Shown here piece after piece: positions 1 through 64,000 of a stretch of 64,000 nt of DNA. Position 1 is the stretch's first letter. Each line of letters opens with the position of its first letter. Location: the NCBI GenBank assembly GCA_036785375.1, contig JAWMAR010000030.1:6448001-6512000 (forward strand), read 5' to 3'. A program made the position numbers and the translations under genes. The notes beneath the pieces were generated by a model that was not told the origin of the DNA, made no database searches, and worked only from the letters and a program-made list of their open reading frames with translations. The DNA comes from Leucoraja ocellata (Eukaryota).

Positions 1-1459
1 CCTCATGCCATGCCCATGCTGCCCATTTTGCCATCTGCATTAATCCCATTTGCCTGCAATCCGGCAAAATAATTAAACATGAGATTTAATTTTTGTTAAG
101 AATGCTTGAATCCGTGCTTCAATAAAAGTCAAATTGATTTTATGGCTTATGTCTGCAGTTTTGCTACACCCTCGGCCATCTGTATTCACTGGATTATACT
201 GCACTCAATTCTGGCAGTCGATATTACATTAAAAATGTACTATTGGTCAATGTTTTCAGAAAAGACATAATTACATACTTTGCTGTCACTGATAAATGAC
301 TATTCAAATAGAATTAAAATTTGCATTTTTAACATTACGTTTCATAGACATTAAGAGATATTTGGGGCCGACTAATTGGTAATCTAATCTAGCATTCAGT
401 GAAGTTATTTGGAGAATAAATTGATGACTAGGAGAAATATAGTCGAGGTAAAAATAATGGGACAGAAATCTTTACAAGGCAGCATACTAAAATGAACTCA
501 GACCTGCCAGTAATTAAAAGGATGATACAGGAGTGTAATCCCCTGTGGAACAATATTGGAATTCATTTACTGCCACTGTAGTTCAGCCTGTAGATGTATA
601 CCACAGCATAAGGCAAGTGTTCAGATGCAATTTTATCATTGCAGGCCAGGACAATTGGCAAGCTACAGACATCAATGTTGACAGTCCTATAACAGTGTTG
701 TGCATGTGTTGGCTTCAAAACGACTATGAAATGTAGTGTAAATCCATCTTTAAAATAACAAGACGGAACATGTGTTACCAAAACGTCCCATAAAATTCTT
801 GCTCTTATTCATCATTTTCTCATTGTCAGCTGTTTGACAATGTTTCTTTGTCTTTCATTGTGTCTTTTGTTCTCTGTGCTTTTCTTAATCTTAGTTAAAT
901 GTTAGTTTGCCAATCATTTGTGTTCAAGCATTTCTGCCATATCTGCAAAATCCTTTTTTTCTGGTTTTCAAGAAAATGATAAACGCTCATTGTCAAATTT
1001 CGAGTTTGTTAGACAGAAAAACTCGACATGTCAACTGAAATCGGACATATGATTTGTAAGTATTGCTTTAACACCAAAGCTGCATCTTATGCTGCCCATT
1101 CCATTGAGCATCACTCCCTGCCTAATGTGAAGTGATTTGGCTGTACTTTGAGTTTAAAAAGATCGTGGCTAAACTTGAACTCCTGCTGAAGGATAATTCC
1201 CACCAACTAAGCCCACATACCACTGCCCCCACATCTCCCAGCTCCACAAATGAACCCTTAAACCAAGGAAACCCTTTTAGACATGCATGTTCCATCTTTT
1301 ATTTGGACACTGAGAATCATAATGAAACATGCTCTGCAGTAATTTTAAGTCTAAAATGTGTTTCAAGGTTGCCGATCAATAAGTTCTTACCTTCATAACG
1401 TTAAACAAATCTATAAATAACATTATTAAAAATTAATGACACAACAAAAAATGATCTAG

Positions 1460-2128
1460 ACAACATCATCCCATTTTCCAGCCCTTGATCCATAACCCTA
1501 CTGACACTATTAAAATATGATGATTGTTTTTGTTTCTATTGCCCTCTCTGGCAATGAGTTTGAGAACCCTGCACTCTCTAGATTACATAAAATGGCGTAA
1601 TCTTTCCTCTATTTTACCAATTACCAAGTCTATGTCCTTTGTATTTTGACACACATATTTCCTATGACAGAAAGAATTTCCAGGCCTATCCAACTTTTCC
1701 TCATAATTAATCATTTTTAGTCCTGGGCACCATTCTTATAAATTACCATTGCACCATCTCCTGTACAATTATATATTTCCTGAACAATGGTGACCTGAAT
1801 TGTATACAGTACTTGTATTATACCTAAGTAGAATTGTACTCTTCTGTGCTTTCATACCACAATTTTCATGCTTTTATATTATATGTTTGACAATAAAATG
1901 AAGCATCCTTTTGCATTCTTAATTTGCTGATCCTCCTGTCCTCCCCAATTGTCCTGTCCTGTCCCCTTTCCTACCCAATTGACCAAATTATTCATATCCT
2001 CCTGAGTTTGGAAGTTTTTCTCCTCCCTCGGTACCACTTGACAATTTTTAAATCATTTTTAGACTTCTTTATCTTGCTCACTAATTGAAGCCAAAATCCA
2101 TAATATAATCAGTAACCAGCAAGAGACC
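1460..2128 (-). mobile_element. Old degenerate CR1-like LINE fragment
   Basis: Antisense CR1 ORF2/3' motifs (ccctctctggcaatgagtt, ggtgacctgaattgtatacagtac, accagcaagagacc); heavily diverged. Confidence 0.4.
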
Positions 2129-2130
2129 TA

Positions 2131-2520
2131 AGGGCCTATCCCACTATGGCGACCTAATTTGCGAGTTTAGAAGAGGTTGCGCCTGCCACAAATTTGCAGC
2201 AAGGTCGACACGTGGTCCTAGAGGTCACCTTAATTCTCCTTCATGCTCGAGAGATGTTCCTGCATACTCGCAACCTCAGTTTGGTCGAAGAACATTTTCA
2301 ACGTGCTGAAAATTTTTCCGCGAGTAAAAATTGGTCGGCATAGTTCTTTTGAACTCGTAGTGCAGTGGTAGTGGGGTCGCCATGTAGTAATAGGTAGTCG
2401 AGGTAGCCGTAGACAATCTCCATTGCTGACCGGGCATTGGCTCATTGGGGGGAAAAAATGTAAGCACGTGTTTTCAAACAAAGTTAAAATTTGTCTGGCT
2501 TTTTAAAAGTGTCTCCAGTC
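2131..2520. mobile_element. MITE-like DNA transposon, left end only, related to the 13200 element
   Basis: Starts AGGGCCTATCCCACT, nearly identical to the TIR at 13200/13505; CpG-rich interior; no right TIR found (runs into a C-rich tract). Confidence 0.6.
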
Positions 2521-2597
2521 CTTCTTCCCACCCCCCCCCCCCCTTCTCTCCCCTTCACCCCCCTTCTCCTCTCCCTGCACCCCCCCCCCCCCTCCCC

Positions 2598-2690
2598 AAA
2601 TGCAGACAGCTGGGACTAGTGTAGCTGGGACATGTTGGCCAGTGTGGGCAACTTGGGCCGAAGGGCCTGTTTCCACACTGTATCACTATG
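2598..2690 (+). mobile_element. CR1/HER1 LINE 3' tail
   Basis: gggccgaagggcctgtttccacactgtat terminal motif shared by CR1 tails and HE1 SINEs in this window. Confidence 0.7.
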
Positions 2691-3522
2691 ACCCTATTCT
2701 CCTGTTTTACGTATTTTTTATAACAAACAAATGAGTGACTTACCTTCCACCCATTGTTCTCCTGACTGTTGTAAGAACCAAGAGCATGGTGTTGAACGCA
2801 GAAAAATATTCTTAGAATTTTTTGCTGGCTTTAAATTACCTGATTTATTGAATTCAATTTCACAACCTGTTGTGTGATTTTGAACTTGAGACCTTTGGCT
2901 TGCAGGCCCATTCGCTACTATATACCATATGTTTTTGGGCTGTGTTCCAAATCACCAATCTGGGTGATAAAATAGTGGCTCTTTTCTCCCAGATTCTTGT
3001 AAGTTAAACAACTAAAATATCTACTTAAGAAGTTGGCGCTTTCAAGATATATTCTAGATTGTGGAAAAAGAACCAACTTTATCATTGGCCTCATCAACTA
3101 CTTCATAACTCACAGAACTATAGTCCATCCCAAGAGACTGCCTGAAAAGAAGTATTAGGTGGAATTCCATTAATTTTCTGCACTGGCCAAGAGTGCTAGC
3201 AAAATATAAGGGCTGAGCAGTTAAAGAACAAGTTGTAGGTGAGAGATTCAGTTTTTTAGAGTGTCCATCAGAGAATACAATCAAGAAGTGTATACAACCA
3301 TACGCACGACAAAGAACTATCTAAAATAGTTAATTTCCATTTTATTTTAAATTATGTGGCCTCTTAGTGATTAATCTGTGAATATCTAATAACATGGCAA
3401 TTGCTAGATGTAACACACTAAGATGGTGGATGTTGTGTGGTCTGTGCCACCAAATGCCCACATTAGATAATAATTACTTTGAGTATTTATAAAATATTGT
3501 CATAAAAGACCAGTATTTATTT

Positions 3523-4140
3523 CAAGCATTCATTTCAAGAGGGTTAGAATACAAAAACAGGGATGGAATACTGATCAGGCCGCAGTAGGAGTATTTTGAG
3601 CAATTTTGGGCACCATATCTGAGGAAGGATGTGCTGGCCCTGGTGAGAGGTCCAGCCAAGGTTTACAAGAATGATCCCAGGAATGAATGGGTCAACTTAT
3701 GATGAGTGTTTGACAGCACAGGACCTGTACTCGCTGGAGTTTAGAAGAATGAGGGTTGACCTTGTTGAAACTTACCCAATAGTGAAAGGCTTGGATAGAG
3801 TGGATGTGGAGAGGATGTTTCCACTAGTCAAAGAGTCCAGATCTGGAGATCATAGCCTCAGAGTTAAAGGTTGTTCCTTTCGGAAGGAGGTGAGGAGGAA
3901 TTTATTTAGTCAGAGGGTGGTGTATCTGTGGAATTCTTTGGCACAGAATGCTGTGGAGGCCAAGTCAGTGGATATTTTTAAGGCAGAGATAGATAGATTT
4001 TTGTTTAGTACAGGTGTCAGGGGTGATGGGGAGAAGGCAGCAGAATGGGGTTAGGAGGGAGAGATAAATCAGCCATGATTGAATGGCGGAGTAGACTTGA
4101 TGGGCCAAATGGCCTAATTCTGCTCCTATTACTTATGACC
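3523..4140 (+). mobile_element. CR1 (HER1-like) LINE, 5'-truncated
   Basis: ORF 3671-4054 LYSLEFRRMRVDLVETY...FSQRVVYLWNSL is the CR1 ORF2 C-terminus; CR1 3' UTR follows. Confidence 0.9.
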
Positions 4141-4240
4141 TTGTAATCTAAAATCATATTTAAAAATAAAAATGGAACTTGCTGGAAATATACAGCTATT
4201 CAGGTAACTGTGGAGAAAGTAACTTAATTATTCTGACAAT

Positions 4241-4331
4241 AGACATAAAATGCTGGAGTTACAGCGGGTCAGGCAGCATCTCTGGAGAAAATGGATATGT
4301 GATGTTTTGGGTCGGGACCCTCCTTCAGACG
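4241..4331 (-). mobile_element. Penelope-derived short element with degenerate hammerhead core
   Basis: Reverse complement of the gtctgaag...gaccc...agatgctgcctgacccgctg...ctccagcatttt motif repeated across the window. Confidence 0.7.
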
Positions 4332-4794
4332 CTTCTTTATTTATTCAACCATTTGCCTGACCTGTTGAGTGTTTCTAGCGTTTTCTGGTTTTACTTTGAA
4401 TTTCCCAACACCTTTTCATTTTGAACATTTAAATGTTCACATTATATATTAAGAGTATTTTGAAATATTTCATAAGTGACTTATTGACATATAAAATAAT
4501 TGACAAATTTTGTTGGAGGGTTGTTCTCAAGAACATAAATCTCTTTCCAAGTTTTTATACATGAAGTAATTCCAGCTCTCCGAGATTTTCTCTCCTCGTT
4601 TCATTTCACTATAGATTCAAATTCAGCAAACAGTTGGGAGTGAGAATCCTCTGGTTTAAAATGTTGTCTTTCCACCAATGTTGCTGATTTATTTCTACCA
4701 TTTTCAGCTTATTTTCTGATTTCCAGCATCTACAGTTTTTGATTTATTTTATAATTTCTTTATGTTGTCTATAACAATTTTACCCCTGCTGTAA

Positions 4795-5110
4795 GTAGGT
4801 GGTAATACTCTATTTCCTGTCAGAATCATGAATTCAGGCACCACTGATTTTTTTGTGCAGAATATTTTAGTGCCAACTGAAGGAGCACTGCATTGTTCAA
4901 GAGTCAAGCTTTCAAATAATGCAAAGGGAATGTATCGAATTCCTTAAAACTACTTAAAACTACACCAGGGAACCCTTCTGTTGTCCTTGCTATCATAATG
5001 AAAAACAGATTAAAACTAATGGGAACTTGATCAGTGGAAATTGGTGGTTGTTTTTGCCTATTTAACAGTGGTAACTATTCAGTGGTACTGTCAGTGGATA
5101 GTAATTATGT
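4795..5110 (+). mobile_element. Ancient Deu-domain SINE (SacSINE1/AmnSINE-like), degenerate
   Basis: ggtaatactct...gtcagaa...ctgaaggagcactgcattgtt...aaaacagatta...aacagtggtaact resembles my recollection of the Deu-SINE consensus. Confidence 0.4.
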
Positions 5111-7349
5111 AGAATAATCTATGGATGAGACAATCTGCTCTATGAATATAAGGTTAATCTGCAAAGTAAATATTCTTGAACTGAGCAATGCATGTGCAAC
5201 TCCATGGAAGAAAGCAATTTGTAATTCGGGACCAACTCACTATCACACTCAGACATTATTTGGAATTTTGATGAGATTTGAATTGCCATTCCAGTAAAGA
5301 ATACTGCACTGCATTTCAGGTCAAGGCATGTTATATTAGATTTGCAGTTTAAATTTATATTGAATTTAATTGGGCCCACAGGATGAAACAACTTGTTAAT
5401 TAGCTTCCTGTGGAGCTTTGCTTGCTTGTAGACGTGTGTCTGCACACGTATAGTTCCACTGCAAGTCCTGAAGAAAATTACAGACATTTTAACTCGCTTT
5501 TTAAACACTAAAATCTCCTCGCTGATACTGTTATTCCAAAGTGAGATAATTCAATAAATGATCACGATGCATTTTTGTTTTTGCGATACAAGGCCTTCAA
5601 TCATTTGGTTCAGCAATCCTGAAGGATAATCTTTAAGGGCCCTAAATAGTTATGTGGAACTGCATCTTAATGTAGAATTCTATATCCAACAGCATTTTAT
5701 TTCCTGTTAAAATATTTGCACGTTTTCAGTGAACAAATGCAGCTGAATCCAAAATGGTTATATCTTATTATGGTTACCACTCTCAATTCAGTCCACACTA
5801 TTCTAAAAAACACTTAATTCTTAAAGCTACTAAACCCAGGAAATATTTGAGTTTTTATTTTCCAATCACATCGACAGTGGATGCTTATGTTTGTAGCTGA
5901 ATAAAAAACCCAAGCAATTGTCAAGAAAAGAGTAGGCTGTCAAAATAATAGTTAGAATGTTTCTTGATAGAATTTGTAGTAATGAAGAGAATTGAGAGAT
6001 TTGAAATTAGCAGATCATTCAAGAAAACAAAAATCTAAAATATTGTTGAAGACCCATCACAGTGAATACTCCTTTTCTAGTCTTTTCTAGTTTTAGAATA
6101 ATTTGCCATCTGAGAAAACGAATTGTCACTAACCCAGTAATAATGGTAAATTGACAAACAACTTGTACTAGCAAAGTTATTCTATGATTAAATGGTTATA
6201 TTTTTGTAACAACATTGGCATTCCATGATTGATGGGCACTGTGTTTGCAATGGGATTGTGTGTCTATGATTGATGGGCTTTCTGTTTATAATAAGCTTGA
6301 TGCTGTATTTGACAGACAATGTATTTGCAATGGGGGTCAGTGCTCTATGATTGACAGGAAATCATTCTTTGGCCTCCTTTTCTACTGGGACTGCTCTCAC
6401 TTCACTATTTTGTTCCATTCCCATTGTTCTTTAATTGCAATCCTCTTGACGACTACCCCATGTGGCCCGTTTATTTCATTCCCTTGGTATACAGTCATGT
6501 TTTCAGTTTTTTTTCTTACCATCACTATTGCCCTACCAAACCTCCAGCCTCCTTTCCTTGCCCCTCTATTCATGGAACAAGACCTGCTCTTTGTTGCTGG
6601 CAACAGCACTGCAACCTCGCAGCTTTCTAACCATTTGTAAACATATATTTCTGCAGCTAAATTATCTGTGCAGTCTTCCTTCCTCCATTGATATATCCAG
6701 AGTTAATCTCTCAATCTGAACATCTCCCATGCAATGAACACCATATAACTTTTAATATGGCAAGGGGCACAACATGAGCAAATCTTTCACATAATTAACA
6801 TTGTCCATTTATGGCTAATCCCCATTAAACGCCACTGAAGCTTAATGTTTACTATCAAAACTGATTACCGATGTGGAGTCTTCCTGGTGAGCATCCTTCT
6901 TTATTTATTTCCTTCAGATGCCATCTGTTCCTTAAATATCATCTGAGAACTGTTGAGTTTATGGTTTTCTTCATAGCTAACAATAATACCATTCTTCAAG
7001 TCCACAAACTTCTCCGAGTCCACTAGTCCAAAGATTCCTCTGGTCACTAGCCGTGCAACATTTACTTCAAATTCCTCTTTTCTTTCTTACATCACCTCAC
7101 AAAGGTCTTGTTTTTTTTAAAGAAGATATAATCACATTTAGGTATCTGGATGTCACTGATGAAGCCACAACTTATTGGCTATTGTTCATGGTCCAACATC
7201 TTCAATTTCTGCAGTCCTTTCCTCTTAGCCACTGTTAAACTGTGTTAAGTAGGTTGTAGATATATATACTCTGATCTGCTCTTATAACTGCAGTATTTAT
7301 AAGATTTTTAATAACATCTTAGATTGTAAAAGATTGTTATAATTTATTT

Positions 7350-7455
7350 AGTCTGTCTCAGTCTGAAGAAGGGTTTCGACCCAAAACGTCGCCTATTTCC
7401 TTCGCTCCATAGATGCTGCTGCACCCGCTGAGTTTCTCCAGCATTTTTGTGTACC
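7350..7455 (+). mobile_element. Penelope-derived hammerhead-bearing short insertion with 15-bp TSD
   Basis: tgttataatttattt at 7335-7349 and 7456-7470; internal CTGAAGA-A-GGGTT-TC-GACCC-AAAAC-GTC. Confidence 0.8.
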
Positions 7456-7929
7456 TGTTATAATTTATTTGTTCTGTAGCTAGGTGCTATAGAATCTATC
7501 ATCCACTGTGAATGCACGTCCACCCTGGGCAACTCTCTCTAACCAAGTAGTACTGTGAGATCTTACTGCTGTATCCTGAAGTTAGTTATTAGTCCATATC
7601 CTTTATCAGAAATGTCCTTCATCATCTACCTCTCCATGTAGTTATCCCCAGTCACGACTAGTCTAACTTGTTCTTGTTTGGCCTCCTAGTCCCCACTTTC
7701 AATAAACACATCCAATTTGTTTCCTATTTATCATGCAACACAGTTCCAGGTTTGAGTCAGCTGGAGGGCATACATCTGCTTTTGTTTCTCTGCTCTTTGG
7801 ATAGGTAAGCAGTAGAGGGACATGGCATGGACAAGTGGGCTGTGGATTGTAAGGGTCGGTTTCCATGCTGTACTTTTCTATGATTATGTGATACAACCAT
7901 CTCTGTACAAAATTCATCTTCGGATCCCT

Positions 7930-8350
7930 TCGACAGTCAAAAAGGCACAACAGAGGATGTATTTCCTGCGGCAGCTGAGGAAGCACAACCTACCACAGGC
8001 AATGATGGTCCAATTCTGTAGGGCCATCGTAGAGTCTGTCCTCACCTTCTCCATCATGGCCTGGTTTGGCTCAGCCACCAAGCACGACACACGGAGGCTG
8101 CAGCGAATCATCCGATCAGCTGAGAAGGTTATTGGCTGCAACCTTCCCTCCATTGACGAACTGTACACTGCAAGGACCAGGAAGCAAGCGATCAAGATCA
8201 TCTCTGACCCCTCTCACCCTGGCCACAAACTATTTGAATCGTTTCCCTCTGGAATGAGACTCCGGACTGTCAAAGCTGCCACAACCAGACATAAAAACAG
8301 CTTTTTTCTACGAGTAGTTGCTCTACTCAATAACCAAAAATCTGTAGCCT
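7930..8350 (+). mobile_element. Rex1/Babar non-LTR retrotransposon ORF2 C-terminal fragment
   Basis: VKKAQQRMYFLRQLRK...IVESVLTFSIMAWFG...DPSHPGHKLF...SG.RLR...NSFF is typical of Rex-Babar. Confidence 0.85.
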
Positions 8351-9059
8351 CCTTTTGCTCTGGTATAAACTTATTCATTCATTCATTGATTTATTGTCTC
8401 CAGCCCCAGAACCATACATTCCTATCTTGTCAATTTGCCGCCTACCATGCTTACAGTGCAAAACTCTTAGCTTTGTCATCCTCTCCCTCCTTTTTATCTC
8501 TTCATCTTCATCCCTGCAGTATCTTCTTTACTCATTGTTGGTCTTTGTCTCCTAATTCTTCTGTGAAAACTCACTGGGCATTTTACTCAAAAAAAAAAGA
8601 AAGGTGCAAGTGAGTTATTCTTTCTGCACTCTGTGTCACTTATCTTGACTTTTATCTGTGGAAGAATAGACATTCCGTGATTAAAAGTAGCTTTAGCTAA
8701 TAAGAGAAGCTTTGATTGAAAGACACTTGCCAATGGGAAAGACGGTGTGATTGGCAGTGTATCTTATAGGAAAGACACTGACTGACAGTGTGTCTAACAG
8801 GAAAGGCACTATAATTAATGGGTAGAATATCTAACGGTGCACAATGAGATGTACAAATCTAATGGCAGGATGTCGACATTTTGTGCACCTATAGTAGGAG
8901 TGGAACTGTAAACAGCATATATGGTATAGCTAATTGTAGAAACCCTGTGTTTGTCACAGAAGGTTTATTCTGATAGGGACTTGGCATACTTAATAGAGGT
9001 CACAATGTCACCCATTACATGAGTAATGCCAGTGTTGCCACTGTTGTTTCATGATTCAT

Positions 9060-9467
9060 GAGCTCCGATTTAACAAGCAGTAGATTCTTGGTTGGGAATC
9101 TTTTTCTCACGTTGTTCTACTGGATTGACATTTACTCTTGTTCTGTGTGTTCCAAGAAGACTGATAAGGCCATAATGGGAGTCATAGAAGATCCACATAG
9201 TAAGGGAGAGAACACCGCAGCTTACATGACATTTATCACACCTCAATAACCGCTCAATCGCTCAATAACTCTTTCCTGTGTGACCAAAGTCTGTGGCAAC
9301 ACATTAAAGCAGCTGTGAATTCCATCATCGGTGTCTGCTTCTGTTGAGAGGTGACTCCTGAGAAGAGGAAAGTCAATTTTCCAAGTCCCATCATCTGCAA
9401 GGTAGTGTGGAGCAATAGGGGCATGTTGATAGAGTGTCTTGTGGATGTTAAGTATGAGACCTTCCAC
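9060..9467 (-). mobile_element. RTE-clade LINE remnant, RT C-terminal part
   Basis: GLILNIHKT...DFPLLRSHLSTEADTDDGIH resembles RTE GLTLNIRKT...HFPYLGSLLS..ADIDDEI. Confidence 0.65.
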
Positions 9468-9479
9468 TCATTTGTTTCA

Positions 9480-9712
9480 GTGAAAAAGCTTCACTTAATG
9501 TAGCGATCACTCTCATCAGCGAAGAGGATAATCCTGAGAGATGAACATGGATGTCTTTTCATGTAAGTAGATCAGTCTTAATGCAGTAACTGTCGAGGAG
9601 CCTCCCTGCTATCTGCCACTTGAAAGGTCATCGCCAGGATCCACCTCAACGATCTCCTCCCTGTGGCCAAAGAGCTGCTCCCTGAATCACTGAACTTTGT
9701 CCATCCAGAGAT
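9480..9712 (+). mobile_element. RTE-clade LINE remnant, RT N-terminal part (inverted relative to neighbour)
   Basis: Translates CSNCRGASLLSAT*KVIARIHLNDLLPVAKELLPES, matching RTE C.NYRGISLLS..GKV.ARILLNRL...AE.LLPESQ. Confidence 0.75.
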
Positions 9713-12448
9713 ATAGTGAGTATGAACAACTTCAAGAAAAGTGCAGGGAATAACACTAATTACTGGACTCTGCCTTACTCAATCTCACTAATTGCCTTAC
9801 TCATTTTCACCAATTTCTTGGACTCCTTCAATCAGGATGAGCACGTGAATCAACAAGGCATACAACGCTACAAATTAAATGCTAATAAATATGATTAGTA
9901 TAGATGGGTCCTCGATGAATTGACATGATGGATTGAAGGGTCTTCTTCAGTGGTCTATTATTCTGACTACTTAAATTGGCATTAGTTCGCAAGTTTAAAG
10001 AATCTGTGAATGCATTTTATAAAGCTGGTGGTACTTGAGAGAAGCATGTGATCAAAAGCATTTCCATCTAATTATTTCAGTTTAAATACTAGAACTCCAC
10101 ATCCAATAGTATATTGGGTGTACTTTCCACAAAAAGCCTCCAGAGATCCTAGAACTTAAGCCATCACCTTCTCAGGGAACATTGGATACCGGGGAGGATT
10201 GTTGTGCTTCTTGTAATATCCATTTTTAACAACAAATATAAAAACATTTTATTACAGCTCCACGCAAGTTAGACCTTCGCAGCCGCCTGCCTAATACATG
10301 GTGATGAATTGCATTGTTCATAACCGACTGTCAGTAGTGGAGTAGTAATCGGTAGTGAAGATGTTCACAATGCGGAATCAACTTTCCAAACTATATTGAG
10401 TTCTAACATTTCAATTTATTTCATGGCAGTGATCCATGTTACAATGCTGCATCTGGTGTAGCAAGTGGAATTTGGTTTTGTCAGTTCCCAATGAGTAACC
10501 TGTAATCATTAAGTATTTGTAGTTAATCAAAGAAGTAATTTGTATTTGGAATTCAAGAGCTCAACATCAGTATGAGGGTTAGTGCAACAAAGGTTTTCTA
10601 TGTTGGATTGATGGAATGATGGAATTGAAACTATCTAACGTTGGGTTAATGTGAAGGATGCCAAGCAAGTTTTTCTTTCAACCACACGCACACAACTGTT
10701 TTTTTTAATGTTTAATGCCTATTTTTACCAGCATACTCTGAATATTTAAGAACATATATTTCAGATCATTTGTTACTGGTTTTGTACTGGTCATAAATAC
10801 TTTGGAACAATCAGTATGTTAAGTGATTAATGCAGGAATTTTCTCTTGCCTTTATAGTTGTGTATAGGGTGCTAAATCGTTCATTTATTGCTTTTTCTTG
10901 GGATATGGATGTTTCTCATTCCAATGCCTTTGTAAGACAGGGACTGAGCTATTGGGCAGGGGCTGCCGTGAAAATATTCCCACTGGGTTGTTTTTTTGTC
11001 AGATTTTGACTCAATTGGGACGAGAAACGGTGCTATAATTCCAAACCAGAATGATGCGCTGTATGATTAGTAGAATAATATGCCGGTGGTGATATTTCCA
11101 AGCAATTGCTGTCCTTTCCTTCTTGACAGTAGAGGTGATGGGTTTGGGAAATGCTGCCACGTGTTATAGTAAGGAGTTTTCTAAACTATGCCCAAGGGGG
11201 TTGTCTGTTATTTGCAATATAATCAGATAGCACAATATGCTTTAGAATCCAAAAAATAGCATATACAATCTAACCCAAATTTAATACGCATGGTAATTTA
11301 TAGTTGTAGATGATAAAGCATTTGGGACTGAGTAAGTATAGATCATTTACACAATGATATAACAACATCAGGGAAGGGAATAGTGGTTTACTTAACTAAT
11401 CTGGTGTGTGGCTTTCAGCTGAATGTATGATTATAATTTGTGAAATGCTTATATGCTCTAAACATGGGCACCAATTTTCAAAAATAAAAACTGAAGATAG
11501 CAGAAATCTGACATAAAATTATGAAATGCTAGCAAGTCAGGCACAATAAAACAGAGTGAATGTTTTCAAGGGCTCGATTTAAAATGATGACTGCTTTTCT
11601 TTTCTCAAATGCTGCGAAACTTGCTGAGTGTCTAAATCTTTTGATATCCAGATTCTATGAATTAATGGTTTATATGAATATACTGTAGGCATAACCAGCA
11701 GGAGAATTGGCTCTTTGTCATTGCAAGTGTCTTTTCCTATACTTGCACCTATTTTTGGAATCGCACTTGCAAGCTTACAAATTCAGTGCACTTGTGGCAT
11801 ATGCAGACACAGAGAAACTGCTTCAGGTCAATGACCTTTCATTGCTCTGCTCATCATTTTGCTTTTGGAATATGGTAATCCTGGCTGGGCCACATGAATT
11901 ACATTGCCTTAAGAGAGCTGGCGACAATTCCATTTAATATGATGTTTAAATGTACAATGGTCCCTATCACATGAATTATTGACATTTACATTACTATGAA
12001 TCACTTCCTTCCAAAGAAAAAAAAATCTCAAGAATAAAACCAAACTAGTACAAATCTTCACTGCAAAAAGAAAACTCATGAAGCAACTTGACTGACATCT
12101 AAGCAAAATTTTGATGTATCAAACTTCAAGGCAACTAGCTGATATGTAGCCATGCAGATAGATATATATATATATTCATATAAATTTATGTTAACCTTTT
12201 TTTTCTATCCAACAAATAATAAATAGTTTGTTGTTATAATCTCTGAATTGCATAGGTGACTGAAAATCTAATTTAATTCTACAGAAATTTCCAATTTCAG
12301 CAAAGTTAAACTTTGGTTAGCTAATCTCATCAAAAAATGTAATGTCCACTCATGTTAAATTGTTAAACTATTGAAAGGCAAATTAATGTTTTTAAAATCC
12401 TGAATGCCAACAGAGCATTTTTTTCCAAACAGATATATATATTATATT

Positions 12449-12820
12449 CACTGGAGTTTGGAAGAGTGAAAGGTGATCTAATTGAGACATGTCAGATATT
12501 TAGCCCTGAACAACATTAATGCTTAGAGGATTGTCCCCCTCTTGGGAGGGCATGGTGTAAAAATCGGCACGTCCATTTAAGACTGAGATGAGGAAGAATT
12601 TATTCTCTCGGGGGGTTGTAGTCTTTAAGAATTCCTAGTCCCAGAACCATATGGAGGCAGAATCTCTGAATACATTGAATGAATTTTAGCTGTGAGGGAA
12701 CCTTGGGTTATGGATAGGATTGGAAAGTGGAGAAGGAAGTTGGATCATCAATGAGCTAAATGATTAGCAGTTCAGGCTCAAGGGGCCAAGTGGCTGTTGT
12801 TCCCATTTCTAATGGTCTTA
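12449..12820 (+). mobile_element. Older CR1 3' fragment
   Basis: ctggagtttggaagagtgaaaggtgatctaattgagacat...tttaagactgagatgaggaagaattt. Confidence 0.75.
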
Positions 12821-13199
12821 AGGTCTAAATTTTCCTGCCCTTCTCCATATCTCTAAAATGTGTTAATTACTTCATTTTGAATCATGGTCTATCCAAACTA
12901 GTAATATTTCACATAAAGACAATGCCTGATGTTTAATTGATTACAAAAAGAGTGCCATTAAACTAGTACCTGTTACAATGCAGAATTCAATCAATGGACT
13001 CAGATGAGTTATAAAGATATTATCAGATGAATGGAAGTAATTAAAATATAAAAGGATAATGTTAAGGCTCAGAGCTTTTCTGATGGCATACTGATTAAAA
13101 AGCTTTTAGCCTTTCATTGAAAAGGTAGTCCGCAAGCCAGTGTGTTCTGCTGCCAGGGCTGGAAGTGTCCATTTGTTGAACTGCATGTCACTCACCTAA

Positions 13200-13505
13200 A
13201 GAGCCTGTCCCACTGTACGAGGTAATTCAAGAGCTCTTCCGAGTTTTAAAAAATCAAACTCGTGATAAGTACGTAGAATGTACATAGTGGCTACGTCGGA
13301 GCTCGTAGATGTCTTGTAGCGGCTCGTAACGCTAACGGCAGGTACTCGGGGAAGCGCGGTAACTCGGGAAGTTTTTTCAGCACTGTGAAAAATGTCCACG
13401 AGAGCCCCGAGTACCTACGAACGTCTATTAATCTAATTATCCGAGTTCGAATCAGGAGAAACTCGGGAGAACTCTTGAATTACCTAGTACAGTGGGACAG
13501 GCCCT
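13200..13505. mobile_element. Complete 306-bp MITE, PIF/Harbinger-like
   Basis: 47-bp terminal inverted repeats with 4 mismatches (AGAGCCTGTCCCACTGTAC.../...GTACAGTGGGACAGGCCCT); TAA on both sides (13197-13199, 13506-13508); no transposase. Confidence 0.85.
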
Positions 13506-14329
13506 TAAGTGTGGAGAAGGGTACAAAGCAGTCCCACCTTCTAGGCCATCAGTGGGAAGTGCTGGCCTGCTCTCACCCCAAGCCCTTGTTGAAGGCTAAA
13601 AAGAGATAGCAATTGATTCTTAACAGGAGGCATAATACAAGATACAAGGTGTTCCTTTAGGAAATATAACAGGTGTTTACGCTGTCCCCCCTAATGCTAA
13701 ATAGTCAGTATTTCACACAATTTTAACTTGCTTTACATAGATGCTCCCTGACCTATTGAACATTTCCAGTTTGTCTTTGTTTTTATTTCAGATTTTCCAC
13801 ATCTGACGTTTTATTGAATGTAATTGTATTTCAGTTTTGATAAAGGATGTAGAGAATTTTTAATTTCATTTCATATAATAATCATCCATACCTTAGTAGT
13901 GAAAGCCCCAGTATTATTTTTATTTGTCCTTCAAGAATGACTTTGATACTTGAAACTAAATTGCATAAGAAGTTGATTAAAGGAGAAAAAGGAAAAGTAA
14001 TCGGGCTTTAATCACACAATTATCAGGCCCATTTTTAATCAGACATAAGAATTAGGAGGAACTAGCCTCCTTGTGCCTGGTTTGCTGTTCAAAAAAACAA
14101 TGGTTAACATTTTGCCTCCCTTAATTTATTTAAAATCAAGAAATATATCCATCTGCTGCTAACCGCTAAAATCCCAAAAATTGTTGTAGCTTAAAGTATC
14201 AAGAATAATAGAGACGGGAAGTGCCATTAAATCTTTCCGGTGGGTTTAGTCCTGCACTTCAGTAAAACACAGCTGAAACTTTATCCTTGCAGATGGTAGA
14301 GATTTACACTTGTAAAAAGCATTTACAAT

Positions 14330-14690
14330 GTGAGTGTATAGGAAATGAAATAGAATCAGCACATGGAGATGAAGGCAAGTATTTCACAGTTGTAATAGTT
14401 TTCACAAATCCAGTGAATGAAAAGTGTTTGGAAGCAATAAATGCAGTGTAACCACTAGGGAATCAGTGACCTACTTGCACCAAACAGGTTCTGATTAAAA
14501 CGTTGTGGGATACACACCTAAGTAACCTCCTTTATTGATATTGATGGGATGAGAATTAGCAGTGTGTGAAGTAAATAGTATTTGTGGTTGATTAATCCTC
14601 AAATAGTGCCACAGGATTTTCAATGCGTTCTGAAGAAAGTTGTGTTGTAAAAGACAGCACTTCCAAATGTTTAGCACTCCTTCAGGGCCA
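14330..14690 (-). mobile_element. Ancient Deu-domain SINE-like remnant
   Basis: aaatagtgccacaggattttc...aaagacagcacttcc...gcactccttcag is antisense to the Deu core. Confidence 0.4.
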
Positions 14691-15112
14691 GGTAAAAACG
14701 TTATTATTGCTCATCTCCAGACAAACTTATAATCATTGTTGATGGCACTCAAGTCTATTAGTCTGACACCTAAAGGATGAATTGCAAGGAAAAATCAGTG
14801 GTGCACAAGCTAAAGAAAGAAGTAGTAAGCTGCTTTATAAAAGTATATAAAATATTAATCCGTTAGCATTAAACTGTACGTTAGAGAACTGGCCAGTGGT
14901 GAAATCTGTTTTTAATAAGTTAAAGTAAATGCAAGAAAATGTCATGAAGAAATGCTGTTACTAAACAGTGATTAATGCTCACAATAAGTCACCAGCCTCT
15001 GGTGAATTAATAGAATGAGATTGAGGGAAGACCCGTGTAAAGTGATGAAATGAACTCATTTCTTCTTTGATCATTATGATGTCACATAACACTCCATTGT
15101 AGAGATTATCGC

Positions 15113-15250
15113 AATGGGTCTGAAGAAAGATTCCGACCTGAATGGTCACTTATTCCTTTTATCCAGAGATGTTGCCGGACCCGCTGAGTTACTCCAGCAT
15201 TTTATGTCAATCCTCGGTATAAACCAACATCTGCAGTTCCTTCGTACACA
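15113..15250 (+). mobile_element. Penelope-derived hammerhead-bearing short element
   Basis: AATGGGT-CTGAAGA...GAAT-GGTC-ACTTATT (7-bp stem I possible) followed by the family tail ...ccagcattt...catctgcagttccttc. Confidence 0.75.
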
Positions 15251-15974
15251 ATGTAATCGCCGTTAGTTGTCAATAAACAAAATGGTAGTCGACTTTGAAA
15301 GCATCAGCTGAAGGCCAGGACCTTGCACTTTTATCTTACGATTGCAGTTCCAATGTTAAATGTTGACAGAAATAAAATGGAAACAAAATACAGGCTGAGT
15401 GCATATAAACAAGGATTTTAATACCCGAATAGATGGAGATTTTGTCAATTCATACAGGCAGAACGGTTTTGGTTTGTTTTTGTTTGGTTGATTGGTTGCC
15501 TTTCTTTTTAGTGTTGATTTATTTAAAATGAAAAAAAAGTAAAAAAAAAAAAAAGATTGGTTGCCTTTACATTATTATGGTGAAGATCAGTGATCAGGAT
15601 CTCGCACAGACTTTCCGCGGATTTCCACACAAACATATTGGTCACTGCACTTCAATTAACTGAAAGCGAATTTATCGCTATCACAAAATGCATTTTCCTC
15701 CCTCTGAGGCCATACATATCTTAGCACTCTTTAAGCGTTTATATTTATGACAGAAACACAGATTCTGAACAATAATGTAACTTCACATTTCATATTTTCT
15801 AAATAAGTTTTAACTTTTCTGTTTCCAGCACAATCTTATTCACCAAAAAGTATTACTTTCTGACACCTATTTTCTGCATGACTAACATGGCAAGGCTAGC
15901 AGTTGAACAGTGCCATTTGCTCAGAATTGAGGTAATAATCAATATGTAAATCCAGCCTGAAGTGCTGAATAGAG

Positions 15975-16180
15975 CAAAATACAAAATGCTGGATGAACTC
16001 AGCGTGCCAGGCAACAACTGTGGAGGGAATGGACAAGCGACATTTAAGATTAGGATCTTTCTTCAGACCCAACACGAAACATTGTCTGTCCATTCCCTCC
16101 ACATGCTGCCTGATCGCTGAATTCCTCCAGCATTTCTGTTTTGCTCAAGATTCCAACATCTGCGGTTTCTTGTATCTCCA
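15975..16180. mobile_element. Inverted pair of Penelope-derived 3'-end fragments
   Basis: aaaatgctggatgaactcagc...gtggagggaatggaca followed by tgtccattccctccac...gctgaattcctccagcattt. Confidence 0.7.
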
Positions 16181-18606
16181 TTGTGCTGAAGATAAAAATG
16201 CTTGGACTTTCATAGGAACAAATAACTTTGGCGAAGTTGCAATCATTGATAATTTTGTTTTGCGTGGAGATATTTTAAGACCTCTATCCAATCAGCTAGA
16301 CTCAGCCATCTACTTTCTGGAGTTTAAAAAACATTATTTATAGGCTGTTCTAGCAGCAATGTTCTCTTTACACTGCAGACATCCTTATGAATCTTCTCTG
16401 TGGTGTTTCCAATGTCACCTTGTTCATTTTTACAAAATGGTGGCAAAATCTGTCTGCAGTCATGCAGTTTCTCTGTTGTGTTTACCTGTTATCCAGTGAT
16501 CAGCAGCTACAAAGTGATAGCTTGCCTTGTGCCTGGTGGTACCGCTTTGGTGATCAGATATTCCCTCATTTCTCTGTTTTATCCAACTTACTGGAGCTAT
16601 CCATTTAAATGTAGCATCAGTATAAACAAAACTCATACCTGTCAATTAGATTAATTTTGAGAAGGGAAGGCACTGGACAATATCTGCTGTTAAAATCCTC
16701 GTCTTTCTGGCATTATCTTGATGTGGCAAAATTAAGCAGATTAGGATAAGCTGATCAGAAACCATAAAAACTATTTTAAAAAACTGTGTTCTAATTGTTG
16801 TTTTCTCTTCCAATTCATTGTGGCTTGCTGGGAACAAAGCAGCCACCAGATTTGGCTATCTAGCACTTGAAAACAATTGAAGTGTGAAATGCTTGATTGC
16901 CTCTTGAGGGATATGATAATATTTAGTCGAAGTGAAAGATTGGTAGATGATTTTGCCTTGTTTTTGGTTCAATATTTTATCTTCAGCTTGTTGTAAAGAT
17001 AACCCTTTGCGAGATGACTACAGTGACTTGATACATAAACAAAGATTATATCGGTAACAGAAATTATTACTAGGAAGCCAATAGAGAATGTTTCTGGGCT
17101 TTATATGCCAATTGAAGTGGAAATTCAAAATGAGGGTTTTCTTCAAACACAACATGTCTTTAGCCAGTCATTCGGTACAATTTACTTGCATTGTAGTTCA
17201 AGTACCCACAACCTTGTGGCTACAATTTGTACAAAAAAAAAATGGGAAGAGAATGAAAATAATCGATGATCAATTGTTAATTTAAGAGAAGTCAACTAGA
17301 TATTAAAATGAACTTCTGTGAAGAAATGCTGTTTAGAGGAATACACAAACTTGGTGGCTTGAGAACAGTCGTCATAACGTTTTGCGACCTCTATCTCAAT
17401 TTTAGAGTTATCAAGTTTGTGATATTGGTCATTGTTATAGTGGACCATATTTGTAATTGGCTGTTACCACCTCAATGTTTCATTTGAAATAAGATCACTA
17501 ATTTCAATAATGAATTTAATGTCATCTTAAAAAGAAAATATCCTTAAGGCACAGTTTAATGAGATGGTAACATATTGGATACACCAACACAATGGTTGAA
17601 GGTAGAAGACTAATGACATTAATTGCATTGTTAACAATGTTTATTGTAAATTACAGGTAATAATAATGACACCATGATCATATTGCAATCTCCTGGACAG
17701 TGTGGAACTGTTATTACATTCTGCAGTGAAGCTATTTACTGAATTAAGAATGATTACAGGAGGATGGTGCATTAAATACATTGCCAGGAGACTTTATATC
17801 AATAGAACACGATACAGATGGAAAGTTCAGTATAAGTAGTAGATTACACAGGGGAGCTTGTAAATTAAGCAATAAATTAGGAAACAGTAGTGTATATGTA
17901 AAGTGTTATATTACTGTAGGAAGAAACCCTTGTACAGAAACTTTAAATACTATATTGTGTCTATTTAACACTGTCAAACAAAGAGTTCTGTGTACTCAGC
18001 TGTACAATACATGGAAACGTCTGTACACTCAACACTTCATTGCATGGAGAACTTATACACCGGTATATACTAGACAGTACAGCCTCTGTGGTCTGTTTAT
18101 AATGTACATCCTTGATGAAAATGTTGCTTACAAAATTGAAACCCTCTAGTTATAAAGTTAAATTTCCTTTCAACTGAGGCATTGCCAAATACTCTAATAA
18201 ATGCAGTTCATTGTTTGTGATGTCACTGCCCATGTCCTTGTCTTTCTTTGTCTCTCCCTTTTCATTGGCTGGTGCAAGGAATTGAGGATGTTGTCCATTA
18301 CTTCTATGATAAAGTGTGGTATGGTATAACACAAAATAATCCCCGCTGATTGCATGCTGCACGAGTGGTACAACCATGCATGCGTAAACTTGTGTGGTCA
18401 GTGATTGATGAAATTCTGGCTGATTTTTGTGTGCTCATGTATAACATACACTTGCATATATACGCTGCAATTGTCTGTGGGCAATAACATGGCTCAGCAG
18501 GCCCATAACGTAACATTGTATAATCAGATCTTAACATCACTGTGAAAAATGGCATTGGAACAGTGTGAAGACAAGCAAATGAGATAGATTTGAGAGCAAA
18601 TGAGAT

Positions 18607-18727
18607 TGAAGAAGGGGCTCGACCCAAAACGACACCCATTCCTTTTCTCCAGTGATGCTGCCTGTCCCGCTGAGTTACTCCAGCAATTTGTATTTATAAA
18701 CCAGCATCTGCAGTTCCTTCCTACACA
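18607..18727 (+). mobile_element. Penelope-derived hammerhead-bearing short element
   Basis: tgaagaaggggctcgacccaaaacgacacccattcc...gatgctgcctgtcccgctgagttactccagc. Confidence 0.75.
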
Positions 18728-18754
18728 TTGAATTTTTTATAGTTGTACCCACTA

Positions 18755-19062
18755 GGGCGGCATGGTGACTCAGCAGTAGAGTTGCTGATTTACAGCGCCA
18801 GAGACCTGGGTTCGATCCTGACCACGGGTGCTTGTCCGTACAGAGTTTGTACATTCTCCCATGAACTGCATGGGTTTTCTCCGGGATCTCCGGTTTCCTC
18901 CCACACTCCAAAGACGTACAAGTTTGTGGATTAATTGGCTTGGTATAATTATAAATAGTCCCTGGTGTGTGTAGGATAGTGTTAATGTGCAGGGACTGCT
19001 GGTCAGCGCAGACTCGGTGGGCCGAATGGCATGTTTATGCACTGTATCTCTAAAACTAAAAA
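18755..19062 (+). mobile_element. HE1-type tRNA-derived V-SINE, full length
   Basis: tRNA-like head with B box gggttcgatcc, V-domain ccggtttcctcccacactccaaagac, CR1-like tail ending taaaactaaa. Confidence 0.9.
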
Positions 19063-19799
19063 CCTAGACATATTTTGCACTGAATTAAGACAGTGTTAAT
19101 GTCCACTCAATTAAGGACTGTAAGATGCTAATAGATGACACTGATAATGATGACATCTCATTTCCTCAGCTGAGCGACTGTGATTCACTGTCCTTTATCC
19201 ATTAGATTCTCTTTTAAAGTATACAGACAATGAGAAGGAAAGGGCATAGCAACAGCAAAAGGGAAGAACATAACCAATAAATTTGTGAATTTTAAGAATC
19301 TAGAATAGGGCACCATTGTGAATTGCCGGTTTTGAATCTGTGCCTTTAAACTGGTATAGGCAAAATTTCCATTTTACCAGTAAAATAATGGGAAACAAGC
19401 ACCTCCTAATTGGAAAACCAGTAGCTTATAAATTTGATCGATTTCAGTGTAAAATCAAATTTGGTACATTTCATAATATCTGCCTGTGGCTACATTTGAC
19501 TTGAAAAGTGGTTAATATAATTAACAAAAGCAAATCTTCTGTGGGGTATTCAAGAAGTTAAAAAGAAATTCTAAAATACTTTTTTCAAGAACCAGTCTTA
19601 CGATTAAGTCAAAAGACATTTTGGGCAATATATTCAACAGGTCCTAATCATTGCAGAACTTGGCACTGTTTAATCATGAGTTGCTCTTTTGTAACTGCCT
19701 AAATAGTGTAAGGATGTTTTGGTATTTCTTATTGAAGGTACTTTTCATTATTTGCATAGCAGTCAATACAGGTTGATATCAAAATGTTTTTTAAGTCAA

Positions 19800-20170
19800 G
19801 TTTGATAAACAATGAAAGGCATCGATAGAGTGGATGTGGAGAGGATGTTTCCAGCAGTAGAAGAGTCTAGGACCAGAGGGCACAGTCTCAGAATAAAAGG
19901 ACGTACCTTTGGAATGGAGATGAGGAGGAATTTCTTTAGTGGTGAATCTGTGGAATTCATTGCCACAGACGGTGTCACGTGGAGACCAAGCCATTGGGCA
20001 TTTATAAAGCCGAGATTGATATGTTCTTGATTAATAAGTGCGTTAAAGGTTACAGGGAGAAGGCAGGAGAATGGTGTTGAGAAGGAAAAATAGTTTAGCC
20101 TTTATCAAATGGCGGAGCAGATTAGATGGACCGAATGGTCAAACTCTGCTCCTACAGGTATGTCGTATGA
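19800..20170 (+). mobile_element. CR1 3' fragment
   Basis: KGIDRVDVERMFP..ESRTRGHSLRIKG. Confidence 0.9.
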
Positions 20171-20559
20171 TCTTGCTGTCCACAAAAGATGTGTCTCACT
20201 ATCTATCGTAAAAATGCTGCTTATCAAACGTGGCCATTCATCACAGTCACACTGGTATCTTTCTCATGCCAACAGGTATGTCTTATGTCAGAGTACATTG
20301 AAAGTGATTATAAATGTGAGCACCCATATCTGAAGGGAATTGTGAGCATCCCCAAGAGGCAAAACAACAGGCAGATTGCTTTAAAATAACATATTACCAA
20401 ACAGTGTTACATAGCAAGTGTGTTATTGATTTCCATCATCTACTCCCAATTTGGAAACATTCTGGTCTGTGTGTGTAACCCACCCCTGCTTTGCATTGAT
20501 AGAGTCACCCCTTGATGTGTAAATGATTAGGATAAAGTAATAATTGGACTGGTTAATAA

Positions 20560-21350
20560 GTTTGCAAACACCAAGAAAATTTACAAAATTGTGGATAGTG
20601 GGGAAGACTGTCAAAGGATACAGAAGACTGTAGATCAGTTGAAAGTACGTGAGTTGAAATGGCAGGTGGACTTTAATCTATGCAAGTGTGCACTTCAAAT
20701 GATCAAATGTAAGAGGAAAGTATACAGTAAATGGCAGGACACTCAGGAACATTCATGTACGGAGAGATCTTAAGTGCAATTTGTGGCTCCTTAAAAGCGG
20801 TAATTAGGTGGGGTAGCAAAGTAGGCATATGGCACACATTCCATTATTAGTCAGGACATTGAGCTTTAAGTGGAGAAGTAATGTTACAGCTGTATAAAAC
20901 TTGGTTAAATATTGTGTGTAGTTCTGGTTGCTCCTTTACTTGGAACCTGGGAGATTTTGGCGAGAGTGCTAAAGTTTTGAATTGTTTTCTCTAGACCATC
21001 AGAGGCTGAAGGACTGGGAGTATATAAAATTATGAAATAGTCAGTCTTTGGAAATGTCAAATACCAAAAGGCATCCATTTAAGGTTAGATGCGTGAATTT
21101 TAAAGATTTGCAAGGTTTGTTTTTTACACACAGAATAGTAGGTGCCTGGAATCCGCTGCCAGGAGAGGTAGTGAAACATGAAATGATTGCAATATTTAAG
21201 AAGCATTTAGACAGACATATAAACAGGCAGGGGATGGGGAGATGTAAACCATATGCTGGCAGGTAAGATTAGCTTAAATTGGCATCATACTCAGCACAGA
21301 TATTGTTGACTGTCAGTCCTGATCCTGTGCTGGTACTGTTCTGTATTTTA
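20560..21350 (+). mobile_element. Older CR1 fragment
   Basis: DSGEDCQRIQ..DQL..KWQVDFN; FFTHRIVGAWNPLP; tail ctgtgctggtactgttctgt. Confidence 0.8.
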
Positions 21351-21739
21351 TGTATGCATTTAGTCTAATCTCTGCATTGCTACCTAATTCCTTTTTATTT
21401 AATATTGTAACCAATATGCTTCACTATTTTCTCAACTGCCTTAGCACAGTTTCTCCATTTCTCATTTTATTTGATAGTTTTTCTGTACAAATTGCATTCT
21501 GTTAATATTTTAAATTAGAATATTAATGCCATATGCAAATCATAAGTTAATATGAGATGCAGCATTTGTAAGTGTGCACAAGGTATGATAATGTTAAGAT
21601 GTTTCCTTCCCCAATTCTGATCATGTAGAAATGAAAAGGGTCGGATGGCACAGATGCTTTCAGGTCTGTCCCTGCCCCTGCCCCCTCCCCTCCCCCCCCC
21701 CCCCCCCACCCCCCACCAGTCCGCCCTTCTCCACAGACG

Positions 21740-21906
21740 NNNNNNNNNNNNNNNNNNNNNNNNNNNNNNNNNNNNNNNNNNNNNNNNNNNNNNNNNNNNN
21801 NNNNNNNNNNNNNNNNNNNNNNNNNNNNNNNNNNNNNNNNNNNNNNNNNNNNNNNNNNNNNNNNNNNNNNNNNNNNNNNNNNNNNNNNNNNNNNNNNNNN
21901 NNNNNN
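21740..21906. other. Assembly gap (167 N) after a poly-C tract
   Basis: Run of N in the sequence. Confidence 1.
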
Positions 21907-22819
21907 TAACCAACTGTAGCCATGAAATCAGAATTGGACAACTGGAAATATCATCAAATAGGGCCTGAAAAACACATTTTCATTTTATATTCAATCCATA
22001 CCGATTTTCAGTGAAGTGTTAATCAAAAATTGATAAAATATTGTATAAATTAGTCATAATTGTTGGGAAAACTTCAGAAACCATTTTCAAAGATCTCGCA
22101 AAATTATCTGCTTTTATTCAAACACTAATGAACATTTCCAACATGTTCCAATTTGTTTTAATACCAAAAGCATTAATCTAAAGCCAAAATACATCAGTGA
22201 AAGGAAAAGTAAAACATATTTCCGTCATGGTACGAATGTAAAATTAGCCTTGCTTTGAGCATTTCCATGCTTTGAGTTAGCAAATTTAAGAAAACGTTTT
22301 CAAATTGTAGATACAAAATTGATGATCTAAGAGAATTGCTCATTGGTTTGCACTTTCATTAGTGACATTGTCAGCACACTGGCAGAATGATATTAAAACC
22401 ATCTAAGGGACATAATGTACCTATTAAAGCACACTCAGGTAATGTTAGATAATTTATAATGCATTATATCCAGTCCTTCCAATATGGCTGATAAAAGGCA
22501 GACATCTGTTTGCTGAGTGGATTCATTTTCTCAATGCAAGAAATTCTTGCCATCAAGCAGTGGGGGCTCAACAGGCTGTTAATTTGCTGGAACAGGTTCA
22601 GGATAGATGGAGTGCAGCTGGCTGCTGCTTCAATTTCAGTATGTAAATGGAAGTTTACATTGTCTCCTCTGAGCTCCCACCCCAGTGCAAACCTTGTTAA
22701 AATAGCTCCCTGGCAGTTCCTCCACTGGCAGGCGTGAACTTCGTTGAATAAAATCATATAGACAAATCAAAATGTAAGCTTATTAAACTTAGAAATATAC
22801 CCATTTTATATCCTTATAA

Positions 22820-23150
22820 ACTAGTCCCATTTTCCCATGTTTGCTCCGTCCTTCTAAACCTTTCCTATCAATATACCTATCCAAGAGTCTTATAAATTCT
22901 ATTATAGTGCCTCAACTACCAATCTGAAGAAGGGTCTCGACCCAAAAAGTCATCCATTCCCTTCTATCCAGAGATGCTGCCTGTCCTGCTGTGTTACTCC
23001 AGCATTATCAGTGTAAATCAGCATCTACAGTTCCCCCCTACACTACTCAACTACCGTCACTGTCAGATTGTTCCGTGTACCCACTACCCTCTGAGTGAAA
23101 ATGTTGCCACTCAGATTCCTATTGAATCTTGCTTCTCTCACCTAAATACT
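22820..23150 (-). mobile_element. CR1 3' fragment interrupted by a Penelope-derived insert
   Basis: tagtcccatttt...ctaaacctttcctatc...cccactaccctctgagtgaaaatgttgcc antisense CR1 tail. Confidence 0.7.
22921..23045 (+). mobile_element. Penelope-derived hammerhead-bearing insertion with 10-bp TSD
   Basis: ctcaactacc at 22911-22920 and 23046-23055; CTGAAGA-A-GGGTC-TC-GACCC-AAAAA-GTC. Confidence 0.8.
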
Positions 23151-24054
23151 GTGGACAGTGCTTTGTGAAATCTTCATATAACTAACGTTATTCAATAAGA
23201 CAACAGGCACAGTGACAGTTATAACAAGTTAGTAATTACGATTAATTTTATCCTCAAATGTTTCAAGAGTCTGTTTCCGTTAGTTTTATTGCACCCAGGC
23301 AATTCTGGAAAATACTTACATTACCTTTCAGCTCCTTGTGCTTTCACACATTAACCATGCACAGCTGCTGCACACTAGTCAGTTGGCCAGGGAGAGGTAT
23401 TTGGACAGAGAGGTGTGAGATAAGCTGCAAAAGATATTGGTTTGAACGAACATAGTGGAATAGGTTGGGTTTTTTGATTGCTCAGCAGCAAGTTAAATCC
23501 TCTTTGATTTGAACCAGACAGTCGAATATTCGCGAGTAAAAGGAAAACTGAATAAATATAAAGTAAAACCATTAGTGTAAGATACACACACGCATTTCAG
23601 CCATGTCCTTTTCTGGTGGTTTAAGTATAAACAGAACAAAAACATTTAAGAATCTGTTAGATCAGCATTTCAAAAATTGAGACTTGTCAGAATTCAGTTC
23701 CAAAGTGAGAATGCCATAAGCAATCCTTTATATTTTACACAATGTAGAAACTCTCACAGGCCTTAATCTGGCATCTGCTATGACTGCTATTATTAAACCG
23801 TCTGCTTTATAAGCACCAAAGGCTTAAATTCCTACTGCTGATCAGAGGAAATTACTTGACAAGTAGAATATCCCTATAAACTATAAGGTTGTGGAGTGTT
23901 ATTGTTTTTTACATCGTTATTGGTAGATTAACTATCCACAAATGTTTGGTTTTAGCAATAGTCATACCTTTAATTTCTGCATTACTCCTAGCATGAGCAC
24001 AATCATCACAGTTTTGCCAAATGGAGAGTGGGGAGAAGGGAAAGTAGAGGAACA

Positions 24055-24370
24055 TAATGAATCAGAGTAGGGGAATCAAGAACCAGAGGACATATGTTTA
24101 AGGTGAGGGGGGAAAGATTTAATAGGAACCTGAGGGGTAACTTATTCACACACCAGGGGTGGTGGTTGTATGGAACGAGCTGCTGGAGGAGGTAGTTGTG
24201 CCAGGCATTATTGCAACATTTTAGAAATGTTTAGACTGGTACATGGATAGAACAGGTTTAGAGGGATATGGGCCAAACGCAGGCAGGAGAGACTAGTGTA
24301 GATGGGACCTGTTGGCTGGTGTGGGCAAGTTGGGCCGAAGGGCCTGTTTCCACACTGAAATACTCTATGA
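24055..24370 (+). mobile_element. CR1/HER1 3' fragment
   Basis: agaaccagaggacatatgtttaaggtgagggggg...gggccgaagggcctgtttccacactg. Confidence 0.85.
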
Positions 24371-26711
24371 CTGAGGGTTTGGGAAACAGATGGGGAGGTG
24401 GCTTCAGATGCTGTTGCAGAGCTGTGATTGAAGAAACATTTTCAAAGAGGGTTCATCATAGGGTTCATCATATGCATACTGCCTAAAAAGGTGTTATCAC
24501 CTAATCTTACTTCCCAGACCTTATAGGTTACAGTACAACAAGTCTTCATTTTTTAAATGCAACTAGGGCTGTTCCCTCCATCACGTTATCATGCATTGAT
24601 TTTCAAATCTCTTCCACTTGGTGAAAGATCAGAACTTGTGAACTCATCAAGCTTAGATCCTTTGTGTGTCTTCCCCCATTATTCACTTGAACATTTATTA
24701 CATTATATATATGATAGAAATTCAGATAGATGAGTAGAGTTTAATGCGTAACCTTTACAACGCAACATTTGAAGTATGAGAAACATCTTTGGGATTTTGT
24801 GTAAACAAGTTAATTCTCCCATGATGATGGTTATGGATATTTTTTAACAATGTGGTCATATTTAACTTTTAACTCAACACTGCGATATGCTTTGGAGAAG
24901 TGAGGCATAGAACCATGTAGAATTATCACGCATTAAGTTTGGAAGATAGTTCAACATATTCATCTGAGCTAAAGGTACTGCCTACCTGTGTTACCTAGAC
25001 CACTACCCTATCCCAAACTCCAGTTATCGCAAACAAAACAACACACGTTTTACCACCAAGTAAACATTTCAGCCCACTTAACTGGAAGAGAAGAATCACA
25101 TTATTGGAAATTTCTTCAAACCTCCCATCATCTGTGAGCTTTGCCAATATTTCACATACATATTTTCATTATAAATCACACTGCTGAGCAGAACGAATGC
25201 TTACAGCATGAGAGTTCTTTGATCACAGTGTGAAATGAGTGAGACCACTGGCTAACAGATTGAAACTGTCTCTAAATTCCAACACAATAGATATCATGTA
25301 AAATACTTGCAATAGGAAATGTTAACACAAATCGAATAATTTGATTTGCAGTTTCTAAGCCATCCAGAATTCTAATCTCCCCCCCCCCCCCCCCCCCCCC
25401 CCCCCCACAGCAGTTTGGGACAGCACCTTCCTCATTGTTCTGAGGACAGCATGTATCAGGGCAATCAATTAATTTCCGTCAAGATGCCTTAATGGTTTTC
25501 TTCAAACCTGAAGTTATGCTTGTTAATTCTGATGTGTAAAAATGGCAATGAATAATTCTCCAGAAACTGGCAGAAAATGACTGTCATGTGTACCACAAAT
25601 AATGGTTATTGAAAGAGATAACCCATCTGATCAGGGATTATATGGACAGAAGGAAACTATTTGGTCCATTGCGTCTTTAATTATTACTCGGACAGCTCAT
25701 TGAAAGAACTCTCCATGTTACACACTTCCCTCTTTATTTCTTTTTGAGTATTTCTATTAAATCTGGTTCTATTGCCCTTTCAGAGAGTGTGTTCCAAATC
25801 AGTATAGCTTGCTGAGTAAATTATTTTCCTCCCGTAGGCTTCTTCCAATTATATTATATCAATGTCCTTTGGGTTTTGACCATTGTGCTACTAGATAAAG
25901 TACTCGATGTGCTTTGAGACGCAGACCTTTCTTGGTTTAATACCGGTTTTCAGACATCATGGATGAGATTTTCACATTATTTCAGGGTAACTCACACTTG
26001 TTTCAACATTAGTTTAGGAACAGCACAAATCATCAGAGATTGAAAATCCTTGCATAGAATTACATTTAGCACAATTTTCCAGGGAGAAGAAACTGCTACA
26101 AGTTAATGGGCTGTGGTCAGTTTTAGGAACCTTCTGTAAGCAGCGAGGCAAGATATTTCATGGAGAATAATACATAGGACTGATGAAGGAAAGATATTCA
26201 GTGTGACAGTTAGAGGAATGTTAAGGCATTGACATAAGATTGGGCATCAGCAGGGGCAATGCAATTGAATTTTACTATAAAATCATAAATCCCGCGACTT
26301 TTTCAAATCACGTGTAGTTTGTGCATGATTACACTTTGTGTAGTATTCTCATTGTAAATGTACTGTGTGAAGAGGCAGATAGTGGATAGAGGTGATTTCC
26401 AGGAGGAAAGTGGTTCAGAGGAAATGAACTGTCTGTGCAGCAGCCATATTTGTGGAAGTCATTCCTGTTATGATGTTGCAACACTTGCAGAAACTGCTAA
26501 AACATACACCATGATTGCTTTATATACATTGGTGGAAAAAAACAATAATTTTGGCTATTGAATTCCCCCTCCACTAGCAGTGCTTGATACAATGTATTTC
26601 TGCCAATTAATCCTTCATCTTAGGTAGTTTAACATTTTGTAAGAAATGCGGGAGAGAGATTGCAACATGCGCCTTAATTTAGTTCAACAAAGAAACTGAC
26701 AAGTTACTAAA

Positions 26712-27497
26712 GAACTATAGACCAGTTAGCCTGTCATCGGTGGTGGGGAAGATGCTGGAGTCAATCATAAAAGATGAAATAGCAGCACATTTGGCTAGCA
26801 GTAACAGGATCGGTCCGAGTCAGCATGGATTTATGAGTGGGAAATCATGCTTGACTACTCTTGGGGAATTTTTTGAGGATGTAACTAGGAAAATGGGCAA
26901 GGGAGAGCCAGTGGATGCAGTGTAGCTGGACTTTCAGAAAGCATTTGATAAGGTCCCACATAGGAGATTAGTGAGCAGAATTAGGGCACATGGTATTGGG
27001 GTAGAGTGCTGACATGGATAGAGAAGTGGTTGGCAGACAAGAAACAAGAGCAGCAATTAACGGGTCCCTTTCAGAATGGCAGGCAGTGACTAGTGGGGGT
27101 ATCGCAAAGGTTCGGTGCTGGGACCGCAGCTATTTACAATATATATTAAAGATTTAGATGAAGGGATTACAAGTAACATTAGCAAATTTGCAGATGACAC
27201 AAAGCTGGGTGGCAGTGTGAACTGTGAGGAGGATGTTATGAGAATGCAAGGTGACTTGGACAGGTTCACATAGAGAGTTGTGAGTGTGGAATTCTCTGCC
27301 TTAGAGGCCGGTGGAGGCCGGTTCTCTGGATACTTTCAAGAGAGAGCTAGATAGGGGTCTTAAAGATAGCGGAGTGAGGAGATATGGGGAGAAGGCAGGA
27401 ATGGGGTACTGATTGTGGATGATCAGCCATGATCACATTGAATGGCGGTGCTGGCTCGAAGGGCCAAATGGCCTCCTCCTGCACCTATTGTCTATTG
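26712..27497 (+). mobile_element. CR1 LINE with RT core and internal deletion
   Basis: QHGFMSGKSCLT, LDFQKAFDKVPH, GSVLGP and KFADDTKL motifs, then an abrupt jump at about 27266 to the 3' end. Confidence 0.92.
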
Positions 27498-28044
27498 ACC
27501 TAGACAGGTAATATTATCTCTAGTTAATGCACCACTGTACCTGGGCAGTAATTTTCAGAGGACACTAATTTATGGTGGTAGACACGTGGTTGATGTAGAG
27601 GTTGCATTGATCAGTATCAACACCTACTGTTTATTGGCTCCAGCTCAGCACTGGTGCTCCAGAAATTCTGCTTGTACTCTGTCACTCTTAAGAAACCCTC
27701 CTTACACTCCCAACTAGTCCCCATGGTCCATTAATGGAGGGGATACATGGGTAAGATAGACTCCTTCGAGATCATTCTCAAACTTGGTAATTCCTTTCCA
27801 AACATGATTTATTTTCCAACTGTTGACCTGCTAGCAAGCATGAATACCATAACAAAGAAACTTGTAAATGTTGAAGAGGGATATAATTTTCAGTATTTAT
27901 TGATTATGTATTGATTCTGAAAGATAGCAGGTACCCCTCCTGTTTCCTCGTCCCTTTCTCAAGATTATATTAGGAGTGCAGTGAGAATGATTTTGTTTCC
28001 ATACACAATTATGCTCTTTACTTCAGCTAGCAGCTGGAAACAAC

Positions 28045-28240
28045 CTGTGGAATTCACAGTGGAGGCCAATTCACTGGATGTATTCAAGAGAGAGTTAGAT
28101 TTAGCACTTAGGGCTAAAGGAATCAAGGGATATGGGGGGAAGCAGGAACTGATTTAAGATGATCAGCCATGATCATATTGAATGGCGGTGCTGGCTTGAA
28201 GGGCCGAATGGCCTACTCCTGCACCTGTTTTTCTATGTTT
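28045..28240 (+). mobile_element. CR1 3' tail
   Basis: gatcagccatgatcatattgaatggcggtgctggc...ggcctactcctgcacct. Confidence 0.85.
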
Positions 28241-28302
28241 GTGTACAAAGTAGAATGGTAGATTGGAAGATTGAACAAAATATATGTTTTTAAATCAAAG
28301 CA

Positions 28303-28350
28303 GGTTGATTGCATTCGTTGAAACACATGAAGGTAACAATCTCCCACCCC
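28303..28350 (-). mobile_element. Decayed copy of the HDV-ribozyme-headed retroposon
   Basis: Minus strand GGGGTGG GA GATTGTT ACC TTCATGT [deletion] GTTTCAA CGAA TGCAATC AACC aligns to 48095-48152. Confidence 0.7.
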
Positions 28351-28459
28351 TTGGAAATTGCTGACATCCATAGGCACTGGTGCTCTAAATTCCAGGGTCA
28401 CTGGAAATGGCTGGTGAGAGGATTGATGGATGGGTTTTACTTTTTCAAAATCCGGGTAT

Positions 28460-29220
28460 GATTACAGCACACTAGAAAATAGCGAATGGTATTTGAAAAG
28501 AAAGTAGAGGCTGAATAAAGGCCCAACGAACAATACAAGCAGGAGAAGGCAGCATCATTTTGTGAATGAGTAACCTTGTTTGACCAATTTATTGAATATA
28601 CCTGGAGGCATGTGATTAAGAATTTACAGGTTCTTAAAAGATATAATAAAAGCTCATGGTATAGAAATACCACATTGGCATGGATAAAATATTGGCTTGC
28701 TAATAAGAGAGGGTGGTCATAAATGGCTCACTTCAGGTTGGAAGATGTAACAAATGGTTTAAAATGGACATCACTGCTGGAGTCTCAACCTCTTTCAATA
28801 AATGACTCATTTGCTGTTGACACAAAAATAGATAAAAGAGTAAATTGCAAAGAGGATGTGAGGTTGAAAGAAACAGAGACAGGTTAATTGAGAGGACAAC
28901 AATTTGGTAGAAGAGATAAATAAGAGATTGCAGAGCTCTGAGATACAGAGAGATCTGGGTGACTCAGAAGACTAGTTTGCGGGTACAGCAAGTGATTAGG
29001 AAAACTAACAATGTTTTACTTTGCAAGGGGAATCAAATGCAAAAGTAGTTGGATAATGCTTCAGTTGTAAAGGGCATTGGTGAGTTTGCATCCAGAGTAT
29101 TGTGTATCATATCGATGTCCTTATTTATGGAAAGATATAAATGTGTTGGAGCAAGTTCGGAGATTTAGCAGGCTTGATATCCAGAATGGGCGGAATGCCT
29201 TATGAAAATAGGCTAAGGAA
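28460..29220 (+). mobile_element. Old degenerate CR1 RT region
   Basis: Recognisable remnants: ttgctgttgacacaaaaata, tgcttcagttgtaaagggcattggtgag...gagtattgtgta. Confidence 0.6.
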
Positions 29221-29359
29221 AATAAGTGCAAGACTACAAAATTAATTTGTAAATAAGTAAATATTTTTACATTTGGACTATCGTGTTACAGTCACATGAA
29301 CAGTTTAAAAAGCTAAAGTGAAATTAAATACAAGGCCATAATCTGAACCTGAATTTGGA

Positions 29360-29840
29360 ACCCATGTCTGAGGAAGGATGTGCTGGGATTCCAGAGGAGG
29401 TTAACAGGAATGGTCCCAGGTTGATTGTGTTAACGTATGAGGAGCGTTTGATGGATCTGGGCCTGTACTCGCTGGAGTTTAGAAGGATCTCATTGAAACC
29501 TGCTGCATATTGAAAGGCCTAGATTGAGTGTATGTGGAGAGGATGTTTCCAGTGGTGGGAGAGATTAGGACTAGAGGGCACAGGATAAAATAATGTGATA
29601 TTAGAATGAAGATGAGGAGGAATTTGTGGAAATCAGTGCCATGAACAGATGTGTGGCCAAGTCATTGGGTATTTTTAAATCCAAGATTGATAGGTTCATG
29701 ATTGGTATGGACATCAAAGGTTACGAGATAAAGGACGGAGAATGGGGTTGAGAAGGATAAATTGAGCAGTTACGATGAAATGGCAGAGCAGACTTGATGG
29801 GCCAAATGGCCAAATTCTGTTCCTATGTCTTATGATTTTA
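29360..29840 (+). mobile_element. CR1 3' fragment
   Basis: ctgggcctgtactcgctggagtttagaagg...gtggagaggatgtttccag. Confidence 0.85.
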
Positions 29841-31344
29841 TGAACCAAAAATGACAGTTATTCAAATTATATGGTATTCTGTTAGCTAACCTATCAGGGG
29901 AAAAGGAAGAGTAACAGTTCAATTTTCAGCCGCCCAAAATTCAAAACAGGTCTTCAATCAAGGAAGATTATCCTGTAGTCATATACTTGTGGAAGGGGCT
30001 CTGTAAATCACTTGTTGATTAGAATTACAAATTATGGGTTTCATTCAATAGCAAAGAAAGACAAGTTAAGAAAGTATGGGTTGATAGATTTCCAGAATTA
30101 TTGGTGTCCACCATTATATTATTCTTACACAGAATCAGTACACAAAATGGCATTTTTATAAATGCTACAATAAAATTCACCGGCATGGTAAAATGATGGT
30201 CCTTTTTATTGCAGATGCGCTCTGAACCTGGCCTGCCCTCCAGTCTGCTCATGTGTAATTATTATGAATTGTTTATGTGCAAATGCCAGGATAATCAGAT
30301 ATTAATGACCTGGAAATTTAAATGAATTTCCACATAACAAATGTGTTTTAACCCAAGGTTTTAATTTAAGTGTCAAAGGTAGGGACACAAAGGGGGGTGG
30401 ACATTTTTTGACTATGGGTTTGTTAACCCGGAGCTGTGAATTTCCAAGCACCTGCTAATCAGCAAATTCCCTTAATGATAGAAATTAGCCTCTAATTGAT
30501 CTCAGAAAATATGCACATTTATACCAATTAGATTTTGTGGCCTTTAAATGGTAGTCTAATTAAACACATTGCATTAACAGCAGGATGGCACATATCACTG
30601 TGTGTCTTGGAGATCTTGGAATTATATAAAATTGTCTGACTTGTCATGAGCAATGCCACAAAAGATTCACTGGCATTACTTAATGTTACTGTCAAGGCTT
30701 GCAGTTATATTGCTCATTTGGTTACCCTGAAGAAATGTCAGTAGCCTTTCCTTTTGATATAACAGAAGGGTTTGCTTGGCCAATTCAAAGTCTTCTGTAT
30801 GTTTTGGCAATTGCATGTTATTCAGCATAATATATGGTGGTTGACACTACACTGAAGTTTCACCTTTACTGATAATTGCTTTCCCATTTCTAGATTTAAA
30901 AAAAATGCAAATACATAAATTCCAGTTGTGTGAATTTAATTCTCCCTGGATTGCTAGTCCAGCAGTAATTCAAAAATAAGAATTTTAATACTCAGTTATC
31001 TTTTGAACCTTTTGAGCCATGTTAATTTGCAATGAATGATCTGGACAGGCATACAGAAAGGTTTGTATACTACCCGTTGTTCTTAACAATTTATTTATTT
31101 GCACTCTGTATGGTTTTCATTTTACAATTATCAAACCCATTTGTTCTGAACACCCCCTTCGTGATCTTCTGAAAGATTGTGTTTCCAAAGAATGGCTGCT
31201 GTGCTGTCTGCTTGTCTTCAACCCTCAATGTTGCTCCCGCATGATGTCCAGGTGCTCAAAGCAAACAAGCATGTACTCTGCCGGTCTCTTAGCTATATCA
31301 TATTAAATGTAACATAATCTGAAACGTTCTGTTTCTTTCAACAG

Positions 31345-31439
31345 CCTCCAGTACTACAGCCTTCCAGCTACACATGCAGCACCAAAGATCGCAGCATGGG
31401 AAAATTAGCAAAACCAGTCCATACCGAGGACCTCAGTAG
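31345..31439 (+). CDS. CCSER2: Alternative reading frame of the same exon (short-isoform C-terminus)
   Basis: (x)SSTTAFQLHMQHQRSQHGKISKTSPYRGPQ* (TAG 31437-31439) matches the recalled human short-isoform end TSSTTAFQQPSQTHRSHPGKTNKATTYRGPQ*. Confidence 0.7.
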
Positions 31440-32277
31440 GAATCAGAAGAATGGATCTAATGAGAACTGCCCCCAAACTAACCAAGAAGGAAAAAATGTT
31501 GTTTGCTCACAGTTGGATTCTGATAAAGGCTTCACTCTGTCGACCCAACAGAAGAATGAAGACTCTAATGACAGATCTGCCCAGAAACCCCCAGTCTCTA
31601 ACAAGACCAAGCAGAGTCCAGCTGCGCTGCCTAGGGAACATGGGCATAGTCAGGTTTCAGTCCAGCCGGTCAGTTTGCCCGGCTGCTCATTATTTACAGA
31701 AGAAGCCTTGAATAAAGACTATCGTCCCAGGTTTGCTTTCAAACAGCCTTCCAAGGATTTGAATATTAAATCCAAAATCCAGACTTCAATTGTGAAGTCT
31801 CCTCTGGTCTCGAAGCCTAGAAAAAATGTGCTTGCAATCTCTCAGGCAGCACTTAGCCCTGTAGACAGTTCAGTTCAACCATCTATAAATAATCAAAAGG
31901 AATCAGAACAACACCTCCAATTATCAATACCCACAAATATTTCTACACAAAAAGATGAACAACAAAAAAGAAAATCCAAACTATCACCTTCCCTATCATC
32001 ACCACTTCTGAGCATTAAGACTTCAGCATTTTCAGCCAGTCCTGGGTCTCTTCACAAGGAGATCCAACAGGTTGAGTCCACCAAATACCAAGACGAACCA
32101 TCATCTCAGATCCTACCATCAGACAAGCAACAGAAGAAGCACAGAGAAGATTGTTCTGCAAAAGATCAGGGTGATGAATCCCAGGCAGACAAACTTGCAT
32201 CATCTGTTCGGCATTCTCGCCTTCCTAAACCAAAGACGCATGCATCCACTCCCACAAGTTGCAATTTTCAGGGCTAA
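31345..32277 (+). CDS. CCSER2: Terminal coding exon of coiled-coil serine-rich protein 2 (long-isoform frame)
   Basis: Acceptor ctgtttctttcaacAG at 31343-31344, phase 0, 310 open codons. PPVLQPSS...GKLAKP at the start and SRLPKPKTH near the end match my recollection of vertebrate CCSER2 (PQVLQPSS...GKLIKP; SRLPKPKIH). S/P/Q/K-rich. Confidence 0.85.
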   Translation, partial: PPVLQPSSYTCSTKDRSMGKLAKPVHTEDLSRNQKNGSNENCPQTNQEGKNVVCSQLDSDKGFTLSTQQKNEDSNDRSAQKPPVSNKTKQSPAALPREHGHSQVSVQPVSLPGCSLFTEEALNKDYRPRFAFKQPSKDLNIKSKIQTSIVKSPLVSKPRKNVLAISQAALSPVDSSVQPSINNQKESEQHLQLSIPTNISTQKDEQQKRKSKLSPSLSSPLLSIKTSAFSASPGSLHKEIQQVESTKYQDEPSSQILPSDKQQKKHREDCSAKDQGDESQADKLASSVRHSRLPKPKTHASTPTSCNFQG

Positions 32278-35200
32278 CTGAAGCCTGATGTTAAACACTC
32301 ATAGTACAAGTCTGCCTGCCAGATGAGATTTCACCAAGTCTGGATATGGCAACTGTTAACTTGGCCCAATTAACTTCCCCCATTCTAAATGACAGCTCCT
32401 GCTGACCATACTGATGCAATGGCAAAGACCGGCATTCACAGACTCTTGAGACACTATAATTGCAGTGTGTGGCCTTTTGCTTTTGGAGAATCCAGAACAT
32501 CAAACATTTTGGGCAGATTTTGCCAGGGTGGGACAGGACAAGAAAACTAATTGTGGAACAGTTTTTGAATCTGTAATGACTTGGACATGAATCACTAAGT
32601 TGTAAACCTTGACAGAGGCATGAAGAGCAGGATTTATTTTAAGCAAAAACTGTATTAGTACTTTGTTGTCTTTTATTTCAGCTAATCTGATTAAACATGT
32701 TATGATTGGAAAGACGATAAGAGAAGGCAACTTACCAGGAAAGTGGTAATTTTAATCTTAGCTGATCCATCGGAGTTGAATATTTTTGTTTGTTTAAACT
32801 ATTAGATTAAAAATATATTTAAGTTAAACTTCTGGAGGTTTAGATTCTAATATAAGTAATAAAAAAAATACAGCATTAAATTGCCTGGAATGGGAATCAT
32901 ACTTACAAGATCTTTACCAGAAAGAATGGGCGTCAAGTCTAATGTATCAAATATTTCAGAAGATATTTCCGTCAGCTTGCCTAATCCTCTAAAGGCAACC
33001 AGAAGAGAGTATCAATCTTTTCAATTCAACTGGCGCTGGGCAACATTCAATGTTAAGGCCATTTGGTGGAAAGGGATGTTGTGTTCCTTTCCATGCATCA
33101 CTCATGCACATTTTACAGTGTATTTGATTATGTACAATTGCCCCACCAACAGATAGATGGCTAAATGCCAAATATTTCAAATAACTGTGCCATGAATCAC
33201 AGTCATGACCTTTCATCTCAGATTCATGGGCTATTTTTCTTCCTTTGTGGGTTTAACTGATCTTCATTGCATCTTTTAGGTAGTCTTACAAACTAGACCC
33301 CAGTAGGCATAAACCCACAGAACAGATCTCTCCAGTAATTTGACATCCTCCCTTGGAGAGGCTACATAGACAGATGGTGTGGGAATTTCACAATTCCTTA
33401 GTGCTTTTTTGAGGTCACCGATATACTGGGCAAACAACATCGAATTTTGGGCTATATTCCTGTGCCTCGGCATGAATCACCTTGGGCACAACCTGCATCT
33501 CTGATGTAGTCCTATTGCGTTGGTAGGGAAGTGCTTAATTCCAACTGTCAATCAATACAACAGTGATTTTAGCAAGAGCTGAGATTGTCGTGAACTGTTG
33601 AGTGTAAAATGCCAAATTTAAGTTGATGCTATGACTACCCCCTGAGATGGCAACTGGTCATCACTTTTCAATAAGAGTTAACTTTATCATTCCAGATTGC
33701 GTGCATGCAATTGCTACAGCTGGCATACACTTGGAATGTTTATATCACCCTCACTGCCAGAAATAAGATGAAACCTGTGACCTCAGCCTCAAACAGTTAA
33801 ATACATTTACCAGTGCAGGATAGAAAGGCAGAATCTGGAGTTACCTTTAGGCTAGATTTTACATATTGTTCAGGGGCTGTCACAGAGAATTCCACATAAA
33901 ATTATTCCAAGTAGCTGTCCATCTGAATGTACAAGTCCATCACGTACTTCAGGTTCAGAGGTGAGATGAGGTGGAGGAGAGTTGAGTGAGATTTCTCTTG
34001 GCTTTTATTGTCAAATCCTTGTGAAAATTTGGTCCATGCAAATGGAGGGAAGCTACCCCTATTATTGTAACATGGTCACTGTCTTTTGCTCCCTCTGGTT
34101 AGACACTGACAAATTGGAGGCAGGAAATCTCGACCAACCTCCCCCATCCCAATATATCGGTTCCTGAGTCTGACTCATTGAAGCAATACTTGACTTTGAA
34201 TTTAAACAAACTCTTTCCTGTCCCACCCCACATTTTGTCATGGATAAATATTTTGCTGGTTTGGACCACGTTTTGATATGTTTAAAATAATTTTGCACAA
34301 CGAGGCAGAGGAAGCCATTTGGCCTGTCGTCCATGCAATCCTATCATTACTATTCGCCCACTTATTTCCCCGTAATCTTTTCTCTCTCTAATGTCCACCA
34401 ACCCGTATACAGAGTCATTTACAGTAGCCACTTCACCTTTTTTGAAATGTAAGTTGAAACCAGACCATTGGTAGAACCCATGTGAAGCAGAGAGAATGTA
34501 CAAACTCTGCATAGCCAGCACATTGTTCATTTTTGTTTATAACAGTATTCCAAAGTACAAATATCTGAATTTAAAGTCAGATATTTCTATTCCTGGAAGT
34601 AGCCCATTCAGCCTGTATCAGCATGAGCTTCTGCATTTTTCAGCATTTATTATAGAATCCCTGGATTCTCCTCCAATCTTAGTGCTTATATAAATGTATG
34701 AAGCAAATGTAAAATGAAACTGGGAGGTTCAGCAATAGAGATCTTGTTAAAATGTCATCATTTATCACATGGAACTACACCGATGTTCTCGGTGTGTGTA
34801 AACAACAGTGGTCAATGCACAATGCTGTCAAATTGTTACATTCCCAAGTTAATATTAACATGACTCAATGTCTTATAACATTTGACACAGGGAGTTTAGA
34901 GGAGATTTACTTAGTTAGGGATGCATTGTCAGAAACCTAGTCCTCATTTACTTCATATGGATCATATTGTTTCATATTCAGTTCATAACATTGTATTTCC
35001 ATACAAATTCCAATATCCATATTTGTAGCGGGAACTGCCTGTGTAAACCTATCACACTATAATCACTCCTCCTGTTTCTTGTAGTATTGCAGTAACCTCA
35101 GATATTTAATACATCATAAATGCAAGTTCGTTCATAACATATATACATAATCATTACGGGTGTTCGTGAATTGTTCAATTGCATTTTGCCCAGGTCCTTG

Positions 35201-36550
35201 TGGATTTATAAGTTGCTAATTATAATCAATTCTGTATCAAGCGGGCTGCTGTGTCTAAGTGCAATATTTGCAGTTGTAATGATGAAATGAGGTTCAGACA
35301 GTTCACTTAATGTATATGCAAAGTTAATTATTGACTAAATCTGTGGAGCTACATAATAGATTAAATTAATGAGCAGTTGCACTTTAAATGATCTATGTGT
35401 CGGAGAGTTGTGCCTATACTGAGTACGCGGCACCAAGTCAGAAGTAGGATTTAACAGTTTGCTGCAATCGTTCTTGTTGCTTTAGGTGGTAAGTGCTGTT
35501 TGCATTGCACAGTAATATTGTGCCTCACTGTTATAATAAAAACTCCCAGCTGGTGGCTCCTGTTCTAGTCAGGAATCTGGCAATATTTAGTTTGTCAACT
35601 GTGTTGCACATTTTGACATGTTCAGTCTTCCCTGGAATGGAAACTGAAATCCAGGTCTAATCTTGGGCTGGGGACATGAATAAAAAGGTTGTTACTCATG
35701 TGCTCCTACTAGTCTTAATTTGTGTGAATGCTTAATATACGGCAAACTCAAGCCACCTTGGTCTCCATTTCAAAGCCATGATTTAAAACCAATTAAGAAT
35801 TTGTTAAGATCACAATATGACTAAGCCTCAGGAAAACAACTTTGCTGTTTGTAGCAAAACTACTAAATAAAGCCTTCCATAGCATTTGCTAAAATGACAA
35901 ACTGTTAATCCCCAAATGAAGAGAGACAGTTTCTTTCTGACCAGGCACTGACATGATTTGCAGCATTTTATGTGTGCACTTTATCATTCCCTAAACTTTG
36001 CTGCCAAGTTTGATTCATCTGGGAATCATCCCTAAATGACTGCATTCCTGACACCTGTACAAATGAACCAAGGCAGTGCTCCATTTATAGGTGCGGCACT
36101 ACTTGACTTATACCGTGTACAGAGAAAACATTCTCCACCAAAGTTGCGACATTTTGCTGGCCACAAACAGTACCTTCAGAGACTGCAAAGTTCTTTGCAG
36201 TGTATTCCAGGAGACATAATATGTCATGCAAATGCAAGGTTTCCTTTAACAACACGGTTATGTATCCAAATAGGAACTGCAACCATCATATTCTTTAAAG
36301 CAAGCGTTCCTTAATTGTATTATGAAGAATACACAATTCAAGAAAATACACTGTGGGTGATGGAAAGATTTAGATTTTTAAATGTATTCAAATTGAATTC
36401 CGTATGACATTGAAAGATATGGAATCAGCAGCATGGAGGTTTTGTCTATCTATTTAGTTTGTTTACCTGAGCTACTTCTCAGCATGTTGCTCTCAGCTTG
36501 ATGCATTAATTGGAGAAAGTTTAAAATAAAATTACATTTCTATTGCCCAA
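32278..36550 (+). other. CCSER2: Candidate long 3' UTR of CCSER2
   Basis: About 4.3 kb nearly free of young repeats after the stop; AATAAA at 32858-32863 and 36525-36530 (others near 35679 and 35866). Confidence 0.45.
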
Positions 36551-37319
36551 GCAATTTATTGTTTTCTGCACTTATTACATGATTAGTGTGAACAGTCGGG
36601 ACTCAGAAATCTCCACTGCAACTGATTCTATTCGTGGATACATTTGAAGCAATGTAATTTCAATTTTTCTTCCAGCTCGCTTCCGACTCACTCACAAATT
36701 CCCATTCATCTCGCTCACATGTGGAATGCTCGCCAACATTCTTAACCAAGCACAAGAAATAAAATGCATTTGTTTCTTCACTCTGCACCTGGTAAAATGA
36801 ACAATGAGTCCCTCTCTTCCCCACCCAACCCTTCCCATCATCTCATGGTCCATCCAAAGCTGTCAAACTAGATCGATGGACAATTGCTGGCAATGACCCC
36901 GTTCAGACTGGCAAATGGTGTTGCACCTACATCTGGCTGGATCTCTTACATGAGCTGAGACAACAACAATGACCACAGGCAGTGAATCATTGATTTATGG
37001 CAGTGAATTAATATTTGCAAATGTAGATCTGTCTTTACCATAAATGTTCCAACCTTAACATAGTGGATAAAAACTTTATCCTCAGCCCATCTACGAGAGG
37101 ACAACACAGTAGATGTTGTTGAATTCTGACTTTGTGCAAATTCCACACAAACTGGATAACATTCTCCCTGTGACCATGTGTTTTCTCTGGATCCTCCAGC
37201 TTCCCCTCACAACCCAAAGAAGTGCGGGTTGGTTGCTAATTAGTAACAGTGTGGTAGGAACATCAGTGTAGGCAAGTGAGAGGGAGAATAGGTTATATGA
37301 AAAATATGGAGCAATGGGA

Positions 37320-37550
37320 CATAGAAACATAGAAATTAGGTGCAGGAGTAGGCCATTCGGCCCTTTAAGCCTGCACCGCCATTCAATATGATCATGGCTG
37401 ATCATCCAACTCAGTATCCCGTACCTGCCTCTCTCCATACCCCCTGATCCCCTTGGCCACAAGGGCAACATCTAACTCCCTCTTAAATATAGCCAACAAA
37501 CTGGCCTCAACTACCCTCTGTGGCAGAGAGTTCCAGAGATTCACCACTCT
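37320..37550 (-). mobile_element. Young CR1 3' tail
   Basis: catagaaacatagaaa (antisense TTTCTATG repeat) and CR1 3' UTR. Confidence 0.9.
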
Positions 37551-39554
37551 GGGACTGACAGTATTGTTTCAATAGCTACCTTTGTTGTGCGAAAAGATGA
37601 AAACCAAAAGTGTTTTCAGCAACACATGCTGCCCTTATTTAATACATCTACCACATAAAATGATAGACGCAGCGTTACCAGGTTAAAGTGAAGACAGTCA
37701 AAGGTGGCCACTGATCCTGTGAATCTTCAACAGAAAGCACCTAAACTGATTGTTAATTCTGACTAGCTTTGTAAGATATATATTGTTCAAACATTTTACT
37801 TACCATTCCCCTGCCCACTCAGTGCCTTCTCCAATTTCATCCCAAGCTCCATAATAATTCAAACTATTCAAAACTAGCAACGCAATCTTCAATACGAACC
37901 AATATGTTATCAGACGGGAAGTGAAAGGAATTAATGCAAGGTGGTTTGAAATTAGCAGATGAGGTCAGTGTTCCAGTTTAAATTCCACTTTCTGAATTAA
38001 AACTCGTACATAAACCCACCAATGTGCAGGTAGGTGTCGTGGGCCTGAGCCAAACGGAGCGATTGGGCAACCTAGGACTTTATTTCTCAGAGTGCAGGAA
38101 GCTGAGGGACTAGAATGATAGGTCACAGGGATGCATCATTGAAAAGGTACTGCATGCAATAAGGAGGGCATTAGATTTTGGCATCACTGTGACCTTTCCT
38201 GAAGAATTGGATCCTTTAGAAGCTGAATGATTGCACCTGAACGGAGCAGGTCCAAAATCCTTGCAAGGCTAAGAACTAATTTGGCAGTGGAGTGGAAAAC
38301 CAAGCAGGACTTGGTCAACCAAAAGCCAAAATGTAGAAGAAAAACTATAATCAGAGGAAGGTCATTATGTGTGAAAGCAGATTCAGGAGAAATGCACAAA
38401 ATAATTCTCTTAACGCAAAACCTGTAAAGGCTGAATCATTGAAGATATCCAAGGCTGAGATAGATTTTTGGTTTATTGTGAGAAGCAGGCAGAAAAGTGT
38501 TGAGGCTATAATCAAAGCAGCCATCACCCTATTGAATGGAGATTCTGACTTGAGAGGTCATGTGGCCTCGTAATCTTTAATACCACTGAATTTGCCCACA
38601 GCGCTGATTAGCAATGAATAGATTCGATGCACTTGCACAGCGCAGTGTAGGTTCAGAAACTAAAATGGGGTTGCACGTATATATAGTAATTCCCTAAAGC
38701 ATTTCATAGCCAATTAAGAACCCTGGGGTGCCATTTTATTTATAGTGTGGGGATGTGCCACAAGAGGAACAAAGGACAAGAGTCACAAAATGAAATGTAA
38801 TGATCGCATCAAGAACATTGGGCAGAGTATGTTCTATTTCCTCTTTGACAGAGAACAGTTTAAGGCCTCCTGCAAATGAACCCGAGTTGTGACCCCACAC
38901 AGTTGTGCTACACAGTTAGAAGGATTAATGAGATTAGGGATAGACCGGCGGCATTCCAGGATAACTCTAAAATTAAACCTCAACTGCGGGTGAATAGAAG
39001 TATTTAATTATTGGTTGTAGAATAAGGCTGGTGACGGTGAACTAGGAAAACACTGGCCAATTCAGGTTTTGGTGAGGTCTAAGGTCATGATAAGGTTCCG
39101 AATGGCTTAAAATGGAAATGCAAAAAAAGAGTAACACCATTAATATCATCACCATTTACAGCTGAGGCTGTAAAGGGAACTGGGGTATTGTTCAAATTAA
39201 ATAGGCCTGACTATATCATGTATTGTGGTTTTGCTCGTTGATGGACCTGGAGTTCATTTGTCCCATGCAGTCAAACAATAAGTAGATTTCTTCTCAGGCC
39301 ACTGGATAGAAGAATGATCAACAATAACCACCAAAAAAATCCCCAACAGCAACAAATATTAGAAAGTAGCTTACAAATAGGGGTAACTACTAAAGGCAGC
39401 TTTGCCCGATGAATCAAACGTAGAGAACAAATTAATAAATAGCATGTAATAGGGCAAAAACAATGCAAGCTGAAGAGCACTTGCAAAAACAAGGAGCTGA
39501 AGAACCCAGGTACTGAATGTGAAAGATGAGCAGGGAACTGTGTCTCTGCTAATC

Positions 39555-39670
39555 TCTCTGCAACTGGATCCCCGACATCCTCATCAGCAGACCACAGTAT
39601 GTTAGAATTGGCAGATACACTTCTTCCTCAATAACAATCAGTACAGGAGCACCTCAAGGCTATGTGCTCA
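39555..39670 (+). mobile_element. Rex1/Babar RT fragment
   Basis: [19 protein letters not shown]...[13 protein letters not shown]. Confidence 0.8.
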
Positions 39671-40116
39671 CATGATTTAATAGCAGCTGATGAAATGAGC
39701 ATTTACCAGGCCACTGAGCCTTTCTTCGCTGCATCTAACTTGAGTTTCATTCATTACATTCGTCCCCGTCTGAGCAGTTCAAGAAATTCAGTATAGCTCA
39801 TGAGAAAGCGAGCAACGCAACTCGTTGTTGCATGCACCATGCACTTTAAAATATAATTCAGTCCAGCACGGCAGTCAGGTACTTGGAAAGCAGCATATCT
39901 GAAATTGGTGCACATCAGTTGAACTGGAAATTGGAACTGCGTCTGCCATGGTGTTCTTATCCATTGGAGCTACAAATCCTGGGAAATACTGTATCTCCCC
40001 TCCACTTGATTATTTCCCATTGTAATCACTATAACAATGGAATCATGCTCTTCGCTACCAAAACCTGCTGTTCTAAAATTCAACTTTCAATTGTCTTTAT
40101 CATTTTCACATCCATC

Positions 40117-40617
40117 TCCATTGAGGGAGTGCAGCGAATGTTTACAAGGTTAATTCCCGGGATGGCAGGACTGTCATATGCAGAGAGAATGGAGCACTGG
40201 GCTTGTACACTCTGGAGTTTAGAAGGATGAGAGGGGATCTTATTGAAACATATAAGATTGTTAAGGGTTTGGACACGCTAGAGGCAGGAAACACATTCCC
40301 GATGTTGGGGGAGTCCAGAACCAGGGGCCACAGTTTAATAAAGGGTAAGCCATTCAGAACGGAAATGAGGAAACACTTTTTCTCACAGAGAGTTGTGAGT
40401 GTGGAATTCTCATCCACAGAGGGCGGTGGAGGCCGGTTCTCTGGATACTTTCAAGAGAGAGCTAGATGGGGCTCTTAAAGATAGTGGAGTCAGGGGATAT
40501 GGGGAGAAGGCAGGAATGGGGTACTGATTGGGGATGATCAGCCATGATCACATTGAATGGCAGTGCTGGCTTGAAGGGACGAATGGCCTACTCCTGCACT
40601 GATTGTCCATTGTCTAT
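40117..40617 (+). mobile_element. CR1 3' fragment
   Basis: IEGVQRMFTRLIPGM; YTLEFRRMRGDLIETYKIVKGLD. Confidence 0.92.
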
Positions 40618-42099
40618 CTTCCTCGAGAAGATCTCTTATTATCTCTCCCTCTCTTTGTCCAAGTGTTTAGATGTCTGCTCAAGTCTCTCCTCATATTAAA
40701 ATTTGTTTTAAAGTCCTGATGAATCGCTGTGAGGAATTTTGCTCTATTAAAGGTGTTAAATAAATTCAAGTTCCTCCTATCTCTTCCTGATCAAGAAGAA
40801 GGTTATTCAGCCCACCACATCTAAACTAACCCGGAGCTTCACCATCATCATGTTCTCCTTGTAAGCTCTTCTCTCTCAGAATGTGTTGTTTTATCGGGCG
40901 GCTGTATTAGCCTTTGATATCTGGTATTCTGCAATAATATTAGCATAAACTACTCTTATGATGGCATTCAACAATCTCTGTACATCATTCTCAATTTTTA
41001 ACAATGAGCAGAACGACAGTATTTGTTTGTCAAGTAGAATAGAATTGGGGAAACAAGTAGCCGATTGAAAAGGAAATCATTAAAGCTTTTATTATTGCAG
41101 TTTCCATTATTTCAGTCAAATGATGAGCCTGTTGCAAGGCACAAAGAGCTACTGATGAATTCCAGTCCATCAGCCATTATCTCGATAGAGAATGTGTAGA
41201 CTCTCAATTACAGACAATGTACTGCACAAAAGCTGTCCCTTCAGTAATGTACAGTACCTTTATGTAGAAAAGCCCAAACATTCTGGAAAAGGATTCATTC
41301 AGACATTGCAAAGATGGTTACAAATTTGCATAAGGAGAAAAGCTGCAAGGATCAGTGAAAATGCAGACCTATAAAAGGAATGCAAAAGATTTCAAGAACA
41401 TGCATCCTCTTCATTTATTAGTAAAGCCAAATGTATGATAAACACTTGAGTAAAACCCTTACCAATGAGAAGTCAGTTAATACTGTAATGATAGATGTCA
41501 ACGGTTGCTACTGTCTGCATTAGAACATTTCGACACATGAATTCCAGATGAAGCATGCAGAGTAATTATAGATAAAGTGGCACTGTATTATCCATTGTAT
41601 GAAAGCTACACTTGATATCATAGGGAGTTATTAAATTCAGAAATAAAATAATAATCCAGGTAAAAACGGGGGAATAAATAAATATTTGAAAAACATTCTA
41701 AATTCTTAACATTCTTCAACGAGGTCAAAGGATTTGAAAAAATACATTATTGCCAGGTCTGGGAATAAATTTCAGTTTATAACATAGTGTCTTTCAATAT
41801 TTGCCAACTTCAAGGATGATTTGTGCGAAAAATAATGTAATATTTAAGATGCTGCTCTTCTCAGTTTCCTACTTTACCAGAATGATGACAGTTCAAGTAA
41901 ATATTATCGCCAGTAAATTGCTGAGGGCAAACCCTGAGGCAGTGGAAGGTGTTTCTGGTGACTGAAGCATACATCAGGACAGGAGTGAGGCAATTATTTT
42001 GCAGCTAGTATCTGTGATGAGCCACTAAATGGGTGAAGGAGTCATTGGATCAGACAGAAAAGACTCGTGTTTCAAACATATTCAGTTTCTTAAACAAAT

Positions 42100-42407
42100 G
42101 ACACTGGCAGCAGCAGTACAGTTGCGGCCTTACTGTGAATGCAGCACCGGAACCCGGGTTTGATCCCGATTACAGGTACTGTCTGTACGATGTTTGTACG
42201 TTCTCCCTGTGACCTGCGTGGGTTTTCTCCAAGATCTTCGGTCTCCTCCCACATTCCAAAGATGTACAGGTTTGTAGGCTAATTGGGTTGGTAAATGTAA
42301 AAATTGTCCCTAGTAGGATAGTGTTAATGTGTGTGGATTGTTGGTCGGCACGGACCCGGTGGGCCGAAGGGCCTGTTTCCGTGCTGTATCTCTAAACTAA
42401 ACTAAAA
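42100..42407 (+). mobile_element. HE1-type V-SINE
   Basis: cccgggtttgatcccg B box, V core, tail ctaaactaaactaaa. Confidence 0.88.
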
Positions 42408-42452
42408 ATAATGTATTTAAAGTCTTAAACTGCCCTCGATTAAACTCCAATG

Positions 42453-43300
42453 AACGCATTTGGAGTACTGTGAGCAGTTTTAGGCCCCATAATCTGAGGA
42501 AGGATGTGCCGGCATTGGAGAGGATACAAAGGAGATTTACGAGAATGATCCCAGGAATGATTGGGTTAACATATGATGAGCTTGACGGCAATGGGCCTGC
42601 ACTCACTGGAGTTTAGAACGATGAATGGGTAACATTGATACTTACTGGATAGTGAAAGACTTGTATGGAGTGGATGTTATTGTTATAGTTACTTACAAAA
42701 TTCTTAAGGGGTTGGACAGGCTAGATGCAGGAAGATTGTTCCCGATGTTGGGGAAGTCCAGAACAAGGGGTCACAGTTTAAGGATAAGGGGGAAATCTTT
42801 TAGGACCGAGATGAGGAAAACATTTTTCACACAGAGAGTGGTGAATCTCTGGAATTCTCTGCCACAGAAGGTAGTTGAGACCAGTTCATTGGCTATATTT
42901 AAGAGGGAGTTAGATGTGGCCCTTGTGGCTAAGGGGATCAGGGGGTATGGAGAGAGGGCAGGTACAGGATACTGAGTTGATCATTTTGAATGGCGGTGCA
43001 GGCTCGAAGGGCCGAATGGCCTACTCCTGCACCTATTTTCTATGTTTCAATGTGGAGAGGATGTTTCCACTAGAGGGAGAGTCTAGGACCAGAGAATGTA
43101 GCCTCAGAATAAAAGGACGTACCTTGTGAAAGGTGATGAGGAGGAATTTCTTTAGTGAGTCTGTAGAGTTTATTGCCACAGAAGGTTGTGGAGGCCTAGT
43201 CAATGATATTTTTTAGGCGGAGATTGACATATTTTTGATTAGTGTGGTTGTCAGGGGTTACGGGGTGAAGGCAGGAGAAAGTGGTTGACAGGGAAAGACA
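42453..43300 (+). mobile_element. CR1 fragment (host) split by a younger CR1
   Basis: ...gagtggatgt | ggagaggatgtttccactag continuity across the insert. Confidence 0.85.
42690..43052 (+). mobile_element. Young CR1 3' fragment nested in an older CR1
   Basis: TYKILKGLDRLDAGRLFPMLGKSRTRGHSL...; near-identical to 57760-58137. Confidence 0.9.
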
Positions 43301-43499
43301 GACGAGGACAGATTCATAGATAAAGGTGATAATATTGCAATGGTAATAGGCCAAATAAAATACACTTTGATCTGGAGCAGGTTTCAATGGAAGAGGCTTG
43401 AAGATTAACTGGAGTTACAAAAGAAATATACAACAGATGCTAGAAAATTGAAGTTAGAAATTGTGCACCTGCTGTGTCCCTGAAATCATTGAGTTATAA

Positions 43500-43760
43500 C
43501 CGACCAGTCTCTGACCCAACTATCTCTGTCTCACTTCCCTCCCCCACCTGGCTCCATCTGCCCATTTATCCCCTGCCCATCTGCTTCCATTTATCACCTA
43601 ACAATTTCTATCCCACCCACCTCCTCCCTCTTTGTACTGCTTTATACTGGCAATCTTCCCTCTTCGTTCCAAGTTCTGACACAGGGTCTCAACCTGAAAC
43701 ATGGACATACACCCTTTGCCCCCTCAGATGCTGCTTGACCCACTGAGTTCAAGCGTTGTG
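43500..43760 (+). mobile_element. Penelope-like element 3' region
   Basis: C-rich stretch, then ctgacacagggtctcaacctgaaac (degenerate hammerhead) and agatgctgcttgacccactgagtt. Confidence 0.6.
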
Positions 43761-44989
43761 CTTTTCATTCATTGAACTGTGTGTTGGGTGCTGAACACCT
43801 TGCTGTGCCTAGTCAGAGATGATGAGTGTAGATTCTTGAGCTTGGAAATGGTAGGAGGTGAGAGAGTGGGTGGGGATTAATTTGGGGGGGGGGGGGGTGG
43901 GGGAGGGGGGGGTGCGGTAATGTACATGTGAAAGGGAGAAAAAAGGGTTAGAAGTGAATGATGGAGATTGGGGATCTGGAAGGGAGGTTTGGATGGAGTG
44001 GGGCAGTGAGAAAGAGGGACTGAGTTTGAGGAGGTTGTGGGAGAGAGAGACAGGGATGGGGGCAGCAGTGGTTGATAGCTGGGCCCTTTATTTTGTGGTA
44101 ATAATGTAGTAACGCACTACTGAACTCAACAGATGGTGGAGCATGTTTCTTTGGATTTCATTATCAACTAATCAACGTTTTGTGCTTTTTTTTTTCTTTT
44201 TGTGCTTTTGTTTATATCAATTTGCTTTTCAGCCACAACCACGTTTCTTCTGGAGCCAAAGACTACATGTATTGCTGGGATCAAGAAACGACGGTGGAGG
44301 TTGAAGTTAGAGCGGATGAGAAATAAAATGAGAAACAATCGAAATCTCAAGGTCATGCAGACTGAACAGAGCGTTCCAGTTGGCATGTGGTCTTTCTGGA
44401 TGAGACAACACTGAACTGTGAGTTCATTGTAGTACATTGAAAGTAGTAGAAGTAAATTGGTGTTTCACCAAGAAAATATGATTGTGATCTTTAGCATCTT
44501 TTGGCTCTTCAATATTGCAGTTCTGAAAAGCAAGTACAGTACAGGGATAAATGTTAAACAAACATTCTTTATTGATGGGGATTAATACTCAACAACAGTT
44601 GTAGCGGGTTCAGCAATTATCAAAAGTCATAGAACATGGTATACATAATCCATAAAGGCTTCTGAACAGCTATGTTACTGTAGGAGACTGCACAGTGGGA
44701 AAAGAGGAAGCAAAAATAAGTATTGTGGTTTATGTGCATGCATGGCAGGAATAATCGTACGGCAAAGGGTTTTAACAACACTACTGGCAACTAATGTTTT
44801 ACTTGATTGTAATACCCTTGTAATCCTTGGCAGAAATTAAAACAAAGTCTCAAACCTTGTACATAATTTAAATCCACTATAATGGTAATGATTTCCAGAA
44901 AGAGTTACAAAACAAGTCAACAATTTTGTAGAACCTTTATACAGTTTCCAACAATAGCAATCCAACCAAACTCCTTCTGGCCCCTCATC

Positions 44990-46180
44990 TTCTGATCCAA
45001 ACATTGTTAACCACCGACACATAGATTGTCTCATCTTTTCTATTACTCACACTGACTGGATCCTAGTCTCCTCCAAACCTCAACTAACTCTGACATCTTC
45101 ATTAAACCTTATGAGGGCAGTGTTGTAGTATTTCACATAGAAGCTGGAAGCCCATTCTCGAAGTCCTCCTCACATCTCCCACAGGCCCATGACCCCACAA
45201 TGGAGCATCAGGCATTGTCTCCCAGAGGGTCACCAACCTCATTTCCTCAGAAGGTCCTCTCTAAGCCTCATAGTCCTCCAACCCTTCTATCTCCGTCCCA
45301 CAATCCACAAGTCAGGCTGGCCCAGGAGATTCATTGTCCCAGCCTCCTTTTACTCCATAGAGTGTATTTTTTTCAGCCTTCATTCCTTCCCGCCTGTCTA
45401 TTTTTTTTCCACTTACATCTGTGTACCTTATAGAGTCATAGAGCATGGAGAAGGGCCCCCTCACCCAACTCAATACTGACCAAGGTGCCCCATCTACACT
45501 AGTCCCATTGCCTGCATTTGGCCCATATCCCTCCAAACCTTTCCTATCCAATGACATCCTCCAGCACTTTGACATTTTTCTACCAACAGTTTCATTTTCA
45601 CCAGGATATGCAACTCTTCAGGAACTTCATCTCCCACCAGGATCACCTGAGGTCCCTTCACTTTCTTGCTGAATGGAAGTAAACTTCTCTTTCCACCATG
45701 TCTCTCTATTTCACCTGAGTAAACTCTTTGTATGGAAAAACTTTCCCTTCAATTCCACTCACATTCTCGGAGTCAGGTATATCAATGGAAACTCCCATGG
45801 GTCTGATCTATTCCTGTCTCTTCCTCAGCTCTGTGAGACAGTTCTATTTCCGTCCTGTTTTGGCCCTCTCCCTCAACATGTTGTCTATCCATTGACAACT
45901 ATATCGGTGCTGCTTCCTCTGCTCAAAAGACTATAATATTAACCTTGTTGCCCATTTTACAAACTTTAGCATGAAGCATATCTGACTCTTCCTTTCCCTT
46001 CTCATCAAACGCTTTCTTCGTTCACAAGATAGATGAGCAAACACACCCACAGACATTCATAGCTACATTGTCTGCAATCCTCCCGCCCCGCTTAACCTGA
46101 AAAGTTGTCTCACTTTCTCTCCTCCCAGATGCCACATGACCTGCTGAGTGCTTCTGCCAGTTCATGTATTTGCTTTAACA
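44990..46180 (+). mobile_element. Decayed Penelope-like retroelement RT and 3' end
   Basis: IFIKPYEGSVVV (~IKPADKGGAVVV), FYLRPTIHKSGWPRRFIV (~FYLLPKIHK..PGRPIV), NFPFNSTH...atggaaactcccatggg (~MGT.MGP), acagacattcatagctac (~TD.HSY); ends in the family tail cagatgccacatgacctgctgag. Confidence 0.7.
45430..45560 (-). mobile_element. CR1 3' tail inserted in the Penelope remnant
   Basis: catctacactagtcccattgcctgcatttggcccatatccctccaaacctttcctatcc. Confidence 0.8.
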
Positions 46181-46644
46181 TTTCAGCTGCAGTATTTTGA
46201 TTCTTCAAAGTTAAACAAGGGAGCCTGCAAACCGCCAGCTACAGTAAGAGACAGTCGCCCCCTAGCATCGGACTGGCTTTTTTGGATGACTTGAATCCAA
46301 CACTCCCCACTCACCAGATTTCCTTTTCCTTGTTTTGGAATCCTGTTGCTTGTTATTCCTGCCAACAGCTCGTTAATTAGATGAGGTGTGATTCCAAACT
46401 ATTTTAAATTTGAACGTGGTGTGCCTGTTTGATTCAAAATGTACAGTTCCCACTTCGTGCTGCATCTTATAAGGAATCTCTGAATATTTGGAATTATCTG
46501 AAACTATTGAGTGAAATCATATTGTTTTGGCACTATAATCTGGATATAAATAAATGAATATTATTGATAAAGTGTTCAGAAGCCATCAATACGTTGGCAG
46601 TCTCATTCACTTTAGATACTTAAAACTAAGTTATACCCTACTGT

Positions 46645-46987
46645 CCAAAGCAAGCGCTGTCTGCGGAGGGCGCTCAGCATCGCCAAGGACTGCTCTCACC
46701 CCAACCATGGACTGTTTACCCTCCTACCATCCGGGAGGCGCTACAGGTCTCTCCGTTGCCAAACCAGCAGGTCGAGGAACAGCTTCTTTCCGGCGGCTGT
46801 CACTCTACTCAACAACGCACCTCGGTGACTGCCAATCACCACCCCCCCCCCCCCCCCCCCCCGGACACTTATTATTATTTATTCAAATCGTTTGCTATGT
46901 CGCTCTTCAATGGAGATGCTAAATGCATTTCGTTGTCTCTGTACTGTACACTGACAATGACAATTAAAATTGAATCTGAATCTGAAT
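46645..46987 (+). mobile_element. Rex1/Babar 3' end with (GAATCT)n tail
   Basis: KRCLRRALSIAKDCSHPNHGLFTLLPSGRRYRSL...RNSFFP; possible TSD ctactgt at 46638-46644 and 46988-46994. Confidence 0.88.
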
Positions 46988-47284
46988 CTACTGTTTTTGA
47001 TGCTACATTGGTTACTCTGTGGCATCTCACCACTGGCTTGTGCTGACCAATCTTCCCGAGTTCCCTCAATGTTCTCTGCTTGTATGAGGGGCTGTACACA
47101 ATGCCTCATGTCACACACCACCAGGTTCAGGCTGTGACCAACTCGCACAACTTTCACCTTACCTCGTAACTTCAGAAATTCTATGTGCAGCTTATGTATA
47201 ATTTCTGTATAATTTCTATGTTGTATGTTGTCCGAGTTTCTGTGCCTGTGATTCAGCTACAAGCAAGATTTCCATTGTATCATA

Positions 47285-47460
47285 GGTTTATAAGTTGTAG
47301 GAGCAGAATTAGGCCATTTGGCCCATTCAATCATGGCTGACCTATCTCTTCCTCTGAACCCCATTCTCCTGCCCTCTCCCATAATCCATATGTCCCATAC
47401 TAATGAAGAATCTATCAATCTCCACCGTAAAAATAACCATTGACGTCCTCCACAGCCTCT
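47285..47460 (-). mobile_element. CR1 3' tail
   Basis: gtaggagcagaattaggccatttggcccattcaatcatggctga. Confidence 0.85.
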
Positions 47461-48014
47461 GTACTTGGGCATTTGCCAATAAATTGGACTTGACTTGATT
47501 TATTTCTGATGATTTTCCGGTGAAGCCATCACAGTTATGGAAGGGCATGGACATATTCTAATTGAGAAATATTCTGGCATTAAATATTCTAAATGACAGC
47601 GGGGAGCATCATTTTATACATCCTAAAGGTTTTGGAAATGTAACACTTCCAGATCCAACTCAACATTAATGTGCCTTTGCACTTGTTGCAGAAGCTTACT
47701 GTGTATGCTATCTACAGCTGCTGTTGTATTGTGTTGTATTGGGGCCACTGGTCCCTCATGGATGGACCACACATGAGCAATGACAATTTCACGCTTAGTC
47801 GCTACGAAGTTCTGTTTAAAAACAATGCCGTTTTAGGACTTGTGAATGTGATGTTCTAATTTCTTTGGGAGCAGCACCAACTGATGAGACTGTGGATCAC
47901 AAGATCACCTGTGGTTCACTCGGCTTACATCAGCCCTGTGAACTCAGCTCCAGAAAAGCAGCAGCCAGACAGAGGGCCACTGCGTTAAATCACAAATATG
48001 CAGAATCTGATGTA

Positions 48015-48152
48015 TCTTCTTCTTCTTGCGTATGACGTGCACAGTCTAAACTTGTAAGTTAACTTGTTCTATTTGATGTTGTTTGTACACGTCGGGTTGA
48101 CTGCATTAGTTGAAACAGGGTGGACCACGTGAAGGTTGCAATCTCCCACCCC
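48015..48152 (-). mobile_element. 138-bp non-autonomous retroposon with 5' HDV-like ribozyme and (AAG)n tail
   Basis: 10-bp TSD atctgatgta at 48005-48014 and 48153-48162; minus strand ends CATACGCAAGAAGAAGAAGA. Confidence 0.85.
48099..48152 (-). ncRNA. Minimal HDV-like self-cleaving ribozyme (predicted)
   Basis: P1 GGGGUGG/CCACCCU, P2 GAUUGCA/UGCAGUC, P3 ACC/GGU, L3 UUCACGU, J4/2 CUAA with a candidate catalytic C; no P4 helix. Confidence 0.75.
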
Positions 48153-48259
48153 ATCTGATGTACCAGAGCCCCAGGAAAAATATATCTAGCGAAGGGTGCA
48201 GTGTTGCATTCCAGCTGCGCAGATATAGTATAGTATGCGTGCCTTCATTGCTAGGGGCA

Positions 48260-49000
48260 TTACAAGAGTCAGGAAGTCATGATACAGCTCTATAGGACTT
48301 TGGTTAGGCTGCATTTGGAGTATTGCATGCTGCTCTGATCACCCCTTTTACAGAAGAGATATGGAGGCTTTGGAGAATATGCAGAGGAGGTTTAACAGAA
48401 TGCAGTAGGAAGGAAGATAGAAACTCAAAGATAGGCACAAAATGCTGGAGTAACTCAGCGGGACAGGCAGCATCCCAGAATGCTGTCTGGATTCAAGGGT
48501 TTCAGCTACAGGGAGAGGCTGGATAGACTTGGATTGTTTTCTCTGGAATGCCAGAGATTGAGAGGAGACGTGATAGAAGTATATAACATTACAAAGAGGC
48601 ATAGATAGGGTAGACAGGCAGAACCTATCTCTCAGGCTGGAAATGTCCAACACTGGAGAGCATGGCTATATGGGAAGAGGGGGAACGTTTAATGTCTGAA
48701 GAAGGGTCTCGACCCGAAAAGTCACCCATTCCTTCTATCCAGAGATGCTGCCTGTCCCGCTAAGTTACTCCAGCATTTTGTTTCTATCTAAAATTTAATG
48801 GAGATGTGCAGGGTCAGTTTTATACGCAGAGAGTGGTGGGGACCTGGAACACCTTGTGGTGGTGACGGAGGCAGATACGATCGTGACGTTTAAGAGGCTT
48901 CTGGAAATGCAGGGAATGGAGGGGTATGTGGAGGTAGATGAGATCCATTTAACATTGTGGGCCAAAGGGCCTGTTTCTGTGCTGATCTCATCTACGTCCT
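48260..49000 (+). mobile_element. CR1 fragment with two nested Penelope-derived inserts
   Basis: tataggactttggttaggctgcatttggagtattg...agagagtggtggggacctggaac; inserts near 48430-48475 and 48695-48793. Confidence 0.85.
48695..48793 (+). mobile_element. Penelope-derived insertion with the best-preserved hammerhead core
   Basis: CTGAAGA(48696-48702)-A-GGGTC-TC-GACCC-GAAA-A-GTC-ACCCATT; flanking tttaatg at 48688-48694 and 48794-48800. Confidence 0.8.
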
Positions 49001-49254
49001 GTGTAAGATGATCAAGCTGTGACTACACTGCAGAAAGTGACCGTCGATGATTCAATGTACATTTCTGCAGTACACGTATTGCCCTCCAACTATTTAGTGG
49101 AGCAGCAGGACAAATAATTCAGAGTAAAAAGTATGCAGTGTGCTCTCATCCATCTGGCTTCCAGGGGGAGTGAGGGTGCTGATTGCATGAATATGCTGGC
49201 GGTGTGAAAATGGATTCAAAACAATTATGTGGACTAAACTATTGTTGTGAACAT

Positions 49255-49615
49255 CGAAAGGCCTGGATAGAGTGGATGTGGAGAGGATGTTTCCACCAGT
49301 GAGGGACTCTAGGACCTGAGGTCATACTCAGAATAAAAGGACGTCCCTTTAGGAAGGAGATGAGGAGAAATATCTGTAGTGAGAGGGTGGTGAATCTGTG
49401 GGATTCTTTGCAACAGAGGGCTGTGGAGGCCAAGTCAATGGATAATTTTAAGGCAGAGATAGAGAGACTTGTGATTGGTATGGGTGTCAGGGTTTATGGG
49501 GAGAGGCAGCAGAATGGGGTTGAGGGGGAAGGGCGAGTCAGTCATGGTTGAATGGCAGATTAGCCTTGATGGGCCAAATGGCCTAATTCTGCTCCTATCA
49601 CATGAACATAAACTT
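49255..49615 (+). mobile_element. CR1 3' fragment
   Basis: ggcctggatagagtggatgtggagaggatgtttcc...RVVNLWDSL. Confidence 0.9.
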
Positions 49616-51059
49616 ATGAACTATTGTTGTATGCATAAATCTTGATCTAAATTTCATGCTAATCCTTACCCTTTAAAATAGTAATGCTTTGCACTACATT
49701 TCTATATTTTAAGACAATATTATAATAAAATGCAACAAATGCGGATTCGAAATTAGAAAATGTGTCTCGCTATCATCGAAAGGAATGCAGCTGAATAGCT
49801 TAATTAATAAAAAATATAATCTTCCCTGTTGGCCTTTAATAACTTGCTTTATTCAGCTGCTTGAGTTGGTTGTGTTTCAAGTTCAGGCTTGCCCAAGACT
49901 ACATGTGGAAAGGGCAGACTGCGAATTGCTGCACACAGCTCACAAATGCCAGTTGTTCACTCAGCTTCTCTGCTGAATCTGGCAGCCCAGCCCTATGTGA
50001 GGAGATTGCACCAAGAAACTGCAAGGCAGTTTCTTGGTGCAATCTCCTCACATAGGGCTGGGCAGCCACTTCGCGTTGTCTGGCAAACTAGCCCTGGAAA
50101 GCCTAATTGTTTTGGATCACAAGAGAGATTCTAAATGGAAAACAACTGGGGGAGAGAATATGGAAATGAAACTGAGCTTATCCACAAACAAGGATCTGAT
50201 TTCTGAACTTGCAGAAATGACTCTCTTATCTTTCTGCAATTGATACAGGTTGTGAGTTTGGTTTACTGAGAGTTACATCCATGCATCAGATACTGTTCTA
50301 CGCTGAGGCAGACAAATGGATTTATTTGTTGTTAACTTTCGCGTCGTGAGCAAATTATTTTGCTGTGAAACATGCAGGTTCGGCAAGTCGCCGACAATCA
50401 TTCTCAGCTGCGAAATTCAGCTTTGGAATGGATGGTGGGGGCACGCCACAGCCAGTGAACTGGAGTAATGGGGAAGAGTTGTGGGAACGCTAACCTGGGA
50501 TATAAATCATAAGCTCCTCGTAACTGTGGTTTGAAGATGCAATTAGTCTGAGCATGAAGAATAAACTGGGGGTTTACATGGCCCAGTGTTTTGTATTCTA
50601 TGGGGGATTTGAAGGAATATAAGAGGCAATTAGTCTCTCCTGATGAATGGCTTCAGAGTGTGGCTGGATTCCACCAGAGAATGGGTAAACTCACACATTG
50701 CTCGCATTTCCCACAGTCTCCTTTAAAAGCAAAACATACTAAAACAAAATAAGTGTTCTCATTCTACAACTGCAAAGAAACACGGAGCAGGGTTGGGTGG
50801 GGAATGTGGGAATTTCAACAGCGTTTCATATTGAATGTGTCAGATCAGGGGCCAATTTAAATCTCAACAAATGTGAAGATATTGGATTGTAAATAGACCT
50901 AAGCTGCATGGTTACGGCCGGTCCACCCCTCACCAGATCTTATTATCTATTTCCTTCAATGATTCCAAAGTTTTAAATAACTCTGAAGTTTTTGTTCTTC
51001 TATTTCACTTCTTTCTTCTTCTTCTTTCCATCGGAAATTATTCTGGTAAAATTAACACT

Positions 51060-51192
51060 TTTGTTTTAGTGAGAGTGTCGGAGGTTATGGGAAGAAGGCA
51101 GGAGAATGGGGTTGAGAGGGAAAGATAGATCAGCCATGATTGAATGACGGAGTAGACTTGATGGGCCGAATGGCCCAATTCTACTCCTACAA
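51060..51192 (+). mobile_element. CR1 3' tail
   Basis: ggcaggagaatggggttgagagggaaagatagatcagccatgattgaatg. Confidence 0.85.
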
Positions 51193-51782
51193 CTGATGAA
51201 CTTTTGAAATTCTGGTGAATTTCAGTCTTGAAGGCAAGAAGATTTTAGAATAAATTGTGCAGAGATTAATTTGTACACTTTCCATGGCAGTGGGAATTAT
51301 CAATGGGATACCTTCAACAGCTAAACTCAGAAACTTTGAAGTGATGCTAACTCTTTCCTTCTCGGTGTGAACTTTGCTCTTTCCCCATGGTCTCAACAAG
51401 GAACCATCTTAATGGTGAACCTGGGACATTTACCAATAATAAACCCACTAAAAACAACTGAAAATATGGTGGTTAAAAACTTATTTTTAACTTTACGATT
51501 ATTTATAATTACTATTGTACAACATTACTGGCTCTGAATATTTTATAAACGTGGAGTTCTATTTTAAAAATGTTAGTACTTTTAAAAAAGAATATCCTTT
51601 TAAGATTATTTTGTCTTTCCCACCTTAATTTGATCAGTAATGTCTACTTTTTATTTAATTTTCTGCCTGTCCTTTAAAACTACAAAATTTGCCACTCTAG
51701 ATGGTATATTTTAATGCAGATACTTCAACATCGGTTCCAAACCCTTGCTTTTCTGCTCAAATACAATTATTTTATAACGATA

Positions 51783-51945
51783 AAAGACCAAGTGCTGGAG
51801 TAACATAGTGGGTCAGGCAGCATCTCTGGATGACATGAAGAGAGGTCCTGACCTGACTTGCCTATTTTCGTCCTTCCTGACCTGCTAACTTCAGCAATTT
51901 GTGTCTTGTTTTTGGTAAACCAGCATCTGTAATTCCTTGTGTCAT
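51783..51945. mobile_element. Inverted pair of Penelope-derived 3'-end fragments
   Basis: gtgctggagtaacatagtgggtcaggcagcatc followed by cctgacctgctaacttcagcaattt...aaaccagcatctg. Confidence 0.65.
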
Positions 51946-52096
51946 GATTATTTCTCCAGGTTTGTAGCAGGCTATCCATTTGTGTTTGTTTCATGGGGAT
52001 GGGACCCAGACTAGGTTACCATTTACTTTTTCAGGAATTGAATTATTTGGCATTTTTAATTAATTTGTACTTTTGTACTGAATGTTTTAAGCTCCA

Positions 52097-52397
52097 TGAG
52101 ACAGCGGCCAAGCCTGGATCATGGCTTCATGTACAGGCCTGTACACCTTGCCTGTACATCTGGCCGCCCGCAGCGGCAACTGCGGAGGTTTATGATCCCG
52201 ACCACGGGGAAAAATGGAGGAGGACTGACTAAACTTTGTGCCTTCCACCACAGTGATGAATCCTGTGGTGGATGTTTTGTGTTCAATTTTTTATTATGTA
52301 TTGTGTGTTCTTTTTTATTGTACCGCTGCTGGCAAGTTCATTTCACTGCACTTCATTGTGTATATGACGAGTAAATTGACTATTGACTATCGACTAT
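52097..52397 (+). mobile_element. Unclassified GC-rich retroposon with (TATTGAC)n tail
   Basis: Shares cttccaccacagtga...ctgtggtggatgttt with the element at 54733-55090; tandem tail ttgactattgactatcgactat. Confidence 0.6.
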
Positions 52398-53292
52398 CAC
52401 TGGCTATCTAATCAATCCTATGTGTGACGCTTGCCATTTGCAATCAGGAAAAGCCTATGCTGCATTATGCTGGACCATACAGAAAATGGAAGCCATTTAC
52501 GGCACAAATTTAAGGTGGGGTTAGCTCCAGGTAAGAGCAAATTCTGTGGGTAGGATGTGTGCATCCTGCAGTGGAGCAGTGGGAGTTTCTGCAGAAGATT
52601 TAGACTGATAATTTATTGATTGCTGGAGTAAATGAGATTAAAAACATTAAGGTGTTGAACAGTCCCAGTTCATATTTGCCTTGTCAAATGTAGAGTTGGA
52701 TTAGCAATGAATATGATACATGATCTGCTGCATTTGGCAAATAACCCAATTCAATTTAGCAATTGAAAAACCGAAAACCATTTGTGATAGATAGCAAGGA
52801 CAACTTCAGCGATTCTGCACAACTATTGATTAGGTCTGCAGTTTTTTCCCCCGACAAGTTGAAGAGAATACAGTGAAAGTTTAAGTGAATTGATATGTGA
52901 GGAAAATAATTTAAGAAATGATCATTGACTATGGATGAAGAACGTTCGAAGACAGAATGATGAGCATGCCGATTTTGGGGATTAGATCGATGAGACACTA
53001 AAAGAATAAGCAAAGTAATCTACATGCTGATGATGTAAGTGAGGGCGAAACGCATTGCGAAGAAGAAAATTAGAGGCGTTTTTAAAAAGTCTTTACATGT
53101 TACGCACTACAGGAATAAATCTTTCCAGATATACAGTAAAATACTGAGAATTAAGATTAAGATAATCCAGGGGTTGAAATAGCAGCACGGAACAGAAAGG
53201 CTATTCTGGGTGGAGTGGGTGAACTGGGCTGTAACAATCACTGGGCTGTAACTACACAGTGGCACAGGAGGACGGGCTGTGGATCCATGTTC

Positions 53293-53733
53293 GGGCAGCA
53301 CGGTGACACAGTGGTAGAGAAGCTGCCTTACAGCGCCAGAGACCCGGGTTTGATCCAGACTAAGGACGCTGTCTGTACAGAGTTTGCACTCTCTCCTTGT
53401 GACCACGTGGGTTTTTTCGCCGGGTGCTCCGGTTTCTTCCCACACCCCACAGACTTACAGTTTTGTGGTTTAATTGTGTTTGGTTAAAACATTGTAAAAT
53501 TGTCCCTAGTGTGTAGTGTTAATGTATGGGGTGATCGTTGATTGGCAGGGACTCGGTGAGCCTAAGGGCCTGTTTCTGAACTGCATCTCTCACGAGTAAA
53601 GTCTAAAGATCCTGACCTTGGGTGCAGTCCGTGTGAAATTTGCCCATTCTCCCTGTGACCGCGTGGGTCTCCTCCAGGTGCTCTGGTTTCCTCTCACATC
53701 CCAAAGACAAGCTGTATCACTAAACTAAATTAA
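53293..53733 (+). mobile_element. HE1-type V-SINE plus a truncated tandem second copy
   Basis: Full head, V core and tail 53293-53607; partial copy 53608-53733. Confidence 0.88.
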
Positions 53734-54732
53734 ATGAAAGAGGAACAAGAGCATCAGGATTACTGGTCCTGAGCACATCAGTGATCATTGCAGACGGATG
53801 CAAGTTAAGAGAGAGTCGAGAGTGTCGTATGTTCGAGAGAGAGCAATGACATTCTTACTTGCAGCAGCACACAGAATACAACAGAATATGTAAACATAGT
53901 ACTCCACAAACCCAGTGCAGAGGGCAGGTCTGGTGGAAGGAGGGACTGACGGATGTGTGGTACATGATCAGGAAACATTATAGTTCTAAGACTTGGAAAC
54001 TGCAGAGAAAAATTAATACAAAGCTTGAATGAACATAACATGTGGCCGATGGAATTCACTGTCAGTAAATGTTTACAAGCGTAACAAATTTTAACAGCAA
54101 GTCATGAACCATTTTCATTGCTAATCAAACTGTATATTAGATACAAAATGCTGGAGTCAAGCTAGTATGAAATGAGCATGTTAAACACACTATTACCTGA
54201 TCTTACAAACACCAGCAGTCAGTAGGTCACTGACTCAAATCTTCTCGCACTCGTCCCCAATGGCTCAAACTCATCATGAACCTGGATAGGGTGCTGATCA
54301 AACAGGCTGCTTTGTCTACTCCTGAGATTTATGAGTTTAGCAGCTGAAGTTACCCAGCCAAATGGTGAATATTCCATCAAATTTATGAGTTGTAGAAGAT
54401 GGAAAGGCTTTAGCATGTCAAGTGAGATCCTTGTCACAGGAACTCCAGCCTTTAACCTGTTCTGGTAACCAGAGAGTTGAGAGTCTATATGTCTGTCTCA
54501 GTCAGTTTCTGGACAACATCTATGGCCAGGAGATAGATGATGGATCTCAATAATGGAAATGACATTGCAATGAAGAGGAGATGGTTGCACTCTCTCTGGT
54601 TGAGGATGATAATTGAAATACACTGGTGTTGGTGTAAATAATACTTACTGAATATTTATCAGCCTGATTATGAATTAGTTCTTGGTGTATGCAGCCGAGA
54701 ACACTTCATTGTCTGAACCTTGCACAACTATC

Positions 54733-55090
54733 AAAAGGTTTCAAAGGTCTTTTACTGTCACATGTACCAATTAAGATACAGTGATATGTGACTTACCATG
54801 CAGTCATATGAAAAAAAAGCAACATGATACACAAATACATAAAAGTCAACATAAACATCCACCACAGCAGATTCCCCACATTCCTCACTGTGATGGAAGT
54901 CCAGTCTTCCTCCTCTTAATTGTCCCACGGTCGGGGCAGTCGAACCATCCATTTGGACGATTGAAGTTCCTGCCGCCAGCGACTGAAGCCCCCGTGTCAG
55001 GGTGATCGAAACTCCTGCGTCGGGGCTACCGAAACTCACGTGTCTGGGCGGTCGAAACCCCCGCGGCTTGGAGTTCCCGACGTAGTCAGA
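54733..55090 (-). mobile_element. Unclassified GC-rich retroposon, same family as 52097
   Basis: Reverse complement cttccatcacagtgaggaatgtggggaatctgctgtggtggatg; internal degenerate gggc.gtcgaaac repeats. Confidence 0.6.
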
Positions 55091-55099
55091 GCCTTTACT

Positions 55100-55370
55100 C
55101 CAACACTAGAGGGCACAGCTATAAGGAGAGAGGGGCAAAGATTAATGGACTAATACAGGGGGAGTGTTACACAGAGAGTGGTGGGTGCCTGGAACGCATG
55201 GTGATGGAGGCAGATATGGTATTGGTTTTACTAGACACGTGGCAGTGCAGTTATAGAGGGACATGGATCATGTACAGTCAGATGAGACCAGTTTAACTTG
55301 GCATCATGTTTGCTACAAACATGCTGTGCCAAAGGGCCAGCTCCTGTGCTGTACTGTTCTATGTTCTACT
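55100..55370 (+). mobile_element. CR1 3' fragment
   Basis: acacagagagtggtgggtgcctggaac...ctgtgctgtactgttctatgttct. Confidence 0.8.
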
Positions 55371-57054
55371 AGACTAATGTGTCAGCAATAACTGGATTGA
55401 ATTTGTTTTACTTTAAGCAGGGTGGCTGTGTACTACACCTGTACTTGAACCCGACAGTGGGAGCTGCAGGAGATGGCAGGACAAGACCAGTTACCTGCTG
55501 CTTCCAGCTGTAAACCACTGGAATTATAATGCCCTCTATCACATGGATTACAGTGAACAGTTCTGGCCTCCGAATATTGTCTAACCAGGTTCACTGCATG
55601 TTAGGAGCATTTCTCCTGCTTTTCATTCTTGTTCTCGAGACATGTGGCTGACTGCATCATTACTGGAGATCAGACTTCATGGAGGCTCCTTCTCTTGTTT
55701 GGCGTTTAATTAACCACTGCCGTTTGCGATTTTATGGGGCTGGGTGGCAGAGTTTGGAGATGATCTGCTGGTAGTTGGATCACAACCTACCAGCTGCACC
55801 ACACGCTGGCCTGCATGCCTATCACATCTGTGGACCCGCAGTGCTGGAGGCAACGTTCCTGACTGGACTGAGCAACTGGGTTTTTAATAAGAATTCAATC
55901 GCACAGAATGTCTTGGCGTGTGTGGGAGAGACTGAACCGGGAGGCATATGTATCAAACAGTCACTAATAAACCTAATGGAGAATTCGGGAGAAGTGTAGC
56001 GTGTGCTTTGACTGAAAAACACATTGATGCAGACTGTGTTGATGTGAATAGATGGAATCATTTAAGAGGAACTTGGACAACCAACATGAGGGAGAAAAGG
56101 ATAGAAAATGGTGAAGGGGTAGGATGGGATAGTCTATCTTGTTCATTCTTTCTGAATCCAGGGCAAGACAAAGCAGCCTATTAGATCAACACTCTATCTG
56201 ATCATTATATCTGACTGGCCCTCTCTGGTATGTACACTTGATATAACTTGACCAATACAATTGACCAATTTCTCTTTGGGATAAATACAGTTGTATCGTA
56301 TTGTATTGTCTCTTATAATCCCTGTATTCTGCTGCCATCTTCTCCTGGTTTAATTGCCCAGATCACACTGTGTATTAATTCCCATGTAACCAGAAGGTGC
56401 ACCGCTTACAGTCATTGAAAACTTTTGAGATGACTAATGAGCAACTGATGCAATCTGCTTCAATCTCAAGTTTTTTTTTTCCAATTGAATTGTTTCTTCT
56501 GCATTTAGTCCGGCAGTTGATTCAGATCCTTCTCTGGGCAAATGATCTTGGCATTTTTTTTGCTGCACACATTGTCCCTGGGTTCTAATCCCGATTTAAT
56601 GATGAAACTCCACAGGAAACACAGCGGAAAATGGAAATCACTCCCGAACAGAAGCTTCAAGAGCCTGAACGTGGTCTTCACAGCAGCCCCTCTCTGTTCC
56701 TGATGGCCTGCCAGATTTCAGACACCTTTGGACGGGAAGGAAGACCTACTTTGCTTGGTGTGTGAAGTATATCTTAAATCTTTTATACCGCAGCAGAACG
56801 CAGCAGGAGGTTTTATACCGAGCCGTGATCCGCAATTTTATTTGCGGATTTATCAAAGATCTTTTGAGTCTTATAATAAATCCAAGCAGAGTAAACCAAT
56901 GGCAAGCAAATAACCTCCTGTACGGTTGAAGGAGTAAGCACAGCAGTAACTTTGCCACTCAAATCCACAGACTACAGTAAAACTCTGACAATCCTGTCTC
57001 GATTGCTCGGAAATCCTATCTTTCAACACCTGCTTCAACAGATAAAGTCCCTCT

Positions 57055-57347
57055 GACTTTAGACTTTAGAGATACCGCACGGTAACAGTCCCTTCGGCAC
57101 ACCGAGTCCACTCTGACCATCGATCACCTCGTACACTAGCATTATCCTACACACGAGGGACAATTTACAATTTACCGAAGCCAATTACCCTACAAACCTG
57201 TACATCATTGGAGTGTGGGAGGAAACCGCAGCAAGCACCCAGAGAGAACCCATGCGGTCACAGGGAGAACATACAAACTCCATACAGACAGCACGATCAA
57301 ACCTGGGTCTCTGGCGCTGTAAGGCAGCAACTCTACACTGTGCCACC
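57055..57347 (-). mobile_element. HE1-type V-SINE
   Basis: Antisense head ctggcgctgtaaggcagcaactctac and V core ggagtgtgggaggaaacc. Confidence 0.88.
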
Positions 57348-57726
57348 CCTCTTGTCAGCAGGACGTGTAAGGGTCTTGGTTCCCGCTCCTTCATTCAAGC
57401 CACTAGAGTCCAATTCTCCGTGCTCCCATTCCACCCACTCGGACCCAATTCCCCAATTCCCGTTCTCCCAGTTCCCGTTCTCCCAACGACCTCTTCGGAG
57501 CCCTGGTTCCTGAGCTCCTAATCGACTAGCAGAGTCCTGTTTGTCAGATTATCTTTAATGGATACATTTATTATGGTATTGTATAACATTTAGCAAAACT
57601 GCACTCACAACGTGTCGGTTCATTAACATGGTCTGGACAATCTGCTGATCCACTGTCACCATCCTACATGTGCTAGATTGTCAATGGTTTTGGTTTAACC
57701 CAGAACTTGTTTTAACTCTGAACTCA

Positions 57727-58137
57727 ATAGAATTTAGAAGATTGAGGGGGGATCTTATAGAAACTTACAAAATTCTTAAGGGGTTGGACAGGCTAGATGC
57801 AGGAAGATTGTTCCCAATGTTGGGGAAGTCCAGAACAAGGGGTCACAGTTTAAGGATAAGGGGGAAGGAAGTCTTTTAGGACTGAGATGAGAAAAACATT
57901 TTTCACACAGAGAGTGGTGAATCTCTGGAATTCTCTGCCACAGAAGGTAGTTGAGGCCAGTTCATTGGCTATATTTAAGAGGGAGTTAGATGTGGCCCTT
58001 GTGGTTAAAGGGATCAGGGGGTATGGAGAGAATGCAGGTACAGGATACTGAGTTGGATGAACAGCCATGATCTTATTGAATGGCAGGAACGAAGGGCCGA
58101 ATGGCCTCTACTCCTGCACCTATTTTCTATGTTTCTA
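57727..58137 (+). mobile_element. Young CR1 3' fragment
   Basis: EFRRLRGDLIETYKILKGLDRLDAGRLFP; tail ttctatgtttct. Confidence 0.92.
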
Positions 58138-58579
58138 AATATTATTATTTTTTTGTTTATATGGTACCTTTTTATCTACAAAAAAGTATCGCCCTCCAGC
58201 ACTTGCTGCTGTCCTTTGAGCGCAGAATTTCATGGACTAGATGCACAAAGCTACAGTGCAATAGAAGAAACACAGAGAAACCAATGGCTGTTTAATAGAT
58301 TTTTAAAATAGGCTGTGAAATAGGCTAATCAAATGTCATGACTTTAGTGGGCTCTACCATTCTTTCCCTGAGCTCCTGTGGTCCGACAGTCCCCAAGATT
58401 AGTGTAAACGGGCGAAAAGGTTGCCAGTGAGGTGGTGGGCTGAAGGGGCTGATTCACTCAATCAAATCACGGAATTATAACAGCAAACAGGAATGTTTCC
58501 AAAGAGCTACAGAACAAGTTAAATATCGAACCTCTGTGGATGGAGGGTCATTGAATATATTTGTACATTATTTTTATAT

Positions 58580-58905
58580 CATAGGAGGCTGTTCAGCCCA
58601 TCAATAATGTACTAGCTCACGAGGAACAGTCCGTTCCCCCTTTCTATTTCCCTGCAACTTATTTTCTTTCACACATGCCTATTGAATCTCCTTTGATTCT
58701 TTTGATCGCTAAGGGGTAATTTGCAGTGCCAGTTAACTTAACAAGACATATTTTGGGATGTGAAGGAAACTGGAGCATACAATGGAAACCAATGTGAACA
58801 CAGTGAGAAATGCAAACTTCACAGAGACGACACATGGTCACAGTCAAAGCTGGGTCCCTGAAACTCTAACACAGCAGCACTAACTGCTGGATCACCATGC
58901 CACTC
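58580..58905 (-). mobile_element. Older V-SINE
   Basis: tttgggatgtgaaggaaactggagca...gaaatgcaaacttcacagagac antisense V core. Confidence 0.65.
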
Positions 58906-59624
58906 ATCCTAGGCTGAGATGGAAGGGTTTTTGTACCGTCTCATCACCGTTTACAAGGCTATGCAAGCAAACTGAGCTAAGACCTTCTTGAATGGCCATA
59001 GGGTATACTCTTGTTCCGACTTCTTATTTCCACTGAGTTACTCCAGCATTTTGTGCTTGTGTCTGTTTCTCAGGGCCAATTCATGGACACAGCTAACAAA
59101 CAGGATAAAGATCAGACAATCAAATGGATGGTGAGGGTGAGGGAAGAGGACAAAGAAAACTAAATCCAGGTGTGCAGAGCGACGTGAAATGTAACTTAAA
59201 ATTGTAGATCGGTGATTGCATGTTCCATTGAACTGTAACAAGATAAAAGTGAATCTGACAGATAGCAAAGTTTAAACGTAATTTATGTTCCTTGCGGCCA
59301 GGTAGTCCTGAGACTTGGGAAACAGCACGGAAGATGGTGCAGTGTAGAGATAAGGGTGATAATGCAGATTTTGCCTCCCAAGGTCATGTACGTGAGAGTG
59401 GAGCACAGAAGCCATGGAGTAAACTGATAGGGACAGATTGACAGAGACAGATCAGCTGCAAGTCAGGCTTCGACCTCAAAGGGATGGGCTCTCTGTAGTG
59501 AAGATAAGGCAGTCGGGAGGGTGAATTAGTTTGTGGCTTGAGCGATTGGCTGACTATACAACGATAGGTGGGTAAGCAAGTTGCGAAGAAGACAAAACTG
59601 AGTTTACGAAGAGAATCAGATATC

Positions 59625-59936
59625 AGTTTAGTTTATTCAGTTTAGTTTAGTTTGGAGATACAGTGCGAAACAGGCCATTCAGCCCATCGAGTCCGCACCG
59701 ACCAATGATCCCCGTGCATTAACACTATCCTACACAATATACCAAAGCCAATTAACGTACAAACCTGTATGTCTTCTGACTGTGGGAGGAAATCGAAGTT
59801 CTCGGAGAAAACCCACATGCGGACATGTGGAGAACGTACAAACTCCATATGAACAAGCATCTGTAGCCAGAATCAAACCCGAATCTCTGGCACTGTAGGT
59901 GCTGTAAGGCAGTAACTCTACCGCTGCGCCACCGTG
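59625..59936 (-). mobile_element. HE1-type V-SINE
   Basis: (gttta)n tail, V core, head aactctaccgctgcgccaccgtg. Confidence 0.9.
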
Positions 59937-60714
59937 GATTTTCGTTTCGTGAAACATGTACCGGGGTACAGCGATAAGCGTTTGTTGCATGCTAACCAGT
60001 TAGCGGAAAGATAATACATGATTAAGGCAAGATTTAGTCAAGACAAGTTGAGTATATTGTCATGTGTATGAACACTGTAAGGTTTTCCTTCAATGAAAAA
60101 TCTTGCTTGCAGCAGCACCACACTCACCTTGACTCAGACTATATAAACACTGTAAATTTTAATGATAATGAGAGGTGATCAAAATTATGAGTGTAAAATT
60201 ATTATTTAATTATGCGTTCCACATGCATATTTTTGGCGATTTTCTGAATTTTGAAATACCTGAATTTTGGTTCCAGTGATCTAAGGTCTGAGGTGCTGCC
60301 TCGACTGAGTTTTGAAGAATATCTGAAATGTTCATCACTCTTGTGGAAAAGGTACCAATAAACGTGGATATCGTTATTATTCAGCAAGCAAAGGCAACTG
60401 AGGGAACGTTCGATAGCTTTCATTTCCTGTCAACAATGGGAGGTCATCATAAGTCTGCTGCTTGTCTAAAATTAAAGCACATTCATCTCCAATTTTCCAT
60501 TATTAATATCACTCAGACATTAGGCTCCCAAAAAAACCCCACAAAGGCAGACTGAGGAGACAATGGCAGAGTCAGAGACTGAACAAGGCAAACTAGCCAA
60601 GCCTACTAATGGGCAAAGTCACCGTAAAATGGTGATAGATTCGACTCTGATGCAGAGGAGTAGGGGCTCTAGTTAGCTAGGAATACTGAGGAGGTAAAGG
60701 GACAATTGGAATAA

Positions 60715-60840
60715 TACAGCACAGAGACAGGCCCTTCAGCCCTACTCATCCATGCTGTGCAATGTGCTCCATCTAAGCTGCTCCCATTTGCCTGCATTTG
60801 GTCCATATCCCTCCAAACCTCTCCCATCCATCTACCTGCC
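60715..60840 (-). mobile_element. CR1 3' tail
   Basis: acaggcccttcagccc...cccatttgcctgcatttggtccatatccctccaaacct. Confidence 0.8.
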
Positions 60841-61553
60841 CAAGTGTGGATGTTGGTATAGGACCTGCCAAAGTACCTCCTCTGGCAGCTAATCCCATAT
60901 ACCCATGTAAAAGCAATCTTGAAGAAAAAGCCAGTATGGATCCAGGCGATTGGAAAAGATGCATGGAACAGTGGATGGTATCGAAGCAGATAATAAAACT
61001 GCAAGAAGTAATAGGGACTGACACAGAATATCAAATCAACAACCTATAAAAAAAACATATACACACACTCATAAAAATTGACTGCTGGCAAGGAGGCCAA
61101 ACCAATTCATAGTGTCCATGTTAGCAGAAAATACACCATTAATTTTATTTCTCAGGTTTCTATCCAAAGACTTTTAGGTTTGAGGCTTTTTAGGTTTTTA
61201 TCAACAAAGTATTTCTAAAATATAGCGAGAGTTATTGCCTCTTGGCTTATAAATTCTGAATCCCCACAATGAAGAAATTCTAATCACCTCCCCTTTAATC
61301 CTTCTCCCAATCATTTTATGTTGATGTCTCCTAACTTTGTCCTCTCTGGCAAGGGGAATAGGTCATTCCTGTTCACTTATTCTACGCCTCTCCTAATATT
61401 ATGTGCCTCGGTCAACCCTCCCTAATTCTTCTCTGTTCTGGTAAAATCAATGGAGCAAAACTATCTCTTCTATATGGGGGGTCTAGAACTAGCAGGTACA
61501 GCCTAAACATTAAGGGATGATTACAGGAACGAAAAGAGGAAGGCCTTCTACAT

Positions 61554-61836
61554 GCACAGTGGCACAGTAGTAGAGTTGCTGCCTTACAGAGCCAGCGACC
61601 AGGGTTCGATCCTGACTACATGTGCTGTCTATACGGTGTCTGTGCATTCTCCCCGTTTCCTCCCACACTCCATAGACGTGCAGGTTTGTAGATTAATAAG
61701 CTTGGTTTAAAAATGCAAATTGTCCCTAGTGTGTGTAGGATAGTGTTAATGTGTGGGGATCGCTGGTCGGCGTGGACTCGGTGGGCCGAAGGGCCTGTTT
61801 CCACGCTGTACTCTAAAACTAAAACTAAAAACTAAA
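61554..61836 (+). mobile_element. HE1-type V-SINE inserted in an old CR1 fragment
   Basis: gggttcgatcctgactac B box; tail (taaaac)n; CR1-like flanks 61465-61550 and 61840-61980. Confidence 0.88.
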
Positions 61837-62895
61837 TACAGAAATTTGGAAACTTGTTCTAAAAACGGCTTTTGATACTGAATCACCTTTACATTTCAGA
61901 TTTGAGATTCGGACATTTCTGTTAAATCAAAGGTATGAAGGAGGGGAGTAAAGTGTGTGTGCATGGATTTTGATCACAGATCATCATCACCCTGTGTCCC
62001 TGCTTGGCAAATTAACTGACCGATAACTTGTTTCTGTCTCTTGTCCTCATTAGATCTAGACTCTAAATACTCATTAGCTTTCTTGTCATGTTCCACTGTT
62101 CATTTGTTGTTGGTTATGATGTTATGTACCGATCCTGGAGTGTAGGATATGTGAAATTCTGAATGATCACTTGGGCTGCAGTCTAGTTTAGCGGTAAGGC
62201 CACAACTCTATCACTGCGCCATCGTGCCATACTTTAGAGTTAAGGGAAAATGGTTAGAACAAGTCCTGACCCAACTCCAAAATAAGAAATTAATTTTTAT
62301 TTGCAGCAGTCAAGGTGAAGCCCACTTCAGGAATTATTTACTTTTCGCTTCGAGCTCTTGGTTGGTGCAGTGGTCCTACATAATAAATCCAATGCTCAAG
62401 ACAAAAGCTACTCTCAGCAGTTTCCGTGAATAATGTTCGTCAGGTATCTCAAATAGCACCTAGAGAGAGGTGAAGCCAGCAGGGTAACTCAGATTCATCT
62501 CTGTATTGATCCATTGCGAACAATCGGAGATGTTTAATGAACTTGACAGCTGCCTGTAAACCCATTGACATCCAAAGGGAAAAAAACAAGATTGACTTGT
62601 GCTCTTCCCGATGGAAGCTGGATGAATTGCATGGAGACATCTTTCCATGCTCTGTATGCTGTATAAACCCGTATTTATTCTTGATTGAATAGTTACAGCA
62701 ACAGGCACCTGCTACTAGTCTCATACAACCCCAATATTAACTGGTCTGGAAATATGGGTTAAACGTCAGGGAGAGACAAACTCCTGGGTTCCGTTTCTAT
62801 TATAAAAGGTGGATAAATTGGTGCCTAAAAAGATTTGTAAGCTCACCAAGATCTCACAGATGAGGCAAGACACGGGCAAGGTATTGATGAGACAA

Positions 62896-63188
62896 GGGTG
62901 GCACAGCGGTAGTGCTCACAGTACCAGCGACCCGGGTTCGATCCCGACTACGGGTGCTGTCTGTACAGTTTTTGCATTCTCCCAGTGACTGGATGGGTTT
63001 TTGCTGAGATCTTCGGTTTCCTCCCACACTCCTAAGACGTGCAGGTTTGTAGGTTACTTGGCTTGGTATAAATGTAAATTGTCCCTAGTGTGTGTAGGGT
63101 AGTGTTAATGTGCGGGGATCGCTGGTCGGTGCAGACCCAGTGGGCTGAAGGGCCTGTTTCCGTGCAGTATATCTAAACTGAACTAAAC
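62896..63188 (+). mobile_element. HE1-type V-SINE
   Basis: cccgggttcgatcccgactacggg; V core; tail ctaaactgaactaaac. Confidence 0.9.
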
Positions 63189-63471
63189 ATATTGGTTAAA
63201 GCCCAGGGTAAGTAATCAATAATTGTGATCATGCGTTGCTGGAGTGCAGCACTGTAGCTTTTGTCCACTGCTGGATGTAAAGGATTATTAAGCTTACAGT
63301 AACTGATTGTCCATATTCCTGAGGGAGAATCGTTCATTATCCCCCCAACTGTGATAGATCTGATCACCGGATAGTGTAATATTGCAGGAATCAGAGAATC
63401 AGATGAAATGTTGTAGACTAGGAATGAAACAGGAACATTTCATCATTTTGTGTATTTGTCTGTTTGCCTAT

Positions 63472-63542
63472 CTGTGCGTGTGTGTGTGTTTATGTGTTTT
63501 TGTGTGTGTGTGAGAGAGAGGGTGAGAGAAAGATAGATAGAT
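63472..63542 (+). repeat. Compound microsatellite (TG)n(AG)n(GATA)n
   Basis: Direct reading. Confidence 0.9.
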
Positions 63543-64000
63543 ATGGGGAGCTGGTAACTTTATTTAATGAACCAGTTTACCTGCAGATCGTTTTTTTATA
63601 CGTTTATCTTCTAAAGCACATGTGACACATTATGAACTTGAGCATTTGTCCATTGACTGTAACATCTTGTCTTGCATGGCTCTTGCCTAATATGATCAGT
63701 GTCTTCAGGGGGAGAGAGTCTGAACAGGAGTCCCACAGGTGGCATTACAGAAATGGCCTGATTCTCCATTAAGCATCGACCATGACATTTGGCAATTCCT
63801 CGGTGCATTCTTTCCACAATAGATATAGAGATTGAACTTTCAGAGACCTAGTTGTAATTTACCACAAAGTAGGAACCGCAATCACTGCGGGGTTAGTAAA
63901 TATACTTTAGAAAAGTACAATATTGATAGGGTACCCGATGATATAATAACACAGTTAGCTTGATGCATCATCCATCATTCTTAGCAATTTATCAGCTTGA

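Follow-up and report, generated by a model that had tools for sequence, protein, structure and literature searches.

A short LINE derivative, most likely of the Vingi clade, whose 5' end carries a predicted P4-less HDV-like ribozyme, in Leucoraja ocellata

Results

The window analysed here is a stretch of 64,000 nucleotides of Leucoraja ocellata DNA (assembly GCA_036785375.1, contig JAWMAR010000030.1, positions 6,448,001 to 6,512,000). It contains a 138-bp retroposon that reads on the minus strand, its nucleotide 1 (G1) being position 48152 (Table 1). The sequence, coordinates and helix order that the earlier note gave for this element were re-read and all agree with the DNA, and the direct repeat atctgatgta said to bracket it is present on both sides; it lengthens to 12 bp when one mismatch is tolerated. 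The 54-nt head is followed by 71 nt and then by the (AAG)n tail. The linker between the two blocks shared with a LINE seems to repeat the A-rich end of the 5' block and may have arisen by local duplication. Compared with the commonest letters of 29 close copies (the alignment omits a 30th, a near-duplicate), the window copy differs by 6.4%, the mean of those copies being 3.7%. The element lacks the Pol III RNA-derived head of a classical SINE: as stated previously, there is no tRNA, 5S or 7SL head, since Rfam finds none in the window, ARAGORN finds no tRNA between 47500 and 48700, and the head corresponds to a LINE 5' end. The window also holds other abundant interspersed repeats, e.g. at 18844-19054, 42791-42979 and 62967-63177, apparently LINE 3' ends and a SINE-like family, and a weak reverse transcriptase (RT) fragment at 27097-27270.

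Table 1. Features of the 138-bp element and its flanks (window positions)
Feature	Position	Strand	Remarks
Whole non-autonomous element	48015..48152	-	138 bp
Predicted HDV-like ribozyme without P4, 54 nt	48099..48152	-	Descriptor and controls, pairing in copies, cross-family compensatory changes
Predicted cut site	5' of G1 at 48152	-	Coincides with element boundary
J4/2 strand	48106..48109	-	Predicted catalytic C at 48109
5-nt loop replacing P4	48110..48114	-	UUCAA here, UUCGA in most copies
Block common to autonomous LINE 5' end, nt 1-74	48079..48152	-	86-91% identity to L158, L159, L161, L162
Subfamily-specific linker	48063..48078	-	Three linker motifs absent from 7 LINE loci searched
Block common to LINE 3' end	48015..48062	-	Last ORF codons and stop, short 3' UTR, (AAG)n
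(AAG)n tail	48015-48027	-	Within 3' block
Target-site duplication, 3' side of element	48005..48014	.	Direct repeat
Target-site duplication adjoining G1	48153..48162	.	Direct repeat

The head could adopt an HDV-like fold, as first proposed in the earlier note, with every HDV helix except P4 in the right order. In this model, P1 pairs nt 1-7 with nt 30-36 and ends on a G1-U36 wobble, P2 pairs nt 10-16 with nt 48-54, P3 pairs nt 17-19 with nt 27-29 around L3 (nt 20-26), and P1.1 is the single pair C22-G37, so that P1, P2, P3 and P1.1 compose the nested double pseudoknot. J1/2 has 2 nt, a 5-nt loop occupies the place of P4 and J4/2 reads C44-U-A-A. A structure descriptor of the HDV fold has exactly one match on the two strands of the window, which is the 138-bp element, compared with one match in 1.92 Mb of Markov-resampled window and none in 1.51 Mb of resampled relative loci. 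At the catalytic position the descriptor is not specific for C, since its other J4/2 lengths admit A or T; forcing other bases there was rejected as an invalid control. The predicted cleavage point falls, as proposed, on the element boundary, with the target-site duplication (TSD) adjoining G1 and the G1-U wobble located precisely there.

Rfam gives no match at the gathering score across the window; around the element no HDV family reaches E<=10, and the element does not score on the CPEB3 ribozyme family RF00622, where at least 35 bits and a P4 were looked for. Energy folding recovers only P1 and P3 and is no better than for shuffled sequences (z 0.18 and 0.45), a result that is uninformative for this fold since pseudoknots are outside what the method can represent. 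In the 3' body, one stem forms in the window copy (z -2.6) and not in copy L004 (z -0.3).

Conservation among the copies is consistent with the proposed fold. Pairing is kept in 97.9% of cells across the 29 close copies, compared with 22-45% in slid controls, yet none of the 18 pairs shows a two-sided, compensatory change. By hand count of 100 listed among 1,747 matches to the ribozyme 3' half, J4/2 position 1 is C in 94, and positions 3 and 4 are A in 98 and 99, respectively. Position 2, at which the HDV ribozyme tolerates change, varies between subfamilies (G 51, T 33, A 14, C 2 in the same 100). Five of the six T variants at position 1 sit at CpG. This pattern, a C followed by a variable base and two A, is that expected for the HDV active site, and the C is also found in all five related LINE heads described below. 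Natural P4-less HDV ribozymes are reported to cleave in vitro (bioRxiv 2023.06.13.544163). The 2-nt J1/2 speaks against activity, a 1-nt spacer having nearly abolished that of another HDV-like ribozyme (PMC4908430).

To look for the fold outside the family, 80 metagenome loci of related LINEs (604 kb) were scanned with the descriptor on both strands. It matched six loci, two of them identical in sequence, giving five distinct heads. All six matches are in sense orientation and lie shortly 5' of the ORF, the rest of the 604 kb having none; 18 of the 24 loci with a scanned 5' region have no match, several of these loci being short or degenerate. Both sides have changed in 12 of the 17 stem pairs when the window element is compared with the five related heads, a set selected for pairing in which 101 of 102 paired cells are true by construction because the descriptor demands them. 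Helix covariation is thus seen across related heads and not within the family, and the independent cross-family support for the fold is that of position, strand and Rfam. Indeed, L220 scores 55.6 bits on RF00622, and L168, L178 and L164 are found below cut-off on RF02682. All five related heads have sequence at P4, which the window family does not. Two further heads were noticed: L167:424-560 looks HDV-like with a long insertion at L3 and was missed by the descriptor, and L174:58-145 is degenerate, with a P1 and J4/2 much like those of the window element and a long P4 region.

The element is a dispersed repeat (2,773 candidates in a genome search, 40 of them scored), and its copy number is well over a thousand. 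There are at least 1,747 exact matches to the ribozyme 3' half and at least 622 to a 25-mer spanning the junction in the middle of this subfamily. The 30 top copies, a set that favours full-length matches, all start with the G-run, and their upstream flanks are unrelated. A second sample was composed of the first 30 of the 622 matches, picked by their middle only. Here, 21 align from nt 1, five from nt 2-3 and four are truncated (two being duplicates), so that 26 of 30 reach nt 1-3, which bears out the expectation that full-length copies start at G1. When the first base is placed by the TSD (~10-12 bp), it is nt 1 in 15 copies, nt 2-4 in five (with a TSD ending in G), -1 or -2 in three and elsewhere in two; five have no TSD found. 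The element has thus been amplified as a unit with TSDs, as a bipartite non-autonomous LINE would be. At least three further internal-deletion subfamilies (L069, L070, L075 and similar) carry the same head and tail joined elsewhere, and all retain 80-100 nt of the 5' end. Every subfamily has 20-45 nt past the ribozyme. Head and tail are also present in four sequencing-run contig sets, with head-tail joints in three; one of the four is probably that of the host species, and the remaining three come from other organisms; being contigs, these data bear on sequence and cannot show RNA ends or expression.

The partner of the element was reached from its 3' tip. A pattern joining this tip to upstream letters foreign to the element gave 80 matches, 76 of which begin with TGG, in the frame W-M-S-T-L-D-L-Q-L-stop. 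Walking upstream led to a LINE of ~3 kb with a single ORF carrying APE and RT domains and no RNase H, as in Vingi. It shares both ends with the element, nt 1-74 at 86-91% and ~nt 91-138 at 83-89%, and together with the TSDs these shared ends support the earlier proposal that a LINE mobilises the short retroposon. On the other hand, the view of it as an independent "ribozyme SINE" had to be abandoned: since head and tail derive from one autonomous LINE whose ORF has been deleted, the element is a bipartite non-autonomous LINE. Position 1 is also where the full-length copies of the LINE start; L158 and L162 begin at G1, and L161, of which L159 is a duplicate, has an exact 12-bp TSD. All the LINE copies seen have broken frames. 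The best protein relatives, ~1,000 aa long, have APE and RT without RNase H, the closest at 71% (P0004). PDB relatives are limited to L1, R2 and a group II intron, and the protein atlas returned generic names only.

In an RT tree of 31 rows, rooted at the midpoint and holding no labelled RTE, Ingi or Vingi reference, the LINE belongs, together with L220, to a 100/100 group of 26 rows; five rows lie outside it, and the four of these that were scanned all have RNase H. By eye, the head of L220 matches the printed nt 2-74 of Vingi-2_Gav (PMC5786205 supplement) and the RF00622 consensus. Vingi is described as the RNase H-less, single-ORF sister of Ingi (PMC13708176). Given the absence of RNase H, the RT grouping with L220 and the likeness of the L220 head to Vingi-2_Gav, the partner LINE belongs most likely to the Vingi clade and not to RTE.

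An inverted head is frequent in truncated copies of this LINE. Among 27 distinct loci (29 picked by their 3' end only, with 1.5 kb visible upstream), four have a ribozyme head that is inverted and lies at the 5' junction or close to it. A strict census of loci from the same genome, a set enriched for 5' sequence, gave 20 rows, which reduce to ~10 distinct junctions once duplicates are merged. In eight junctions the two arms are separated by 690-2,500 nt of the element, and in two they nearly abut, the latter being the geometry of L1 twin priming. Of 14 loci examined, five have the two arms within a single TSD of 10-13 bp; of the other nine, three have only 8-nt matches, three have none and three are incomplete. 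Six inverted arms begin at RNA nt 79-85. An inverted arm running back towards G1, usually far from the start of the sense arm, was observed in L037, L042, L057, L059, L063, L064, L084, L115, L124, L130, L131, L135, L137, L139, L146, L147 and L155. These observations suggest that priming of the second DNA end takes place near the RNA 5' end irrespective of where the first strand stopped.

Searching the same genome with RF00622 revealed 56 matches over cut-off among 59 candidates scored, reaching 64.7 bits, and no match over cut-off in 14 control genomes. Of 25 loci fetched (L303-L327), 23 could be oriented, and most of these belong to a second LINE family, of which they form the 5' end. This family (37% to P0004, 52% to the L220 ORF) is ~3.1 kb long and starts at G1 of a P4-containing ribozyme. 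For instance, L309 extends over ~3.1 kb from G1 (position 443, + strand), ends in an (AAG)n tail and has an exact TSD of 11 bp. A third family with CPEB3-type heads comprises L308 (G1 at 421), L312, L316, L318 and L327; L308 and L312 are the same 213-nt deletion derivative, made of the head, the ORF start, an (AAG)n tail and a TSD. Finally, an older dispersed set, L320:3586-3656 (-), L323:3579-3657 (-) and L326:428-506 (+), matches the mammalian CPEB3 consensus including P4, and no ORF was found downstream of these three heads. Judged by this likeness, they are the best candidates for the CPEB3 ancestor type. Two related sequences were met outside this genome: L220:3106-3189 (+), from a metagenome, is a CPEB3-family ribozyme (55.6 bits) ~140 nt before a related APE/RT ORF, and the alligator SINE2-1_AMi holds a stretch reported to be similar to the 5' end of L220/Vingi-2_Gav.

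Discussion

We consider it likely that the element is an internally deleted form of the 3-kb LINE, most likely a Vingi, which has kept the first 74 and the last ~48 nt, that its predicted P4-less HDV head cuts before G1 and frees the RNA, and that the LINE protein recopies it in trans. The catalytic C44, with Mg2+, would cut the RNA and leave a 5'-OH at G1, and a cut at this point would provide unit-length RNA from any read-through transcript, as in L1Tc/NARTc, which cleave at +1, and in R2 (PMC3383444, PMC4035085, PMC6765202). The LINE protein may then bind the 3' block and prime reverse transcription at the nick, and the 5' module may also be held near the second nick. Such a location of the 5' module would explain both the retention of the two ends in all deletion subfamilies and the frequent inverted heads.

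Self-cleavage of the 54-nt head is itself a prediction from the modelled fold, and it could be that an HDV fold lacking P4 cuts slowly or not at all, that an internal Pol II promoter at G1 sets the 5' end and that the fold persists because it binds protein, protects the 5' end or serves to initiate translation. There is some reason to think so: the Pr77 stretch of L1Tc/NARTc combines ribozyme and internal promoter within the same first 77 nt (PMC3383444), HDV-like folds in R2 are reported to shield the 5' end and may work in the manner of an IRES, and all the subfamilies retain 20-45 nt past the ribozyme. Since cleavage and a promoter are compatible, the real alternative is confined to the absence of cleavage, and we regard it as unlikely: C44, A46 and A47 are conserved, whereas subfamilies differ at the base where HDV tolerates change, the G1-U wobble sits precisely at the element boundary, and natural P4-less ribozymes are active. 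The notion that an ordinary short repeat shows the HDV-like fold by chance could appeal to the lack of an Rfam match, the unremarkable folding energy and the missing covariation within the family. It has, however, a negligible probability and is already largely refuted, given the chance rate of about 1 per 2 Mb, the coincidence of the fold with the element boundary and the recurrence of the same fold, with different stems, at the 5' ends of related LINEs.

As to the mobilising LINE, the earlier note had favoured the RTE clade. RTE elements share microsatellite tails, bipartite derivatives and 5' ribozymes with the present family, and their domain layout is likewise a single APE and RT ORF without RNase H. 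Nevertheless, the LINE of this genome groups with RNase H-less relatives in the 100/100 group of 26 rows, including L220 with its Vingi-2_Gav-like head, and the RNase H of all four scanned rows outside it fits Vingi as the RNase H-less sister of Ingi. An RTE partner is thus highly improbable, and the Vingi assignment is retained.

The organization of the family recalls several known systems. In trypanosomes, NARTc and RIME, derivatives of L1Tc/ingi, likewise share the first ~75 nt and the 3' tip with their LINE, and the Pr77 HDV-like ribozyme cuts at +1, where the cut is predicted here. L1TcRz contains P4, it is proven to act both as ribozyme and as promoter, and L1Tc has RNase H, whereas the present family, in a 3.4-Gb genome, has neither P4 nor RNase H and a ribozyme activity that is predicted. 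Drosophila R2 SIDEs keep the 5' ribozyme and the 3' end after internal deletion and are mobilised in trans, as proposed here, but R2 is site-specific in 28S rDNA and has a much larger ribozyme, whereas the present family is dispersed, with TSDs and an APE-type LINE. Similarly, one Vingi LINE of hedgehog gave rise to several internal-deletion families (the Vingi-1_EE derivatives). The minimal HDV-like and theta ribozymes of gut phages have no P4 and carry the catalytic C first in J4/2, as does the window head; they process phage tRNAs, whereas the latter heads a retrotransposon. Finally, the mammalian CPEB3 ribozyme (RF00622 consensus) has an identical L3 (UUCACGU), the G1-U wobble, a short J1/2 and a single C-G P1.1 followed by U; unlike the window element, it has P4 and other stem sequences.

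Ribozyme-headed deletion derivatives are already known as R2 SIDEs and NARTc (L1Tc/ingi), and bipartite non-autonomous LINEs have been described for RTE, Ingi, Vingi and R2 (PMC5786205). The logic of the element is therefore established elsewhere, and the additions are the lack of P4, the probable assignment to Vingi, the geometry of the inversions and a lead to where the CPEB3 ribozyme came from. The literature searched holds no Vingi ribozyme, no animal P4-less ribozyme and no link between Vingi and CPEB3; Repbase, Dfam, patents and the 2011 Vingi and ribozyme papers lay outside that search and may record them. Vingi elements were first named Ingi, so that the "Ingi" ribozymes of 2011 may include Vingi, and Webb in 2009 reportedly described multi-copy HDV-like ribozymes in many animals. 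Vingi is absent from the six LINE clades named as bearing ribozymes in PMC5786205. Minimal HDV ribozymes have so far been assigned to phages, in a work whose search of human, mouse and protist genomes found none (bioRxiv 2023.06.13.544163). A term search of the paper on the ancestral CPEB3 ribozyme (PMC8233481) returned no mention of transposons or of origin.

By sequence resemblance, the simplest reading of the CPEB3-type heads suggests that the mammalian CPEB3 ribozyme is a retained or exapted Vingi head; the alternative is convergence on a small constrained fold. We hold as evenly balanced a broader proposal, in which the Vingi clade begins with an HDV-like ribozyme, here shrunk to a 54-nt P4-less form that would be the first such minimal one amplified in an animal, the CPEB3 ribozyme is the domesticated 5' end of an ancient Vingi or of a short derivative, and the 5' module is a preferred region of second-strand priming, giving rise to head-inverted insertions and bipartite derivatives.

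In this LINE, 5' inversions are frequent and their geometry differs from that of mammalian L1, to which 5' inversion has been described as nearly exclusive (PMC2912911, PMC4245944). Vingi would join the LINEs for which a 5' ribozyme is predicted. As Vingi is now used for gene writing with its UTRs retained (PMC13708176), this matters for the design of donor RNA. Furthermore, the family offers a eukaryotic, multi-copy case of a predicted P4-less HDV ribozyme, the copies of which constitute a natural mutational series, and the related LINE heads offer a testable origin for the CPEB3 ribozyme.
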